Source: a virus (taxonomy: Duplodnaviria; Caudoviricetes). From it: 64,000 nucleotides of DNA. The stretch is from positions 184,670 through 248,669 of the IMG/VR virus record IMGVR_UViG_3300031998_000003. One strand, written 5' to 3'. The notes below the pieces were generated by a model. The model was given only the letters and a program-made list of their open reading frames with translations. It did no database searches and had not been told where the DNA came from. A program made the position numbers and the translations under genes. Shown here one piece after another: positions 1 to 64,000 of this stretch. How positions within the stretch are numbered: position 1 is the stretch's first letter; every line of letters begins with the position of its first letter.

Positions 1-2981
1 CTGTATGCCTTGACAAGCAGTGCAGAGTAGAGCCACTTGAACTCGACATCTGACAAACTCTTGTCATCGAAGAAGCCGGTGCTACCATCTTCCAGCTTAA
101 TACCGCCACCCTTTGAAGTCATCTCATTGGTGCCGTATACAGCGGAGTAGTAGTTTGCCGGAACTTGGATGTACTCTTCCTTGGTGATTCTCCAGAAGGA
201 ACCCTGAGTTGAAGAGATGATATAACGATCAATGCTTTCCGGTGTCGCAGTCTCATCCTGTGCAGGAACGAGGCTGTGCGCCTTGATGCAGAGTGTCAAA
301 GCAGCACCAGATGCAAGCGTAACAGGAACCGGCTTATGGACAACCTTTGCAAGCGGTTCACCGGAAGAACCGGTACCCTTGTCATAGTATGTCTTGCCAG
401 CAGTGAAGGTTTCATCTGCAGTCAGGCTGTACACATGCGTTGAAGCATTGAGTTCATACAGACCGAGCTCATGAGGATTCGTTTCACCAGCCTGCTTGTT
501 GTGAGCGGTGTACTTTGCAGTCGTGTTGGAGTACACATCTGCGCCGTTACCGATCAGAACGAATCTGAACTGTCCACCCGTCTGAGGAATGATGTCATCA
601 CCAGCATCGAGTGTGAGCGTGATACCATCCAGATAGCCGTTGGTACCATCGGAAGTAGCATCCTCATATGTGAAGCTGTCATGAACACCGCCAGGAACAA
701 CTGCTGTGAGGACGTTGCTACCTGCGGTGGTGGTGAACACAGTTTCAGCACCGTTTGAAGAAACGTATGCGAGGCCGATTGTTGCACCATTCGGGTAGTC
801 AGCTTCCGGAACATTGACCTGATACTTGCCGATTTCCTGGTTATTGCTGTTCTTGATGCTGATGTCCTGCTTCTTATGAACATTAGCTCCGGAGCCAGTT
901 GTTGTAACAGGGCCGAAGACAATTGTCTTAGCAGTATTGAGGTTGAATACCTGATTATCAGTATCGAACTTGTAACCAGCGATAGCAGACTCATCAAGAG
1001 TGATGATGTCATACTCAGTTCCCATCAGATCAGACTTTTCACTGTCGAGAATCATGACAGGAGGCTTGCCGATCGCAGTCTTGTTACCAACAACTGCAGT
1101 ACGACCGGTTGTTCCGACATTGTCAGAAGTGATGTCGTAGTTGTTGACACGTACTGCATTATTGAAGTCATTGTCCTTCAGAATGACAGTAGCACCCGGC
1201 TGCAGCCATGCGAAGTCAGTTGCCTCAGTTGCAATCACATTACCGGAACCGGCAGAAGGCGGTGCCCAGTTAAGATATGCATAGAGATCATTCTTCGGAT
1301 ACTTCCAGACATAGAATGTCCAGTAGGTAGCCCAGATGTCATCAGACTGCTTTGCAAGATCCTTGATACCAGTAGTGATGCTTGCCGCAGAGATCGGATT
1401 ATTCGAAACATAGAAGATGTCGAAGTCGCCGGTCTGGATGCCGCCCTCATCAACTTGCATAACAGCGACGGTTTCACCAGGGTTGACCTTGCCGTCTCTG
1501 AGAGCCTTACGAAGCAGCGTACCGAATTCAGTCGGTGCATTTGTCGACGGAACAAAGATCGTTGCGATCGTAGAAGTTGATGTACTCGCATTGGTTGTTG
1601 AGCCATCATCCGGCCACGATTTTGTCTGCGAATCGTAGGTGATCAGGCCAGACAAGCTCGTGAGGGAGTTCATCTTGATCGTTGACACAGCGCCCGTATA
1701 CTGGTTCACAGAAGCAACGACGTAGAAGTACGGGTTCATGTTGCTTGCAAGGCCGGAATACAGATAGACATCACCGAGATGAACAGTATCGCCTTCGTCG
1801 GTAATACCTGCGGTGGATGTCTCAAGCAGTTGCTTGTTGATCGTCTGATATGCCTTGGCCTTAGCCTGCTCAGGAGTCAGAGACTCATCGTCTTCCGTCT
1901 TCAGAACATAAATTCTGTTGGTCTGCGGGAGCTCCTCGATATCAGAAGATCTCATGTCGACCTGGAAGAATGGCAGCTTATAGCCGTCATCAGTACCGTT
2001 GTAGATGTAATTACCGAAGATCACATCAAATGTATTGATGTTGAGCATGATGTTGACCTTGTTAATGTAGTCCGGTGTCATGACTCTGTTGTTCGGAATT
2101 GTCACACCTTCCTCGATCATCTCACTGAGGTGCTGACGGTAGTCGTTGTAGAGCTCTTCGATTGCAGGCTCGTTCACATATGGAACAACAATCGAGGAAC
2201 CTTCAACACGGCGCTTAATCTGTACGTTAACAGATTCGATTGCGTCCGGACGAGAAGCATTCTCAGAGTTGATCAGAGAAGCCGAGAACTGTTCGATTGT
2301 CGCATCGGTCGTTGTATCGATCGTAGAGAACATGTAACGAACGTTCGGCGGGTTCTTGCCCTGATTGGTCTTATCGATGACAGTTGCAAACTTGTTGTAG
2401 ACTGCACCGCGGCCAGCAGAGATATTGACGATGAATGCACGCTTCTTCCATCTTTCACCATTCGGATCGGTGGAAGGCGGATCGGATGAAGCATTCGCAT
2501 ACGACTTGACAATTGCAGCATACAGCCGATCACGGTTCGCATAGTTCGCCAGTGCACGATCCTGTGCAAAGCGATCTGTGTTGTAGCGGACGTGGATCAT
2601 GTTATCAGTGCTATCTTTACGCCATTCAATGGTGATGATAGAATAAGCATAGGTTGCATCATCCGGTGTCACACGCAGAAGCTTTACAGGGCCACCCTGG
2701 CTGATCAATGATACCGGATAAGTCGCTGACTGACCGAACTTCTTGATGTCGCCAGAGCTCAGAGCTCTCAGGCCGTACGCAACGTTCAGAACATCCGAAC
2801 GCTTGACATCGATCACGCGTCTGTCTTCACCCATCGGGAGACCTGTTACGACGATCGCGCCGTACATAGACGGTTCATCAGCAATGACGACCGGGAGATC
2901 ACCAGTATACGAAGAATTGTCCACAATGTGCACGAGCGTATGCGGAAATGGGTACTTCAGACCAAACTTCGTCTCAATCAT
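1..2981 (-). CDS. Tail sheath protein, jumbo-phage type (3' end beyond window)
   Basis: Absent from the ORF track, presumably because it has no stop in the window. RBS AAAGGAG then ATG at 2981: MIETKFGLKYPFPHTLVHIVDNS...GEDRRV...KKFGQ...LLRVTPDDATYA. The same frame at the left edge reads GGIKLEDGSTGFFDD...ALLVKAY. Both match AR9/PBS1-type sheath motifs. Frame spot-checked, not read codon by codon. Confidence 0.85.
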   Translation of the reverse strand, partial: MIETKFGLKYPFPHTLVHIVDNSSYTGDLPVVIADEPSMYGAIVVTGLPMGEDRRVIDVKRSDVLNVAYGLRALSSGDIKKFGQSATYPVSLISQGGPVKLLRVTPDDATYAYSIITIEWRKDSTDNMIHVRYNTDRFAQDRALANYANRDRLYAAIVKSYANASSDPPSTDPNGERWKKRAFIVNISAGRGAVYNKFATVIDKTNQGKNPPNVRYMFSTIDTTTDATIEQFSASLINSENASRPDAIESVNVQIKRRVEGSSIVVPYVNEPAIEELYNDYRQHLSEMIEEGVTIPNNRVMTPDYINKVNIMLNINTFDVIFGNYIYNGTDDGYKLPFFQVDMRSSDIEELPQTNRIYVLKTEDDESLTPEQAKAKAYQTINKQLLETSTAGITDEGDTVHLGDVYLYSGLASNMNPYFYVVASVNQYTGAVSTIKMNSLTSLSGLITYDSQTKSWPDDGSTTNASTSTSTIATIFVPSTNAPTEFGTLLRKALRDGKVNPGETVAVMQVDEGGIQTGDFDIFYVSNNPISAASITTGIKDLAKQSDDIWATYWTFYVWKYPKNDLYAYLNWAPPSAGSGNVIATEATDFAWLQPGATVILKDNDFNNAVRVNNYDITSDNVGTTGRTAVVGNKTAIGKPPVMILDSEKSDLMGTEYDIITLDESAIAGYKFDTDNQVFNLNTAKTIVFGPVTTTGSGANVHKKQDISIKNSNNQEIGKYQVNVPEADYPNGATIGLAYVSSNGAETVFTTTAGSNVLTAVVPGGVHDSFTYEDATSDGTNGYLDGITLTLDAGDDIIPQTGGQFRFVLIGNGADVYSNTTAKYTAHNKQAGETNPHELGLYELNASTHVYSLTADETFTAGKTYYDKGTGSSGEPLAKVVHKPVPVTLASGAALTLCIKAHSLVPAQDETATPESIDRYIISSTQGSFWRITKEEYIQVPANYYSAVYGTNEMTSKGGGIKLEDGSTGFFDDKSLSDVEFKWLYSALLVKAY

Positions 2982-3077
2982 TGGATATACTCTCCTTTTC
3001 TATAGATTTTTGGTTTGGTTCCTTATGAGATAAAACGGGCATGATGAATCGCAAATCATGTGGTTAAACCTCACAAT

Positions 3078-3089
3078 TATCTTTTTGTG
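3078..3089 (-). promoter_or_regulatory. Late-type promoter CACA-N6-TA upstream of sheath
   Basis: Minus strand CACA AAAAGA TA; resembles the AR9 late consensus AACA-N6-TA/G. Confidence 0.55.
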
Positions 3090-3120
3090 TGAAGCTCGAT
3101 TAAACCGGCGAAATTGGGTA

Positions 3121-3142
3121 TGTGGGGGCCGAAGCCCCCACA
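3121..3142 (-). terminator. GC-rich hairpin, terminator-like
   Basis: TGTGGGGGC-TTCG-GCCCCCACA (minus) immediately after the stop at 3146; weak U tract. Confidence 0.6.
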
Positions 3143-3145
3143 CAA

Positions 3146-4135
3146 TCACACTGAATCATTTACCGAATCGGTATCTGTATTAATCTCAGATTTGTAGATG
3201 ACCGGATACTTGTTTTCAAGCTCATCTAGAGCAACTTTCGACTCAAGATCAACTTCTTTGATTGCGGCGTTTGGTGGTGGATAATCCGGCATTATCTCAT
3301 TATTTCCATTGAGCGTAACGTATTCTCTGTCGTTGGGATCATCACCAATCATGACATGAATTTTCGGATTGTCCTTTTCAAATTTGACGGTTTCAGGGAC
3401 TTCGTCAACTGATACGACATTTTCCAGCATATTGGAAGCATCAGCAATACTCGTTTCTGGGTATTGAGAGAGCGGCGGTGACGGGACACTCGAGGGATTT
3501 GGCATGTTAAAGATATTATCCACGATTGACTTTCCAACATCGAATGCGGATGCACTTCTTCCAGGTGTTGCCGTTGCAGGACCACCACCAGCAACAGTTT
3601 GTTGTTGTTTGATGCGAAGCTCGGTGATGTTCTTCTTGATAGCCGCCTGCTCCTTTATAATAGAAAGCATTGCACTTCTAGCACTGGTTGCAGCTTGCAT
3701 GGCAGCAATCGCATCTTCGTTCAGTCCGTAAGCACCTTTGTCAGTGTACATCTCCATGGCTTTTCTTTCAAAGACTTTGATCAATTTGGCCTGATCAGCA
3801 GCAAGTGTTTTCAGAGAAGCGATGTCAGACGAGAATATACGGTTCGGATCGATCTTTTCAGGACCGAACATTTCCTGGTTGTAGGTGACATCCAGTGTCG
3901 TTGTCGGTGTGTTCCACAGACCACCGACAAACGGGTTGATGAATCCGTCCATCGGAATATACTGTGGTATTGCGGAAAACTCATGGAATCTTTCCATGAA
4001 TGTATTCGGGCTGTATGGTTCATCAGTCCAATTACTCGTCTGCTGAGGTTCAACACCGTATGCTGAGGAATCCAGACTTTCGAATGGGCAACTGTTATTC
4101 ATTATTCCAATTGCATCAAACATTGAAGAACTCAT
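3146..4135 (-). CDS. Hypothetical protein with central coiled coil (late gene)
   Basis: ORF 3146..4177; better start at ATG 4135 after AAAGGAG; late-type promoter upstream. Confidence 0.8.
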   Translation of the reverse strand: MSSSMFDAIGIMNNSCPFESLDSSAYGVEPQQTSNWTDEPYSPNTFMERFHEFSAIPQYIPMDGFINPFVGGLWNTPTTTLDVTYNQEMFGPEKIDPNRIFSSDIASLKTLAADQAKLIKVFERKAMEMYTDKGAYGLNEDAIAAMQAATSARSAMLSIIKEQAAIKKNITELRIKQQQTVAGGGPATATPGRSASAFDVGKSIVDNIFNMPNPSSVPSPPLSQYPETSIADASNMLENVVSVDEVPETVKFEKDNPKIHVMIGDDPNDREYVTLNGNNEIMPDYPPPNAAIKEVDLESKVALDELENKYPVIYKSEINTDTDSVNDSV

Positions 4136-4180
4136 TTCAGCATCTCCTTTCAAAAAAAATAATTTGAATGTTTCCATCCA

Positions 4181-4192
4181 TACTTAAATGTC
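4181..4192 (-). promoter_or_regulatory. Late-type promoter GACA-N6-TA
   Basis: Minus strand GACA TTTAAG TA in the intergenic gap. Confidence 0.55.
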
Positions 4193-4217
4193 ATTTGCTT
4201 CTGATCTTATTATGGTA

Positions 4218-5723
4218 TCATTCCATTTTTGTCAGACCGTATAGACCATTCAAACATTCAATTTCAATCGGAAATGCTGCATCCATATTTGGTTTTACGC
4301 AATATGCTTTTGAATACATCAGCTTCTCAGCTTGTGCATTTGCTTCTTCGGACCAGATACCTGTGCTCTTGACAGTATCACCGTCATAGTCACCACCAAT
4401 GTTCTGTAGACGAGAATTTGCCATATTGATGACATCAACAAATGACGTGGAAACTTTCATATGTGATGCTTCGGGATTGATGTCAGGATATGTCCGATAC
4501 ACTTCACCCTGAAACTGCACTGGAATTGTGGTGTTTGTTGATAACACATGAATCTTAGAGAAAAATGCACCAAGATGGTGACCGATCGGATAACGAACTG
4601 TGTACATATGTCTGTCAGCAGCGACTGTAGAACGATATCCACATAGATAGATCACATCCGTCAACGTTAGTGGACGTGAGATTGTCTCATTCGTTTTCAT
4701 GTTTAATGCACTGAAAATAATCGGTTTCTTATTTTCCGGATCCAGATATAGGATGCGGAATCTGGATCCAGGGTTTCTCATGAAGATCTGAATCAGATCC
4801 GAGATCATCTTGTCATCGTAGATATTTTCGATATCAGTGCGGTTTACTTCATCCGGATTTGGATGAATGGATACGATGTTATCATATGACAAAAATTGCT
4901 TCATGTGGAATTTCACAAATGGTTGGAATGCAGAGACGATTGTCATCAGCGGATAACCTGTACGAAAAATACCAACCTCTGGAGTATTGGATCTGTATGA
5001 TGGAGCTGATATAACATTTCTGACAGTTCCAACAGTATTCTTTGCCAACAGATTCTTCTGGAAGTAACCATTCTTTGTGCCAACAAATTTGTTGATGTAA
5101 GAGTATAGTTCGATCAACGTATCTTGAATTTGGTTGTTGACACGATGAACTGATGCCGTTGTGTGTGATGTAACACTCTTGAATCCAAGCAGTTTCATGT
5201 ACAAAGAATTCAGCTCGGACTTTACCTGCTTACCATTCTTCATACCACTTGGACGAAATGCCGGTGGTAGCACAAGAACTTTGTCAACAAACAACAACCG
5301 TCTTGGACACTTGATCAAAATATCGAGGGACGCATCATTACGTGTATTTAGATTTTTCTTAATGTCGATTTCTTCCCAGATATTGTATAGATCACGGAAC
5401 CCGCTGTATTTGCCGTCTTCAGCTTCAATCAGTTTTCCATCAATCAGATTGCATCTGATTTCACCATATGCCAACTTACGGATGATACCACCTGACCTGG
5501 TGATGATGTTTTTGGCAACATCAGGATTGAACACATGAATCGGAAGTTTGATATAACCGCAGCGATACTTCTGCTCTTCTTCAGTCTGACCAAAGATTTC
5601 TTCGGAAAAAAGACCATTCGGGTTATATTGATTCGGCGTTGAAAACATGACGGCCGATGTGACTTCCTTCAGATTGTTAACCCTGATATCTTGATCGATA
5701 TCATATAGACCAACAATACGCAT
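4218..5723 (-). CDS. DNA-directed RNA polymerase beta-prime N-terminal half with catalytic site (probably virion RNAP)
   Basis: Motifs GLFSEEIFG, GYIKL, VLVLPPAFRP, KNGYFQKNLLAK..VRNVISAP, RYP and catalytic GGDYDGD; RBS AAGGAGG; preceded by a late-type promoter. Confidence 0.92.
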   Translation of the reverse strand: MRIVGLYDIDQDIRVNNLKEVTSAVMFSTPNQYNPNGLFSEEIFGQTEEEQKYRCGYIKLPIHVFNPDVAKNIITRSGGIIRKLAYGEIRCNLIDGKLIEAEDGKYSGFRDLYNIWEEIDIKKNLNTRNDASLDILIKCPRRLLFVDKVLVLPPAFRPSGMKNGKQVKSELNSLYMKLLGFKSVTSHTTASVHRVNNQIQDTLIELYSYINKFVGTKNGYFQKNLLAKNTVGTVRNVISAPSYRSNTPEVGIFRTGYPLMTIVSAFQPFVKFHMKQFLSYDNIVSIHPNPDEVNRTDIENIYDDKMISDLIQIFMRNPGSRFRILYLDPENKKPIIFSALNMKTNETISRPLTLTDVIYLCGYRSTVAADRHMYTVRYPIGHHLGAFFSKIHVLSTNTTIPVQFQGEVYRTYPDINPEASHMKVSTSFVDVINMANSRLQNIGGDYDGDTVKSTGIWSEEANAQAEKLMYSKAYCVKPNMDAAFPIEIECLNGLYGLTKME

Positions 5724-5751
5724 ATTTCATACCTCCTTAAGTGTATAAAGT

Positions 5752-5763
5752 TACAGAACCGTT
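5752..5763 (-). promoter_or_regulatory. Late-type promoter AACG-N6-TA
   Basis: Minus strand AACG GTTCTG TA just upstream of the RNAP RBS. Confidence 0.6.
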
Positions 5764-5767
5764 TGAT

Positions 5768-5794
5768 CGATGGTGGGGATTTACCCCACCATCG
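5768..5794 (-). terminator. Hairpin, terminator-like
   Basis: CGATGGTGGGG-ATTTA-CCCCACCATCG, 11 bp stem right after the stop at 5797. Confidence 0.6.
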
Positions 5795-5796
5795 TA

Positions 5797-6042
5797 TCAC
5801 TTATGGCGCTCGCGCCACCGATCAATGTATTCAGAAATATCCATATCATTTCTCAGGGAGTACCAGCTAATCAAAAGCATACCAATAAGGCCCGGCCAAA
5901 TGCCGAATGAATCAATGATATGGTTATTTGTAAATAGAACAATGAACAGATCTGCGATGATGTAAGCTATCGATATAATTGCGCCGAACCAGCTTACAAC
6001 GAATCCTACATTCTTCCAGTCGATATGTCGTTTTGTCTTCAT
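5797..6042 (-). CDS. Small membrane protein (two predicted TM segments)
   Basis: AAGGAG-8nt-ATG at 6042; hydrophobic stretches VGFVVSWFGAIISIAYIIADLFIVLF and FGIWPGLIGMLLISWY. Confidence 0.7.
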   Translation of the reverse strand: MKTKRHIDWKNVGFVVSWFGAIISIAYIIADLFIVLFTNNHIIDSFGIWPGLIGMLLISWYSLRNDMDISEYIDRWRERHK

Positions 6043-6183
6043 GTAAAACACTCCTTGCTCTGTAAATCATAAACTTGTATTTCAATCGATTTACATATTC
6101 ACCCATTGAGTACCACCTTCTTTCAATGCACGGGTTCATTGAAAAATTGGAATATTCAGGCCCAACCCCTTCATATTCAAAAT

Positions 6184-6192
6184 AATGATATA
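6184..6192 (-). promoter_or_regulatory. Early-type promoter variant TATATCATT
   Basis: One mismatch to TATATTATT; lies just downstream of a terminator and upstream of the small ORFs. Confidence 0.5.
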
Positions 6193-6205
6193 CATTCATA
6201 AATAT

Positions 6206-6237
6206 AAAAAAAAATATGTGCGGGCCGAAGCCCGCAC
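6206..6237 (-). terminator. Intrinsic terminator
   Basis: GTGCGGGC-TTCG-GCCCGCAC followed by a T9 run on the minus strand. Confidence 0.8.
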
Positions 6238-6357
6238 GCAAAAGAATTCTTGGAGGCGTCACATTTCTGTGACAACCCATGGACAACGGAAAACGTAGAA
6301 AACATACGTTGGGAATTCTTCACACGGCAAGTGAAGAAAGGTTCATTTCATGAACTT
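6206..6357 (-). ncRNA. Putative late multi-hairpin small RNA (~150 nt)
   Basis: Bounded by a late-type promoter (6357-6368) and the terminator; four successive hairpins before the terminator; no RBS-led ORF. Confidence 0.55.
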
Positions 6358-6368
6358 ACAAATTTGTC
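6357..6368 (-). promoter_or_regulatory. Late-type promoter GACA-N6-TA
   Basis: Minus strand GACA AATTTG TA. Confidence 0.5.
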
Positions 6369-6379
6369 GTCATCGTATG

Positions 6380-6388
6380 TATATTATT
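6380..6388 (+). promoter_or_regulatory. Early-type promoter TATATTATT (gyrB operon)
   Basis: Exact motif recurring at 6380, 11946, 13189, 26692 and 47657; resembles AR9/phiKZ early TATATTA motifs. Confidence 0.7.
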
Positions 6389-6464
6389 AAATCGGATAGG
6401 GAAGGTGTATAACTTCTAACCGCCTGAACTAACTTTTACAAACCATCTATAGGAGGATACAGCA

Positions 6465-8810
6465 ATGCCGAAAATCAAAAACGGTCCAATGAAAGATGAT
6501 AAGATTACCATTGTTGATTCCGATGTCGAAAAGATGCGACATCGTCCAACAATGTATATCGCAGCTCTCGGTGAGATGGGTGTACTGCACCTATGTAAAG
6601 AGATCATCGATAATAACCGAGATGAATGTTTGAAGCCGGAATCTCCTGGAGATACTATTAATATTGAGATCACAGATAAGCAGCTTCGTACACGGGATAA
6701 TGGTCGCGGTATTCCGACGAAGCTGCTCCGGGTAGTTCATGAGACAAACCAGGCTGGTTCCAATATGACAAGAGCTCACGGTACAACTGCCGGTGAGAAT
6801 GGAACTGGTACAACTGCAGCACTCGCGATGAGTGACTATTATGAGGTCACAACACTTCGTCCTCAGGAAAAGAAGAAGCTGACACTGGAATATGTTGACT
6901 CGAAGTTGACTGTAGAAGCGCTGGAGGATTATAAGGAGAAAGATCATGGTCTGATCACGACTTATCGTCCGTCCAAGAAGATTCTCGGTTATGACAAGAT
7001 TCCTGTGGATATGCTTGTGAAGTGGATAGAGGACTTCAAGTTTACATTACCAGCAGACATCAAACTGTTCTACTCCGTTCGTGGTGAACAATTCCAGATC
7101 AATCATCGGGCGTTGAATACATACTTTGATGATTTCATCCCTGAAGATCAGCGTATGACATCGGCTCTATCATTTACGACGTCTGGAGAATTGAAGGAAG
7201 TCTTTGATGATGAAGAGTTCCAGCGTTCATTCTCATTGGAAGCTGCTATCGTATATTCATCGCCGGATTACCATGGAGAAGACATTCGTAAGAGTTGGAT
7301 GAATATGATCCACACTTCTCAGAATGGATCACATGTCAATGGTGTTGTGAATGGTCTGATCAAATATCTGTCTGAACGTGTGATCAAACGCAACAAGAAG
7401 CTGGAAGAAGATGAATCTCTGAAGAGAGACATTTTGTCACATCTGCATGTGGTTGTCAATGCGAAGTGTGACTTTGCTCACATGTTTGCCTCACAGGCGA
7501 AGAGCACTGTCTTCCCGAGATCATTGACGATTGCCATTGCGGATGCAACATATAAGACGTTGTGTGAAATGAACCAGAATCGTCTTGCAGAATATGTTGA
7601 GATCGTTCTGCAGAACAACCGTGTTCGCCGTGAAGGTGAGCGTGTTCGCAATGTGACATCTGAGACAAAGAAGAAGCAATGGAGTAAGAGCGATGCCTAT
7701 CTCCCGTGTTCTTCGGTAAAGACAGCACAACCGAAAGAGATCTTCTTCGTTGAGGGTGACTCGGCATCCGGAAGTATCAATGCAGCACGTGATGCAAAGT
7801 ATCAGGCCATTCTCAAGTTCAGAGGTAAGAGTCTGAATGTATGGGATCTGACACTTGATGAGGCTTTGAAGAGTGCTGTATGGTTTGAAGTTGTCAAAGT
7901 TCTCGGGTGCGGTGTTGGTGCATCGTTCGACATTAAAAAGCTGAACTTTGATAAGATCATTATTGCAACGGATGCTGACGTTGATGGATATCATATCCGT
8001 GTTGGTATCTGTGCATTCTTCCTCAAGTTCATGCCGCAGTTGTTTGAACAAGGAAAGATCTACATTGCAGAACCACCACTCTATCAGCTGGCATCTGGTA
8101 AGCAAATCTCTTATGTCACATCACAGACGGAGTATATCGATGTTTGTGTCAAGAGTGTTGGTAACATTGTTCTGAATTTCCCGAACATGCAATTCTCATG
8201 CAAAGCAAGAAAGTTCATCACATCTGCATTTGAATATCTGACACGTTTGAGTGATGTTTCAGCAAAGTTATCTGCGAACAGATATCTGCTGGAGTACGTA
8301 GCACATGGCTTCGTCGTTTGGGGTACCGTTGAGAGATTCATCGAAAACATTGATCAGTGGGTTCGGGATACTTGTAAAGTATTTCCAGAGCTGGGATTTG
8401 ATCACAAGGCGCAACAAATCTATGCTACAGTGGATCTTGTGGACCAGGTTATTGTCCTGGACAATAATCTCATGAATGCACTTTCATATGTCATCAATGT
8501 CCAGCAAGAATACGGTATGTTCGTTGAGTTTGATGGAACACGTCTTCCGTTGGCAAAGTTCTTTGAGGTGATCGAACGTAAGTATCCTGTTATCAAAGAC
8601 AGATACAAGGGCCTTGGTTCCTCGGATGCGGATGTCCTGGAGGAGATTGTTATGAATCCAAAGACACGTCACATCTTCCAGCTGGATGCTTCTGATGCAA
8701 AGACCATGCAGGTATATGATATGCTTGTTGGTAAGTCAAAAGATGCAATGAGAGCACGTAAACAAATGATGCTTGACTTTGAATGGCAGCCGTCTGATAT
8801 TGATACATAA
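6465..8810 (+). CDS. gyrB: Type IIA topoisomerase B subunit (GyrB/ParE-like)
   Basis: MRHRPTMYI, EIIDNNRDE, DNGRGIP (GHKL); GSHVNG, FASQAK; FFVEGDSASGS, RGKSLNV, IIIATDADVDGYHI (TOPRIM); PPLY, RYKGLG. Confidence 0.93.
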   Translation: MPKIKNGPMKDDKITIVDSDVEKMRHRPTMYIAALGEMGVLHLCKEIIDNNRDECLKPESPGDTINIEITDKQLRTRDNGRGIPTKLLRVVHETNQAGSNMTRAHGTTAGENGTGTTAALAMSDYYEVTTLRPQEKKKLTLEYVDSKLTVEALEDYKEKDHGLITTYRPSKKILGYDKIPVDMLVKWIEDFKFTLPADIKLFYSVRGEQFQINHRALNTYFDDFIPEDQRMTSALSFTTSGELKEVFDDEEFQRSFSLEAAIVYSSPDYHGEDIRKSWMNMIHTSQNGSHVNGVVNGLIKYLSERVIKRNKKLEEDESLKRDILSHLHVVVNAKCDFAHMFASQAKSTVFPRSLTIAIADATYKTLCEMNQNRLAEYVEIVLQNNRVRREGERVRNVTSETKKKQWSKSDAYLPCSSVKTAQPKEIFFVEGDSASGSINAARDAKYQAILKFRGKSLNVWDLTLDEALKSAVWFEVVKVLGCGVGASFDIKKLNFDKIIIATDADVDGYHIRVGICAFFLKFMPQLFEQGKIYIAEPPLYQLASGKQISYVTSQTEYIDVCVKSVGNIVLNFPNMQFSCKARKFITSAFEYLTRLSDVSAKLSANRYLLEYVAHGFVVWGTVERFIENIDQWVRDTCKVFPELGFDHKAQQIYATVDLVDQVIVLDNNLMNALSYVINVQQEYGMFVEFDGTRLPLAKFFEVIERKYPVIKDRYKGLGSSDADVLEEIVMNPKTRHIFQLDASDAKTMQVYDMLVGKSKDAMRARKQMMLDFEWQPSDIDT

Positions 8811-8830
8811 AAAGAAATGGAGGAACTCAT

Positions 8831-10861
8831 ATGGGCGAACGGTTTGATTGGATGGTGGATCCCAAGTATTCACTGTTCGAAGATCTTAATGACATCGCAA
8901 ATACTGATAAGGAAATCACAACGGCAAAACAAATTCATCAGTTGATCGGAGATCCGATTATCATCGACCGATACAAAGGTCATTTCGATAGTTTGTTTGA
9001 CAGGTTAGTTGGTATTGCCGAGTTGTGTTGGGGTCTAATTGATCCCGATACAAACGACAAACTTCAGCGTACACCGATTAAAATCAAACATTCCGTTGAT
9101 AATAATGATACGACCGATGTGCATGTGATTCCGCTGAATAGACTGTTGTTCTCGTTATCATTCTTACGTCCGCTGATGCCGTATATCGAAGAAATCAATC
9201 TGGATGACTTCCTGCTCAGACGATTTCTGTCACAGAAAGATCGTCAGGTCTACCAAGATATGATTGTCCGAATACTACAGAAACACGGTGTCGCAATCAC
9301 GGATATTCAGGAGAAAATGGCCCGGATGTCTCTGGATTGGAAGATGCTGTTGAAGGATTTTGCTCAAGCGGATGTTGCAATCTTCACAGCAGAGAATCTG
9401 TTCCTGGATCACTATCGTGAGGATGAGACGATTCGCGAGATCAACAACACGGAATATCCATCTGACATGCAGACTGCTGATATCGTTGAAGAAAATGCGA
9501 AACGTTGGAAAGTACTGGAAGGCATCATGACATTGCGAGGAAATCCGTTCTTCCTCTGTAATAAGTATGTCAAAGTGTTGAAACCGAAGCAAGGTGAAGA
9601 GTTGTACATCAACTTCTCTCAGATTCCTGACGGCAGAAACATCATTCCGGTTATCATGAACGGAAATGGATTCCGTGCAGGTTATGACAAGCTTCCGGTG
9701 TTCTACACAGGTGCGATTGCGTCTCGTGTTCCCGACATTATGAACAAAGACTACATGGGTATTGCTGGATATTTCAACAGAAATTTGATGATTCTCTCAT
9801 ATGGAACAATTTCTCCGACAGTCTGGGATTGCGGTTCTCAGAATCCTATTCCGATTGAAATCGATGAAACCATGCTTGAAATGATGGACGGTCGATATTA
9901 TTATAATCAAAAAGGTGATGGCATTCTGCATATTCTCAAGAAAACCGATAGAGATAAACTCGGAAAGAAGTTGTGGTTCCGTTCTCCATGTACATGTAAT
10001 CTGAATGAAGACTGCTGTCACATCTGCTACGGAACACGTGCCCTAAAGGTTGGTGACTTGAAGGGTGGATTCGTGTACACAACGGAGCAACTGACAAACC
10101 CCGTTCAACAGAATATTCTGTCGGCAAAACATCTGTTGAAATCAAATGCTGAGAAAATCGTATTCTCAACAAACTTCGATAAGTATTTCGTCATGGACAT
10201 GTCTATCATTATGCCGAAAGACGATAAGAAGTTTGACATCTATATTCGTGAGGATTATCTGGACAATATCTCTGAACAGTTTACATGCTATATCGGAAAA
10301 GATCTGGAACCAGTTACAATTTCCAATTACGCTTCTATCAATATTCCGGAAGCCGTGTTGGATAAATGTAAAGAAGTTACGATTGATGATGTGTCCTATT
10401 ATAAGATCACATCGTACAAGATACTTGAATCCGGTGGTCAGTTCTGTATGATCATTCCGATCAATATCATGATGACACAGCGTTACATGGATATCATGAG
10501 ACTGTTTGAACTCGACATTACAAAGTTTGAGAAGGTGGAAGACATTGTTACACGTCTTGCACATATGACACATAACCTAATTCCGATTCTGTCAACACAC
10601 GGTGAGATTCTGATTGGACATCATCTGCGTGCAATTGATAACAAGCTTCTTCGACCGAACTGGCTTGTTCCGGATCAGAAGTATCAGATCATGAGACTGA
10701 AGACAGTCCTTCAGAATACGGAATCGTTTACCACAGCACTTGCATTCGAGCAAACAAAACACCATCTGCTACATACGATCTTCGACGAGAGAAATGCTGT
10801 TAAGCGTGTTGGTGTTCGTTCGTTCCATGACTACATGTTTGGAGAGGAGTATGCAATTTGA
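8831..10861 (+). CDS. RNA polymerase beta-prime C-terminal half (probably non-virion RNAP)
   Basis: Bridge-helix-like AGYFNRNL, DCGS, GRYY, Zn site RSPCTC...CHICYG, trigger-loop-like QQNILSAKHLL; lies in an early operon. Confidence 0.85.
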   Translation: MGERFDWMVDPKYSLFEDLNDIANTDKEITTAKQIHQLIGDPIIIDRYKGHFDSLFDRLVGIAELCWGLIDPDTNDKLQRTPIKIKHSVDNNDTTDVHVIPLNRLLFSLSFLRPLMPYIEEINLDDFLLRRFLSQKDRQVYQDMIVRILQKHGVAITDIQEKMARMSLDWKMLLKDFAQADVAIFTAENLFLDHYREDETIREINNTEYPSDMQTADIVEENAKRWKVLEGIMTLRGNPFFLCNKYVKVLKPKQGEELYINFSQIPDGRNIIPVIMNGNGFRAGYDKLPVFYTGAIASRVPDIMNKDYMGIAGYFNRNLMILSYGTISPTVWDCGSQNPIPIEIDETMLEMMDGRYYYNQKGDGILHILKKTDRDKLGKKLWFRSPCTCNLNEDCCHICYGTRALKVGDLKGGFVYTTEQLTNPVQQNILSAKHLLKSNAEKIVFSTNFDKYFVMDMSIIMPKDDKKFDIYIREDYLDNISEQFTCYIGKDLEPVTISNYASINIPEAVLDKCKEVTIDDVSYYKITSYKILESGGQFCMIIPINIMMTQRYMDIMRLFELDITKFEKVEDIVTRLAHMTHNLIPILSTHGEILIGHHLRAIDNKLLRPNWLVPDQKYQIMRLKTVLQNTESFTTALAFEQTKHHLLHTIFDERNAVKRVGVRSFHDYMFGEEYAI

Positions 10862-11904
10862 ATAAAGTATCAGTGGGTCCGATCAGTGGCATGCTCAAAC
10901 CCAGATACAAAGTGATCTCTACACATTTGGGTGAAATATATAATCCGCTGCACGGGCTGGATGTATTCATCGATTTCAATTCATTCGTTCATAGCATATC
11001 CCGATATCAGAAGTATCTTAACTATCTTCCGTTCTCAGGTCCGGAGGTTGAGGTTGATCTGATTTCGGCATTTCTGACGACGTTAAATCATTGGAAAAAC
11101 TTCGTGAAGAAATGGGACAATATTCGTGTCATCGGATTTCTGAATAAGTTCGAAATGGGACGTCTTTGTGAGGCGTCCCAAATCAAATCGTATTTGGTTC
11201 CATACATGAATGCGTTCAAAGCAGATAGAATGCAGCAGATTGTTTATTATGTGACAGAGGCTGTTCAGAAGGTACAAACAATTCTGAAGTATGTACCGAA
11301 TATGTATCTGATCACATGTGATCAATTTGATTCAATGATGATTCCGAATATTCTGGATGACTACGAGAAGTCCGGTCGACGTCGTATCATCATTTCCGGT
11401 AATCAGTTGCTCACTGGTTATTGTCTACAACCGAACACACATGTTTTGTATTCAAGATATGGCAAACAGGGTATGCACCAGCTGTCAGATCTCGTGATGA
11501 TTGCAAAGTCAATCACGAAGGTTGAAGATGATATCGTCGCGGAGTTCACAAAGAACAAAGTCTTCTATAATCTTCTGCTTGTGATTGTTGGTGATTTCGA
11601 ACGAGGTATCGTTGGTTTGACACAAATGGGAATCACGACATTTGCGTATAATCTGTTGAGAGGTATCGAACAAGGTACCATCACAGCAAATCCCAAATCA
11701 GTTGAATCATGCCTGCCGATCATTGACAAAGTATACCATAAGTATGTATTGGATTCATATCCGTTGGTGGATATTGATTCACATACGAAGCTGATTAAAC
11801 AATCTGCAATAGAAGAAGTCAAAACGAGCATGATTGACTTTGTCGATATTGATGGATTGAGAAGTTTATCGATTGATGGATTGAATCTGTTGGAACTGCT
11901 ATAA
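10858..11904 (+). CDS. PIN/FEN-like 5'-3' exonuclease homolog with H3TH motif, apparently degenerate
   Basis: VFIDFNSF, IIISGN, GDFERGIVGLTQMGITT; TTG start overlapping the upstream TGA, RBS GAGGAG. Confidence 0.6.
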   Translation: MNKVSVGPISGMLKPRYKVISTHLGEIYNPLHGLDVFIDFNSFVHSISRYQKYLNYLPFSGPEVEVDLISAFLTTLNHWKNFVKKWDNIRVIGFLNKFEMGRLCEASQIKSYLVPYMNAFKADRMQQIVYYVTEAVQKVQTILKYVPNMYLITCDQFDSMMIPNILDDYEKSGRRRIIISGNQLLTGYCLQPNTHVLYSRYGKQGMHQLSDLVMIAKSITKVEDDIVAEFTKNKVFYNLLLVIVGDFERGIVGLTQMGITTFAYNLLRGIEQGTITANPKSVESCLPIIDKVYHKYVLDSYPLVDIDSHTKLIKQSAIEEVKTSMIDFVDIDGLRSLSIDGLNLLELL

Positions 11905-11905
11905 C

Positions 11906-11940
11906 GGACGGGGGCCTCGTGCCCCCGTTTTGTTTTTCTT
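11906..11940 (+). terminator. Intrinsic terminator
   Basis: GGACGGGGGC-CTCGT-GCCCCCGTTT plus T-rich tail. Confidence 0.8.
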
Positions 11941-11945
11941 ATCGA

Positions 11946-11954
11946 TATATTATT
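11946..11954 (+). promoter_or_regulatory. Early-type promoter TATATTATT
   Basis: Exact motif between a terminator and the ATPase RBS. Confidence 0.7.
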
Positions 11955-11996
11955 ATATTGGCAATACCCAAATACTATACAAAGGAGAACAAATAT

Positions 11997-13184
11997 ATGG
12001 AAGAAAAAATCATGCCCTTTGTCAATCCATTAATTATCAGAGGGATTGACGGAGTTGTATCACTCATCAGAGGTAAGGCCCTGAAAACATTTGACATTTC
12101 TCCGCTGCTGTATAAGGATTCGGCACCGGAAGTTATGTCAAAATATTTCAAAAGCATACCAACAAGTCTCGTGATCGATCACAGATCAAGCTTCGAAGTT
12201 GATCAGAACGAGATTAAGTATGTGCAGCGTGCAGCCATACTGTCGAAATCTAATGTTGTAGATTTCACATTTTACAGACACACATTGATTATCCTTTCAA
12301 TGACATCAATGAGGAGTAACGATGGTACCTATTATGAGGATTGGATGATTCAATGTCTGAGCAACAAACACGACATCGCGATGACAATCGACTTTATGAA
12401 AAAGCTTAACAGGGAAATCAGATACGTTGGTGACCAAACTGCTAACGAACGATTCTCGATCGTTAAGAGCACGAACAGCATCATCACACAACATAACAGA
12501 CCAATACGGTCATGGGATAATGTGTTCATCCCAATTGAAACCGAAACACTGATTCGTGAATCTCTGCATAAGTTCGCGAATTCTGTGAACTGGTATCGGG
12601 AACACAAAATCCCGTATCATTTCGGAATTCTGTTACATGGCAATCCCGGAACGGGAAAGTCATCTGTTGTGCAGGCGATTACACAGGAGATTCCATGTGA
12701 TGTATGTGTGATCCCGCCTGGTGAATTATGGAATGCACTTGAGGAAGGCATCTTCACAAATTACAGAGATCTTTATCGGCATCAGGTTATTATCATCGAA
12801 GATGTCGACACAAATTGCTTTGGAAGGGAATCAGATGACAATTTTGCTATGAAGACGCAGGACATCGGTATGAGTCCGGAACTGCTCGGAAAGCTTCTGA
12901 ATTATATGGACGGATATGGCTCACCGGATGGCACAATCTGGATCTTGACAACGAATCACATTGACAAGTTGGATCCGGCATTGGTTCGTCCTGGACGCAT
13001 TGATCTCAACATCGAGATTGGTCCTGCAACTGACGAAACATTTAAGAAGTTTATGAAGTTCCATTACGGATACGAAGTTCCTGACACATATCATATCAGA
13101 GATGGAATGTTGTTTGGTGATCTTCAGACGAAAGTTATGCTCGGCTGGACACCTGAACAGATCCTCGATTATTCCAGAATCTGA
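11997..13184 (+). CDS. AAA+ ATPase, BCS1-like
   Basis: WYREHKIPYHFGILLHGNPGTGKSS, IIIEDVD, LLNYMDG, TTNHIDKLDPALVRPGRID; start refined to ATG 11997 after AAAGGAG. Confidence 0.85.
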   Translation: MEEKIMPFVNPLIIRGIDGVVSLIRGKALKTFDISPLLYKDSAPEVMSKYFKSIPTSLVIDHRSSFEVDQNEIKYVQRAAILSKSNVVDFTFYRHTLIILSMTSMRSNDGTYYEDWMIQCLSNKHDIAMTIDFMKKLNREIRYVGDQTANERFSIVKSTNSIITQHNRPIRSWDNVFIPIETETLIRESLHKFANSVNWYREHKIPYHFGILLHGNPGTGKSSVVQAITQEIPCDVCVIPPGELWNALEEGIFTNYRDLYRHQVIIIEDVDTNCFGRESDDNFAMKTQDIGMSPELLGKLLNYMDGYGSPDGTIWILTTNHIDKLDPALVRPGRIDLNIEIGPATDETFKKFMKFHYGYEVPDTYHIRDGMLFGDLQTKVMLGWTPEQILDYSRI

Positions 13185-13188
13185 TCTA

Positions 13189-13197
13189 TATATTATT
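13189..13197 (+). promoter_or_regulatory. Early-type promoter TATATTATT
   Basis: Exact motif, followed by a 5' hairpin and RBS. Confidence 0.7.
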
Positions 13198-13255
13198 AAT
13201 GTGCAATATCCGGAATGCAAATTTCTGGATAAATAAAAACGAAAGGAAAATTACT

Positions 13256-13792
13256 ATGGCAAACAAAAAATCGCAACCAAAGAACTTTGTAGAGGAAGTA
13301 TTCAACGGGGGTATTAGCGAGGCTGCGAATGCGACTGCCAAAAGTCAACCGCAACACACTCAACCCATCACACCTGCTGTATCTACTGGTGGATTCGGCA
13401 CACCGATGATGGTTCCTCAGCCGACATTCCCGAATCCACAAGCCGCAGCAGCTGTCTTCCAGCAGTACAATGACTGCTGTAAGTCGCTCATTCCTGGGAC
13501 AACGATCGGAACATATATCCGCTGTACAGGAGCGGAATTTGTTATCGATAATTGGAAACTGGGTGGTCTGTACCGTATTGAGACAACAGACCACCATTGT
13601 GTCGCGTTTCTGACAAAGAAAACACCGGAGTCTCTGGAGTTTTCATCCGTTGACGACAATGGTGACAATGTTGTCTTTGAGATCAAAGCCAATGATTTGT
13701 GCTGTGATTTCCAAGAGAAGACTGAGGGATACCCATTTACAAGGATGATTCAAATTCCAACAAACCCTATAGTCATTTACCCGCTCAGATAA
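13256..13792 (+). CDS. Hypothetical early protein
   Basis: GAAAGGA-ATG at 13256; P/Q-rich N-terminus. Confidence 0.75.
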   Translation: MANKKSQPKNFVEEVFNGGISEAANATAKSQPQHTQPITPAVSTGGFGTPMMVPQPTFPNPQAAAAVFQQYNDCCKSLIPGTTIGTYIRCTGAEFVIDNWKLGGLYRIETTDHHCVAFLTKKTPESLEFSSVDDNGDNVVFEIKANDLCCDFQEKTEGYPFTRMIQIPTNPIVIYPLR

Positions 13793-13822
13793 ATAATGCT
13801 ATTGTAAAGGAGAACATCAAAA

Positions 13823-14554
13823 ATGAAAGAGAAAAAAATGAACTGGTTTACCAGCCAAAAATTGGCGGCGTGGGGTATCTCCGTGATCCCCCGCCCCGAT
13901 TATTGGGACAACAAGAACCGAAAGATGACGATAGTCATTGATGAGTCGCTCGATGACGACACAATGGTTATTGAGGACGGCATCACCTTCCGGATGTCCG
14001 TCTGGGCTGCGGATGAATTTGTTGCAACGTTAACTGGAAACATTTGTGACAAATTCATGGAAACATTTGTTTCCGCAATCAACTCCTATGCAAAATGGAA
14101 TATGGTGTTGATTAAAAAGGCTTCTGGCACATCGTTCCTGGAGCAGGCCTTTGAAAGAATTCAGTTCGTTCTCGATATATATCACGTCGGAATCAAACGG
14201 TTCACCGAGCTTGATTATATCAAGTGCGTTCGTCACTTCGGTGGTGAGCGCAACTTCCGCCAAATCGTTTGTGACGCAATAAACTATAATCTCGCAGACG
14301 AAATGACGATGTGCTTAATCTGCAAGAACTGCAGATGCAAGCGCAACGGTGAACGCGTTTGCCGGAAAGTATTTGTTCCTGTAGATGAGGGTAATGGCGT
14401 TCGTACACTGCGTGTGTCGGCCGATTATCCTATCAGCAATAAGTTGAAGGATATCATTCCGACGTTCGAGCAGCGTGAAGAATGCAGCTGTTTCGAACCG
14501 AACGGAACAGCAATTATCGACTGGGCAGTCCGGTTCCGGAACGCCCATTTTTGA
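13823..14554 (+). CDS. Hypothetical early protein with Cys-rich C-terminus
   Basis: AAAGGAG RBS; CLICKNCRC...C...CSCF. Confidence 0.75.
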   Translation: MKEKKMNWFTSQKLAAWGISVIPRPDYWDNKNRKMTIVIDESLDDDTMVIEDGITFRMSVWAADEFVATLTGNICDKFMETFVSAINSYAKWNMVLIKKASGTSFLEQAFERIQFVLDIYHVGIKRFTELDYIKCVRHFGGERNFRQIVCDAINYNLADEMTMCLICKNCRCKRNGERVCRKVFVPVDEGNGVRTLRVSADYPISNKLKDIIPTFEQREECSCFEPNGTAIIDWAVRFRNAHF

Positions 14555-14572
14555 AGGGAGGTTTGATGATCA

Positions 14573-14809
14573 ATGGGAATTTTGTCAGATTTATTGACCG
14601 GGGCCGTTACCCGTCCCGGCATCAAAGTGATTGACAATAAGTTGGTTACTTTCGAGGGTTTTGATGCGATGCGTCAGAACTCAGATGTTGTTCACGAGAT
14701 TGTTCCGGACAACAAGAATCAGCCCGGTCCCACGAACTTTGCAAACTGGGGACTGGACGAAAATGGTCAACCGGTTTGCATTGATTATCCGGAAGGAGTT
14801 GACGAATAA
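14573..14809 (+). CDS. Hypothetical protein
   Basis: GGGAGG RBS, 78 aa. Confidence 0.7.
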   Translation: MGILSDLLTGAVTRPGIKVIDNKLVTFEGFDAMRQNSDVVHEIVPDNKNQPGPTNFANWGLDENGQPVCIDYPEGVDE

Positions 14810-14916
14810 TGAGGATTCTCATCAAGGCATTTTTGTATGCTGCATTCGGCTGGTTGGTTCTCAAGAACTATCAGCCGAACGTGGTGTACGAGCAGACTGT
14901 TCATATCAATCGATAA
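14809..14916 (+). CDS. Small hydrophobic peptide (35 aa), not in ORF track
   Basis: TAATG stop/start overlap, RBS AAGGAG; MRILIKAFLYAAFGWLVLKNYQPNVVYEQTVHINR; ends just before a terminator. Confidence 0.6.
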   Translation: MRILIKAFLYAAFGWLVLKNYQPNVVYEQTVHINR

Positions 14917-14920
14917 GAAG

Positions 14921-14960
14921 AGGGGCGCTTCGGCGCCCCTACTTTTCTTTTTTCTTTCTT
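14921..14960 (+). terminator. Intrinsic terminator
   Basis: AGGGGCGC-TTCG-GCGCCCCT plus long T-rich tail. Confidence 0.85.
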
Positions 14961-14972
14961 ATAAGGAGTAAA

Positions 14973-14984
14973 AACGACTTCATA
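14973..14984 (+). promoter_or_regulatory. Late-type promoter AACG-N6-TA (fibre cassette)
   Basis: AACG ACTTCA TA between the terminator and the RBS. Confidence 0.6.
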
Positions 14985-15008
14985 ATACTTTGGAAAGGAG
15001 CTGATCGT

Positions 15009-15215
15009 ATGGCCGACAGTCGTATTGATCCGAAAACACCTTTGATATTTGAAGTTCCTGACGGACAAATTGTTGTCTGTACATGGGCTTATATCGTGAG
15101 TCGTATCACACCAATGTTCGATTCAATCACACAGTCACTCAATAACTCGAATGGTTCACTCCGAATCATTGAGAGCAAGCTCGCTGAGTGGGCTGAAGAC
15201 CAGGACAATGCTTGA
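15009..15215 (+). CDS. Small hypothetical protein (likely structural)
   Basis: GAAAGGAG-ATG at 15009; the upstream part of ORF 14631 crosses a terminator and is spurious. Confidence 0.7.
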   Translation: MADSRIDPKTPLIFEVPDGQIVVCTWAYIVSRITPMFDSITQSLNNSNGSLRIIESKLAEWAEDQDNA

Positions 15216-15230
15216 AAGGAGTGAGATAAA

Positions 15231-15665
15231 ATGGCTGAACAGCAAGAGCAAATCTTTACCGCGTTGATCAATGTTATACAAGAACATGAAAGACTGCTTG
15301 CATCAATTGCGGATAAGCTAAGTCGTATTGAGTCTATTGGTGGAGGTGGTGGATCCGCTTCTATCGAAGATTATGAACCTGGTAAGGTGTACAAGAGAAA
15401 CACATTACTTGTTGATCGTAATACGGAGACTGTGTATCGTTCTCTCGCAGAACCGAGCTACACATCAGTATCTGTAGAAACTGATCTCCAGAATCGTAAC
15501 CTCAAACTTGTTGGTTTCGAATCTCAGATTGTTTCGTTCGATCACAACCCGTCTCAGAGCGAAATCGATACACTGCCTGATGAGACATTTGTTGCTGTTT
15601 ATTCCTCTATGGATAAACCGTACAATCCTGACATAATCACACCGACATCAAATAACAATTCCTAA
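15231..15665 (+). CDS. Tail-fibre-associated protein with CBM5/12-like module
   Basis: Coiled-coil N-terminus, Gly linker, EDYEPGKVYKRNTLL...SVETD module resembling repeats in the 31622 fibre. Confidence 0.65.
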   Translation: MAEQQEQIFTALINVIQEHERLLASIADKLSRIESIGGGGGSASIEDYEPGKVYKRNTLLVDRNTETVYRSLAEPSYTSVSVETDLQNRNLKLVGFESQIVSFDHNPSQSEIDTLPDETFVAVYSSMDKPYNPDIITPTSNNNS

Positions 15666-15684
15666 TTATGTGAGGTGAATTATT

Positions 15685-18498
15685 TTGAGCACGTTATATG
15701 GATATAACAATTCTTTGTGGAAAGAAATACACCGATTCACATACACCGGAGCACCAGAGAAATTCACCTTGCAACCTGGAACATATCTTTTCCAGTGTCA
15801 TGGTGCTCATGGTGGACAAAATGTGCCAATAGCTTCCGACGTAAAACATTCATACCAATATGGCGGTCTCTCAATTGGTATATTAACTCTAGATGAAGAG
15901 ACTGATTTCTATGCCGTTGTCGGTGGTGATGGAACCGATGGCTCTAAATCAAACGTCGGTGCCGGTGGATATAATGGCGGCGGTTTTGGCGGATTCAGTT
16001 ACAGTTCAACTTACTGCAATGGCAGCGGTGGTGGTGGTGCAACTGATATTCGGTTAAATGTTCCAGAAGACTTTGAACCTGAGGAACCTATTCCAACACC
16101 AGGTATCCCCGGATGGTTTAAAGAATATGAATATATATCAAACCATGTGTCCAAGCAGGGTTATTTCAATACAGGATATATTGCAAAAGAAAACACTGTG
16201 ATTGAAGTCAAAGTGTCTACAACTTCACCAATCGCTGACGGTTTTGTATTTGGCGCCAGAAATGGTGCTACCAATAGAGAATTCTGCTTACTTCTGAATG
16301 AAGGTCCATATTCTGACAAACCAGAAATGTCATCATATGTTCATGGTCAGTATATGTCATATGGTTGGTCGACTGGATGGGCCGCGGACCCTCCGACAAT
16401 ATTTGCAGTCGATAATTTGTTTGACGAACACGTATACAGAATGTCGAAAGACGGTGTTTGGGTTGATGGTGAGCTCAAACAAACAATCCCACCTCAAACT
16501 TACACTGCATCAACCCGACCAATCTTTCTGTTCGGATGTAATAATGATGGATATTTTGGAAAACAATTCCAAGGTGATCTGTATTACTGTAAAATCTGGG
16601 AAGGTGACACATTAGTCCATCATTATGTGCCGGGAATTGACATGCCTCGTGGTGTCAATTGTCTATATGATTTGTGTACTGGTGGTGCATTGGATCCTTC
16701 AGATGTTAGTAAATTTACAGTTGGACCATTTCCAGTTGAGGACACTCGGCTTCAAAAATCATTGCTTACCAGAATTATGGTTGCTGGCGGCGGCGGCGGT
16801 GGAACCATGATGGCACAGCAGACATCAATTGATAATTCATTCAACTGTGCAGTTGGTGGTGGTATTGTCGGAGGACCGATCCAAATAAATAAATCGTTAT
16901 TTGATAATGGAAGGTATGCTTCACAGACAAATGGCTATTCATTTGGAATTGGTCAAACACCAGCAAAATCAATAACAACTGGAAATTGTGATGCCGAAGG
17001 GCGCAGTGGCGGAGGTGGTGGTTGGTACGGCGGCTGGGCTTGTACAACCTATAGTGGCAACTATACTTCCGGAAATGGTGCTGGTGGTTCTGGATACGTT
17101 TTAACAGAATCATCATATAAACCCGAAGGTTATGAAGTTCCAGAGAAGTTTTACATGAGAAACTGGTATATGAAAGCTGGTGCCGCTGAAACTGCATGTG
17201 TTATCATCAGTCAGTTGACTGATGATGTTGTCGCAGGTGACGTGATTAAATATTACCCTATTGGAAAAGGTTGTCGCACATCATTACCAGCCGGAACATA
17301 TATATTCAAATGCTGGGGTGCAGATGGCGGAACTCGATACTCCAGAGCATCTGATGGTTCGTATGCTTGTGGAGGTTATTCACAAGGAACATACATAACA
17401 CCCAATAGTTTTAATGCGTATATTCACGTCGGTGGATCTGGTATGAATGATTCACAAATCTCATCCGAATTTGTGAATCAGCTTTGTCCCGATATCAGAT
17501 ACAACGGCGGTGGTGCTCCGGCGGCATACGGCACAAAGATGACTGGACACTCCGGTGGAGGTGCAACCGATATCAGAATCAATTTTGATTCGTTGTATGC
17601 TAGAGTCATTGTTGCAGGTGGTGCAGGTGGTACTAGTTATGACGGATATGAAGCCGGTAACGGTGGTGGTGAAATCGGTGGTTCACCAAAATCTGGAGGC
17701 GGTACATGCCCGGGCCCTGGAACACAAACGTCATCACCAATGTCATTAGATTATCCCACGATAAATGGTGGATTCGGTTACGGCGGAAATGCTGGATATA
17801 GAAACACATCATACATCGGTGGTGCTGGTGGTGGAGGCTGGTATGGCGGATCTGGAACAATGCCAATACAAAACTCGAGCAATGCCCGAGGTGGAGCCGG
17901 TGGATCCGGATTTGTATTGACATCAGCATCGATCGAAAATGTGCCACAAGACTATCTATTGGATGAGACACATTGTTTATCGGAAGCCACAACAACTGTT
18001 GGTGGTAATAGATTACCTGCAGGATTTTCAAAAGCTGAAATTGAGGTTGTACAATCATACCAACAAAAAGTGTTGTGCCGTGATTCAGATGGTATCAAAT
18101 ATCTGGATCAAAATGATCAAACCTGGAAGCTTCTTCAAACACAAGAACTGACGGTCGCTACATTTTCAGCATATGGTGTTGGAATAATATCATCTGATAT
18201 TGGTCTTCAGGAAGAATTTGAGATTCTCACTTGGGATCCGACAGACTCTGTTACACATATCGACATCAATGTTACTCCAAACAAACAAACAGTTCAACAG
18301 ATTACAGTATCATCACTTCCAATCAAGAAAACATATTTTGATTTGGATTATGATAAAACAAAGTTTGACGTAGATCTGAAGGTTGTAAGACACCAAGCAG
18401 GTCCAAATACCGAACTCATCACAAATGTGACGATTGATAAGCTTGTTCCAACCAATGAAGATACGAAGATATACTATGCGACATATCTGACAAAATAA
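15685..18498 (+). CDS. Glycine-rich tail/receptor-binding protein with LamG/ConA-like insertion
   Basis: Two Gly-rich domains (GYNGGG, GGGATDIR, RIxVAGGxGG, GGGGWYGG, GAGGSG); insert YFNTGY...IFLFGCN..GDLYYCKIW..LVHHYVP. Confidence 0.8.
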   Translation: MSTLYGYNNSLWKEIHRFTYTGAPEKFTLQPGTYLFQCHGAHGGQNVPIASDVKHSYQYGGLSIGILTLDEETDFYAVVGGDGTDGSKSNVGAGGYNGGGFGGFSYSSTYCNGSGGGGATDIRLNVPEDFEPEEPIPTPGIPGWFKEYEYISNHVSKQGYFNTGYIAKENTVIEVKVSTTSPIADGFVFGARNGATNREFCLLLNEGPYSDKPEMSSYVHGQYMSYGWSTGWAADPPTIFAVDNLFDEHVYRMSKDGVWVDGELKQTIPPQTYTASTRPIFLFGCNNDGYFGKQFQGDLYYCKIWEGDTLVHHYVPGIDMPRGVNCLYDLCTGGALDPSDVSKFTVGPFPVEDTRLQKSLLTRIMVAGGGGGGTMMAQQTSIDNSFNCAVGGGIVGGPIQINKSLFDNGRYASQTNGYSFGIGQTPAKSITTGNCDAEGRSGGGGGWYGGWACTTYSGNYTSGNGAGGSGYVLTESSYKPEGYEVPEKFYMRNWYMKAGAAETACVIISQLTDDVVAGDVIKYYPIGKGCRTSLPAGTYIFKCWGADGGTRYSRASDGSYACGGYSQGTYITPNSFNAYIHVGGSGMNDSQISSEFVNQLCPDIRYNGGGAPAAYGTKMTGHSGGGATDIRINFDSLYARVIVAGGAGGTSYDGYEAGNGGGEIGGSPKSGGGTCPGPGTQTSSPMSLDYPTINGGFGYGGNAGYRNTSYIGGAGGGGWYGGSGTMPIQNSSNARGGAGGSGFVLTSASIENVPQDYLLDETHCLSEATTTVGGNRLPAGFSKAEIEVVQSYQQKVLCRDSDGIKYLDQNDQTWKLLQTQELTVATFSAYGVGIISSDIGLQEEFEILTWDPTDSVTHIDINVTPNKQTVQQITVSSLPIKKTYFDLDYDKTKFDVDLKVVRHQAGPNTELITNVTIDKLVPTNEDTKIYYATYLTK

Positions 18499-18521
18499 TC
18501 GAAGAAAGGAGATAAACGTGT

Positions 18522-19931
18522 ATGAGTGAACATCTGTTACCCGTAAAAACAGGACGTGAATCGTTTCCTGTTAAATACAGAAAAATGCACCCGTATAGTT
18601 TGGACTGGCGTACGGCTTTGACATGTGAACATAATAAGGGTTTGTATATCGCAGTGCAAGCGTTGCGTAGCGCTAATACAAGTCCGTCAACCGGTACAAA
18701 CGATGGCAGAATGTATGTGTATTATCAGAATTTGATCACAAATGATTTTGTTGATATGGGTGTTATTACATGGGAGCAGCTACAAAGCGTACAAGTATTA
18801 TGGATGCTTGTCGATGACGATTACTTGTATTTCTCAGTGAATAGTGGCTCAACCATCCTGATATTCAGTAGACGTGCTTTAGCAATTGTCGGTAAATTCA
18901 AATATGACACAAACGCATTTGGTGCGTTTGGTAAAATGGTATGGTTTAACAAACATACCATTGTTATGGCACATCAAGCTGGAATTCTTTTCTTCGATAC
19001 AATTGCACGAACGTTTCGTTATGTTGGACGACCGACTGGTGGTAATTTCACATCATCAGATATTTCTGTTGGTGATAAATTTATCATGATGACATCTGGG
19101 TCAAGTTCAGTCAATGCAGTTTTGATGTTCCGGCTGTCCGACGAATCCTTTTCGACATTTTCATTACAAACATCAAATGTTGCGATGTGTTGTCATGACG
19201 GAGTTCGTTTCTATATAGGAAATACACAAGCATTATATGTGTATAACGAATATAGTGAAGAAATGGAATCTATTGTTGCAGCACCATGGACGAATGTCCG
19301 TTCGTTAAACTATACGAACAGCACATTCTTTGCGACGACGAAGAATTCCAATCGTGTCTATATTTATGGATTTGATTTCCAATTTGTCATGACAACCAGT
19401 CGTCCATCCGACTGGGGTTCCACCTACATGGATTATTATATTCTGGATGAAAACCATCAACCGATTCATGTACCATCTGAAGGTGGTGTTATTCCAGAAT
19501 GGGTGGAGAACACATACTACCAAAAAGAATACACATTACAAGACCACAGGTTTATCAATATGCCATGGTCGGTTGGTGATATGTCAGCATCATATCCACT
19601 TGAAGCAACGACATTTGAAGGATTCTTCTTTGTTGCAAAAGAGACGTTATGTAGCATCGACTATTCAGGAAACTCGAAATACAATTTTGGTGAAAAATAC
19701 GATGTGATCAATCTTGTATTTAATCAAACTACAAAATCACAATTCATTTATGATCCGAGATTTATTGTGTTTACCGAGACATATATGACACTGCGTGACG
19801 GAGATATCCGATATGCATTTTCAAATTATGATGCTGGTGGCGGGTTGACCCTAAAACGAGCTGTTGTAAACAAATCGGATTATAAACATTTCAATTATGC
19901 TGTCATGAAGCACATAGAGAATGGAGGTTGA
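18522..19931 (+). CDS. Beta-propeller-like tail protein
   Basis: Repeated blade-like strands (YLYFS, ILFFDT, LYVYN, RVYIY); carries a PxDW module. Confidence 0.6.
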   Translation: MSEHLLPVKTGRESFPVKYRKMHPYSLDWRTALTCEHNKGLYIAVQALRSANTSPSTGTNDGRMYVYYQNLITNDFVDMGVITWEQLQSVQVLWMLVDDDYLYFSVNSGSTILIFSRRALAIVGKFKYDTNAFGAFGKMVWFNKHTIVMAHQAGILFFDTIARTFRYVGRPTGGNFTSSDISVGDKFIMMTSGSSSVNAVLMFRLSDESFSTFSLQTSNVAMCCHDGVRFYIGNTQALYVYNEYSEEMESIVAAPWTNVRSLNYTNSTFFATTKNSNRVYIYGFDFQFVMTTSRPSDWGSTYMDYYILDENHQPIHVPSEGGVIPEWVENTYYQKEYTLQDHRFINMPWSVGDMSASYPLEATTFEGFFFVAKETLCSIDYSGNSKYNFGEKYDVINLVFNQTTKSQFIYDPRFIVFTETYMTLRDGDIRYAFSNYDAGGGLTLKRAVVNKSDYKHFNYAVMKHIENGG

Positions 19932-22590
19932 TGAGATGGACATTGCAAAACCGATTGATCCCAAATTTAAACGGGCTATGCAATTCGCTCAAAACTTTAT
20001 GCAAAAACATGGCAAACCGTCGATCTCGAATCTTTATGTGATTCAGAGAGTTGATATCGATGGAAATGTCATTGATGAAAAATATGGCATGAACCTGATG
20101 ACAGACTATGGTCTGACGACATTCTTCGGAAATACCCTTCCAGCATTTCCGAAGAATCTGTATGTTGGTCAAGGTGGCGGTGGTACGATGTCATTTGATA
20201 CTACCACAAACACATTGATCACGCCATTGACAACGACAGCTGCAACAAATTCTGACACGGCTATCTATTATAATTTCCCGATGTATTATGACAATACGAC
20301 GGGCACTGTCACAACTGTCTGTCAATATCTAGTGTGCTATCTAGATTATAATTTCGACGATTGGTACCAGGACATGTCAATCTATGAATATGGTATCGGT
20401 ACCGCAAACAATGCTCTCTGGACACATTCATGGGTGTATGATAATTTCGGTGGTCTTGGTATGATTACAAAGAAACCAAATGAACGTCTGGTGTTCACCG
20501 TTTATCTTTGTATGTCGTATTCGACCAATCTGATCAATACTGAATGGAATAAGGGTAAATATGTTGTAATTACTTCACCACAACGATTTTTCGCAAATCA
20601 TATGCGTGAAGATAATTTACAAACATACAAGCGTTACAGTGTTTACAAATCCCGCGGTAAAACAAATACCCAAACCGCATTTGATGATACTACAAAGAGT
20701 CTTGACATTGTATCGAATCTATCAGAAATGACAATCATTGCCGGTGACACTGATGAAACTGGTTATGTTGATGGATTCCGTAATATTTCAAGCGGAATGG
20801 TTTCATTTGAACGAGCCATCATGAATCCAGTATGCACATTTGATACTGTCATGAAACCGGATACAGCATCTGCGGAAAAACCTGAAGGATTCTCTGATAC
20901 ATTTGGAAAAGCTAACTTTCTACCATTCACGAAACTCACGTTGTCAAAATCATACACGTATAATCCTTCGACAAATCTCTATGATCTAGAAGATACATAC
21001 ACGTATGACCCAAATCGTTGGTATAACGAAAACAGCATGGAACATGCCGCGGCAATTACGATGTACTACAGTTATCATGATACTGCCACACCGGTTTATG
21101 TGTATATTAACATGAAACCGGATGATCCTATTCTACGAGTTGAGGGCAATCTTTTAACTGTGTATGCAACCAATGAATACTGGGATCGGTCGAAATGGGT
21201 CTTCATCAACGATTTGTCAACAATTCCGGATACTTGTGATATTCTGGATGGTCAAGGACATCCATTGAATCCTAGATGTATGAAATATTGGATTACATCA
21301 TCCAACATCGAAGATTTAAAACCGGTTCGTGCATCACAAAAATTCACATACACTGATGCAAATGGTGACTTCACCTTCCATCATTATTTTTCAACAGTGC
21401 CGAAAGGATTCTTTGATGCGGTTAGCTCAAAACAGTATCAATGGTTCATGGTCAACAACGTCATCTATACTTTGTCGGATTCAAGAACAACGACTGTGTC
21501 TACAAAGACTGGATATGATCAGATTCAATCGTACACATGTGACTCAACAATTCTAACATTTATATCAAGCTCAGATTCATTTATCATTTCTGATATGACA
21601 CAATCAACAATATCACCTCAAACAATCCAAAACACCGCAGGTATTTCGAATTTGTGGGCGTGTTATCGAACTGATTCAAAGAATGGTCGAGCGATTGTAT
21701 CTGATTATGCAAATTCAATTTTGCTGAAAATCGATTATCGCGATGGAAGTAATGTTGTCCAGACTGGAATCACAAACTGCCCGATCGGATGTGTAATTAT
21801 CAATACTGAAAATTATGCAATGATTGATTCATCGAATCCAAAAACGATTCTTATCAAGAACTTTGATACCGATGCTTCAGTCACATCATTTACTGTGATT
21901 GGAAATAATCCAGTATTGTTGTTTGGATATGGAAATCAGTTGTATGTTTCCGACTGCTCAACATACATGATCATGTGTGATATTGACGCTGGTACAATGA
22001 CAACATGTGGTGGAAATCTCAATAGTAATTTCAGTGGAACGAATCGTGCATTACTTCGTGTCGAAGCTTCAACTGATTTCATGATTTTGTATCGGTACGA
22101 TCAAAGAGATACCAACACATATGCATATGCATTTGAGCACGACCGTCCACAGTTGTATCGCTCACTTGGCTTCAATCCAGGTGATTATCGGTCCCATGCA
22201 CATATCACATTGCATGAACTGAACAAGACTGCAAATGGTGTAACAACCATTCTGATTATTACAAACAGCTATTGGACATCTTCAGCTGGAAATGGTTGCC
22301 AACAACGTGCTTTAGATTTTGGACGCTATATGAAATCTGACAAATCCGACACGAATGGTATGCTCGAATTCAACCGTACTGAAAAACGCCGTTGGATTCC
22401 GTATGGCGATCATGTTATATGTGAGCAGGACACATTTCCAATTGCAAATCTAATTCCACACAGAATTGTTGGAACGACCGATACTGTTTCGACAATCGAT
22501 AACATAAAGAATATTCGTGACAAACGTTGGACAACAACGGTTTCGAATATTTCTGAATGGCAAGGTAAACCGCCAGGAAATCAAATGTGA
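19921..22590 (+). CDS. Tail fibre/receptor-binding protein (paralog of 23140)
   Basis: NLYVIQRVDIDGNVIDEKYGMNLMTDYGL shared with 23140; C-terminus LIPHRIVGTT...NIKNI. Confidence 0.7.
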   Translation: MEVDEMDIAKPIDPKFKRAMQFAQNFMQKHGKPSISNLYVIQRVDIDGNVIDEKYGMNLMTDYGLTTFFGNTLPAFPKNLYVGQGGGGTMSFDTTTNTLITPLTTTAATNSDTAIYYNFPMYYDNTTGTVTTVCQYLVCYLDYNFDDWYQDMSIYEYGIGTANNALWTHSWVYDNFGGLGMITKKPNERLVFTVYLCMSYSTNLINTEWNKGKYVVITSPQRFFANHMREDNLQTYKRYSVYKSRGKTNTQTAFDDTTKSLDIVSNLSEMTIIAGDTDETGYVDGFRNISSGMVSFERAIMNPVCTFDTVMKPDTASAEKPEGFSDTFGKANFLPFTKLTLSKSYTYNPSTNLYDLEDTYTYDPNRWYNENSMEHAAAITMYYSYHDTATPVYVYINMKPDDPILRVEGNLLTVYATNEYWDRSKWVFINDLSTIPDTCDILDGQGHPLNPRCMKYWITSSNIEDLKPVRASQKFTYTDANGDFTFHHYFSTVPKGFFDAVSSKQYQWFMVNNVIYTLSDSRTTTVSTKTGYDQIQSYTCDSTILTFISSSDSFIISDMTQSTISPQTIQNTAGISNLWACYRTDSKNGRAIVSDYANSILLKIDYRDGSNVVQTGITNCPIGCVIINTENYAMIDSSNPKTILIKNFDTDASVTSFTVIGNNPVLLFGYGNQLYVSDCSTYMIMCDIDAGTMTTCGGNLNSNFSGTNRALLRVEASTDFMILYRYDQRDTNTYAYAFEHDRPQLYRSLGFNPGDYRSHAHITLHELNKTANGVTTILIITNSYWTSSAGNGCQQRALDFGRYMKSDKSDTNGMLEFNRTEKRRWIPYGDHVICEQDTFPIANLIPHRIVGTTDTVSTIDNIKNIRDKRWTTTVSNISEWQGKPPGNQM

Positions 22591-22605
22591 TGGTGGTGAA
22601 AACGT

Positions 22606-23124
22606 ATGTCAGATTTCCATAAATCAAAAGAAGTATACCGGTATACACCAACAGCGAACGGGGACAAGTTAGTCCCCGTTCGTGGTTTGTATGTATCCGG
22701 TTTACACAAAGAACCGTGGTATATTGATCATGCGGTTACAGTTACGGGTTTTACTTCAAACGACGGTACAATTGTTCATTATACCCAGCTAAACACATCC
22801 GTCTATGATGATTCCGCATTGGCTTTCACCGGACTGGCAATCGGTGATATATCAGTTGTGAACTATTATCATTCCAGCGCTTCAGCATATGATGATTCTG
22901 CGTTAGCTTTCACTGGGTTTGAGATTAGTTTACCAGATATGACATCATATGAAACATCAAAAGTATCAGCGTATGATGATTCAGTTTTATCGTTTACAGC
23001 CCTATCTGTTGATTCATCGTTAACGAGCATGACATATAAGATTATCAGATCGCCACAGAATCCACAACCTACGATCACGTTGAGACAATTCACGTCAACC
23101 GATAGCACGATTTCGAGAAATTAA
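22606..23124 (+). CDS. Structural protein with 28-aa tandem repeats
   Basis: Three SxYDDSxLxFTxx repeats. Confidence 0.7.
   Translation: MSDFHKSKEVYRYTPTANGDKLVPVRGLYVSGLHKEPWYIDHAVTVTGFTSNDGTIVHYTQLNTSVYDDSALAFTGLAIGDISVVNYYHSSASAYDDSALAFTGFEISLPDMTSYETSKVSAYDDSVLSFTALSVDSSLTSMTYKIIRSPQNPQPTITLRQFTSTDSTISRN
22798..23010 (+). repeat. 84-nt period tandem repeat (3 copies)
   Basis: TATGATGATTC at 22804, 22888 and 22972. Confidence 0.8.
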
Positions 23125-23139
23125 AGAAGGAGGGATAAC

Positions 23140-26100
23140 ATGATTAATGTACATGATGATGCTGATCTCCAAAAGCTAAATCGTTTTGTGAAAAATATAT
23201 CTGATAAGAATGACGTTAATGCAAACTATCATAATCTATATTTGATCAGAAAATATGATATGTCCGGTCATGTTATTGATGAAAAATATGGAATGAATCT
23301 ATGGACTGATCATGGTTTATTCCGTGTCAATAATACCGGATCATCATCGAAAACCCAATTTTATTTGATATTTGGCACGGGTGATGTGACACCCGATTTC
23401 GCTGATATCACGATGACAAATCTGGCGTTCAGTGTATATCCAAATATCACGTTATCGATTACCAGATATCCCATGAAATATGATTCTGAAACAGATCTGA
23501 TATCAGAAGTTTGTACATTTGGATCTGGAACGCTTGATTACAATCTCAGCGGTGTATCATCTGACGTTGAAGTTACTCATTTCGGAATCTATACAAATGC
23601 TGAATCTGGCCAAAAACTCATAGTTCATTCAAAAGTATATGATGCCAATGGTATGGAGTCTTCGTTCACGAAACATCCAAATGAAAAAGTTGTAATCACT
23701 GTGTATCTGAAAGGATGCTTGTTATCAAAATTGATAACAGACGCCTATAACAACGGCATCTATGCATCATTTGTCGGATTTCATTCCACATTGTTAACAT
23801 TGTATGATTCATCGTATATCCGTATGATGTATGATAACGAGCAAACAGCTGTCGGATCTTATTTTTATGGATATATACCTTCTGGTAGCAGTTATAAAAT
23901 TCCATTTGGTAACGGTGAAACAGTTGATGCATCAACCCATGAACGCACCTCGGTCCGTTCACGACAAAGCGGCACCAGTACATTGATTACACATAATGCT
24001 CAATATGTATCATCGCTTGCCGTGAACTGGTATGGTGGATTGCTGCTACATGCGGATGTCAAAATGTCACAACCTGAAGAAATCACATGTGATTGTGTGT
24101 ATACTGAAGGAAATCAATCATTTGAGTTCATGCGTCCATTCGGATATCCAGCACGTCGAAACAACGCACAATACAATTTTGATTCGTCAAATAGAATGGA
24201 TGGTTGTATACCTGTTAATGATTTCGTCATTACATCGTCATATATGTGGGATTATTCAACAAAAGATTGGACAATACAAGAACAGTTCAGCAATCCCGAT
24301 CCCGGAAAATATGTATTTGTACCATTCTTCAAATCTGATAACGATCTAAACGGTGATACCAGGTACACAACATTTTCAAACAATTCATGGCAAGGTGCTT
24401 CTAGTCTTTGGATTAACGATGCTGATGGAATTGGTGTTGCCGTATTTATCAGAACAAACAAGCACACTAATATTCCGATTAAAAAGTTCATGACCGATGG
24501 GACTGCCATGACAGTTTATGGAACGAACAAATACTGGGATGGATCGACATATGTAAAGATCCCAACATATGCAAGTGATATTCCCTCAGAATGTCGGAAC
24601 TTCAAGTATTATTTATTTACACAAGACATCAGTGCTCGTGCAGAATACATCTATTCTGATCCAGATGATGTTCCGCACATTGTACCAACACGACAGCCGT
24701 TCGATATTGACATTCCGGAACTGGAAAGTGAATCCAGTAGTTTTAACGGGGGACTTAATCTACTAGCATCAACAACAAACGGATGGATTGCGACATTTGA
24801 TCATGTTGTATATCCGTATGCCCAAGGTGGACCTGTTGTGTATTCACTGATACCGTATGAATTAAATGGGCCTATGAAGAATCATGTGTTGATTGATGTT
24901 GAAAACAATATCAATGAAGTCACTTGGCAATCTGGTAGATTTGATTCAACCGGAGCGCTCGTTGCAGATTCGTATGCCTGGTATACTGATCAAATTTTCG
25001 ATATCACTGGATATCAACATCTTTGTTGGCAAGGCACATTCACCCCAACACAGAATCGCGGTGACAGAATCATCTACTATCTATATGATGCAGATGAGAA
25101 TTTTATCTCACTTATAAATTCAACCGACACGACAAATAGTGTTGGAAATCTGAAAAACGGCATATTTGATAATCTTCCTGATAATGTGAAATATGTCCGC
25201 TTTGGATTTTGGAGAAAATATGGATATGGTGATCCAGAATCACCAAGTGTCATACAGAAACTATCGTACTGCGAACTATTCCTATTTAAACCGGCACTGA
25301 ACAAACGTTATGCTACAAAAGATCGGATTTTAATGACAAATGTTTATCTATGCCATGGTTCGGAGACAGCATATCGACCGGATTCCGGTCATTCCAATTA
25401 TCCGGGGAAATATTCGCACTGTAATATTCTCATTGCAAAGGTCGGTTCAGATCCAACAGTACCACCTGAATTCCAACTTATAAATTTCCCATACCATGTA
25501 CCGTATAGGCACCTGACAAGTAGTCTCATGCACAGTTTTGACGAATATACCGGATTCTATGTTATATCAAGACCAAATACTCAGCGGGGCTCTGATGTTC
25601 CAATGAAAGTATTTGGTCTTGATTTATATGCAATCGATAATGGTACATCAAATCCGTCTGATAATGATGCTGAGATGTTCTATATTGGTGATGGATATGG
25701 CTGTAAACTGTGTAAAAAATACAAGTGGTGCTCATATTTTGATGCAACGAATGCACATATAATCCACGCATATGATCTCGAAAATCGTACAGAAATTTGT
25801 ACATTCACAATTGACAATACCTATACAATCGACGTGTATTCTCAGGTATATAATATCGGACACTACATCTATGTGCCATGTAAAAATGGAAGCAAAGAAA
25901 CTGTGATATTATGTGATATTGAATCACAACGCTGGGAAGAAGTTGACACATTTACATCACCAACATTGTATAACATTTCATATCGAAATTTCAATTCCAT
26001 AAATAACGGCTATTATTGGAATGATGATAGTGTTTTGTCATTGAATTTTGATCCATGCTGGGCTGGATTTGCAACAACTGGATTCACGGATGGTGATATG

Positions 26101-26676
26101 ATTTCATTAACAGGTTATTATTATTATGATGGATCTGTTGTTTATAATGGAACAATTACTTCCGATGAACCTCGTAAATGGAATAAGAGTATTCGAACAA
26201 CCACTTACGTATCTAAAAGTCAAACATATGTGGCGGCACCGTGTGGTGTATACAATGATAATACAATAACAGCAGGTGTGACTCGGTTGATTCTAACGGA
26301 CGACGGGAAACATTTGCTTGGTATTGGACGAATATCGAATCCATGGTTATCAGATTCTTACGCAGTATTTGATGTTGGAATGTATATGAATAATGGTCAG
26401 TCATATCGATATGGTGACGAGACAGAACCATATTATTACATTCAACAACCAGTATTTAGAACTGCACCGTTAGAAAACTCTGTAATCACATATTTCGATG
26501 ACGGCATCATTGCATATGCTCCCGGAAAAATCAGATGGTCTCCATTGTCATGCTGGTTACCTCATAAGGTGACAGGTACCACATATACCATTCAGGCATA
26601 CAATAATCCAAAGAATATTTCAGGTGGTTCAATTACAATGAAAATCAGTAATCGGATACCAACACTTCCGATTTAA
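23140..26676 (+). CDS. Tail fibre/receptor-binding protein (paralog of 19921)
   Basis: NLYLIRKYDMSGHVIDEKYGMNLWTDHGL; VYGTNKYWD; WLPHKVTGTT...NPKNI; extra internal domain WQSGRFD...YDADENFIS...NVKYVRF. Confidence 0.7.
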   Translation: MINVHDDADLQKLNRFVKNISDKNDVNANYHNLYLIRKYDMSGHVIDEKYGMNLWTDHGLFRVNNTGSSSKTQFYLIFGTGDVTPDFADITMTNLAFSVYPNITLSITRYPMKYDSETDLISEVCTFGSGTLDYNLSGVSSDVEVTHFGIYTNAESGQKLIVHSKVYDANGMESSFTKHPNEKVVITVYLKGCLLSKLITDAYNNGIYASFVGFHSTLLTLYDSSYIRMMYDNEQTAVGSYFYGYIPSGSSYKIPFGNGETVDASTHERTSVRSRQSGTSTLITHNAQYVSSLAVNWYGGLLLHADVKMSQPEEITCDCVYTEGNQSFEFMRPFGYPARRNNAQYNFDSSNRMDGCIPVNDFVITSSYMWDYSTKDWTIQEQFSNPDPGKYVFVPFFKSDNDLNGDTRYTTFSNNSWQGASSLWINDADGIGVAVFIRTNKHTNIPIKKFMTDGTAMTVYGTNKYWDGSTYVKIPTYASDIPSECRNFKYYLFTQDISARAEYIYSDPDDVPHIVPTRQPFDIDIPELESESSSFNGGLNLLASTTNGWIATFDHVVYPYAQGGPVVYSLIPYELNGPMKNHVLIDVENNINEVTWQSGRFDSTGALVADSYAWYTDQIFDITGYQHLCWQGTFTPTQNRGDRIIYYLYDADENFISLINSTDTTNSVGNLKNGIFDNLPDNVKYVRFGFWRKYGYGDPESPSVIQKLSYCELFLFKPALNKRYATKDRILMTNVYLCHGSETAYRPDSGHSNYPGKYSHCNILIAKVGSDPTVPPEFQLINFPYHVPYRHLTSSLMHSFDEYTGFYVISRPNTQRGSDVPMKVFGLDLYAIDNGTSNPSDNDAEMFYIGDGYGCKLCKKYKWCSYFDATNAHIIHAYDLENRTEICTFTIDNTYTIDVYSQVYNIGHYIYVPCKNGSKETVILCDIESQRWEEVDTFTSPTLYNISYRNFNSINNGYYWNDDSVLSLNFDPCWAGFATTGFTDGDMISLTGYYYYDGSVVYNGTITSDEPRKWNKSIRTTTYVSKSQTYVAAPCGVYNDNTITAGVTRLILTDDGKHLLGIGRISNPWLSDSYAVFDVGMYMNNGQSYRYGDETEPYYYIQQPVFRTAPLENSVITYFDDGIIAYAPGKIRWSPLSCWLPHKVTGTTYTIQAYNNPKNISGGSITMKISNRIPTLPI

Positions 26677-26691
26677 CTGATTTCCTATCTA

Positions 26692-26700
26692 TATATTATT
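26692..26700 (+). promoter_or_regulatory. Early-type promoter TATATTATT driving a non-coding region
   Basis: Exact motif; no RBS-led ORF downstream. Confidence 0.7.
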
Positions 26701-26703
26701 AAG

Positions 26704-26821
26704 GTGAATACTGACAGAACTGCGCGGTTCCGGATAAAACAGGTTAGAGTCTAACCAGCCTGCCGGGTGTTCTCCGCCTCTATGAGGTTTATGCCGCGAG
26801 ATTGCAACTGTCAGTTTTCAT
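26704..26821 (+). ncRNA. Structured ncRNA 1 (unknown family)
   Basis: Closing stem GTGAATACTGACAG/CTGTCAGTTTTCAT; inner stem CGCGGT/GCCGCG; arms TCCGG..GGTTAG-AGT-CTAACC..CCGGG and GCCTC-TAT-GAGGT. Confidence 0.65.
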
Positions 26822-26826
26822 ATTTA

Positions 26827-26970
26827 AAGACGCATGGGGTGCAAGCATTTTCATAAGTATCCACAATGTACACGGTTGTGGTATGGAGAATATGCGGTAT
26901 GGGAAAATATGTGTTCGTGCCTAGACTGGGGTACAGCATATGGAACCATATTGACAGCCTCATGTGTCTT
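26827..26970 (+). ncRNA. Structured ncRNA 2 (unknown family)
   Basis: 14-bp closing stem AAGACGCATGGGGT/GCCTCATGTGTCTT with G-U pairs; two long arms; T9 run follows. Confidence 0.65.
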
Positions 26971-26994
26971 CATTTTTTTTTGTAACGATAATGA

Positions 26995-27039
26995 GATTAT
27001 GGGGGCCGATGGCCCCCATAATCCATTTGTTTTTTTTTT
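26995..27039. terminator. Terminator between convergent units
   Basis: GATTATGGGGGCC-GAT-GGCCCCCATAATC plus T tract on the plus strand. Confidence 0.8.
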
Positions 27040-30000
27040 AGATTGCGTTGAGCACGATACTTGCGTCATCCAGGACAAACATTTCAGGAACATATCGTTC
27101 AAGCTCTTTTGTTGGGAAGTCTTCGATGGTATCCCACATTTGAACAATACACTGATAATCAGCATTCATGTAGTTTCCATGCGGGTCTCCCTTTTCGTCA
27201 GTGTACCATCCTTTGAACTTCAGATATGCAACGTTTGGATGTGACTCCAATTGCTGAATCAGTTGAGAGATGTAGATATTGTTATCCATCGAAATCATAT
27301 CAACCGGTGTATGAATTGAAGTCAAACGGTTAAAGTACGACTTAATGATATTTCTGATTTCCTTGAATGTGATTGTTTCCATAGCAGGATTAAACAGATG
27401 AACATCGAACTCAAGCTGTACATCCAACGATGGCCAGAATAATTCATTCGTATCCGCAGTTTCTGTATCTGTACGAGATTCATAGATCTTTTTACTCACA
27501 TCAGATGCATACGAGTGAGGATATCCGTATGTCGCAATTAGTTTGCAATCCAGATAGTTGTTACCCTCAAGACGTTTGAAGATAACCGGCTCAATCGCTT
27601 TGTGAATCTGTGTGAATGAGGCAACAAACTCATCGAACTTTTCAGAATTCATCAGAGTATGCTGGACGAATGGGACCAACTGAATTTCAATTGCTGAATC
27701 AACCGATGTACCAGCATATGCTTCGGATATCATCGTCGGATAATTTCCAATCTCCCAAGCGAGTTCAGACCATTCACCTTCAGTCAGATCAGTTGTTGTG
27801 AACACACTCTTCAGTTTCACAAGCAGTAATTCCAGTTTGATATAATGCTCTTGATTTTGAACAGGTGGAATACTTGTTTCAACACTAACATCAGACTGAT
27901 TGATGGATACTTTCAGACCAGTTCCATCACTACCTGAAATACGTTCGGTCATAAGTTGTGTGGTATCACTACCGCCCATCATTTCAGACCAATCATAATC
28001 TTCATAATCGACAGTGATTGCAGCTGTTCCAGTATCCCATTCAATATTGTCACCAACATTTGTCAAAGGTGTGATACTCCATACTGGTCCAGTTTTATCA
28101 TCAGATGCACTGTTATATCCATCAACGATAAATGCACCTTTTGATGTAGCACCATTGGCAAATATAATGCGTACAATATCACGGCTGTATCCTGTACCAC
28201 CGGCTTCGATATTCACTTTTCCGATCTTATACTTAATATTGTATGTACGACGAATGTCATCCAATTTGTTCAACATATCGCCAGCAATCTTTTGTATTCT
28301 CGGGAAGTCTGATGTGCTGGAATGATTCAACGCATATGCCTGAATGTCAACCAAATTTTCAGCATCATTATCACTGCTGCACAGTTCCATGAATGCATTA
28401 TAAGAATCGATTTCGTTTTGAGACGGAACATGATTCTCACCAAACTTCACGACACTTCGCATTTCTTTGAGTTCCTGCAGCAGCGACATATTGTCGACCT
28501 TCCATCGATCCATCAATCGATATCCAGTATAGTCAGTGTTATCAAGGAATTCAGTTGGATGTAACGGATCGCTTGATTCAAACAATATGGATATTTGAAT
28601 CTCTGGATTGATTGCATTGATAACGATCTCACCGTTGTATGATGTGGGATGCCATGCACCACCGCCGTGATCAACAGATGCAATTTGAATACGATTGTCA
28701 GATCCTATAAGCTTATTCAACGGATTTAGAATCGCCTCGAATTCAACACTTCCGTCAGAATCAACATTCTTCGGAATCATCTCCAACCAGCCATTTGTAT
28801 TTCCATTGATACGAGTCTCCAACATAACACGCATCTTGTTCTGATTCAGTGGAATCTGTGTGTTTACCATCGTGAACATTGGGATGTCAGGTGTGCTCGC
28901 AAATGTCGAGAATGGAACACGTGTATACAAGACGGATGCCTCACTTGGAACAGGTTTCATCTGCGCATACAATATGATTCCAGGTTCTTCATCTGATGCA
29001 ATCGTATTGGTCAGATCGAATACCATCACACCCGTCTGAGGATCTTCAAAAGGTGTAATGGGAATATCAACATACATTGCGTTATCGATCGTTACAATAA
29101 CACCGTCGGGATGGCCAGCATCAACCAGCGTAAAGCTGACGCTTCTGTTTTGAATACCGATTCGGTACAAGTCTTGTTCATTGAATGTCTGATACTTTTC
29201 TTTGGTGACATAGTTTGCGTCAACTTTGATTGCCGTTACATAACCATTTTGAGATGTTTTCAGACGAAGATCATAATGTTGTGAATGTTCAGCTTGTTCA
29301 AATACATATGGGTCTGTTCCCGCACCATTGACGCTAATACCACTGATTGTGATAGTAGTGTCATCACGTTGGTAGACTTTATTACCATCTTGCATACAGA
29401 CACCATTGTCACCCCACAATTCAGCCGAACCGATATATTTATCGTATCCCTGAATGCGCATTGCGGTCAGCTTCTTTGCATTAGTAACAGGATCAACTTC
29501 CTCGATCCAGAAATCTGACAGAATGATTTTATTTGGATCATTTGTATCAACGACTCTGTCACGGACGCACATATATGTGTTCTCTGGATCGAACAAAATG
29601 TATTTATCCTTTGGATTCTGAACAAGAACCGGAACATTGACTTCATATAACTCAGAAGGACGTTCGAAGTAATTCCACAGTTCTTGATTGAACTGCGGTG
29701 TACTGATCATGGTCTTCGTGACTGTAACAAATTTCTCTCCATTGATAGTTCCGCCTGTTGATGGTGACACAACAATCTTCAGTCTGTAGTAGTCTTCCAT
29801 GAAGTTTCTTGTTACTTGGACGAGTGTTGGTGTTGCGTGATAGATTAGCGCCGTATCATCTTCATCTTGGACATATTCATGATTGGTTGGGACATTTGTT
29901 GCAGTTACAACAGAATTGATCCATGGATTGAAATATCCAATCGCAAATGGATCTTTCTGAATACGGATCCCAAATGGATTCGCAAAGATGAATTTAGATC

Positions 30001-31468
30001 CGATTGCGAATGATGTCTTAGCTGTTTCGAATTTACCATTCGATCCAAGCAGTGGCTCAACAGTATACTTTCTAGCGTCGCCGCTTGTATACAACCACAC
30101 AAGTCCTGGTGGAATGATAATTTCATTGGTGGCATACATGTCACCTTTTCCGTCATCATTCATGTAGAGATACTGATACGGAATCTTTGCATGTAGCGTA
30201 TTCGTACGGAACACGTTGTCCTCAGCATCTTTCAATGCGATGTATCCACTCCAGATGCGACCCCATGGATCATCACGGCGTTTGAAGAAGAACGGATATA
30301 GTACATTCTTAAAGTGGAATGTGTTGAACCATTCTTCTATATCATGATCCGATGAGATCACATTTGCAGTATTATATGCCTCAATAGTTTCACGACGCGT
30401 TGTTTCAATCGTGCCAATATTTGTACCCGCTTTACTTGCCGAAATAACAAACACAGCTTTCATGACATTTCCATTGTTTGAATACTTGCTCGATGATGTG
30501 ATAACACCCGGTTGTTCATCAGTCTTAAATGATGAGAAGTTTGCTGCTTCACCGTGGCATGTGTATACAGTGATCTCATATGATGAATTCAACTTCGGTA
30601 CAAAGTAACGGGTACCGTTCAGCTGGAACATGAATCGGATTGTCTTTGGTGAATCCATGATATAATGAACATATGGTTTCTGATCATTAACATCCGAATG
30701 AATTGGGAGAATGTGATCATGTGGGATGTATTCTTCTTTACCAGATCCATCAATATACTTGATGTCAAATCCAGCAATATGATTTGTACATGTGATCAAA
30801 GCATCCTCGTTTGGAATTCCGTTCGTCATGTTGTTCACGACGACATGTGTCTCGCGTTCATACTCTGACGCTTTGACGAATAGACACAACCATGTTTCAG
30901 ATACACGATACAAGATGTATGGATCTTTGTTTACAGCAACAGAATTCATCTGATCCATATTGATGTATTGCACATTCCACGCCGGAGCGGACGATTGAAT
31001 GGTTGCTGTTGCCTCACTCTTGTACTGAATTAGAATGTCATAGTCCAATGAGTACACACTGCCGTTGGATAGATTGAACTTCGTGTTCTTGTCAAGAATG
31101 AACTCATACAATCCATTGTCAGAATTGAATGTTGCATTCGCCATCAAATCTTTGATGCGGAGTTCCAACATGAAATTGCAGCATGACGGAGTTGCATATG
31201 AATAACCGATATTGAAGATTGCTGCCTCTGAGTAAATGGAATCAGCCAACATCGCTTTCGTAATGAATGATTCATTATGATAGAATGACGCAGTAAATGC
31301 CATGTTCTCAATTGCTTGTGACATATACTCATTAATGATCGAGAACGAGCCTGTATTCAGAATATTCAATGGAATATCTTTGAACACACGTGGCATCAAT
31401 ACGTCTGAAATGTATCGTTTGATTTGAGCATCATCCGAATAGTTATTCAGCGTAACTGTATCAGCCAT
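27038..31468 (-). CDS. Baseplate wedge protein
   Basis: NESFITKAMLADSIYSEAA, LDYDILI, VYTCHGEAANF, FFKRRDD, NIYISQLIQQLE, YLKFKG, VPEM motifs of jumbo-phage wedge proteins; start refined to ATG 31468 after AAGGAGG. Confidence 0.8.
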   Translation of the reverse strand: MADTVTLNNYSDDAQIKRYISDVLMPRVFKDIPLNILNTGSFSIINEYMSQAIENMAFTASFYHNESFITKAMLADSIYSEAAIFNIGYSYATPSCCNFMLELRIKDLMANATFNSDNGLYEFILDKNTKFNLSNGSVYSLDYDILIQYKSEATATIQSSAPAWNVQYINMDQMNSVAVNKDPYILYRVSETWLCLFVKASEYERETHVVVNNMTNGIPNEDALITCTNHIAGFDIKYIDGSGKEEYIPHDHILPIHSDVNDQKPYVHYIMDSPKTIRFMFQLNGTRYFVPKLNSSYEITVYTCHGEAANFSSFKTDEQPGVITSSSKYSNNGNVMKAVFVISASKAGTNIGTIETTRRETIEAYNTANVISSDHDIEEWFNTFHFKNVLYPFFFKRRDDPWGRIWSGYIALKDAEDNVFRTNTLHAKIPYQYLYMNDDGKGDMYATNEIIIPPGLVWLYTSGDARKYTVEPLLGSNGKFETAKTSFAIGSKFIFANPFGIRIQKDPFAIGYFNPWINSVVTATNVPTNHEYVQDEDDTALIYHATPTLVQVTRNFMEDYYRLKIVVSPSTGGTINGEKFVTVTKTMISTPQFNQELWNYFERPSELYEVNVPVLVQNPKDKYILFDPENTYMCVRDRVVDTNDPNKIILSDFWIEEVDPVTNAKKLTAMRIQGYDKYIGSAELWGDNGVCMQDGNKVYQRDDTTITISGISVNGAGTDPYVFEQAEHSQHYDLRLKTSQNGYVTAIKVDANYVTKEKYQTFNEQDLYRIGIQNRSVSFTLVDAGHPDGVIVTIDNAMYVDIPITPFEDPQTGVMVFDLTNTIASDEEPGIILYAQMKPVPSEASVLYTRVPFSTFASTPDIPMFTMVNTQIPLNQNKMRVMLETRINGNTNGWLEMIPKNVDSDGSVEFEAILNPLNKLIGSDNRIQIASVDHGGGAWHPTSYNGEIVINAINPEIQISILFESSDPLHPTEFLDNTDYTGYRLMDRWKVDNMSLLQELKEMRSVVKFGENHVPSQNEIDSYNAFMELCSSDNDAENLVDIQAYALNHSSTSDFPRIQKIAGDMLNKLDDIRRTYNIKYKIGKVNIEAGGTGYSRDIVRIIFANGATSKGAFIVDGYNSASDDKTGPVWSITPLTNVGDNIEWDTGTAAITVDYEDYDWSEMMGGSDTTQLMTERISGSDGTGLKVSINQSDVSVETSIPPVQNQEHYIKLELLLVKLKSVFTTTDLTEGEWSELAWEIGNYPTMISEAYAGTSVDSAIEIQLVPFVQHTLMNSEKFDEFVASFTQIHKAIEPVIFKRLEGNNYLDCKLIATYGYPHSYASDVSKKIYESRTDTETADTNELFWPSLDVQLEFDVHLFNPAMETITFKEIRNIIKSYFNRLTSIHTPVDMISMDNNIYISQLIQQLESHPNVAYLKFKGWYTDEKGDPHGNYMNADYQCIVQMWDTIEDFPTKELERYVPEMFVLDDASIVLNAI

Positions 31469-31555
31469 TAGAAACCCTCCTTGGTTGTTTTGTTTGTGGG
31501 TTCGAAAACCCAAATGTAATGTTTAACACCTAACAATATGGTGTTCGAACAACAT

Positions 31556-31573
31556 TACATCAACGTTTTGATG
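31556..31573. promoter_or_regulatory. Overlapping divergent late promoters sharing an AACGTT core
   Basis: Minus AACG TTGATG TA (31567-31556); plus AACG TTTTGA TG (31562-31573); a further plus-strand AACA ATATGG TG at 31532-31543. Confidence 0.55.
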
Positions 31574-31621
31574 TAATCCTATACTATTATACATGAAATC
31601 TATATGAAAGGAGTTTCGAAC

Positions 31622-34600
31622 ATGAGTATGGATAAAGTCCAGTTGAAACAGGAAGAACTGTTAGACGGTCAAGTTGTGCTCTCTGACATTAATCCTGTTA
31701 CAAACACGAAATCCATCGAAGACTCTGCGAACGGGTTACCCATGACAGAGACAATCTCGAGAATGTGGTCAGCGATCAATAACAAACTTTCTCGACATGT
31801 TAACTCTGTGAATGGTCGAACCGGTGTCGTCGTTCTGACTTCGGAAGACGTTGGTCTTGGAAATGTTGACAACGTATCATATGAAGAGATCAAACAATGG
31901 GTTCTCGATACGTTCGATGAGTTGTTCGGAGAAGGTCATTTTCGACTGTATGCATCTATCACGGAGGCGAAGGTTGATGCAGCTGCACATGGGAAAGAAT
32001 ACAACAATGTTCCGTTCTATGCAAAGTCTGGTGAACCGATCACCAAAGATATTGATGGTGTTACTCAGTTAATCCAGGATTATCGTGCATATATCGGTTA
32101 TTTCGTGTGGAATGCTTCGACCGGTCATGTTGATATCGGAGATATGAAGGCAATCAACGTTGTCGGTTGGTCGGATAATTCTATTGTCTATGTGAAAGAC
32201 GAAGATGAAACATTCCGTGGTAACACGACAACTCTTCCAATTGGTGGTATCGGCGTAAACATCCATGTGCAAGAAGATGCTTTGTTCGTTCGTAATCCAG
32301 ATGGAATCAAGAGTGAATCCGGTTTGGCCATCGATAAATCTAAAGTCGTTCCGAGAGTCTATTATTTCAGTCAAATATACAGAGGACATGATACAACATA
32401 CACGAATCCAGAGCATCCGGATAATGTGTATATTAATAGCGCACATAATGGATTTCTGTGGGACGAGGGTCAAGGTGCTTCGTACAAAGGTCCTGAAATA
32501 TCTATTATGATCGACGGTGTGACTGCCAGCGGTACACATTATCTTCAATTAGATTCAGCATATCATGTTGCCGACTACCGCGTTGGTGACCTGATTATAT
32601 GTAATTTCAATGGTGAATTCAGTGATCGTGGTACTGAATCAGATGTGCGGTTAGTACCGGAACAAAGCGACAAACAATTTGTGTTCAGAAACACGAGCAT
32701 TGGTGTTATCACATCAGCGCCGTCACTCGATCATCCAGACGATCCATACAGCGTGTCCTTCAACGCAATTTTACCACGTGTTGGTTATGGATTGCGTTTG
32801 ATCGATACACACCAAGACGATGTTGTGCAAGATAAAGAAATTGCGTTGTATATCGCCAACAGTGGTAATTCAACTCCTGTGTTTAACGCAACTCCGTTCA
32901 ATACTCGAAAAGACATGAATACTGAACAGAATCCATCTGGAGTAAAAGACCCACTCAGTATTAGCTGGGGTCCACATATCACTGTTCCATGGGATTTTGA
33001 CGAAGGTGGAAGCTCAGGCAGACGAGTGACGATAAAAGGTGGTCTGCTCATGGAAATGGACAGAACATTGTGTATTATGCCAATGAATATGGTCCGCGCC
33101 GGCAACCGAGCCACCGATGACGACGGTCCAATGGGTGCTGAATACACTTTCATGTTTGATGGTGACCCAGGCGAACGCACGACACGTCCGTACGGATCCC
33201 GTATTGCTGGAAACTGGCATCACCCTTATATCTATCATGATGATGATGATCCCACCGAAGCTTACAGTAATAACAAAACATTGCTCAGTGTGAATTTAAC
33301 AAAAATCATACGAGAAGATACAGTCACATCACACGGTTCATATCGTTCGTTCTATAATATGTCAGGTCTTCGCGTTGACTGGGGTACTGATGTTGCATAT
33401 AATGGTGGAGATGAAACGCACAACAATACAATTGTTGAAGGTTTACACAATATCACCAATGCATTTAGTACAGAAAATGGACGAAATTATTTCGGTTTGG
33501 TTGACGGATATGATAGTGCTGGAAGTCCATATAAAACTTTAGTACCAGATTTTCTGGGTAAAGAGAATGGTACTAATTATATGAGATTCAGTGGTGGTAT
33601 ATCTGTAAATATCGGTCGATTTTTGGAGATAAGGCCTGCAGTCACATATAACTCACAAGAATATTACGACTGCGGTAAAGTTCAACTTCGTGCTGGTCAT
33701 GGTACTGAGGAGACAACGTGGTATCGAATCATGCTAAGACCCGGCGATAGATGGAATGTCAACATATTTATTGATAGACCTTACACCGATTGGAGCAGTT
33801 TTATGAAGATTTGGGATGCTGATCCTGAAAATACTGATCCAGATTATCAATTCTTCTGTGTTCCAAAATTCGTTGCGAATTTCCTTCTCCAACCCGGTAC
33901 CAAACACCCAATTGGCTACGATGACTGGTTGTGTGACGAGGAACCTTTCCTCAGAAACAATATCATCGATGTTCCGACAGTATCGGAATTCGAACTTATC
34001 GAAGACAGTTATTTCCCATTGACAGATGAGGAACCACCAGTGAACTGGTTCGCTGGTACATACACTTCATATTTTGCGAAAGATGCGTCGACTGACACAT
34101 TCTCTCGTATTGAAGGTATACCGGATCCAAGATACACTCCAAGTGGATTGAGAGGTCCGGATTATCACGCAAATAAATATTACAGATTCGCCCCACCTGA
34201 ATGGCCAGTATCTATTCCAGTTAGTTCATCTGATGAGAGCTTCGATGCCTACAACGTTACATTCCCGGATGATACGACACAGTCTCCGTTTGATGTTGTT
34301 GTTACTGCAAAATACGCTGGTGGCACAAGAGAATATCATGAGATATTCTTCACGAAACAAGGTGACAAATATGTTCCAGTCAATTTCACAGTAACAGATG
34401 TAATTGATGAATATCCGACTCCTGACAGACAATTCTCTGGTTATGTGTGGCATAAAACATCACCGGAATTTCAACCTGGAACATTCTATCGGCTGAAACG
34501 GAAGCGTGTTGATCCAGAGATTCTTGCCGCAGACTACGCAATTGTATGGAAACAGCCGACAAACCGTCTCGGATTTAAACCAGACCGTGAAACGCTTAAG

Positions 34601-36703
34601 ATCAACCCGGATGGATCGGTTGGTGTTCTAACTGCTGTGACGCAATACAAAAAGGGATCTGTATATCACAAGAATCAGATGGTTGAATCTGGTGGTAAGG
34701 TCTATATCTGTATCAAGGACTATTTGTCGTCAACATATGACAAAAATGTTCATGACACTGTCATTGCGGAAAACATGCCATCCATGTACACAGATACACC
34801 GACATATGTATCACCCGACATGTATGGTGCGACAGATGATATCTATTATGCGGAGTCAGTTCAAAGGGATATGGAGCTTGGTTATCTGAGCAACAGATTC
34901 TCAATGGAAGCTGTTGTAGAATGGGAAGCGGGTCAATCATATGCATATGGACAACTGGTTCAATACATGGGTTACCTGTATCTTGTCATCAAGAGCTACG
35001 GTGATTACAAGTCAATCTCGATCGAAGATGACATCGATAACGGCTATCTGAGCGATGCGTTCAATACTGGTAAACGTAAGATCATGTATTTCCGTGATGT
35101 ACGTGGAAGAACGTTTGAATTTGACCCAATGGGTACAATCAAACAGCGCAACAACGAAGAGAAGTATGCGAATGATCCTGCAAAACTGAAACGCATTCGC
35201 GAATACGAATACGTGAAGCTTGGCCCTGGTCTACGTATCACCGGTGGTTCACTCCCGCCCGAGGTTGAATGCAATAGAACAGAACTTAGAGCTTCGCTTC
35301 TTGAAGAAGTTGAACGTATTTCCGTTGCAGAAGAAATCATGTATGCTCGGACACTGGATCCAACATTCGGCTGCTCCTCCAAGTTTGAATATCAAGATAA
35401 TGCTGTGATGAATGCTGATCCATTTGTACCTGGTCAACAATATCATCTCGGAAAACTGCTGAGATTCGGTTCATATGTTTATATGTGTATCAAGAACTAT
35501 GATGCGGATCCTGACAATCAGTATTATGCATCAGATTCGGCGGTTACTGACATGGAAAATGGTTATCTGACAACATATGACAAGATCTATGATAATGCCG
35601 GAACAATTGAAGGACTCACTTCAATTGAAGATGTTATTAACATGGATGAATCGTTCCTTGCAACAATCGAAACCGTTGGTGAGAATGTTGATGAAGCTAT
35701 TATCAAGAATACTATTTTGAGCAAAGATAGTACCTTGGTTGAGCTCCGTACTTTCAAGGCAACACTCGATACAATTCGGATGCAACTTGAAGATCCAAAT
35801 GTATTCTTCCCGATGAACAAAGAATTCTTGTTGGATGACTGGAGAACTCTGCAAAATCGTGTTCGTGCGATGGTTCTCACAGCAAACAACAAAAAAGATT
35901 CGACAGAGTTGTATCAAGAGCTGGTCCAGAAATGGTTTGGTAATGGTTCAACTGTTCAGCCAACATTCAAAGCAATTCAAGCTGCAACCAGTGACTTCAT
36001 CAAGGTCGAGATTCGTACGCTCGAGTGGTTGTTTACCACATGGGCTACGAAAGTCAGAAACTCTTCCGAACTTGCTGCTACATTCATCGACGATCAGAAC
36101 AACAATAAGTGTGACTATTGTGCATGTGGTGATTCCGATGTTATCTGCAACCACGAGTGTGCACACTGCACTAAGAATCCTGAGAACAATGAAAACGCTT
36201 ACTGGGCATATGTCCAAGTTGACGTTGGTGATACACATGACGCTGTTGTTTACGATAGCCTCAACACTGAGACACATCGTGAACTCTTCAGAATTCCATA
36301 TGGTACTCGTACAGTCTGTATTCCACTCAATGCTTCTGCTGACTGGGTTAAGGTTGCACTCAACGGACAGGTTGGATATGCTCTCAAGTCTAGCTTCAAA
36401 TTGGCTCAAGTGTTTAGTCAGGTTCCTGAGACAGTCATCACAGCATCTGTCAATATCTTTGACACATATGACGCAACAGGCCGTGGTATCACGCTTTATA
36501 ATGACAACATGACTGTATCTGATGAGACAAAGATTGGTGTATTCCATACCTATGTGACAAACATCCCGAGAAGCACGGTACAACCTGATGAACGTGGATG
36601 GGAGATTCTGAATAGCGATTGGACGCAGATCACTCTCATGAATGATGACGGTAATGGATATACAACTGGCTACGTTGAGACAGCTAGAATGATTTTCACG
36701 TAA
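31622..36703 (+). CDS. Long tail fibre protein with CBM-like repeats, Cys cluster and C-terminal SH3b-like domains
   Basis: VNSVNGRTGVVVLTSEDVGLGNVDN fibre motif; three (Y/W/F)xxGxxY modules; WVKVALNGQVGY and WTQI...TGYV SH3b-like motifs; start ATG 31622 after GAAAGGAG. Confidence 0.8.
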   Translation: MSMDKVQLKQEELLDGQVVLSDINPVTNTKSIEDSANGLPMTETISRMWSAINNKLSRHVNSVNGRTGVVVLTSEDVGLGNVDNVSYEEIKQWVLDTFDELFGEGHFRLYASITEAKVDAAAHGKEYNNVPFYAKSGEPITKDIDGVTQLIQDYRAYIGYFVWNASTGHVDIGDMKAINVVGWSDNSIVYVKDEDETFRGNTTTLPIGGIGVNIHVQEDALFVRNPDGIKSESGLAIDKSKVVPRVYYFSQIYRGHDTTYTNPEHPDNVYINSAHNGFLWDEGQGASYKGPEISIMIDGVTASGTHYLQLDSAYHVADYRVGDLIICNFNGEFSDRGTESDVRLVPEQSDKQFVFRNTSIGVITSAPSLDHPDDPYSVSFNAILPRVGYGLRLIDTHQDDVVQDKEIALYIANSGNSTPVFNATPFNTRKDMNTEQNPSGVKDPLSISWGPHITVPWDFDEGGSSGRRVTIKGGLLMEMDRTLCIMPMNMVRAGNRATDDDGPMGAEYTFMFDGDPGERTTRPYGSRIAGNWHHPYIYHDDDDPTEAYSNNKTLLSVNLTKIIREDTVTSHGSYRSFYNMSGLRVDWGTDVAYNGGDETHNNTIVEGLHNITNAFSTENGRNYFGLVDGYDSAGSPYKTLVPDFLGKENGTNYMRFSGGISVNIGRFLEIRPAVTYNSQEYYDCGKVQLRAGHGTEETTWYRIMLRPGDRWNVNIFIDRPYTDWSSFMKIWDADPENTDPDYQFFCVPKFVANFLLQPGTKHPIGYDDWLCDEEPFLRNNIIDVPTVSEFELIEDSYFPLTDEEPPVNWFAGTYTSYFAKDASTDTFSRIEGIPDPRYTPSGLRGPDYHANKYYRFAPPEWPVSIPVSSSDESFDAYNVTFPDDTTQSPFDVVVTAKYAGGTREYHEIFFTKQGDKYVPVNFTVTDVIDEYPTPDRQFSGYVWHKTSPEFQPGTFYRLKRKRVDPEILAADYAIVWKQPTNRLGFKPDRETLKINPDGSVGVLTAVTQYKKGSVYHKNQMVESGGKVYICIKDYLSSTYDKNVHDTVIAENMPSMYTDTPTYVSPDMYGATDDIYYAESVQRDMELGYLSNRFSMEAVVEWEAGQSYAYGQLVQYMGYLYLVIKSYGDYKSISIEDDIDNGYLSDAFNTGKRKIMYFRDVRGRTFEFDPMGTIKQRNNEEKYANDPAKLKRIREYEYVKLGPGLRITGGSLPPEVECNRTELRASLLEEVERISVAEEIMYARTLDPTFGCSSKFEYQDNAVMNADPFVPGQQYHLGKLLRFGSYVYMCIKNYDADPDNQYYASDSAVTDMENGYLTTYDKIYDNAGTIEGLTSIEDVINMDESFLATIETVGENVDEAIIKNTILSKDSTLVELRTFKATLDTIRMQLEDPNVFFPMNKEFLLDDWRTLQNRVRAMVLTANNKKDSTELYQELVQKWFGNGSTVQPTFKAIQAATSDFIKVEIRTLEWLFTTWATKVRNSSELAATFIDDQNNNKCDYCACGDSDVICNHECAHCTKNPENNENAYWAYVQVDVGDTHDAVVYDSLNTETHRELFRIPYGTRTVCIPLNASADWVKVALNGQVGYALKSSFKLAQVFSQVPETVITASVNIFDTYDATGRGITLYNDNMTVSDETKIGVFHTYVTNIPRSTVQPDERGWEILNSDWTQITLMNDDGNGYTTGYVETARMIFT

Positions 36704-36727
36704 TGAGTTTAGGAGGGACATTGTAAC

Positions 36728-38347
36728 ATGATACAATTCACAATTAAACTCAGACCGGACTTGTATGTGAAATCTGAGAATAACAAGATTACTGTTAAGA
36801 TTTCGCCAAAAGCGTATAATGGTCTGAAAATTGAAGGTGATGGATTGTTCATGGAAGATCAATGTGGGTTCAATGATGATGGATTCATCGACCAATCCGG
36901 AGATGGACTCCGGATTGGTTTCGATGGTCCTTATTCTGAATTGAAAGAAGACGGTAGCTATCCCAAACCGGGAATGATTGCTGCAGATACGGTCGTTCAT
37001 CACATTTATACCATGAACAGTGACCTGAAAACACTGGATGGATATCGGAGCGTGGATTGCATTCTTCCCGGAGATATCATCCGTGTTCCGAAAGCCGCGC
37101 TTGTTGAACAGGCTGCACAAGAAGAGCTTGATGGTATTGGTGCTGTTGAAGAAGCGAATGAACTAGCTGAGGAAACCACCTCACGCGGTGTTTCATTGAC
37201 TACAGGATTCAAACCTCGACTCGAAATCCCCGCAAACACAAATAAGTTCTACATTCTAAAAGGTAATGGAGGATATTCACCATGTATTCCAGGTAGTCCG
37301 TTACATCCAAAACTGACTGCTCTGAACAACTGTGTCGGTTATGCCTGCGGACGTTTCCATGAAATCGATAATCGTACGCAGATGGACTATTATGTTCCAC
37401 GAAATCCACCGCCAACATTCAGAGATGTCAAAGCTGCTGGAAAACTGGAGACTGGAACAGAACCAAAAGTTGGAGCAGCTGTATGTTGGACTCACGGTGG
37501 CGATAGTGGTCATATCGCCATTGTTGAAAAAGTTACCAGAGATTCCAATGGAAAAGCTACCACAATTGTCACATCCGAATCTGGATACGGTTGTCAGAAT
37601 TCATTCTGGACAACAAATCGTGAACGTGGTAATGGTGGTTGGGGAAGCACGCTCGTTGGTTTCTTTTATCATCCAAATGTGAATGCTGATGGATATGATG
37701 AAGAGACTGGTGAAGATGATGCTAAGACACACTATGTTCCAATCAATGCTGTCAAATACAGTGTTAAGGAAGAAAATGGTGCATACTACATCTATGACGG
37801 TAGTACGAACACTGGTATTGTCATTGTCAATAAGAGCTACAAGCATTCTAAGAATTTCGCAAATGGTGTCAATTCTGAAGCACAAAAAGCACTCAGCGAA
37901 ATGCAAGCTGCTGCGAAAAGCGCTGGAATTAGCCTTCCGGTTGCATCTGGTTACAGAAGTTATTCTTCACAGAAATCCATATTCGAGAATTATGCCAAAA
38001 GCGAAGGCGGCGGTTCACAAGGTTATACAAAAGCTGAAGCATATTCAGCAAGACCTGGTCACTCCGAACATTCTACTGGATTGGCATTTGACCTTGTGAA
38101 AGCTAGCAGAAGTATCAATGGCTCCAAAGAAATGAAATGGATTCTTGAGAATTGTTGGAAGTATGGCTTCATAAATAGATATCCAGCTGGTAAGCAGGAT
38201 ATTACTGGATATGATCGTGAAGACTGGCATGTCCGCTATGTCGGAAAAGAATGGTCCAAGAAGATCTATGATTCTGGTCTGTGTTTGGAGGAATACTTTG
38301 GTCTTCCTTCCATGTATACATCAGACTATGATTCATCCAAGTATTGA
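36728..38347 (+). CDS. Peptidoglycan hydrolase: fibre-like N-terminus + CHAP + M15B (VanY-like) peptidase
   Basis: CHAP NNCVGYACGRF...GHIAIVEKV...SESGY; M15B SGYRS, SARPGHSEHSTGLAFD, EDWHVRYVG. Confidence 0.88.
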   Translation: MIQFTIKLRPDLYVKSENNKITVKISPKAYNGLKIEGDGLFMEDQCGFNDDGFIDQSGDGLRIGFDGPYSELKEDGSYPKPGMIAADTVVHHIYTMNSDLKTLDGYRSVDCILPGDIIRVPKAALVEQAAQEELDGIGAVEEANELAEETTSRGVSLTTGFKPRLEIPANTNKFYILKGNGGYSPCIPGSPLHPKLTALNNCVGYACGRFHEIDNRTQMDYYVPRNPPPTFRDVKAAGKLETGTEPKVGAAVCWTHGGDSGHIAIVEKVTRDSNGKATTIVTSESGYGCQNSFWTTNRERGNGGWGSTLVGFFYHPNVNADGYDEETGEDDAKTHYVPINAVKYSVKEENGAYYIYDGSTNTGIVIVNKSYKHSKNFANGVNSEAQKALSEMQAAAKSAGISLPVASGYRSYSSQKSIFENYAKSEGGGSQGYTKAEAYSARPGHSEHSTGLAFDLVKASRSINGSKEMKWILENCWKYGFINRYPAGKQDITGYDREDWHVRYVGKEWSKKIYDSGLCLEEYFGLPSMYTSDYDSSKY

Positions 38348-38352
38348 GGTGA

Positions 38353-39342
38353 ATGTCTATGACTGAATATGAATTTCGCCTTGTCACACAAGTAACACGT
38401 GGAGAAGAAGGTTCAGGGTTCATGGGCAACATGGTACTGGACTATGTCGTACTTGGATCATGGACCGATACGGATACAGATACTTCAGATACAACCGGTG
38501 AATTAAACCTTGAAGTTATGAATTCAGATCTCGCACGTGAAGCTATGGCAAAAGCCAACACTAGACACGTCAAAGTTATCATACCTGGCGGCATCAATCT
38601 TCGCAGCTCACCAAATGATGAGACTGCTGATAATATTATTGGAACGATTCCTCTTGATACTGAACTCGATGTTGTATTGTTGAACGAATCCGAGGTATGG
38701 GTATCAACAACTTACGATAATAAATCAGGCTATATCAAGATTCGTTCCGGAAATATCCCATTCGTTCAGGAGGTTGAAAAGACCAAGGAGATTTCATATT
38801 ATGAACTCCTGTTGTCAAAACCTGCTGATTGGGAAACGAATTATACATCATATTTCACGAGAAACATAGATGGCACATTCTCTCCTGTTGAAGGGGTACC
38901 TGATCCAGATACACCAGTTACACCAGAAACCCCGGCGGAAACTCCATCCGAAGATACACCGAGTGATGATCAAAGTGAAACTCCGTCCGAAAATAGCGAT
39001 GAGACTCCTGCTGAAAATCCTCCTAGCACAGCTGGAACAGTTGCACCTCCTTGGAAGGAAAACAAATACTATCGTTACATTCAAAATCAGCAGACTGATG
39101 GTGAGATCACAACTGGTGCATTGATCAAGATCAAACAATCTGCTGAGAATTATTATAACTTACAAGTTGCAATTCCACAGTGGGTCAAAGAACAGAACTG
39201 GTATGTTTTGTGTATAACGAACAGCGAGCGTGTTGTTATTGATGCTTCCGAAGACGGTAAAAATCATATCATGTCACCGGTTCATATCAAAGACTGTGAG
39301 CTTATCCGGGCTCCAGGTACATCTACGAACGAAGGAGGTTGA
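38353..39342 (+). CDS. Tail-associated protein with SH3b domain and PxDW module
   Basis: INLRSSP...IIGTIP...WVSTTYDNKSGYI; P/T/E-rich linker. Confidence 0.75.
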   Translation: MSMTEYEFRLVTQVTRGEEGSGFMGNMVLDYVVLGSWTDTDTDTSDTTGELNLEVMNSDLAREAMAKANTRHVKVIIPGGINLRSSPNDETADNIIGTIPLDTELDVVLLNESEVWVSTTYDNKSGYIKIRSGNIPFVQEVEKTKEISYYELLLSKPADWETNYTSYFTRNIDGTFSPVEGVPDPDTPVTPETPAETPSEDTPSDDQSETPSENSDETPAENPPSTAGTVAPPWKENKYYRYIQNQQTDGEITTGALIKIKQSAENYYNLQVAIPQWVKEQNWYVLCITNSERVVIDASEDGKNHIMSPVHIKDCELIRAPGTSTNEGG

Positions 39343-40070
39343 TGACTGTGTTTAAGATTGTGCTCGACTTGGATCCGGCTGTATTCAACACAGTCACAGC
39401 CGATATCAAGATTTCGTCTAAAGCAAACAATGCAATTCAATTAGATGAGTCAGGTTCATTGAAACTTGTTTCTGCACAGATTGAACCCGGTAACAAACGT
39501 AATGTTCCTGGTAATTCAATTGCAGGTGCACCCGATGCGTCAATCGACACAATCCGTCTGAATCGAAATGTATCCAGAAAGATTGATGGTGATCCGACAC
39601 AAGGTAATGAAGGACCCAGCGTCGCATCATTCATGGCCGGTCTAATGAGTTATCTCATGATGGGTACAACGTATGTCACCAGTATTCTTGAATATGTCCT
39701 CGTTGGTCCGGGCCAACCCGCTGATTGGGACGAGCAGTATATGAGATACTACACCAAAAGTGATACAGGTGAATATCAACAGGTTCAAACTGTTACTGAT
39801 GAGAATGATCCATCACGTGTCATTTCAATCACCTGGGAAGAGAACAAATTCTATGAGCAGAAGTATGTCAATTATGGCTATCGGTTGACAATTGTGCAAC
39901 CGAATGACTGGTCAACAAATTACAAAGATTACTTTGTGAAAGATGATCAAAACAACTTTACCAATGTAATCGGAGTCATTGACAATACTTCTGAACAGGA
40001 TCCAAAGCCTGAAGTTGCACCAGAATGGAAACCTGAAACGTACTATGAAAAACATCGAATGGAAACATGA
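39339..40070 (+). CDS. Tail-associated protein with two PxDW modules
   Basis: KISSKANNAIQLD N-terminus resembling 36728; QPADW and QPNDW modules. Confidence 0.75.
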   Translation: MMTVFKIVLDLDPAVFNTVTADIKISSKANNAIQLDESGSLKLVSAQIEPGNKRNVPGNSIAGAPDASIDTIRLNRNVSRKIDGDPTQGNEGPSVASFMAGLMSYLMMGTTYVTSILEYVLVGPGQPADWDEQYMRYYTKSDTGEYQQVQTVTDENDPSRVISITWEENKFYEQKYVNYGYRLTIVQPNDWSTNYKDYFVKDDQNNFTNVIGVIDNTSEQDPKPEVAPEWKPETYYEKHRMET

Positions 40071-40082
40071 GGAGGTGACACA

Positions 40083-41321
40083 ATGAGTGGAATGATCAAC
40101 TTAGAACCTGGTGCTGGCATGATGCTTGCAAAAGAAGGTCTAACAACAAGATGGGTCAATGATCCAAGTGTTGAAAAGACCGATGACGGACTGTACATCG
40201 ATGAACTCCGTGTCGCCCAAAACATCAGAGGAAAAATCGACGGACATACGATTATTCTAACAGGCCTTGATGAAAATCGTCAGGGTCTGTTGGGAATCAA
40301 TCATGGTGTTGTGTCATGTTGCTATTCATTATGCGCATACAAAATGACCGAGGTTGAATACTTTGACGAAACGGGTAGACTGATCAGCGTCATGCAAAAC
40401 ACCGATGGTACATCGAAAGCAGTTCAATATCAACCACAAACCGATACCGTTAAAGACATTAATGATATTCGGGATGCACTGAATCTCGTGACAGACACAT
40501 ATAATCATTTCGGCACCGGTATACCAATGGGGATGCCTGTCGTACAATACAAACCACAGGCAGGTGATTTCATCACATTGCGAAGAGCACATCATGAGTA
40601 TATCTATAAGATGCCAACATTCAGAGATCACGGTGATGGATGGAAAGTTTGGCCAACATTCACTGAAGATCTGAATCGATATATGACTGATGTGATCTAT
40701 GCGATGTTCTACATTGAAGATGCTACTTGGACAGAGAATGATTATCTGACTAAACTGGTGCTTCGATGTGTCTGGAGTTCACTTGATACATTTGTTGCTG
40801 GATACAAATACGGTTCGCCTGATCAGATTACCGATCAGGAAATCGTTATTCCGGTCCCACCTGTTACAAGTCCAACGTTCACAGAGTATCTTATCGATCT
40901 CGAGAAAGGTCGTAAGACTTATACAATTAGCGGTAGCACAGTTACTCCGTTGGGTGAAATACCAGCTGACGGTAAATACACAGTCATTGACGAAACGACG
41001 ATTAATGATACACGGTATTATCGTCTTAAATCTGATGAACTTGGATGGGTTGACCGTACGAAAGAGACTGTTCAAGATACACTCAAAGGTGGTGGCTATC
41101 AAACTGGTAGTCTCATTGAGATACTTGAAGGTGCAACATACTCTGATGGTTCTGTTGTGCCACCAAGTGTTCGTTCTCAGAAATGGTGGGTTGAAAGTGT
41201 TCTGAAATCCAATGGACAAGACTGTGTCCATATTAATTTCAACGAAACCAAGTCTGGTGGATGGGCAATCAACTCGAATGTCCCGATTAAGTACGTAAAA
41301 ATCGTATCCCCGTCGACATAA
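40083..41321 (+). CDS. Tail-associated protein with C-terminal SH3/GW-like domains
   Basis: YTVIDE...YYRLKS..GWV; GATYSDGSVVP...INSNVPIKYV. Confidence 0.7.
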   Translation: MSGMINLEPGAGMMLAKEGLTTRWVNDPSVEKTDDGLYIDELRVAQNIRGKIDGHTIILTGLDENRQGLLGINHGVVSCCYSLCAYKMTEVEYFDETGRLISVMQNTDGTSKAVQYQPQTDTVKDINDIRDALNLVTDTYNHFGTGIPMGMPVVQYKPQAGDFITLRRAHHEYIYKMPTFRDHGDGWKVWPTFTEDLNRYMTDVIYAMFYIEDATWTENDYLTKLVLRCVWSSLDTFVAGYKYGSPDQITDQEIVIPVPPVTSPTFTEYLIDLEKGRKTYTISGSTVTPLGEIPADGKYTVIDETTINDTRYYRLKSDELGWVDRTKETVQDTLKGGGYQTGSLIEILEGATYSDGSVVPPSVRSQKWWVESVLKSNGQDCVHINFNETKSGGWAINSNVPIKYVKIVSPST

Positions 41322-41345
41322 TGACAAATCATTTATAAGAAAGGA

Positions 41346-43136
41346 ATGATCATTTTGTCTGAACAGAAAGTTTTGAACTTGGATGACGCCATGACATTCA
41401 AGGATGAACATTCAGAAGAAAAACATGGGCTTCATGGACATGTTTCCATTTACCGCAGAAACAAAGAAACCGGAGAAACTTCATTCTGGTATGAAGCTGA
41501 CAACATTATTCCGATCTCCGGTTATCAGTGGATTCTGATGAAGATGTTCGGTTTACATCTTGATTCTGAACACAATAACACCACAAGCGGATATGAAAAA
41601 CTCGACCAGAATACAAATCTCGTTATCCCGGATCTCAATGAAGATACCAAACTCCGCATTGGTACCAAACCGAGTGATTACTCTGTTATGAGACAGAATA
41701 TTTCCGATACACATATCGTGCAAGGATTTATGATCGGTAACGGTGGCGCTGGTGAAGATCAGATGACTGCCAAGAATACAGACTATTCGTTCATGTGTCT
41801 GCGTAATCCAATCCCATTCCAACAAGTTCTTGCATCTGAAGGACTCGAACCGGATATGGTTGGAAAATACTGCGGTAAATATCGTCTCGACAATCAGGGT
41901 GTAAACTCATATTACATCAAACGATTCGATGCGATTCCACACATCACTCACAGCTGGTGGGCTGATGGTCAACGCTGGGATTATGTCGATCCAGTAACAC
42001 AAGATGATCTGGGTCCGAATTCTGTCAATGGTAGCGGTAAAACAAATCGTATCGAGACCTATGTTGAGTGTCAGCTCGCGTTGGATGACACTGATTGCAC
42101 AGCGTTCTTCAATACAGACGGAAACACCCAAACACCGGCGATCAATGAACTCGGTCTCGTTGCATTTGATACAACCGGTGATGGCACACGAACAATCATG
42201 GAGAATCTCTATGAAACACACGTAAAACCGATCATTGATGTAATCTTTGATCCATCAAAGCGTTCGTCCAATGATATCAAATACATGGAAGATTTGGTGG
42301 ATGAGGCCGTTTCACAAATGGAGCCGATCCTTGAAGTTGTTTCAGACACTCGAATCAATAACATGTATTCTCTGTTCAAGGATATCGCCGATGGTAAGTA
42401 CAAACGGACGGTTTATCGCATCACGAATCTATCTCTTGCTGACGAGGGTGGTACCCCGATTACCGGAGATGGTTTCATTGACGGATGGAAATACAATCTC
42501 TTCCGTATTAAGTGGAATAGCACCACACTGTCTGCGGGTGTTTTTGCAGTAAGATCTGAACCAGCGTCTTCCAGTGTCAGAGGATCTGCAGCACCCACAA
42601 ATACATTCTTGACATGGAATAAGACTGCATTCAAAGCAGAATATCCTGTCACGAACGGCTACATTTTATGGTGGGACAATTCAACATTGTCTGTTGATAA
42701 TGAACCGCTTGCTGAAGGTGCAGATCCATCCATGTTTGTCGGAGACTTCGATGTTGAAATGATTACACCTCTGAAGACATTGGATGGAGAAATCGAAATT
42801 GATCCGGTCCCGCCTCAGGGTCTAAAGGTTCGCATTTCAGCAGATGATATTGAAGAGGTTGAAATCTCTCATCCGTGGGAAGTCTATCAGGAAATTCTTT
42901 CAGCGGGTGCTGATGCCCCTGAACCGAATATCGGTGTTGAAGCATTGTACGATCGTTATCACAATTACAGACGTGAAACAGACGATTATCTCGACATCAT
43001 CAAGTCTGATGCATTCTCCGCACTGACAGTTGATGAAGCTCAGCGTATCAAACTGATTACCTACTACACATTCAAAGCGATCCCGATCCAAACAAACTGG
43101 GAGATTCTGATCAACTACAGAATCTATGCAAACTAA
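41346..43136 (+). CDS. Baseplate/tail structural protein
   Basis: GHVSIY..NII, GFMIGNGG, IPF, YYIKRF, ETYVE, INELGL, INYRIY motifs; large insertion before the C-terminal strand. Confidence 0.7.
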   Translation: MIILSEQKVLNLDDAMTFKDEHSEEKHGLHGHVSIYRRNKETGETSFWYEADNIIPISGYQWILMKMFGLHLDSEHNNTTSGYEKLDQNTNLVIPDLNEDTKLRIGTKPSDYSVMRQNISDTHIVQGFMIGNGGAGEDQMTAKNTDYSFMCLRNPIPFQQVLASEGLEPDMVGKYCGKYRLDNQGVNSYYIKRFDAIPHITHSWWADGQRWDYVDPVTQDDLGPNSVNGSGKTNRIETYVECQLALDDTDCTAFFNTDGNTQTPAINELGLVAFDTTGDGTRTIMENLYETHVKPIIDVIFDPSKRSSNDIKYMEDLVDEAVSQMEPILEVVSDTRINNMYSLFKDIADGKYKRTVYRITNLSLADEGGTPITGDGFIDGWKYNLFRIKWNSTTLSAGVFAVRSEPASSSVRGSAAPTNTFLTWNKTAFKAEYPVTNGYILWWDNSTLSVDNEPLAEGADPSMFVGDFDVEMITPLKTLDGEIEIDPVPPQGLKVRISADDIEEVEISHPWEVYQEILSAGADAPEPNIGVEALYDRYHNYRRETDDYLDIIKSDAFSALTVDEAQRIKLITYYTFKAIPIQTNWEILINYRIYAN

Positions 43137-43148
43137 GCGAGGTGTAAT

Positions 43149-43748
43149 ATGAATCAGGGCCAAAAATCACCAGCTGAATTGCTGAGTTCTGTTTCAAATC
43201 GTGTGAGACTGATGGTCGCTGATTGTATCGACGTATACAAATCTATCAAGTGGAAGACTGTGACGTTCCGGATTCCGATCGCTCCGGAACCGTCACATCG
43301 TCCACGATTATCCGGTTATCGTGTCTATGTGCCTGGTGCTGCAAAGAATCAATCATTCTTCAATCGGAATGTCACTCCAACATTGAATGGATTGTTTATC
43401 ACTACCCCATGTCGAATCAAAGCAGATATCTTTGTACAAACTCCAAAGTCTTTCACAGACTGTCAAAAGATACTTGCTGAGATGCGTATTCTACGTCCTT
43501 GGGGAAACATTGGTGATGTTGATAATTTCGAAAAAGCAATCTATGACATGATGCAACCAAATGAGAAGCGACATCATCGTGGTATTATGGCAAACGACAG
43601 CTTGATAATCGATGCTCATACGAATAAATACTATTCTGAAGATCCTCGGTATGAGATTACTATTTCATATATGACAAAAATCCCGGATCGGCTTAAGCGG
43701 ATTCTTCGTATCAGAGATGATTATGATCTTCCGAAAGATCTTCAATGA
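43149..43748 (+). CDS. rusA: RusA-like Holliday junction resolvase
   Basis: PEPSHRPR, DVDNFEKAIYD, NDSLIID...KYYS..PRYEITI. Confidence 0.85.
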   Translation: MNQGQKSPAELLSSVSNRVRLMVADCIDVYKSIKWKTVTFRIPIAPEPSHRPRLSGYRVYVPGAAKNQSFFNRNVTPTLNGLFITTPCRIKADIFVQTPKSFTDCQKILAEMRILRPWGNIGDVDNFEKAIYDMMQPNEKRHHRGIMANDSLIIDAHTNKYYSEDPRYEITISYMTKIPDRLKRILRIRDDYDLPKDLQ

Positions 43749-43783
43749 GACCGATAATATTATGAAATAAGGAGTGATATTCC

Positions 43784-45937
43784 ATGCCTAGCAAAAAACA
43801 GGCTTTGCGGGATGCGTTGCGGGAAATTGACAATACCTACGACGATCAAACCGGTCGAAAGATACCAATTGAAGAACGCATGAAACGAGCTGATGCCGCA
43901 CTGAATGCTGGCTCGGGTAGAGGTGCTAGTACCAGAGCTGAGAATGATGCTGCAAAAGTCAACACCATTCTGAAGGCAAACCAGTCAACACTCGAGCCCA
44001 TCAGAGACGACATTGCATCAATCTCAAATGCGGCTACTCAAGCTGGTGACGCCGTTCGGTCTGCAAAGAATGCATACAACGCCCTCAAGCCGAAGTTCAC
44101 CGCAAATGCTGGAAACTATGGTTCCAAATCGTTGATTGGTCAAGCCGCTCGAAATCTGTTCGAGTTTCCGGTATTCATATCAACGTCAGTTCCACTGGAC
44201 TATGCTACAGCGATCAATTCTTTGCTTGAGCAAATGTATGCGTCATATCTGCAAATGACCATTTCCTATAACCCTGTCATCACTGCAAAAGAACTTGCAA
44301 AGGGTAAAGTCTTCCAGAACTTAAAAACTGACATCACGAAATATGTCGAATACACAGACACTTTCTGGCAGCATGACGCATGTCATAACCGTATCATCAA
44401 TGATGAATATGGTGCCATCTTTGAGTTTGATATGGTTAACATCTCTGCGATGGACACTGCTGTCATTCTCGAATCAGCCAATTATATTCCGCTTCAGGAG
44501 TTTGACCATTTCTTCATGGAAGCAAAACGTCATAAGAGAAAGAAAGGTCATCAGTCCAGAGCAGATCAGTGGAGAAACGGCAGTGAACCGGACGACATGT
44601 CCGTTGAACCGGATGACGATGATGATACCGTCGTGACGTCCGCTACCAAACCGGTATCAAAACCTGCGAAACCCGATGCTCTTCCGACAGGTTCAAATGA
44701 TACCAATGATGGTGGAAAGAATTCCAAGCCCAATGGTAACAAGACGACTCCTGCACAACACAAGAGTCGGTATGATCAACATGTCAAGAATGAGACCAAA
44801 GACGATGAAGAACGGAAGAAGAAGCGGGAGCTCTGGAATACTCTTCGTAGCAAGGATCAGCATCGAAAAGCTGAAGATGAACATGCTGCTGCTGAGTACG
44901 AAAAAGAGCAACGCGGTAAGCGTTTTATATTTACCGATGCTCGCGGTACTGAACACGAATTCACAGATGCTGATTTCAAACGATTCACCGATATGCAGAA
45001 TGAAATCCGTAAGGAACTGGAGAGCGGTGATAAATACACCGTATTACCATGGACTGACAAAGATGGCAACAGAATCGCAATCACCAAGGCTCAATTCGAC
45101 TATATTGCCGCACAGAACGAAGAGACACGTCGTCAGAAGCGACATGAAGAGGACGAGGTCGATCGTGAAAGACGTCGCAAGCAGGAAAATCTCGCGGAGA
45201 AAATGGCTGCACAAAAGTTCAGAGTTGACACCAAGGTCAAGGCTTCTCAAATCATGGATGAATCAAAGATCCAGAAACTGAACACCATGAAGCCGCTCAT
45301 GATGACTGTCGGTCTCAAAGTCATGTCTGATGAAGGTCTGATCTCCAATATGGTTGACTATGTTGTCGGCGTCAGAACACACTGCCGTCTCGTCAAAGCC
45401 GATGTTCTTCCGGATGTTGCTGAGTTTCCGCTTAAGGAAATGAACCTGCTAACACGTAGAGCAAAATGGCGTGCTGGTGAGATCAAGTTCATGGACTTCC
45501 TGTTTGCACGTAAGGAAAAGAAGCAGTCTGCATATGATTCCAGAGATGTCAACCGCAAGTGGTATCATCGTCTGTATACTTTGGCTCACTCCAAAGGTTC
45601 AAGATCCATTGCCGGTAAGATCACCGGAACATCTGCTGATAATGGTCTGATTCCAAATGCAACGATCATTATGACAAAATCCGATGTTGATATGATCAAT
45701 GCTGAGAAAAATATCAATCTACTGAAGGCTTCCAATGCACGTGCATTCTGCAGAGAGCTGTTCCTCATGGCATTCATCGTCGTTGATATTGATGCACAAT
45801 CCATCAAGATTCTCCTTCCGGATATCAACAATGATTTCGAGGTTCAGTCTCTTGCATCCGTTCAGAAGCAGCTTGCCACACTCGATACATCCGGTACTGT
45901 TTCTCGTGAAGTATCGAAGTTGATGAGTGGAAGATAA
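43784..45937 (+). CDS. Virion (head) structural protein with charged central insert
   Basis: FPVFISTSV..LEQMYASY N-domain; PLMMTV..VVGV, GLIPNATI C-domain; VILES and FFMEA sites. Confidence 0.65.
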   Translation: MPSKKQALRDALREIDNTYDDQTGRKIPIEERMKRADAALNAGSGRGASTRAENDAAKVNTILKANQSTLEPIRDDIASISNAATQAGDAVRSAKNAYNALKPKFTANAGNYGSKSLIGQAARNLFEFPVFISTSVPLDYATAINSLLEQMYASYLQMTISYNPVITAKELAKGKVFQNLKTDITKYVEYTDTFWQHDACHNRIINDEYGAIFEFDMVNISAMDTAVILESANYIPLQEFDHFFMEAKRHKRKKGHQSRADQWRNGSEPDDMSVEPDDDDDTVVTSATKPVSKPAKPDALPTGSNDTNDGGKNSKPNGNKTTPAQHKSRYDQHVKNETKDDEERKKKRELWNTLRSKDQHRKAEDEHAAAEYEKEQRGKRFIFTDARGTEHEFTDADFKRFTDMQNEIRKELESGDKYTVLPWTDKDGNRIAITKAQFDYIAAQNEETRRQKRHEEDEVDRERRRKQENLAEKMAAQKFRVDTKVKASQIMDESKIQKLNTMKPLMMTVGLKVMSDEGLISNMVDYVVGVRTHCRLVKADVLPDVAEFPLKEMNLLTRRAKWRAGEIKFMDFLFARKEKKQSAYDSRDVNRKWYHRLYTLAHSKGSRSIAGKITGTSADNGLIPNATIIMTKSDVDMINAEKNINLLKASNARAFCRELFLMAFIVVDIDAQSIKILLPDINNDFEVQSLASVQKQLATLDTSGTVSREVSKLMSGR

Positions 45938-45948
45938 GGAGGGATATT

Positions 45949-47595
45949 ATGAACTTGAAGAAAATCGATCCAAATCGAAAGAAATTGGATGCTTCGATGA
46001 TGAATATCACCAAAATCTTGCACGACATCTACAAGAACAAGTCTTCCGATGAGTACAAGATGATGGGTGACATTACAAAGTCATCGTCATATGACAAAAT
46101 CGAAAAGTCTGTAGCTGATCTCAGCGTGCTGAAAGGTTTTCCGAAATCCGATGCATCGGATCTAAATCAGGTGTTCAATGCACTCCACCGTCCGTTTTTC
46201 AAGAACATGGTGAAAGCATACGTTTCTGAACCGAACGAGAAGAACACCGTGTTCTGTGCATTGTTCACACTCGGATACCGCATGCTTGTCGGTGAGCTTT
46301 CTCGCATCTTTGCTTCAACAGAAGCAACTCAGACTGGTATTGTCTACAAGCCTACCAAAGTTTCCCGCAAGAATGATATCTCGAAGGTCATTGCTCTGTA
46401 TAAGGGAGATATGGAAGCGAAGATCAATGCTGCGATTCGTGCATCTCATGCTTCGTCTAATACTGTAAACGAAGCTATGATCGAGACTGTTATCGAACAG
46501 CTCTATGTCGAGGAGTATCTCGACGAGAAGTTTGATGATATCTATGATGAAAGCGTTCAGGCTGAGAAACGGAAATCTCGTGAAGCAATCTTTGATATTC
46601 TGCACGGACCCGTTGTCATGGAGAGTACTTCTGATGACGGAGATGATGTTGAACCTGTCGAAGAAAGCAGCGATTTACAAAAAGAGCTTGAAAAAATCAG
46701 AGAATTCAAGGCTAAGCATCCTGGTGTAAGTCCGCGCAAACCGGTTGACAGAGAAACTGAGATAAAAGATGCTCTTGCGGATATTCAAGATTTCAAAGCC
46801 AAGCATCCTGGTATTAAACCACGTCCACCGATGGACAATGAAACCAGAACGAGAGAAATGCTTGCAGATATTCAAGATTTCAAAGCTAAGCATCCTGGTG
46901 TCGGTCCTGTCAAAGAGGATATCTCTACAGCGGTTGATCCTTCTTACGGATCCGCTCCAACTGGCGCTGATACGCCTGTTGATACTTCCGATGATGGTTC
47001 CACGGTTGATACCACTTCTGAGTGCGGACAATGCAACAGCTATACTGCTACACCGAAATCCATTCAGGAAGGTGTTACTGACCGTCTACTCAGGACGTCC
47101 GATAAGCTGAATGATTTCGCTGACAAGATTGGCCCGAAGCTCGGAAATATTGCAGCATGGGTCACTCCAATTTCAACTGGAATCGGTATTCTTGCCGGAC
47201 TTCTGGGAAGAGTTACATCTTTTGCATCTGGTCGTAATCCGATCGCAGAAATCAATTTCTTCTTCACGGATTCTTATGACAAGAAGATCAGAAAGCTTGA
47301 TGATGTCACTGATCTGTATCTCTCAACAAAGGAAGCCTACAATCAATATATGAGACTTCCGTCTGAGAAGAGAAATCGTCAGATCATCGACAAGTATAAG
47401 CAGAACATGGAGAAGTACAACATCAAAATGCAGAATCTTGCTGCCGAGATTGAACACTACAATTCTCGTGCAAAGCAGGAAGCGGATGATGCTGACGACG
47501 ATGTTGAAGAGAAGATTCCTTCCACAACATCCACTCCTTCAAAGCCGGAGACGGACAAGAAACCGCCACAGCAGGATGATGACTTCCAGTTCTAA
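45949..47595 (+). CDS. Virion (head) protein with repeats and probable protease sites
   Basis: VNEA, VMES, VEES, IQEG sites; three FKAKHPG repeats; C-terminal coiled coil. Confidence 0.65.
   Translation: MNLKKIDPNRKKLDASMMNITKILHDIYKNKSSDEYKMMGDITKSSSYDKIEKSVADLSVLKGFPKSDASDLNQVFNALHRPFFKNMVKAYVSEPNEKNTVFCALFTLGYRMLVGELSRIFASTEATQTGIVYKPTKVSRKNDISKVIALYKGDMEAKINAAIRASHASSNTVNEAMIETVIEQLYVEEYLDEKFDDIYDESVQAEKRKSREAIFDILHGPVVMESTSDDGDDVEPVEESSDLQKELEKIREFKAKHPGVSPRKPVDRETEIKDALADIQDFKAKHPGIKPRPPMDNETRTREMLADIQDFKAKHPGVGPVKEDISTAVDPSYGSAPTGADTPVDTSDDGSTVDTTSECGQCNSYTATPKSIQEGVTDRLLRTSDKLNDFADKIGPKLGNIAAWVTPISTGIGILAGLLGRVTSFASGRNPIAEINFFFTDSYDKKIRKLDDVTDLYLSTKEAYNQYMRLPSEKRNRQIIDKYKQNMEKYNIKMQNLAAEIEHYNSRAKQEADDADDDVEEKIPSTTSTPSKPETDKKPPQQDDDFQF
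46675..46920 (+). repeat. Three ~29-aa intragenic repeats (LxxIxxFKAKHPG)
   Basis: DNA TTCAA(G/A)GC(T/C)AAGCATCCTGGT repeated three times at 87-nt spacing. Confidence 0.85.
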
Positions 47596-47604
47596 GTATG
47601 AAAC

Positions 47605-47642
47605 ATGCGGGGGCAAACGCCCCCGCATCGTTTTATGTTTTT
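47605..47642 (+). terminator. Intrinsic terminator ending the late operon
   Basis: ATGCGGGGGC-AAAC-GCCCCCGCAT plus T-rich tail. Confidence 0.8.
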
Positions 47643-47656
47643 CTTGCACAAATATT

Positions 47657-47665
47657 TATATTATT
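47657..47665 (+). promoter_or_regulatory. Early-type promoter TATATTATT
   Basis: Exact motif upstream of RBS GAAAGGAGG. Confidence 0.7.
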
Positions 47666-47686
47666 ATCGCGGAAAGGAGGGGTATC

Positions 47687-48103
47687 ATGAAGTTGAAATA
47701 TATCGTCAATGATTTAGCCGACGTGTTAACAGAATATTATATTTCTTTACGTGGTATTCAAGTAACTGATACAAAAAGAGCAATCATGAAACTCCATCTA
47801 AAACAAGCGATAGAAGACACCTTCAAGTACAGGTTCGATCCAGTTGATGACGTTTGCAGTATTGATGTATGGGATTGGCCGATGTATCACAAATATGAAC
47901 TTGGGTATGATATAATATATGATAGAAAGATTGCTACAGAAATGGTATATGATATAAGGCAGAGATTACAGGTGTCTCTTTTACGAAAAGATCGTACTAT
48001 TGGTAATGACGATGATGTTATCAATATTCATGATGTTCCATTTGAGGGATTTGGTATAACCAAAAATGATATACTTCATCTATTAGATCTGGACTGTAAG
48101 TAA
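47687..48103 (+). CDS. Hypothetical early protein
   Basis: Start refined to ATG 47687; AT-rich. Confidence 0.7.
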   Translation: MKLKYIVNDLADVLTEYYISLRGIQVTDTKRAIMKLHLKQAIEDTFKYRFDPVDDVCSIDVWDWPMYHKYELGYDIIYDRKIATEMVYDIRQRLQVSLLRKDRTIGNDDDVINIHDVPFEGFGITKNDILHLLDLDCK

Positions 48104-48179
48104 TGTTACTGTGTGCAGATGTCATATGAAGCTCATTGTCATTTAAACATACAATCACACTAAATAGGAGGTGAGATAT

Positions 48180-48377
48180 ATGGAACAAAGATCCATTAAG
48201 ATACTTGATCAACAGCATCAACCAATTGGTGAGTTGATGACTGCGACAAATACTGACATACTTGCATATCTCGCAAAAGGGTTCATTGTGGAAGACCGTA
48301 GGACTGGTCAGCCGATCACTGAAGCTGATGTAAGTTCGTGTCTAGGTGTTTCCGATGGGGAACTAATCATGGGATAA
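48180..48377 (+). CDS. Small hypothetical protein
   Basis: AGGAGGTG RBS, ATG 48180. Confidence 0.7.
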   Translation: MEQRSIKILDQQHQPIGELMTATNTDILAYLAKGFIVEDRRTGQPITEADVSSCLGVSDGELIMG

Positions 48378-48519
48378 TCAAATCGACCAATAACGTGACA
48401 TGTGCATGCGGTAACAGCTAATATTTTATGTTTATAGGCATACATAATTATGATGTATAAGCGGGACAAGTCACCATGTTCCGGTTTACATATATCAAAC
48501 TTATAAGGAGGAACACACA

Positions 48520-48936
48520 ATGGCAACCGATAAGTCTTTCAGCATGGGCGAGTGGCTTGCATACTGTAATGGTCGTGCAGCAACTCTTCAGGCTGGCGCA
48601 AAAGTCGATTTCAAGAAGAACTACCTCAAGATGAGCTGTCCCAATAAGGACGAACTTGATGGTGCTCTCGCAGAAACCACCCTCGATCTGAGCCATACGA
48701 TGCAGGCAATTCCGGAAACGATCTCCGGTTTCATGGCAAACGAACATCGTAAGTTCGATCTCCCGGCCGTTGACAAGAAAACGGCTCCCGCAACGATCCG
48801 TGTTGACGCAGTTCCTGAGAAGGTGACTGAGGGAATTAATCAGCTGGGTCCGAACAAGGGTAAGCCGTACAAGTCCGTGACCAAGGCTCACGATGAAGTC
48901 AAGGTCAAGTCCCACAACAAGGACTTCAAGAAGTAA
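48520..48936 (+). CDS. Putative HU/IHF-like DNA-binding protein
   Basis: Strong RBS and codon bias; C-terminal IRVDAVPEKVTEGINQLGPNKGKPYKSVTKAHDEVKVK resembles the HU beta-ribbon arm. Confidence 0.5.
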   Translation: MATDKSFSMGEWLAYCNGRAATLQAGAKVDFKKNYLKMSCPNKDELDGALAETTLDLSHTMQAIPETISGFMANEHRKFDLPAVDKKTAPATIRVDAVPEKVTEGINQLGPNKGKPYKSVTKAHDEVKVKSHNKDFKK

Positions 48937-48982
48937 TTGACGAGTTTTGGGTTCCTCGTCGATTCAAAGATCTGACATGATA

Positions 48983-49010
48983 TTGTGGCGGGGCTTCGGC
49001 CCCGCTGCAA
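48983..49010 (+). terminator. UUCG hairpin, terminator-like
   Basis: TTGTGGCGGGGC-TTCG-GCCCCGCTGCAA; weak U tract. Confidence 0.6.
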
Positions 49011-49041
49011 TTATCAATATTTTGTGAAAGGAAGAATAATC

Positions 49042-49482
49042 ATGAAAGATATAATGTACGAAAAGATCAGTCCGCGTTACCTTGAAAAGAGTCTCACCAG
49101 ACGTCCGATGTTCCAGTTTGCCGTGGACGAGTTCCTCAGTAAATACAAAGACAGACTGAGTGATCCGGAGACGTTCTGTAAAGAAGAGCACTATGTGTTC
49201 GGCGCAGTTCTGTCAAAGGGTGAACTTAAAGGTGAGTCTGCTGCAGAGGACTTTGAGTTGCTCATGACTCTCATCCTTAAGGACAAAAAGATTGACATCG
49301 TTGTCTTTGACATCAATGATCTCGATCATGTCGAGTGTGACTATCTCCAGAATGTCGCATTTATGCAATGGACTGGTGATGCTGATGAGTTCGTTGAGCT
49401 CAAAGATGTCTATGAACGACGTCTTGTATTTGCACGAGTTCCCAAGGAGAAGCTGTCTCTCAGTTCTATGATTGCATGCTGA
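49042..49482 (+). CDS. Hypothetical protein
   Basis: GAAAGGA RBS, ATG 49042. Confidence 0.7.
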   Translation: MKDIMYEKISPRYLEKSLTRRPMFQFAVDEFLSKYKDRLSDPETFCKEEHYVFGAVLSKGELKGESAAEDFELLMTLILKDKKIDIVVFDINDLDHVECDYLQNVAFMQWTGDADEFVELKDVYERRLVFARVPKEKLSLSSMIAC

Positions 49483-49493
49483 AAGGAGACACC

Positions 49494-49997
49494 ATGGAAC
49501 TCGAAATCGTATATCCAAAATATGATCAACTTCCATTCTCAGCTAAAGACTATTTCATTGACAAATGGATGAAAGTGGCGAAAGAACATAACTGCGACAA
49601 AGTGTCATTTGTTCTCGCTGAGAAAAAGATCGAAAATGCTGAGATCATTCGCTCCGAGTCAGTCTTTCTGAATCCGCTGGAACGGGTTCTCATGGACTAC
49701 ATGAAGAGAACCTTCCCTGAAAACGATCAGAAAGAAATGCTCGTCCAAAATGAAGATGGTCTTATTGATCTTGCACATACAATAACAGACGATAAGCACT
49801 CAATCAAGGTATCGCTTAGCGTACAAGCAACAAGGATCATCTATATGGTTGACAACAAAGTTGTTCACATAGACGAGTATCCGACAGCAGGTCTTATGGC
49901 ATTGGCATTAGACGGCGTTGAGTTTGACGATCTTATTCATGACGCGGAAGTGTGGTGGTTGACCACACAGCCTGCTAAGATTGCCGACAAGAAATAA
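49494..49997 (+). CDS. Hypothetical protein
   Basis: GAAAGGAG RBS, ATG 49494. Confidence 0.7.
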   Translation: MELEIVYPKYDQLPFSAKDYFIDKWMKVAKEHNCDKVSFVLAEKKIENAEIIRSESVFLNPLERVLMDYMKRTFPENDQKEMLVQNEDGLIDLAHTITDDKHSIKVSLSVQATRIIYMVDNKVVHIDEYPTAGLMALALDGVEFDDLIHDAEVWWLTTQPAKIADKK

Positions 49998-50006
49998 TAA
50001 GAAGAT

Positions 50007-50041
50007 GGGTGGGGGTAATACCCCCACCCTTTCTTTTTTTT
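50007..50041. terminator. Terminator between convergent genes
   Basis: GGGTGGGGG-TAATA-CCCCCACCC plus T tract. Confidence 0.8.
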
Positions 50042-53000
50042 ATAGAAACGCTGACGCCAATTGTTGAATAAATAAATCATCTTCTTCTGTGAAATCATCA
50101 TCGTCATCTTCAAGATACTCTGGGAGTTCCTCAAAGATTTCATTAACAAGTTCATTGATTCGCGGTGCTTCAACATTATAGTCATTCACCAGAACTTCGT
50201 CAATGTACTCCGATAGATCAAATCCACTTGTAGAAAAACGATTTATGATCAACGCACTGGATTGCGGTTGTGATGTAAAGTTTGATGGTAATGCTGGAAT
50301 CTGGAAATTATCATCCATGCCAAAATTGCTATCGAATAATGTTGGTATTAGAACATCATCGCCTACCGGTAGTTCAATGTCTGCATCGTCCAGACCATCA
50401 TAGATGTAATCTTGTTGATCTGATAGAGACATTAACTCATCCTGTATCGATTCCACATACGATGGATCCTCAATAGCATCATCATATGTCATATAGTCTT
50501 CATCATCCATGCCACTTCCGAACATATCATAGTATTGTTCAGCAGCAGTATGACGATTGTTAATTCCAGTCATGCCCATCCATGGATATGCTTTTGCAAC
50601 AGCAGCATCAGAATTGTAACTGGTACCTGCTTCATATCTCCACAAGAACCATTTGTTTGCTTCTGTTGGAGATGATGCACGTTTAATCTTATCAAACAAC
50701 GTCGTACCATTTACCTTTGAATTCTTCTTGATATGATACAAAATTGAATCCAACTGCGAACTCGTATCAGAAATAGATTTACCCTTCTTGACAGTTCTGT
50801 TATACAAATCTTGTTTCAGATTGGATGACGTGAATTGTGGGATACCATAACCACATGTACCAGTACCTCTACTTGTAACGAACTGCTTTTCTGATTCACG
50901 TTTGCTATCAACATCTGATGTATATTGCTTGTCACCAGCGTCACCCGCAGGATATCCCCACTTAGCTTGATATGAGTTCTCCAGATTATTTGATTGGAAA
51001 TTTGATTCATACTTGAAACATCCCATCATACCTGCAGCGCCAATTCCGGACATACCCTTCGATGTCAGATACTTGTAAACTTTCTCTTCTGTCGAGTTTC
51101 CTGTCAACTTGGTAGTCTTCTTTTTCTTGCTGGTAGTAGTGGTCTCTTCATAATCGTCGTCATCAGATCCACCAACATAACGAATGACAACACCTGTCTT
51201 TCCACCGTAGTTTTGTAAATAACCGCTGCTGTTATACTTTGAAATGTCGATATCATCACCGTCTCGCGGCATTCTTCCATGTGACAGATAGAACTTTGCG
51301 ATATTTTGACCCTTGACGGATTCAGAGTTATTTGTTGGATCTCCACCGTTGAATCCATACCATTTACCACCATATTGGAATGCAGCCATATGAGCATGCC
51401 ACATTGTCTGACTTTTGTCACCCCATGTGGTACCAGGTAATGTGATATCACCGGCTTGATACGAACCATCATTCGTAACGATCCAGTCTTTTGATTTCTT
51501 ACCATTCTTTTCGTAAATATTCGGGTGACCATCGGAATTGTTCACACCCCAGCCCGATGGTGTTCCATTTGCCCAACCCATAGCATAGTCACCTTGATAT
51601 GTTGATGTATATGACTTTCCGCTTGCAGCCGGAAGGTAATAACCCATGCGTTTCACGATCGCAGCCTGTGTTCCAGTACACATTGCCGACATCATATCGA
51701 TTGTTTGGCCATCGTCGAATTTGATGTTTTTTATGTATGCTCCATGACCATATGGACCATGATCCCGATCTTGAGCTTCTTTTGCAGCCAAGAACAATTC
51801 GGATGCAGCTCTTAATACACGATCTTTACCATTACCCTTCTTCCGACTTGATGACGTTCCTTCATCATCATCCTCATAATACTCTTCATCATAATCACCG
51901 ACATCAATGTATCCTTGATCGATCAACCAGTTATATACACCTGCAGCAGTACCAATATACTTACGTGGACCTTCAGCTGTATGGATACATGCTGGAACAA
52001 GCGCTGTTCTGAAGAAGTGTTCGGAACCTTCAACCAGATCAGATTCCATCGGAGGACCATACCGCTCTCCGTCCTGGAGTTTGAATCCGCTTCTAGCTGT
52101 AGCTTTCTTATATCCAGCTTCATCCTGATCCCAGTAGCTGTTCTTATGAACTTTTGCGCGAGAATCATTCGTTGATGATGAGAAATATGTGCGTTGGATG
52201 TACTGGAGTTGCTCTTCAACAGTATCACCATAATCAACATTTTTGTCAACCCAGTTCATGATACCTTGTGCACGTTGTCCATTCACGTCATATGTGGTTG
52301 CAGTCAGAGACTTGGATCCCCAAAGCTTTTCACCACCGTCTTCCCAGATACCTGTTGATGTGATCGTAGCAACCTGTGCTCCAGTAAGACCAGCACTGAA
52401 TGCAGTCTTCATAAATTTATCAACGCCAGCTTTATTCTTATGGCTATCCCAGATGTTTCCTTGTGCTAACTGTCCCGTGAATTCAATGTAATCCTGATTG
52501 GATCCAGAACGACGTTTCTTTCGTCTTGTACCACTGCTTTCACCGTCTTCACGGTTAGCGGCCCACTCAGAAACCATCTCTCCAAACTGACCAGATTGCA
52601 CTGAATTATCCACAGATTCCATACCAGACTGGAATGATGAAATCATACCGTCGTCACCTGATGTTGAATTGATGATAGACATTGCTCCACCATCTTCACC
52701 ATTCAGAGCTTTGTCTTGTTTCTCCTTCAGGTATTCGGCCGTTGCAGCATCTACATACTTCTGTTTATAAGATTCATAACGTTTCTTATATTCTTCATTT
52801 GTTTCCGTTGAACGTTGTGGGAAATCTTTCTGGAAGTTCTCAAATGCCTTTGCTTCAATTTGTGCCTTTTCTTCATCAGTCAGATCAGCAGCAGTGTATT
52901 TCAACTGTTCGGATGACTCAGCTTTGGAAGCTTTGTCAAGTTTTTCACTCACAGTATCATCGTCTTCACCAGTGAATACATTCACCACTTTATTAGCCAA

Positions 53001-56000
53001 CTTTTGAAGTTCTTTGAATGCACCATTTGTGAAATCATCATCATCGTCTTCCGGTGTAAATGCTGTCAGGAACTTTTGACCGGTTCCCTTCATGGTTTTA
53101 ATTGCGTCTTTTAGACCATCTCCGAGTGAATACAGAGCGTCTTCATCACCAGAACCATAGGTTCCTTCAAGAGCTGAACCACGAAGTTTAGTGTTCTTTG
53201 ATCTGGTTGATTTAGATTCATCTTCGTCATCGTCGTCCAAACCAGCATTCGCCTGACCAAAGGTTATAGCATTCAAAGCTGTATCTTTAATCATGACAAG
53301 TTCACTCTTGATACCCTTTACAACGGACTGTGCACCAGATGTGACCATCTGTTTACCCATGTTGAACAACTGTGTTCCAGTTTCCTTCATACTGTCACCA
53401 GCAAATCCTGCAGTGATAAACTTCAGAATCATGCCAGTTGCAGCAAGCCATCCACCAAGAGCTGTCAAGATGATGCCGAAACCAACTTGGACAATACCGA
53501 GCATAATCTGTAATGAATTACCGATATGCTGGAGTAGAGGTATCAGGGTGACTTTGATCAATGCTGTCATCGGAACGATTAATATGTTGACAAGATCGGT
53601 TACCATCTCCAGGATTGGCATAAGTGTTTCGAGTAATGATGATATGATCGGCTCAATCGCGTCAAGAATCGGCTGTAAAACTTTAATCAAAGAGTCAACA
53701 ATCTTGACAATTGCCTCAGCAACTGCCTTCAGAATCTTTGTAACAAGTTTCACAATTGGCTTCAGAAGATTGTAGATTTGGAAGAACACCTTGTTCAAAG
53801 GTTTCAAAGCCTTCTTTAAGATTTGATCACCAAGTTCAAGAATCGCCATCAATCCAGTCATTGACTTGACAATAGTAGACACAGATTTCATGATACCTTG
53901 AAGGATCTTTGTCATACCACCAACCATCTTACCTAGATCGAATCCAATCGGACTCTTAGCGGAAGCCTTCTTTGCAGCAGCTTCTTCAGCTTCTTTTTTC
54001 TTGCGTTCCTCTTCTTCCTTTTTCTTTTTCTCTTCTTCTTCCTTCTTTTTCTTTTCAGCTTCAGCACGTTCTTGTTGTTTCTTTTTGACATTTTCTTTTG
54101 CATTGTCAGTATCACTATCTGTGATCATGTCAACAAAGTCAACCATTGACTCTGTATATTTCTTAACAGCTGATACCAATGTAGCGAATAGAGAACCCGT
54201 CGGTGACTCTTTCACAATGTCAGAAATGTCAGCAGCACGTTTGTCAAACAATGATGTTGATGTGATCTCAGGTTTTTCATCTTCGAAAACGGAAGCAAAA
54301 CCTTTTCCGAATGAAGAATTTGCAACCTTATCTTTTGCTATTAAAGCCACCCCACCGATTTTACCAGCAATATTGATTGCACCTTTACCGGCTTTTTCTG
54401 CATAAGGTTTCACTTTATCAGCAACCTTACTGGCAGCGTCTTTGGCTTTATCAGCAGCAAGCCCGCCAAGTGTTTTTACTGTGTCGACAGCATATCCTCC
54501 AGCTTCTCGAAGATTCTTTACAGAAGTACTGTTCCAGATATCAGAAGCCTTTTGTTTACCCATCCCAACCAGTGTCTTTGCTGTATCAGCAAGATATCCA
54601 CCGGTATCACGAATATTTTGTGCGGCTTGGCTATTCTTAATATCGGAAATTTTCTTTTTACCCCAAGCGATGGAATCTCTGATGATGCCTTTCTGTTCAC
54701 CATCTTTCTTCCCAACGAATCCTTCTTTGATAGATTTTGCTCCGGATATGATGTTTTTTCCCGCAGACTTAAACATCTTGGTTACCCATTTAACATATTT
54801 GCCAAGAAGGGAACCTAGCACGGATGTAACTTTCTTCGTTGCAGTTTTGAAAGCACCAAACACCAATAGGAAAGCTTTTCCCAAGAACGATTTTGCTTTC
54901 TTCGGTTTACCAACACTCTCGGAAGTACGTTGAATGATAGACTCAATACGCTTCTTGGCTTCAGGATCTTCGATTTCAGAAGCCATATCGCGGAGAGAAC
55001 CTATATCACCTTTGACATCACCATCTTCAGCAGATGTTTGAAGACCCGCCATAACAGCTTTGATTGTTGTGACATCCTTGCCATCTTGATCTTTATCAGA
55101 TTCAGACAATCTGCGGATGTCATCATTCAACAGAGTTCTGTCAAAAGAATCTCCTATGGAATCTACAGCTTGGTCTCTAATCATAGTTGCATCCGATTTC
55201 ATCTTCGACCATTCATTCATTGCTGCGGATTTTATAGGATTAAACAGTCCAGCGCCTTTGCTCTTAACCGTATTTACGAGTTTCTTAGCACTGTTCGCAA
55301 GCTTATCAGTCGGGGTTTCCGGTTTGTCACCAGGCTTCGGTGGATCTGGTAATGTTACGTCAATCGTAACTTTGTCAGTTGATGTCGGGTATGGAATTGC
55401 TATCGCGTTTATGTTGATCGCAATTTCTGTCGTTTCAGTATAATTCGGCGGAACAACATAAACGTTTATACCTTTATTCAATCGCTCAAAGATAGAATTC
55501 AATAAGCTGTATTTTCGCAATAATGTATCCGACAACAGATTTCCAGCGCTGTCATAACCAGACTTACGAACTTCATTATGAAAATCGGCCAATGAGTCAA
55601 TCTTCTTAAATAAATTCTTTCGATATTTTTCTGGTAACTCGTCTTCGGTTATCAACCCTTGACGAATCAATTCGAATGGAGTCTTTCCTTCGAACTCAGC
55701 AAATCTATTATCGTATCCGATCAAGTCTGCAGCATGTTTGTCAAATGCTTCTCGTGTGAATTGTGTATTTTGAACAGCTCGTTCGTTGACAACTTGTTTG
55801 GCTGCTTCGTTCAATCGATTAAATCCTGAATTGACAGAACGAACGAATGATTGTCTATATGTCTTATCAGCAACGAGTTTCGCTTCAATAAAGCTGATCA
55901 GTTTCAGCCAGTAAGAATATTTGTGTTTGGTATGATTTGAGAATATATTTGCAACATGTGTGTGAATACTATGAATGCCACCATTTGTCAGTTCACGTTC

Positions 56001-57146
56001 ATTCAATACACGAATTCCATTCTTATAAATGTAATAGATGTATTGTGACACAAGCACTGATTGCAGTGTCGAAATCTCAGCTGTATCGACATCGTCACTA
56101 CCAACAGATTGTGCAATTGATTCTGAATGACGTCGGTTTAGATCTGTGTGGAATGTTGTATCAATTGTCAGATTAAAATCGTCAATAGGTTTCTCAGTAG
56201 TCAATGTACCGTATCCAGAAATATGGTACGCTGTCCCAGTCAATGATTGCGTGATTGCTTTCAGATATCCAGGAATTATATCAACAATCGTTTTACGAAC
56301 CATTCCGTCAAATATTGCAGGCTGTCGTGTGTATTGGCCTTCAATATATGCCGAATAATCTTTCCGTGCGGGCATGCGACTTCTGTCGCCAAAGAGCTTC
56401 TTGAAGAATGGTAAATTGATCATTCTCGACAATAGTGTGTTCTGTACGTTTGTGATCCAAGAATGTGCCTTCTTATCAATCTCGCCTAATCCACTTTTAT
56501 CGATGACAGTTTTCAACAAACTTTGTCTCGTTGAAGTGAATTGATGTATAACCACATCGAATATAGTTCGAAGTGTAATATTTCCAGCTGCATCAAATAT
56601 GGAACCCATTCTGTCACGTTTTGCAAGTTTGGATTCTTCCAAACCAGCAATTCGATCTGTAATTTTCACCATACGTTGCAGCGTTGTTTGCGTTGTTTTC
56701 AAACTTGATAGAACTTCAGCTGACCGTTGGTCAATTGAGTTCAATATTTCAGCCGTTGTATGAAGATGTGCGTTATACGTTTGATTTGCAACACGATACA
56801 TCTCTCGTGTTTGACCAACACCTATATCGCGCATCTCTTTCGAGTCCAATGCTTTGGTATGCTTATCATCTTCATCTTTCGATGCATTAAAACCAGCATC
56901 GAAATCATCGTCGTCTTCCGCAAAAGAGGAATTTTCACCAAACGATTCTTTTTGGTTGAACCAATTTGTGACAGAACGCATCATTTCACCGGTTTTGAAA
57001 TACCGTATGATGTCACGTGTTGTCTTCACACCACCCATGACGGTACTACGGACTTCAATTGCAGTGGATGCTATGTCAGCAATGTCTCTAGCGGTTGATG
57101 AAACTTTTGTGATGTCATTCAAAAATCCAACCATTAAGTTCGGCAT
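50040..57146 (-). CDS. Tape-measure/tail lysin giant A (two tail-lysozyme-like domains and an NlpC/CHAP-like domain)
   Basis: FDGMVRKTIVDIIPGYLKAI motif; hydrophobic tape-measure-like helices; GLTGAQVA..WEDGG..GIMNW..QLQYI; MCTG..GDI..HAHM; GMSGIGAAGMMGCFKYESNF..GYGIPQFT. Confidence 0.8.
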   Translation of the reverse strand: MPNLMVGFLNDITKVSSTARDIADIASTAIEVRSTVMGGVKTTRDIIRYFKTGEMMRSVTNWFNQKESFGENSSFAEDDDDFDAGFNASKDEDDKHTKALDSKEMRDIGVGQTREMYRVANQTYNAHLHTTAEILNSIDQRSAEVLSSLKTTQTTLQRMVKITDRIAGLEESKLAKRDRMGSIFDAAGNITLRTIFDVVIHQFTSTRQSLLKTVIDKSGLGEIDKKAHSWITNVQNTLLSRMINLPFFKKLFGDRSRMPARKDYSAYIEGQYTRQPAIFDGMVRKTIVDIIPGYLKAITQSLTGTAYHISGYGTLTTEKPIDDFNLTIDTTFHTDLNRRHSESIAQSVGSDDVDTAEISTLQSVLVSQYIYYIYKNGIRVLNERELTNGGIHSIHTHVANIFSNHTKHKYSYWLKLISFIEAKLVADKTYRQSFVRSVNSGFNRLNEAAKQVVNERAVQNTQFTREAFDKHAADLIGYDNRFAEFEGKTPFELIRQGLITEDELPEKYRKNLFKKIDSLADFHNEVRKSGYDSAGNLLSDTLLRKYSLLNSIFERLNKGINVYVVPPNYTETTEIAININAIAIPYPTSTDKVTIDVTLPDPPKPGDKPETPTDKLANSAKKLVNTVKSKGAGLFNPIKSAAMNEWSKMKSDATMIRDQAVDSIGDSFDRTLLNDDIRRLSESDKDQDGKDVTTIKAVMAGLQTSAEDGDVKGDIGSLRDMASEIEDPEAKKRIESIIQRTSESVGKPKKAKSFLGKAFLLVFGAFKTATKKVTSVLGSLLGKYVKWVTKMFKSAGKNIISGAKSIKEGFVGKKDGEQKGIIRDSIAWGKKKISDIKNSQAAQNIRDTGGYLADTAKTLVGMGKQKASDIWNSTSVKNLREAGGYAVDTVKTLGGLAADKAKDAASKVADKVKPYAEKAGKGAINIAGKIGGVALIAKDKVANSSFGKGFASVFEDEKPEITSTSLFDKRAADISDIVKESPTGSLFATLVSAVKKYTESMVDFVDMITDSDTDNAKENVKKKQQERAEAEKKKKEEEEKKKKEEEERKKKEAEEAAAKKASAKSPIGFDLGKMVGGMTKILQGIMKSVSTIVKSMTGLMAILELGDQILKKALKPLNKVFFQIYNLLKPIVKLVTKILKAVAEAIVKIVDSLIKVLQPILDAIEPIISSLLETLMPILEMVTDLVNILIVPMTALIKVTLIPLLQHIGNSLQIMLGIVQVGFGIILTALGGWLAATGMILKFITAGFAGDSMKETGTQLFNMGKQMVTSGAQSVVKGIKSELVMIKDTALNAITFGQANAGLDDDDEDESKSTRSKNTKLRGSALEGTYGSGDEDALYSLGDGLKDAIKTMKGTGQKFLTAFTPEDDDDDFTNGAFKELQKLANKVVNVFTGEDDDTVSEKLDKASKAESSEQLKYTAADLTDEEKAQIEAKAFENFQKDFPQRSTETNEEYKKRYESYKQKYVDAATAEYLKEKQDKALNGEDGGAMSIINSTSGDDGMISSFQSGMESVDNSVQSGQFGEMVSEWAANREDGESSGTRRKKRRSGSNQDYIEFTGQLAQGNIWDSHKNKAGVDKFMKTAFSAGLTGAQVATITSTGIWEDGGEKLWGSKSLTATTYDVNGQRAQGIMNWVDKNVDYGDTVEEQLQYIQRTYFSSSTNDSRAKVHKNSYWDQDEAGYKKATARSGFKLQDGERYGPPMESDLVEGSEHFFRTALVPACIHTAEGPRKYIGTAAGVYNWLIDQGYIDVGDYDEEYYEDDDEGTSSSRKKGNGKDRVLRAASELFLAAKEAQDRDHGPYGHGAYIKNIKFDDGQTIDMMSAMCTGTQAAIVKRMGYYLPAASGKSYTSTYQGDYAMGWANGTPSGWGVNNSDGHPNIYEKNGKKSKDWIVTNDGSYQAGDITLPGTTWGDKSQTMWHAHMAAFQYGGKWYGFNGGDPTNNSESVKGQNIAKFYLSHGRMPRDGDDIDISKYNSSGYLQNYGGKTGVVIRYVGGSDDDDYEETTTTSKKKKTTKLTGNSTEEKVYKYLTSKGMSGIGAAGMMGCFKYESNFQSNNLENSYQAKWGYPAGDAGDKQYTSDVDSKRESEKQFVTSRGTGTCGYGIPQFTSSNLKQDLYNRTVKKGKSISDTSSQLDSILYHIKKNSKVNGTTLFDKIKRASSPTEANKWFLWRYEAGTSYNSDAAVAKAYPWMGMTGINNRHTAAEQYYDMFGSGMDDEDYMTYDDAIEDPSYVESIQDELMSLSDQQDYIYDGLDDADIELPVGDDVLIPTLFDSNFGMDDNFQIPALPSNFTSQPQSSALIINRFSTSGFDLSEYIDEVLVNDYNVEAPRINELVNEIFEELPEYLEDDDDDFTEEDDLFIQQLASAFL

Positions 57147-57180
57147 ACTTATTCACTCCTTTCGTTTAAAATGATAGAAT

Positions 57181-57206
57181 GGATTGGGCTCGAATGAGCC
57201 CAATCT
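57181..57206 (-). terminator. Hairpin between the two giants
   Basis: GGATTGGGCTC-GAAT-GAGCCCAATCT; no strong U tract. Confidence 0.5.
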
Positions 57207-57225
57207 CATCCCATCTCTATCGTTA

Positions 57226-60200
57226 TTACCCTACAGACAATCTTTCGACTGAGTGCGGGATATCATCAGTGGAGAAGTTGCTAGCATCTGCAGAAGGATT
57301 CGATAATCCCAATGAGCTAGCTGATTGTTGATTACGTTTTCGTTGATTCCTCTCCTTCATCAACGTTAGCATGTTTTCGAGTATTGATTCGATTTTCTCA
57401 GAGCGTACATTATACGTGTTCGTCAAAATAGCCATGACCGGATCATCACCATCTACAGGCTGTTGTGCAGCGTACTGATTTACGATGATTGGTGCACCAT
57501 TTGATGTATCAGCAGACTCTGTCATCGCAGTAATCTGATCCATAATGGTACCACCAAGATCCATATCTGGTATAATCGTTGAGCTATCAATATCACCGTT
57601 TCCAACTATTCTAACACCGCTCAGATACTCATCGCCGGATTTATCGATATCTTTGTAGTATTTGTCGAAAGATTTGCCCTTATTTACTTTCCATAAATAC
57701 TTATTATCATTATTGGTCCAAGAATCGATAATGGATGGCCATCCTTTAACTTTTCGCATAGCAGTTGTAGTATCCGGATATCCTCTTAGATTACTCCAGA
57801 ATGTTCTGGCTCTTTTATCAAATAACCAATGGAATCGTTTATTATCTCTGGGATCACTCGTGCCTCTCATGATATGTCCGAGTTTATCCTGCATCGTTCT
57901 ATCAGACCAATTTCCGGCATTTGAAAAACCGTGCTTTTTCCAGAATGTATTAGCCCAACCACGCGATGCATAATATCTTTCGAAAAACGCATTCGGATCT
58001 TCCCAACCGTTGTAATATGTCTTACCGTTCTTTGTTGTGACAGGCCAATTTAAACCTTTGCCTTTAGCTGCAGCTTCCATAAGAGCGGCATTCGAATCAA
58101 CAACAGCTGTAGTCCCACCATCATTTTTCTTTCCACCAGACGAAGTGTTAGGTGGTGGATTTGCTTTAACGTAGCGCTTACATTTCTTTCCGGACGAATA
58201 CTCGTTAAAATTGTACATCCATACGATTGTACCCTTTTTCCCAGGAATATTCGCGGTGTAATATGGTAAATAATCAGAGTGGTTCCTCTTCCAAGCCTCG
58301 TCAGCCGAAGTGTTGCCACTTGGTATATACCAGTTTGCAAGTTTCGTTCCAGCTTTGTTGGTGACATGACCAGAAGTGCTTGTCGACTTTTTCCAGTAAT
58401 AAGGAACGCCATCTCCGTCGTCGTTGGCTTTAGCAGACGATGTAGCTGCATCAACACCAGCTGCAGTCATGGCTTCAGCATCTTCATCACTGAATAGAGG
58501 TTCCTCATCATCATACCAGTCATCATCTTCATCCCAATCTTCATCGTCACCGCCCATGAATGTGACAGGATCACCAACGTATCTGACATAATACTGTAAC
58601 GGTCCCGCAATTGCACCGATCTGATCAGATACATTATGATCATGACAACCATCTTTGTCGACATTCAGAGTAGATGTTTCATTGTAAGCAACATCATCAG
58701 GTATCTTACCATTTTCAAGGTAATATTGTGCGAGTTTGATTGAGTTTGCAGATGAGTCGTCAGCACCGCCGTTGAAACCAAGTATTGTTCCATTTGTCGC
58801 CTTGAATACAGGCATGTGCGCGTGTGCGTTTCCTGTACCCGTAAACATGATGTCACCTGGTTTCCACGAAGAAACAGGACCTGTTTCCCAGTCATCCGAG
58901 ATTGAACCATCCTTGTTGTAGATCTTAGCCTTTCCGGTTGTACCAGATACACCCCATTTTTGAGCAACGTTTCCACCCATCTGGTCTTCACCTTGATAGG
59001 TTTCTGTAAATCCAGTACCAGGATATGTATAGTATCCCATACGTTTTACAACAGCACCCATCATGGAAGTGCAATGTGTAGGCGCAATTTTGTCAATCAC
59101 AAAGCCGTCATCAAATGTGATGTTCTTTGCAGATGTCACGTTGTGATACAGATGACCTGGGTCGCTGGAGGCTTCTGCAGCTTTCACGAAGACTTCAGAT
59201 GCTGCACGAATCATTGCTTCTTCTGGATCCAATGTGATAGAGCCATTCTTACCACCACCACGTTTATATTTGAAGAACGTGAATGGGTTCTGAATCTCGT
59301 TATTCTCATCACGAATTTCATAGTGCAGTCTATCACCGGATTGAACAAGTGATGTGTCACCATGTGATTTGTCACTCTGCTTCAAGATGGTTTGAGATGA
59401 ACCAGAATTACCCATCGTGCCGATGACGTCACCGCCTTCAATCTCGTCACCCTTAGATACTTTGATGTCTTTCAGATGTGCATAGATATGATAGTCTCCA
59501 CCAATATCCTGGATCTTTACGTAGTTACCGAAGTGGTCATTTCCTTTGACAACTTCAACAACACGTCCACCAGTTGTTGCGTGAATTTCTGGGTTTCCAC
59601 CGATTGTGAAATCTGCACCAGAGTGTTCTTCACCACGAGTACCGACCATGTCGTCATTAACAGGATCAAGATACTTCTTGAAGGCACCTGTGATTTTGAT
59701 CGTTGGTGCAACCGTATTTCTGAAGAACTCATCGAGAATAAGTTTATAAGAAGTCTGAGGAGCATTACGCGACCATCCTGAACCTTTGTTCTTACGAACT
59801 TCAGGCTCATACATATCGGTCCAAAGAATTGCACCATTGTCGGATTCGTAACGTGCAGCACCCTTTTCCTTCTTAGATTTACTAGAAGAAGACTCGAGCA
59901 ACGACTGAAGACCACCGGCCTGAACAGAATCATCGACTGCAGAAATTGCACTAGAGAAGCTGTCGATCATACCAGGATTGTTCTCATCACCGAGCGTAGA
60001 ATTGATCAACGACATAGCGCCTTCATCAGATCCATCAGCAGAAGCTTTTACCTTCTCTTTGACCTTTTCAGCAGCTGCCATTGCCCAATACTTTTGCTTG
60101 TATTTCTGATAACGTTTCTCGAAATCGGCGTCAGATTCACCCTCGTATCGTCCATGTTCTTTCTCGAACAATTCACGAGCACGCTTATCAATTTCAGCTT

Positions 60201-63200
60201 GTTCTTCTTCCGTCATATCAGCCGTCTCATATTGCATACGATCGTACTCGTTCTTTTCCTCTTCCTTTGCAAGAGCATCTTCGACAGAAGATTCGCTGGA
60301 GAATATATCAATAATAGATTTTGCGATCGACTTGAGAGATCCTAATGCTTCCTGGACTTCATCACTGAATGCATACGGTGCATTCTCATCACCAGAACCA
60401 TACAGACCCATGACAGAACTTGTTGCAAGAGAATTGATGTTCTTGCGTTCAATCTTTCCACTCATCGGATTGGATACATAAGCTGTACCATGAGAATCGG
60501 ATCCAATGACGTTCATGTAGTGGTTATTTCCATTACGAGTTGTGAACGAAGGACCAGATCCAACAATCGTGATTGGATTACTTGGAGACGCATGTCTGAG
60601 TGAAGTAGAAGTAACACCACCAGGTGTCAGATTCATACCAAGTGCTCGTGAAGTCTTGATATAACCACTGACGGAAGTTCCTGCATTCTGTGAGTATGTG
60701 CCTGCAGAATTCATTGTAGCAGCCAACTGAGCAGCATCAACACTACGACCGGTACGACGTGCATAAGCATCAGCAATTGCAACAGGACCACAACCACGTT
60801 TTGCCATGTTGAGGTACGTACCATACTTGCGTTGACTTGCACCGGCTCCACCAAATGTTTCATCGAGACTCTCATCACCAGAACCATAGGTTCCTTCAAG
60901 TGCAGAACCACGAAGTTCAGTGTTCTTCTTTTTCTTGGTTTTCTTTTCTTCTTCCTTGTCTTCTTCTTTACCAGTATTCATGACATCTTTGATCGTCTCA
61001 CCAAACAGTGAGATGCTCTTCTTCATACCAGATACAACGGATTGTGCACCTGATTTCACCATGCTAGTACCAGTATCGAAGAGTTGTTTACCTGTATCCT
61101 TAATGCCTTCCGAACCAGTCAGGAATTTAACGATTGAACCAACCGCAATCAAGATACCACCCAACGCAGTGAGGATAATACCCATGCCAACTTGGACAAT
61201 ACCAAGAAGGATTTCAAGCGTATTACCGATCATTTTCAATGTCGGTATAACTGTAACTTTTAGCATTGCAGTCAAAGGAACAATCAATACATTCACCAAT
61301 CCAGTTACCATATCAAGCAATGGCATCAAAGTTTCAAGCAATGAGGCAATGATAGGTTCGATTGCCTCGAGAATCGGTTGAATAAACTTGATGACAGATT
61401 GTACGATTTCAACAACATAACCGACAATCTCTTTCAAAAGACGTGTGACGGTCTTGACGATCGGTTGGAGTGCTTTGTAGATTGCTTGGAAAGCTTTGTT
61501 CAACGGTTTCAATGATTTCTTCAGAATATCCATTCCGAGATTCATGATTGCCTTGGCACCTTCCATAGACATGATAACAGTCAAAACTGCTTGGCCGATA
61601 CCGAAGAGGATCTTCGACATACCGCCTAACATTTTACCGATATCAAATCCCATACCACCAGCATTACCACCGCCAAGCAAGCCTTTGATCTTTCCGCCGA
61701 GTCCACCACCGCCTTGCTGAGCGCCTCCTGCAGAAGCTCCACCACCAGCTGCTCCTCCACCGCCGGAAGATTCAGCAGCAGGAGCAGCTGCTTCGCCGCC
61801 TCCGCCACTACCACTACCAAGTTCAACAGTTGATGATCCCTCTGAAGATCCCGAAGACTCAGAAGATGAAGATTCGTCACTGGAAGATTCACCTTCGTTC
61901 TCATTGACAACCGTAGAGCTGTTGTCTTCAGATTCTTCTTTTTTCTCATCTTCGTTGATCTTGTTGTTGATGGTTTCGAATGTGTCGCTCAAAACAGTGA
62001 TGATATTCGAAATAGCAGTCTCAGCTCCACCTTCACCCTTACCATCAACATCCTTCAATATTTCGGCAATGGTTTTGGTAGCGACGTCTGCTGCAGTTTT
62101 TGGTTCAGGATTCTTTTTCTTTTCTTCCTCAGCAGGATCCTTCCATGCTTCCATGAATCCTTTACCAAAGTTACTGTTTTCGAATTTTGTCTTCAGATTG
62201 CCCATCTTCTCAGAGATGTTATCTTTCGCAATCAATGCAGCACCACCGACTTTTCCAGCAGTATCGATGGCCTTATCTTTGACCGCTTTGGTGATATCCG
62301 AGATGATTCCGGGTTGTTTCCACCATTCAACGAACTTACCTGCAGCATCCTTGGCTTTGTCTACACCAAGTCCACCGAGAGTCTTAGCAGCATCAAGCGC
62401 ATCACTTCCAGCACTCCGGAGATTCTTCATCGAAGTACTATTCCAGATTTGACCTGCTTTTTGTTTACCCCATGCGATTGAGTCTTGGAGTAATCCCGTG
62501 GTACCAGCCTTAGCAACAATACGATTCCCGTTTTCATCGACGGCATATCCTTCAGAATCGGCGGGTTCTCCTTCTTGAGCTTTACGGTATTGCGTCTTGG
62601 ATCCGATAAAGCCTTCTTTTACAGCTTTTGCACCAGTTGTGATTTTCTTAAAGCTGGACTTCAAACTATTGATGATCGGTGTTACGATGCTTTTGCCAAA
62701 TTTACCTAAGAAGGTTTTTGCTTTGGTGAAAACACCGCCCAAGAATTTCTTGGCAATGCCAAAGGCCCACATCAAGATTCCGCCAATCTTTGATTTGGCA
62801 GGTTTCTTGTTTTCAGAACGTTTGAGAGTTGATGTAACAACTCTTTCCAAACGTGCTTTCAATTTTGGATCTTTGATTTCAGAAATCTGTGCAGAGATAG
62901 CAGCCAGATCTTCCTGGGTATCACCATCAGATGCAGCTGTTTGCATTGCCGCAAGGATTTCATTTGCCTTTTCCTTGTCACCATTGGCATCATCCATGTC
63001 ATTGACGTCACTTTGAATAAGTGTTCTGTCAGACCAGTCGGCTGCTTTACCAAGAGCATTGTCTGTCCAGTTCGAAGCATCTTCCTTGAGATTCTCGAAT
63101 TCTGTCGCGATGGCATTTTTCGCTGTACTAACAATACTACCCGGATTCTTAACAGCATTGACAACATTTGTTGCAAGATTCTTAGCATTTGCAGCAAGCT

Positions 63201-64000
63201 TATCCGTTGCAGTACCAATCTTATCTTGTTCTTGATTCTGCTCAGCAGGTTGTTGATCATCTTTCGGTTGGTCATTTTCACTGCCTTCAGCACCAGTTTC
63301 TACGTGAGATGGTGATGCTTGTTCTGGAGTCTGTTTTGGTGGTGCATTATTGTTATCAACGATATCAACGTCTGGTACCGGAGCACTCACTGATGGCGTA
63401 CCCATGGCAGCCTTCTGAAGTTTCATCTTTTCAAACGGCTTTTTCTGTTTGACTGCGAATACATTTACACCACGATTCAAGATTTCAAAGATGGATGCCA
63501 GATAATCAGCAGTGCTTTCAGCAGCAGTTCTGATAGAAGGTTGACCACTTGACACGATTTCTGATTGGCGAGCTCGTTTCAGCTTTGCCTGACGAATTGC
63601 TTCATCAGAAACACGATCTGAACGTTTTGCACCAGGTGGCATATCAGCTTCAGTGATTTCTTTCGCACGAATGAGATCATCATACGTTCGTGTATCACCG
63701 CCGGTATCGGAAACATTCTGAATATGTTCTTCCAATGCATCGACGATCATATCATGTGACAGTGAACCTATATCATCGATGAATGTTGCAGTCTGGGCAT
63801 ATTCTTCACCAGCAATATCAGTTTGACGTACCGTCTGATTGATTGCACGAACAAACGATTCACGTATTTGTGAGTTTGAATCAAATGATGCATTGATCAG
63901 CGTGATAACCTTCATCCAGTATGATGCTGGTTTATTTGTTTTCCGCCCCAGCATCTTAGCAGCTTCAGCATTGATCACGTCGTCTCCGCCATTCTTCAAA
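57226..64000 (-). CDS. Tape-measure/tail lysin giant B (C39-like, M23 and NlpC/CHAP-like domains); 5' end beyond window
   Basis: Paralog of 50040; GCGPVAIA...HYMNVIG..YVSNP (C39-like); HSGADF..FGNYVKI..YAHL..GTMGNSG..LHYEI (M23); HCTSMM..GDI..HAHM. Confidence 0.8.
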   Translation of the reverse strand, partial: LKNGGDDVINAEAAKMLGRKTNKPASYWMKVITLINASFDSNSQIRESFVRAINQTVRQTDIAGEEYAQTATFIDDIGSLSHDMIVDALEEHIQNVSDTGGDTRTYDDLIRAKEITEADMPPGAKRSDRVSDEAIRQAKLKRARQSEIVSSGQPSIRTAAESTADYLASIFEILNRGVNVFAVKQKKPFEKMKLQKAAMGTPSVSAPVPDVDIVDNNNAPPKQTPEQASPSHVETGAEGSENDQPKDDQQPAEQNQEQDKIGTATDKLAANAKNLATNVVNAVKNPGSIVSTAKNAIATEFENLKEDASNWTDNALGKAADWSDRTLIQSDVNDMDDANGDKEKANEILAAMQTAASDGDTQEDLAAISAQISEIKDPKLKARLERVVTSTLKRSENKKPAKSKIGGILMWAFGIAKKFLGGVFTKAKTFLGKFGKSIVTPIINSLKSSFKKITTGAKAVKEGFIGSKTQYRKAQEGEPADSEGYAVDENGNRIVAKAGTTGLLQDSIAWGKQKAGQIWNSTSMKNLRSAGSDALDAAKTLGGLGVDKAKDAAGKFVEWWKQPGIISDITKAVKDKAIDTAGKVGGAALIAKDNISEKMGNLKTKFENSNFGKGFMEAWKDPAEEEKKKNPEPKTAADVATKTIAEILKDVDGKGEGGAETAISNIITVLSDTFETINNKINEDEKKEESEDNSSTVVNENEGESSSDESSSSESSGSSEGSSTVELGSGSGGGGEAAAPAAESSGGGGAAGGGASAGGAQQGGGGLGGKIKGLLGGGNAGGMGFDIGKMLGGMSKILFGIGQAVLTVIMSMEGAKAIMNLGMDILKKSLKPLNKAFQAIYKALQPIVKTVTRLLKEIVGYVVEIVQSVIKFIQPILEAIEPIIASLLETLMPLLDMVTGLVNVLIVPLTAMLKVTVIPTLKMIGNTLEILLGIVQVGMGIILTALGGILIAVGSIVKFLTGSEGIKDTGKQLFDTGTSMVKSGAQSVVSGMKKSISLFGETIKDVMNTGKEEDKEEEKKTKKKKNTELRGSALEGTYGSGDESLDETFGGAGASQRKYGTYLNMAKRGCGPVAIADAYARRTGRSVDAAQLAATMNSAGTYSQNAGTSVSGYIKTSRALGMNLTPGGVTSTSLRHASPSNPITIVGSGPSFTTRNGNNHYMNVIGSDSHGTAYVSNPMSGKIERKNINSLATSSVMGLYGSGDENAPYAFSDEVQEALGSLKSIAKSIIDIFSSESSVEDALAKEEEKNEYDRMQYETADMTEEEQAEIDKRARELFEKEHGRYEGESDADFEKRYQKYKQKYWAMAAAEKVKEKVKASADGSDEGAMSLINSTLGDENNPGMIDSFSSAISAVDDSVQAGGLQSLLESSSSKSKKEKGAARYESDNGAILWTDMYEPEVRKNKGSGWSRNAPQTSYKLILDEFFRNTVAPTIKITGAFKKYLDPVNDDMVGTRGEEHSGADFTIGGNPEIHATTGGRVVEVVKGNDHFGNYVKIQDIGGDYHIYAHLKDIKVSKGDEIEGGDVIGTMGNSGSSQTILKQSDKSHGDTSLVQSGDRLHYEIRDENNEIQNPFTFFKYKRGGGKNGSITLDPEEAMIRAASEVFVKAAEASSDPGHLYHNVTSAKNITFDDGFVIDKIAPTHCTSMMGAVVKRMGYYTYPGTGFTETYQGEDQMGGNVAQKWGVSGTTGKAKIYNKDGSISDDWETGPVSSWKPGDIMFTGTGNAHAHMPVFKATNGTILGFNGGADDSSANSIKLAQYYLENGKIPDDVAYNETSTLNVDKDGCHDHNVSDQIGAIAGPLQYYVRYVGDPVTFMGGDDEDWDEDDDWYDDEEPLFSDEDAEAMTAAGVDAATSSAKANDDGDGVPYYWKKSTSTSGHVTNKAGTKLANWYIPSGNTSADEAWKRNHSDYLPYYTANIPGKKGTIVWMYNFNEYSSGKKCKRYVKANPPPNTSSGGKKNDGGTTAVVDSNAALMEAAAKGKGLNWPVTTKNGKTYYNGWEDPNAFFERYYASRGWANTFWKKHGFSNAGNWSDRTMQDKLGHIMRGTSDPRDNKRFHWLFDKRARTFWSNLRGYPDTTTAMRKVKGWPSIIDSWTNNDNKYLWKVNKGKSFDKYYKDIDKSGDEYLSGVRIVGNGDIDSSTIIPDMDLGGTIMDQITAMTESADTSNGAPIIVNQYAAQQPVDGDDPVMAILTNTYNVRSEKIESILENMLTLMKERNQRKRNQQSASSLGLSNPSADASNFSTDDIPHSVERLSVG

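Follow-up and report, generated by a model that had tools for sequence, protein, structure and literature searches.

A predicted structured small RNA gene, conserved back-to-back with the gyrB operon in a clade of uncultured jumbo phages

On the minus strand just upstream of a viral gyrB gene, a strong intrinsic terminator, a UUCG hairpin followed by nine Ts, stands with nothing evident to terminate. Because gyrB and the genes after it lie on the plus strand, no upstream gene needs this terminator, which is the only strong terminator-like site within positions 3000–9000 of the window, the whole stretch of 64,000 nucleotides that was analysed (the final 64 kb of a 248,669-bp IMG/VR virus record; G+C 42%). 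What, then, is it there to end? A preliminary description of the stretch had rightly noticed the terminator without a gene and had proposed that a structured RNA, so far unannotated, is transcribed here on its own from a late-type promoter. Within the limits of sequence evidence, the analysis described here supports that proposal with 18 homologs, covarying stems, a terminator of the unit's own and the lack of a conserved ORF, and it allows us to weigh what such an RNA might do.

The proposal had assumed a phage with a non-virion RNA polymerase, and the flanking genes agree with it: the product of the beta'-N gene matches PHROG 2986 and the gene after gyrB matches phage polymerase beta families. 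DYDGD is among the invariant columns of the beta'-N alignment, and the protein shares 29–31% identity with the rpoC1-like genes of LPJP1 and Goe21. The closest deposited relatives of gyrB are those of AR9/PBS1-like jumbo phages of Staphylococcus and Listeria, with an identity of only 24%. The split beta and beta' genes, together with the relationships of gyrB, place the phage as a distant member of the group with two multisubunit polymerases, and judged by its genes the source is an uncultured jumbo phage and a remote relative of Bacillus phage AR9. No similarity to deposited phages was found at the DNA level. In Listeria phage LPJP1 and Staphylococcus phage S6, with protein identities of 24–31%, other genes lie upstream of gyrB in place of the unit.

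Read along the minus strand, the locus consists of a promoter box, a series of hairpins with pyrimidine-rich segments between them, and the terminator (Table 1). The start of the small RNA is predicted at A 6357 by the rule established for AR9. When the minus strand from 6357 to 6200 (158 nt) was folded, its energy was −48 kcal/mol, compared with −31.3 ± 3.5 kcal/mol for 200 dinucleotide shuffles (z = −4.71), and none of the 200 shuffles was as stable. The four consecutive hairpins and the GACA-AATTTG-TA box upstream of them, as given in the preliminary description, could all be read at their positions. A further suggestion, that a long-range pairing between AAGAAUUC and GAAUUCUU competes with hairpin 2, held in part: the complementarity exists in this genome, but L125, the closest relative, has it in weakened form and the other lineages lack it.

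Table 1. Features of the predicted small RNA locus and its surroundings (positions in the window)
Feature	Position	Strand	Details
RNA polymerase beta'-N gene	4218-5723	-	PHROG 2986 match, E 1.8e-59
Canonical late promoter AACGGTTCTGTAA of the beta'-N gene, late-class reference	5751..5763	-	AACG-N6-TAA class
Gene for an 81-aa predicted membrane protein (context, outside the RNA)	5797..6042	-	RBS AAGGAG
Early-type promoter variant TATATCAT-N6-G, serving the 81-aa gene	6178..6192	-	just after the RNA terminator
Predicted small RNA, ~150 nt, from predicted start to end of U tract	6206..6357	-	fold, covariance model R1
Intrinsic terminator GUGCGGGC-UUCG-GCCCGCAC, AUA, U9	6206..6237	-	8-bp G+C stem 6237-6218; U9 6214-6206
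CCUCC, complementary to the Shine-Dalgarno core GGAGG	6252..6256	-	read from sequence
Hairpin 4, GUCACA-GAAA-UGUGAC	6258..6273	-	arms 6273-6268 / 6263-6258
Pyrimidine-rich stretch UCCGUUGUCCAUGG, counterpart of the UCCAUUGU motif of relatives	6277..6290	-	includes CAU, complement of AUG
Hairpin 3, AACGUA-UGUUUUC-UACGUU	6292..6310	-	arms 6310-6305 / 6297-6292
Hairpin 2, UUCUUCAC-UUGCCGU-GUGAAGAA	6316..6338	-	arms 6338-6331 / 6323-6316; GCCG-containing loop 6330-6324
Hairpin 1, GUUCAU-GAA-AUGAAC	6341..6355	-	arms 6355-6350 / 6346-6341; begins at +3
Late-type promoter box GACA-AATTTG-TAA	6356..6368	-	GACA 6368-6365, N6 AATTTG 6364-6359, TAA 6358-6356
Early-type promoter of the gyrB / RNA polymerase beta operon, TATATTAT-N6-G	6380..6394	+	box 6380-6387, G at 6394
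gyrB, type II topoisomerase B subunit	6465-8810	+	Toprim, GyrB, GyrB_C domains
RNA polymerase beta gene, next after gyrB	8831-10861	+	matches phage RNA polymerase beta families

The promoter assignment draws on AR9, in which the late consensus is AACA-N6-TA/G with its last base as the transcription start (Lavysh et al. 2017, PMC5312081) and the early consensus is AAATATATATTAT-N6-G (PMC5312081). The small-RNA box has the motif architecture of an AR9-type late promoter, namely a four-base box, exactly six spacer bases and then TA at the start site, and the present genome resembles AR9 also in the divergent pairing of late units with AT-rich early promoters of the TATATTAT-N6-G type and in its split beta and beta' subunits (PMC5312081). 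The TATATTAT sites of this genome yield a long early consensus, ctatcTATATATTATTAATGTGAATA, with about seven near-perfect copies; the early-type site facing the RNA, 71 nt before gyrB, is a weaker member of that class. The late class of the same genome, as read from the upstream regions of genes, is AAAACG-N6-TAA, with its last base some 25 nt ahead of the start codon. Across six related genomes, whose intergenic share of sequence is 5–10%, AACG-N6-TAA was found 66 times, with 47 matches intergenic and 35 of the 66 lying 15–45 nt before a start codon, while the same elements spaced by N5 or N7 were intergenic in only 8 of 182 cases. This specificity for N6 indicates that the late class of the clade is AACG-N6-TAA, as opposed to AACA-N6-TA/G in AR9.

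The small-RNA box itself, GACA-N6-TAA, has the N6-TAA geometry of the late class but is two positions off the clade core, so that the four-base element reads AACA in AR9, AACG in this clade and NACA in the small-RNA box. A box of identical type stands 25 nt before an ordinary gene at genome position 23201. All 18 homologs carry NAC(A/G)-N6-TAAG, in the form [G/T/A]ACA-N6-TAAG except in homolog L042, which has the clade-canonical late box AACG-AGAATG-TAAG. Taken by its motifs, the small RNA is very probably transcribed from a late-type phage promoter, and from the same motifs we infer that its timing is late.

The homologs were recovered by several routes. Searching with the beta'-N protein, and next with an alignment of it, gave about 28 loci on viral contigs with 54–74% identity, and at many of these the divergent space between gyrB and beta' holds a unit of the same plan. 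Viral and metagenome contigs were also scanned with the pattern ACAAA-N4-TAAGTTCAT-N2-8-TGAAC, which contributed further members once numerous chance matches within coding sequence had been discarded, and a covariance model, R1, added two more divergent members, L042 and L046. The resulting set comprises 18 distinct sequences in about 11 lineages, all from related uncultured jumbo phages. R1 scores 119.8 bits at the locus in the window, which is the sole copy in this genome; its other matches there, considered as paralogs, have E values of at least 0.016 and resemble terminator matches, and they were rejected. Each of four relatives' records likewise contains one copy, and relative G004 has one copy plus a weak second match of 30 bits.

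Conservation of the unit in relatives, a check that the preliminary description had named, among others, for the intergenic region between the polymerase and gyrB genes, is seen in 18 distinct homologs, and the parts follow one order in all of them: box, 5' hairpin, hairpin 2 region, CCUCC-containing middle, long hairpin and terminator. Hairpin 1 begins at +3 and has a nearly invariant GUUCAU/AUGAAC stem with a loop of 2–7 nt; 95% of its cells are paired over the 18 sequences, and L125 shows a change from U-A to U.G. Hairpin 2 behaves differently, in that its loop keeps GCCG while the stem differs by lineage (UUCUUCAC/GUGAAGAA here, AAUCUUCAU/AUGAAGAUU in L096, AGAUUGUCUUUU/AAAAGACAAUCU in L038 and UAUCAC/GUGAUA in L051). 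The middle region is mostly unpaired and contains UCCAUUGU-like and CCUCC motifs. At the position of hairpin 4, before the terminator, every lineage has a long perfect hairpin of 8–14 bp, the sequence of which is unrelated between lineages, and all homologs end in a GC hairpin with a U tract behind it, an arrangement confined to this strand. The proposal had also been staked on the conservation of its hairpins: hairpins 1 and 2 are kept, apart from the lack of hairpin 2 in L187 and L046, and hairpin 3 is variable or absent in other lineages, with L179 and L125 keeping it through a U-A to U.G change.

The secondary structure is conserved through compensatory base changes. In alignment A4, which was fitted to the model and contains register errors from differing stem lengths, so that its covariation figures are rough, 33 cells show double changes compared with 13.6 ± 3.0 in shuffles (0 of 500 reach 33), and the covariation score is 0.178 compared with 0.089 in shuffles and 0.05–0.08 with slid partners. 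Hairpin 2 has changes on both sides at seven of its eight pairs in this alignment, in which helices 2 and 3 are only 68–73% paired owing to unequal stem lengths. A per-sequence hairpin table made without alignment agrees with this picture of a conserved structure, and each of the nine homologs first folded gave a z score between −4 and −8 against mononucleotide shuffles. A search of all families in Rfam 15, among them 6S, c4, tmRNA and tRNA-like RNAs, a check that had been suggested at the outset, returned no match at the locus (E up to 10) or at eight homologous loci (E up to 1); the best hits had E values of at least 0.15, far under the gathering scores, which sets the structured RNA outside known families.

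Such a pattern could in principle come from the DNA rather than from a transcript. A replication origin or cruciforms in the gyrB–polymerase intergenic region would be consistent with the finding that both strands fold about equally well and that G.U pairs show no strand bias; strand choice by G.U asymmetry was tried and set aside as uninformative (53 pairs versus 51 on the opposite strand). Nevertheless, we consider a DNA-level element highly improbable, as in every homolog only one strand has a U tract behind the GC hairpin, the distance between the promoter box and hairpin 1 is fixed, the orientation of CCUCC does not change, a hairpin 1 loop of 2–7 nt is unsuited to a dimeric DNA-binding site, and neither iterons nor an AT-rich unwinding block was seen. 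The strand was assigned from three features that agree with one another throughout the homologs: the promoter box, the U tract and the direction in which CCUCC reads.

Nor does the locus look like a gene for a small protein, which we regard as extremely unlikely. Short ORFs do occur on both strands, and several homologs open one at the AUGAAC of hairpin 1, but no ORF on either strand is conserved across the homologs (listing threshold, at least 12 codons): their lengths range from 8 to 53 codons, they are alike only over the first 3–4 residues from that AUGAAC, and a Shine-Dalgarno sequence is missing before them. Mini-ORFs behind GGAGG on the opposite strand, read by hand from the homolog sequences, likewise vary between 2 and 40 codons. 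The locus thus has the marks of an independent small-RNA gene, namely its own promoter box, its own intrinsic terminator, no conserved ORF between them and compensatory changes in the stems. On this comparative evidence the gene is real and conserved, and its non-coding, structured RNA represents a new family.

The position of the RNA relative to its neighbours bears on what the unit does. Its promoter had been described as back-to-back with the early gyrB promoter across a gap of 11 nt, which we confirmed here, with 37 bp separating the two divergent predicted starts. An early-type promoter faces the RNA in 18 of 18 homologs, the divergent gene being gyrB in 17 of them, and the box-to-box spacer is exactly 11 nt in 15 of 18 even though its sequence drifts. 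This spacing would allow mutual occlusion of the two promoters. It also raises the possibility that the act of transcription is what matters, the late polymerase working 37 bp from the early start and thereby shutting off the gyrB / non-virion polymerase operon, with the RNA as a by-product. The invariable divergence from an early-type promoter and the constant spacer length speak for this reading, but we find it rather unlikely, because a by-product would not retain covarying stems, a GCCG loop and an exposed CCUCC, and because AR9 has many divergent early/late promoter pairs (PMC5312081), as does the present genome. Moreover, L042 keeps hairpin 1 and the remaining RNA although its spacer measures 44 nt and its neighbour is a gene other than gyrB, which indicates that the RNA is more than an upstream element of the gyrB promoter.

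On the other side, the RNA is co-directional with the genes downstream of it, and several relatives have a beta' promoter within 20 nt after the terminator, as would suit a cis-acting leader or attenuator controlling read-through into the downstream gene (the 81-aa gene here, beta' in relatives). In this genome the 81-aa gene has an early-type promoter of its own, the TATATCAT-N6-G variant that recurs upstream of other genes, and is therefore a unit separate from the RNA. An early box also directly follows the RNA in L096, L124, L163 and L187, and a late promoter of beta' does so in L038, L039, L041, L043, L044 and L051. Since the downstream neighbour and the class of its promoter vary among the homologs, always with a promoter of the gene's own, the RNA is not taken as a leader. 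The terminator is strong and lacks a conserved competing fold, the AAGAAUUC pairing not being conserved, and matches to Rfam cis-regulatory families are absent; we therefore judge a leader or attenuator very unlikely. The 81-aa ORF itself is kept in L179, and its first residues are kept in L125, where the contig ends; a frame of 60–91 aa overlapping the 81-aa gene is not conserved.

The RNA body carries a short pyrimidine motif. Of the 18 bodies, 14 contain CCUCC (in shuffles 1.6 on average and 6 at most), 17 CUCC, 14 GCCG (shuffle mean 2.6), six CCATTG (0.56) and eight CAU-N5-10-CUCC (0.76). These counts, like those of double changes, come from related sequences, which inflates them and overstates their independence. 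The arrangement of CAU, spacer and CCUCC is the mirror image of a Shine-Dalgarno sequence, spacer and AUG; it holds in eight of the 18 homologs and not cleanly in this genome, where a hairpin sits between CAU and CCUCC. The CUCC bases are predicted to be unpaired with a probability of 0.8–1.0 in most homologs, compared with 0.45–0.5 for the whole RNAs. Across the homologs, the accessible motif expected of an RNA that masks Shine-Dalgarno regions is thus present and mostly predicted unpaired, while the unpaired probability of CCUCC in the window is only 0.39. Judged by the conserved and exposed CCUCC, masking of Shine-Dalgarno regions is the most likely mode of action, and we prefer pairing with Shine-Dalgarno sequences because it is the most economical reading of that motif.

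We then looked for messages that the RNA might pair with. The start region of gyrB did not stand out, since cognate pairing was no better overall than pairing with foreign RNAs: the cognate pair ranked near the bottom for four RNAs, including the one in the window, and best for three. By eye, the pairing of gyrB with its own RNA looked good in L048 and L051. Antisense patterns of 17–20 nt with up to three mismatches retrieved essentially only the RNA locus itself from two complete relatives, with two additional imperfect sites in G001 that were not taken as start regions, and a seed search of the phage's own genome gave only 10- to 13-mers at chance level. A first duplex scan with an 80-nt body produced sloppy long duplexes and was discarded. 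For a broader scan, genes were called crudely in five relatives' records, orthologs were mapped, and start regions were scored against each genome's own RNA; over the six genomes, the best combined Z values among 109 orthologous groups were −3.1 and −3.0, not significant after correction. The top start-region matches in this genome are its strongest GGAGG sites (AAGGAGGAA). The locus does not have the layout of a cis-antisense RNA, there being no conserved ORF opposite and the plus strand at this place being the region upstream of the gyrB promoter.

That target searches in phage genomes gave no mRNA is compatible with a different role, in which the RNA is a protein-binding scaffold or decoy for the phage RNA polymerase, a host RNA-binding protein or a ribonuclease, with hairpin 1 and the GCCG loop as recognition sites. 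The near-invariance of the hairpin 1 stem while other stems drift, and a constant GCCG loop on a covarying stem, form the pattern expected of sequence-specific recognition. The invariance of hairpin 1 can, however, also be explained if its 5' arm serves as the initially transcribed segment of the promoter, CCUCC with an upstream CAU is typical of pairing with start regions, and a gene for a partner protein linked to the locus is absent; we consider such a scaffold or decoy unlikely. Among the ideas tried and rejected were a mimic of the uracil-containing template strand of late promoters (5'-UA-N6-[C/U]GUU), for which the spacing was unsuitable by eye in several homologs, and pairing of the hairpin 2 loop with CGGC in the terminator loop, which is available in some lineages only.

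We thus favour, with moderate confidence, a stand-alone gene for a structured RNA of about 150 nt that acts in trans by masking Shine-Dalgarno regions. According to this model, which takes its promoter assignments from motifs, the non-virion RNA polymerase would start at A 6357 of GACA-N6-TAA late in infection, the hairpin at +3 would cap the 5' end of the RNA, and the UUCG hairpin plus U9 would end it near 6206. The exposed pyrimidine stretch would then pair with the region between the Shine-Dalgarno sequence and the AUG of one or more mRNAs and block ribosome loading. CCUCC, in many homologs with CAU 5–10 nt before it, would be the pairing stretch, and its target might be a message of the host or a group of phage mRNAs. 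More speculatively, the fixed back-to-back position relative to the early gyrB / polymerase promoter may add transcriptional interference. Joining the two effects into one interlocked switch, in which the non-virion polymerase, once it has accumulated, occupies the small-RNA promoter and keeps the virion polymerase off the operon encoding the non-virion enzyme, while the CCUCC of the RNA silences the remaining early or host messages, is distinctly unlikely in our estimation. To our knowledge, a circuit of this kind, in which a polymerase regulates itself and has a non-coding RNA as one arm, would be new for jumbo phages.

In AR9, late promoters were mapped before protein genes and before a single tRNA gene, with no description of a small RNA like this one (PMC5312081); in that transcriptome paper the start sites were mapped before annotated genes and the word 'noncoding' is absent from the main text (PMC5312081). 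For phiKZ, the transcriptome study found a single, doubtful and unconfirmed candidate small RNA and remarked that predictions of them exist for very few virulent phages (PMC8244752). Small RNAs of strictly lytic phages are thus barely charted, and the present locus offers a candidate family with clear boundaries, 18 distinct members, a usable covariance model and a promoter of the class used by phage multisubunit polymerases. If the RNA is expressed, it would mean that phage multisubunit polymerases also make regulatory RNAs, and it would open a way into the control of late genes in this clade of uncultured jumbo phages as well as provide a defined system for exposed anti-Shine-Dalgarno action where phage and host share the ribosome-binding sequence.

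Because the locus adjoins polymerase genes, we compared the RNA with 6S RNA and the phi29 pRNA, abundant structured non-coding RNAs that have protein partners and bind the polymerase and the packaging motor, respectively. The present RNA shares with them a non-coding, structured nature and a length in the range of 150–200 nt. Unlike them, it is a string of separate hairpins, with neither a long interrupted helix with a central bubble nor a pRNA-like three-way junction.

Closer parallels are found among RNAs that block ribosome binding. The phage RNAs of this kind, c4 of P1/P7, sar of P22 and DicF from a defective prophage, belong to temperate phages, and each has a known mRNA as its target, in most cases a linked one. 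They are likewise short phage RNAs with exposed bases complementary to a start region; they differ in that no complementary phage mRNA was found for the present RNA, which has no sequence or Rfam relation to them. In Gram-positive bacteria, trans-acting small RNAs such as RsaE/RoxS and the hairpins of S. aureus RNAIII mask Shine-Dalgarno sequences with exposed C-rich motifs. Similar to these, the present RNA has multiple hairpins, an intrinsic terminator and an accessible C-rich motif complementary to GGAGG, but it comes from a phage genome and is presumably transcribed by a phage polymerase, it carries CCUCC in a linker whereas theirs is UCCC in loops, and no sequence or Rfam relation to RNAs of this type was found. 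By analogy of parts, the C-rich, Shine-Dalgarno-masking RNAs of Gram-positive bacteria and the RNAs with which temperate phages block ribosome-binding sites appear to be the closest functional counterparts of the predicted RNA.

Ranked by pairing with the small RNA, the predicted ~150-nt structured RNA of the window, the 142-aa and 138-aa genes come second and third of 218; their orthologs in other phages show no such pairing rank. These two unrelated genes have a near-identical start region, AAGGAGGAACAC..A(A/C)CAUGGCA. Outside the window, at genome 172600-173120 (coordinates of the whole record), GGAGGAACAUCACACAUGG on the minus strand reads as CAU-N10-CCUCC on the plus strand; no sequence similarity between this region and the small RNA was seen.

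The ~135-nt leader of the 81-aa gene, a predicted membrane protein gene downstream of the small RNA, contains G+C-rich inverted repeats (GGGGUUGGGCC...). A second frame of 60-91 aa, overlapping at this gene, is open in the window and in L179 and is not kept in L125, both of which are loci with small-RNA homologs. Terminators with a UUCG loop are repeated across the whole studied genome; one with an almost identical GGGCUUCGGCCC core to that of the small RNA lies downstream of the 343-aa gene at window 3119-3145 (-).

Coordinates and strands of promoters, leader and start regions
Feature	Position	Strand
Early-type promoter of 81-aa gene, TATATCAT-N6-G	window 6178-6192	-
5' leader of 81-aa gene, ~135 nt	window 6043-6177	-
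Late promoter AACG-N6-TAA, example	window 5751-5763	-
Gene with AAGGAGGAACAC start region	genome 140297	+
Gene with AAGGAGGAACAC start region	genome 233189 (= window 48520)	+

An intergenic GACA-GAAAGG-TAAG box is common to two related phages (G001:C1 ~270302 (+) and G003:C1 ~167376 (+)), with no start codon close downstream in either, and may mark another small-RNA gene with the promoter subtype of the small RNA. In a third relative, which carries the homologous locus L051, the covariance model of the small-RNA family (R1) gave a second, weak match at G004:C1:97486-97631 (+) (30 bits, E 4e-4); the matched sequence is a paralog that has diverged or else an RNA that shares the layout without being related.

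Genome-wide and in the five related phages (G001-G005), the late promoter core of the clade is AACG-N6-TAA. The N6 spacing is strict, with N5 and N7 variants almost never intergenic in the studied genome and these relatives. AACA-N6-TAA occurs only twice in the studied genome, both times within genes. The late core of the distant relative Bacillus phage AR9 is AACA, whereas the clade of the studied phage has AACG instead.

Follow-up and report, generated by a model that had tools for sequence, protein, structure and literature searches.

To our knowledge, phages encode few structured RNAs apart from tRNAs, and a function is known for almost none of these. Bacteriophage T4 produces two small, stable, structured RNAs of about 120-140 nt, rnaC and rnaD (species 1 and 2), which are carried on one transcript, located in the tRNA cluster, and matured with the tRNAs. 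In the jumbo phage AR9, the early promoter of the virion RNA polymerase (RNAP) was experimentally defined in a transcriptome study as AAATATATATTAT-N6-G+1 (PMC5312081), and the AR9 units described are protein-coding. In phiKZ and 201phi2-1 (Chimalliviridae, infecting Pseudomonas), intergenic and 5'-UTR-derived small RNAs have been reported (PMC11512511; review PMC13282480), which are shorter than 250 nt, arise mostly by premature termination in 5' UTRs, and are located near tail genes. The functional core of the phi29 pRNA, about 120 nt, contains a three-way junction and kissing hairpin loops (PMC4201828), and in the THF-I aptamer a three-way junction is bridged by a terminal loop that docks into a receptor formed by an internal loop (PMC6614920).

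Here we describe a cassette encoding two tandem structured RNAs, which is a genuine accessory non-coding RNA (ncRNA) gene of an uncultured clade of rumen jumbo phages distantly related to AR9. Unlike T4 rnaC and rnaD, it has its own promoter and terminator and lies far from the tRNA region. It shares the promoter core and the spacing to the G start with the AR9 early units (PMC5312081), and both AR9 and the source phage have multisubunit RNAP genes, a genome of about 250 kb, and early promoters among late structural genes; the AR9 units, however, code for proteins and the cassette does not. Like the phiKZ and 201phi2-1 small RNAs, it belongs to jumbo phages with their own RNAPs, its structure is conserved among relatives, and it is function-unassigned, but it is a stand-alone two-domain unit, and no sequence or model relationship to those RNAs was found. 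The cassette is thus a well-bounded unit with unusually clear covariation that is listed in no RNA catalogue and is optional in RNAP-carrying giant rumen phages.

Genomic setting

The window, that is, the whole stretch of 64,000 nucleotides analyzed here, is the final 64 kb of its IMG/VR source record (248,669 bp, 92% complete, GC 42%). The cassette is a complete non-coding transcription unit (26687-27039, + strand) in a 361-nt intergenic gap, and the coordinates of its parts and of the two flanking genes are collected in Table 1. Elsewhere in the window, the neighbors include genes for a topoisomerase II large subunit, a multisubunit-RNAP beta-like protein, a tape-measure/lysin-like protein, and a virion structural protein; the ORF at 8831-10861 matches phrog_3015 (RNA polymerase beta subunit) with E = 1e-36, beta being the only subunit checked. 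In a tblastn search, the 1491-aa protein encoded convergently to the cassette matched only AR9, PBS1, Goe21, Internexus, BpSp, and three Staphylococcus jumbo phages, at ~23% identity, and its AR9 homolog, g212, is located amid virion genes. Because of these matches and the g212 homolog, the source phage is classified, on protein similarity, as an uncultured phage distantly related to the group of the Bacillus jumbo phage AR9. Nucleotide BLAST against 50,697 phage records gave no match to the cassette region or to the 14 kb around it, and an ARAGORN search returned no tRNA or tmRNA. About 20 sequencing runs from 13 studies contain part of the stretch, and the runs containing it carry bovine or sheep gut labels; coverage was examined in four of them.

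Table 1. Positions in the window of the parts of the cassette and of its flanking genes
Feature	Position	Strand	Description
Upstream ORF	23140..26676	+	1178 aa; co-directional with the cassette; no Pfam/PHROG family
Early-type promoter (predicted)	26687..26705	+	ATCTATATATTATTAA and spacer; core TATATATTAT at 26690-26699, then N6 = TAAGGT
Predicted transcription start, G+1	26706	+	AR9 spacing rule; also first nt of the module 1 closing stem
Module 1	26706..26819	+	about 114 nt; same architecture in MFE folds of five homologs
Module 1 P1	26706-08 and 26710-17 with 26808-15 and 26817-19	+	closing stem
Module 1 P2	26723-27 with 26794-98	+	inner stem, past an asymmetric internal loop
Module 1 arm P3	26730-33/26763-66 and 26740-45/26757-62	+	on the three-way junction
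Hairpin-loop motif GUCUAAC	26749..26755	+	GUCU(A/U)A across lineages
Junction GUGU	26767..26770	+	conserved; always 14 nt after GUCU
Module 1 P4	26776-80/26784-88	+	small variable hairpin on the three-way junction
Internal-loop strand AGAUUGCAA	26799..26807	+	between P2 and P1; conserved
Inter-module spacer	26820..26826	+	A/U-rich; A-rich spacer in all lineages; candidate processing site
Module 2	26827..26970	+	about 144 nt; z = -5.8
Module 2 closing stem	26827-40 with 26957-70	+	14 bp, to the three-way junction
Module 2 arm A	26845-26895	+	three-way junction arm
Arm A loop GUACA	26868..26872	+	GUAC(N) loop
Module 2 arm B	26896-26952	+	three-way junction arm
Arm B loop UAGACU	26922..26927	+	second GUAC(N) loop as it reads in the window and L009; GUACU elsewhere
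T9 run	26973..26981	+	2 nt past the module 2 closing stem; U-run here in all lineages
Canonical terminator	26995..27039	+	GC-rich hairpin 26995-27023, then T10 27030-27039
Convergent ORF	27038..31513	-	1491 aa; no Pfam; only phrog_18960, function-unassigned; distant AR9 g212 homolog

The preliminary description had placed the unit between convergent operons and concluded from this that it is not a UTR. The convergence of the flanks is borne out, but the conclusion holds only in part: the upstream gene is co-directional and no terminator was found between its stop codon and the cassette, so read-through from that gene would also carry the RNA as a 3' tail. The flanking operons are probably late, judging from the structural-looking neighbors and the virion genes around the distant g212. 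At the downstream border, the T10 of the + strand terminator (27030-27040) overlaps the TAA stop (- strand) of the convergent gene, and the terminator hairpin, read in the - direction on that gene's strand, is followed by no U-run. A replication origin or terminus at the cassette was also considered and rejected, as there is no GC-skew extreme at the locus.

Promoter and predicted transcription start

The motif TATATTATT, found at 26692-26700, occurs in five copies in the window against 0.59 expected, and the longer element ATCTATATATTATTAA (26687-26702) occurs in seven copies in the 248,669-bp genome. The remaining six copies of the longer element are each followed by an 80-140-nt structured leader, then GGAGG, and then ATG, which agrees with the earlier remark that the motif elsewhere precedes early protein operons. 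Compared with the AR9 consensus, the cassette promoter ATCTATATATTAT-TAAGGT-G (26687-26706) agrees at 11/13 positions, and the 10-nt core is identical. All cassette copies have a promoter of the form TATATAT(T/A/G)AT-N6-G, and in 7/7 lineages the closing stem of module 1 starts at the predicted +1 G, which faces a C. Several contigs from DNA runs align only over 26666-26710 and then diverge into other sequence, and the promoter element is therefore repeated in related genomes.

With this consensus match and the RNAP beta-like gene, the promoter is assigned, as a prediction, to the AR9-type virion-RNAP (early) class, so that the early-promoter rule of AR9 would also apply in a large clade of uncultured phages. 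We infer the early timing of cassette transcription by analogy with AR9, whose homologous protein is only ~23% identical. A 5' end near 26704 and RNA species of ~118 and ~145 nt had been anticipated, and the computed values (26706, and about 114 and 144 nt) come close to them.

Overall fold, terminators, and coding potential

The + strand over 26700-27040 folds with a minimum free energy (MFE) of -126.9 kcal/mol (z = -6.4), whereas the - strand fold is weaker (-102.8 kcal/mol, z = -5.0). The + strand is better by 24 kcal/mol, and many of its G-U pairs become C-A when read on the other strand. Folded singly, module 1, module 2, and the terminator have z values of -2.8, -5.8, and -6.5, respectively. 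The terminator hairpin has 13 pairs, 8 of them G-C, with a T-run behind it, as is characteristic of an intrinsic terminator. Both modules consist of a long closing stem and a three-way junction bearing two arms. The arrangement proposed in the preliminary description, namely two self-contained modules of shared architecture, an AT spacer (26820-26826), and a T9 run (26973-26981) followed by a terminator (26995-27039), was thus reproduced, with the same folds in homologs. Its statement that no RBS-led ORF follows the motif also stands, because none was found in the cassette and no ORF is common to all homologs. Together with the AR9-type promoter and the conserved covarying folds, this agrees with its proposal of an early ncRNA cassette.

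We compared the sequence with Rfam 15 at several levels. The whole window gave zero matches at the gathering score, the region 26500-27200 gave only terminator-driven noise at E<=10 (E 0.45-6), and three divergent homologs, L035, L036, and L037, gave nothing relevant at E<=1. The covariance-model search of the window and three homologs is in line with the earlier failure to assign a family. By these searches, the two structured RNAs belong to no Rfam family and are assigned to a new RNA family with strong comparative support.

Module 1

The closing stem P1 of module 1 leads through an asymmetric internal loop to P2 and to a three-way junction bearing P3 and P4. In the alignment A9, 95.2% of 207 cells were paired and 27/33 pairs were changed on both sides, with compensatory change at every P1 and P2 pair; since A9 is fitted to the module 1 model, these values need unfitted evidence alongside. 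None of 500 shuffles attained the module 1 values, and slid alignments were 37-44% paired. The conserved nucleotides are located in the loop, junction, and internal-loop strands (Table 1), the 3' strand of the internal loop reading AGAUUGCA(A) across lineages. Pairing between GUCU in the hairpin loop and AGAU in the internal loop is possible in 7/7 sequences (27/27 cells), and because both motifs are invariant it shows no covariation. Module 1 may thus be a compact junction fold, with the conserved GUCU loop docking on the conserved internal-loop strand AGAU.

Such a fold would resemble the THF-I aptamer, and more generally the class of three-way junctions with remote tertiary contacts, in its closing stem, internal loop, second stem, three-way junction, and loop complementary to an internal-loop strand. 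Module 1 does not, however, match the Rfam THF family; it lies outside any 5' UTR, no folate gene is close by, and the cassette is followed on its strand by two terminators and the 3' end of the convergent gene. An alternative pairing of the 5' end with GGUGUUC was rejected because it fails in L013, L036, and L037.

Module 2 and contacts between the modules

Four homologs of module 2 gave z values of -5.9, -8.8, -6.1, and -3.5. In the unfitted MAFFT alignment A5, which contains four sequences, 89.8% of the cells were paired and 13/44 pairs were changed on both sides, compared with 27-61% paired in slid controls. The window, L009, L008, and L013 have a long form of module 2, and L036, L037, and L045 a short one; the core common to both is a long closing stem with two adjacent hairpins. 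In 5/7 lineages (L008, L013, L036, L037, and L045), GUAC(N), where N is A, U, or G, caps both of these hairpins; the hairpin stems covary and the GUAC loops are unchanged. When RNAalifold was applied to the three short-form sequences (L036, L045, L037), the two GUAC segments paired together, illustrating their self-complementarity.

In the window, the arm B loop UAGACU (26922-26927) is perfectly complementary, over 6 bp, to the module 1 loop AGUCUA (26748-26753). This complementarity may be coincidental or may mark a kissing contact between the modules; as a general feature, kissing between the module 1 and module 2 loops was rejected, since it is found in the window and L009 only and not in L008 or L013. 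Two other ideas were also discarded: the modules are not copies of each other, as each model matches its own module only, and there is no network of GUAC-loop operators, as the rest of the genome shows no enrichment of GUAC-loop hairpins.

Homologs and distribution

Relatives were found through homologs of the 1491-aa protein, which served as a synteny anchor, in contigs from SRA (Logan), ENA, JGI, and IMG/VR. The cassette was found at the same site, downstream of and convergent with the gene for this protein, in six further lineages. The carriers include L009 and L008, in which the flanking protein is ~70% identical, L013, L014, L015, and L035 (47% identical), and L036, L037, and L045; L045 is IMG/VR record G009 (262,694 bp), where the flanking protein has 1334 aa. 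Every copy has the early promoter, the +1 G in the closing stem, the A/U spacer, the U-run after module 2, and a second, canonical terminator. Divergent homologs, each folded independently by MFE, adopt both architectures again (z between -2.6 and -8.8). The idea that the RNA is more conserved than its flanks proved false, the nucleotide identity of the modules being no higher than that of the flanking genes. Evolution preserves the fold, and not the sequence, of both modules. Conservation with covariation, which the preliminary description had proposed to look for in relatives, thus extends over seven lineages.

The cassette is present in 2/21 related IMG/VR genomes. When 20 related IMG/VR records were searched whole with R3, a model built from seven module 1 sequences, only G009 gave a match; 19/20 records are cassette-free, and five of these are at least 96% complete. 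At the cassette site, L005 (G002) and L033 show no more than a terminator or a gap of 38 nt. In L012, where the identity of the flanking protein is 51%, a promoter of the same type precedes a 72-aa ORF at this site (10432-10900, - strand). Because R3 matched in G009 only and relatives have gaps or another ORF at the site, the cassette is regarded as single-copy, syntenic, and optional, and early-promoter cassettes seem to have a hot spot here.

Single-sequence models gave no match in any of the IMG/VR relatives G001-G004, and the region around g212 in AR9 contains no homolog of either module. A scan of IMG/VR for the motif GTCTAAYCA..GAGATTGCAA returned 13 matches, all of which were chance on inspection; a stricter pattern had 0 matches in GTDB genomes and 0 in JGI metagenome contigs, a set that evidently lacks the rumen samples containing L035 and L036, so that its zero carries little weight. 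We also screened for a partner protein by co-occurrence, comparing G000 and G009 with five RNA-negative genomes. As many as 105 ORFs are shared exclusively by the two positives, and the screen is therefore not discriminating. A block of ~18 kb (G000 70.9-88.6 kb; G009 198-217 kb) has protein identities of 70-100%, far above the genome-wide level. The five RNA-negative relatives lack this block, and no Pfam/PHROG family was found for ten of its ORFs. It was likely exchanged recently between these phages.

Coverage in a sheep-gut metatranscriptome

In contigs of a sheep-gut metatranscriptome, the depth was 4.1 over 26300-26464 and 2.4 over 26480-26710, the two contigs in the upstream gene, and 12.5 over 26722-26920. 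No contig extended beyond 26920, the downstream gene included, and such gaps are not evidence of absence; three DNA runs were flat over the same region. As assembled contigs from one library, which carry no ends, strand, or level, these data give a weak hint that the RNA is transcribed separately from, and more strongly than, its neighbors.

Possible functions

The promoter, the helix-buried 5' end, the dense structure, and the double terminator argue for a stable, abundant, early, trans-acting RNA. In the explanation that we tentatively favor, an AR9-type virion RNAP would start transcription at about 26706, the first base already lying in the closing helix of module 1, and the transcript would fold into two independent three-way-junction domains. 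Transcription would end at the U-run behind the closing stem of module 2, with the canonical terminator as a backup, and the RNA may be cut in the A/U spacer, a candidate processing site, into pieces of ~114 and ~144 nt. The abundant, nuclease-resistant product would act in trans by binding protein, as a decoy, sponge, or scaffold, and not by coding or by long antisense pairing. Protein binding is favored because conserved loops and junction strands are carried on covarying helices, because the loop is twinned, and because the cassette behaves as a moron-like accessory; two neighboring GUAC(N) loops would suit a dimeric RNA-binding protein or nuclease, or a contact between the loops. Against this view, the second GUAC loop is altered (AGACU) in the window's own lineage. 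The absence of GUAC-loop enrichment in the genome, the lack of covariation in the GUCU:AGAU pairing, and a possible origin of the RNA by read-through from the upstream operon also count against it. Taken as a whole, the explanation is plausible, if somewhat short of probable. The patchy distribution fits better with an accessory for host takeover or counter-defense (an "RNA moron") than with core replication or assembly. The narrower proposal that the cassette is a new kind of counter-defense RNA, a highly expressed early decoy whose twin GUAC(N) loops or module 1 pocket would trap a host immune protein, a sequence-specific endoribonuclease or toxin, or an immune signaling nucleotide, is unlikely; if true, an accessory RNA would do a job known mostly for small phage proteins. 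The cassette offers two new junction folds for RNA structural biology and a candidate for RNA-based host takeover or counter-defense, and even if the effect of protein binding were modest, it would remain a new, well-defined RNA family.

The main rival to protein binding is regulation by base pairing in trans, with AGAUUGCAA, GUCUAAC, and GUGU as seeds for phage or host mRNAs. All three of these short motifs are wholly or almost invariant, no pairing is predicted for them, and GUGUUCUCC in the window lineage is complementary to GGAGAACAC at or beside the RBS of two phage genes (genome 21,672 and 48,593). However, the anti-RBS stretch is lineage-specific, reading GUGUCAACC, GUGUCCAAA, and GUGUCUCUC in other lineages, and the complement of AGAUUGCAA is equally frequent in five RNA-negative relatives (4-15 sites each). 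As neither a conserved target site nor c4-like anti-RBS pairing was found in the phage genomes, we regard such a riboregulator as doubtful. Since the upstream gene is co-directional with no terminator ahead of the cassette, and since a U-run after the module 2 stem is followed by a second terminator in all lineages, the unit might instead be a cis-acting 3'-end module of the upstream operon (a stabilizer, insulator, or double terminator) with an incidental promoter. In most relatives, however, a plain terminator hairpin suffices at this spot, every copy has the early promoter with its +1 at the first base of the closing stem, and termination would need far less than ~260 nt of three-way junctions that covary and carry conserved loops, which makes this role improbable as well. 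The location of the conserved nucleotides in the junction and loops would also suit a ligand-binding, riboswitch-like RNA, in which a module 1 aptamer sequesters a small molecule or tunes termination or antisense read-through into the 1491-aa gene. This is quite improbable: no Rfam riboswitch matched even at E<=10, there is no same-strand gene downstream, two strong terminators in series oppose regulated read-through, and no mutually exclusive alternative pairing is kept across lineages.

A structural or catalytic role, either phi29-pRNA-like assembly or packaging through palindromic GUAC loops or self-cleavage by a ribozyme that separates the modules, is suggested by the resemblance to the phi29 pRNA, another ~120-nt phage ncRNA, in which a three-way junction is combined with hairpins that kiss (PMC4201828), and by the self-complementary GUAC, which occurs twice in module 2 in 5/7 lineages. 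The arm loops of module 1, unlike the kissing loops of the pRNA, are not mutually complementary, and the two GUAC loops of module 2, in which intra- and intermolecular pairing are indistinguishable, are not found in the window or L009, one of the pair being lost in the window lineage. Neither the Rfam pRNA model (E<=10) nor any ribozyme model matched, and no conserved candidate cleavage-site motif was found. Furthermore, the pRNA is essential for packaging, whereas the cassette is dispensable, being absent from most close relatives, which still must package their DNA; a role of this kind is very unlikely. An overlooked small protein gene is hardly credible. The only candidate, a 39-codon ATG ORF (26866-26985) inside module 2, is common to the window, L009, and L008 but missing in L013, L036, and L037, and is taken as a by-product of sequence identity. 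It has no Shine-Dalgarno sequence although the genome uses strong GGAGG sites, and in the cassette indels are not multiples of three and substitutions are pairwise compensatory.

Other early-promoter units

Outside the window, two early-promoter units of G000 (L060, 48,474-48,600, and L061, 136,375-136,500) have paralogous 5' leaders of ~125 nt with unrelated small genes downstream. The leaders follow the pattern GUGAAUA..CACCCC..UUCCGGGUA..GCCGCC..GGAGGC; they matched no Rfam family at E<=1 and are aptamer-like in look. In AR9 itself (KU878088, L034 5500-5890, - strand), an annotated early promoter between the virion genes g214 and g213 drives a short unit with a ~100-nt leader, an unannotated 15-codon ORF preceded by GGAGG, and a terminator, ahead of a virion-protein gene. 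From its layout, this looks like a small stand-alone early unit within the AR9 late region.
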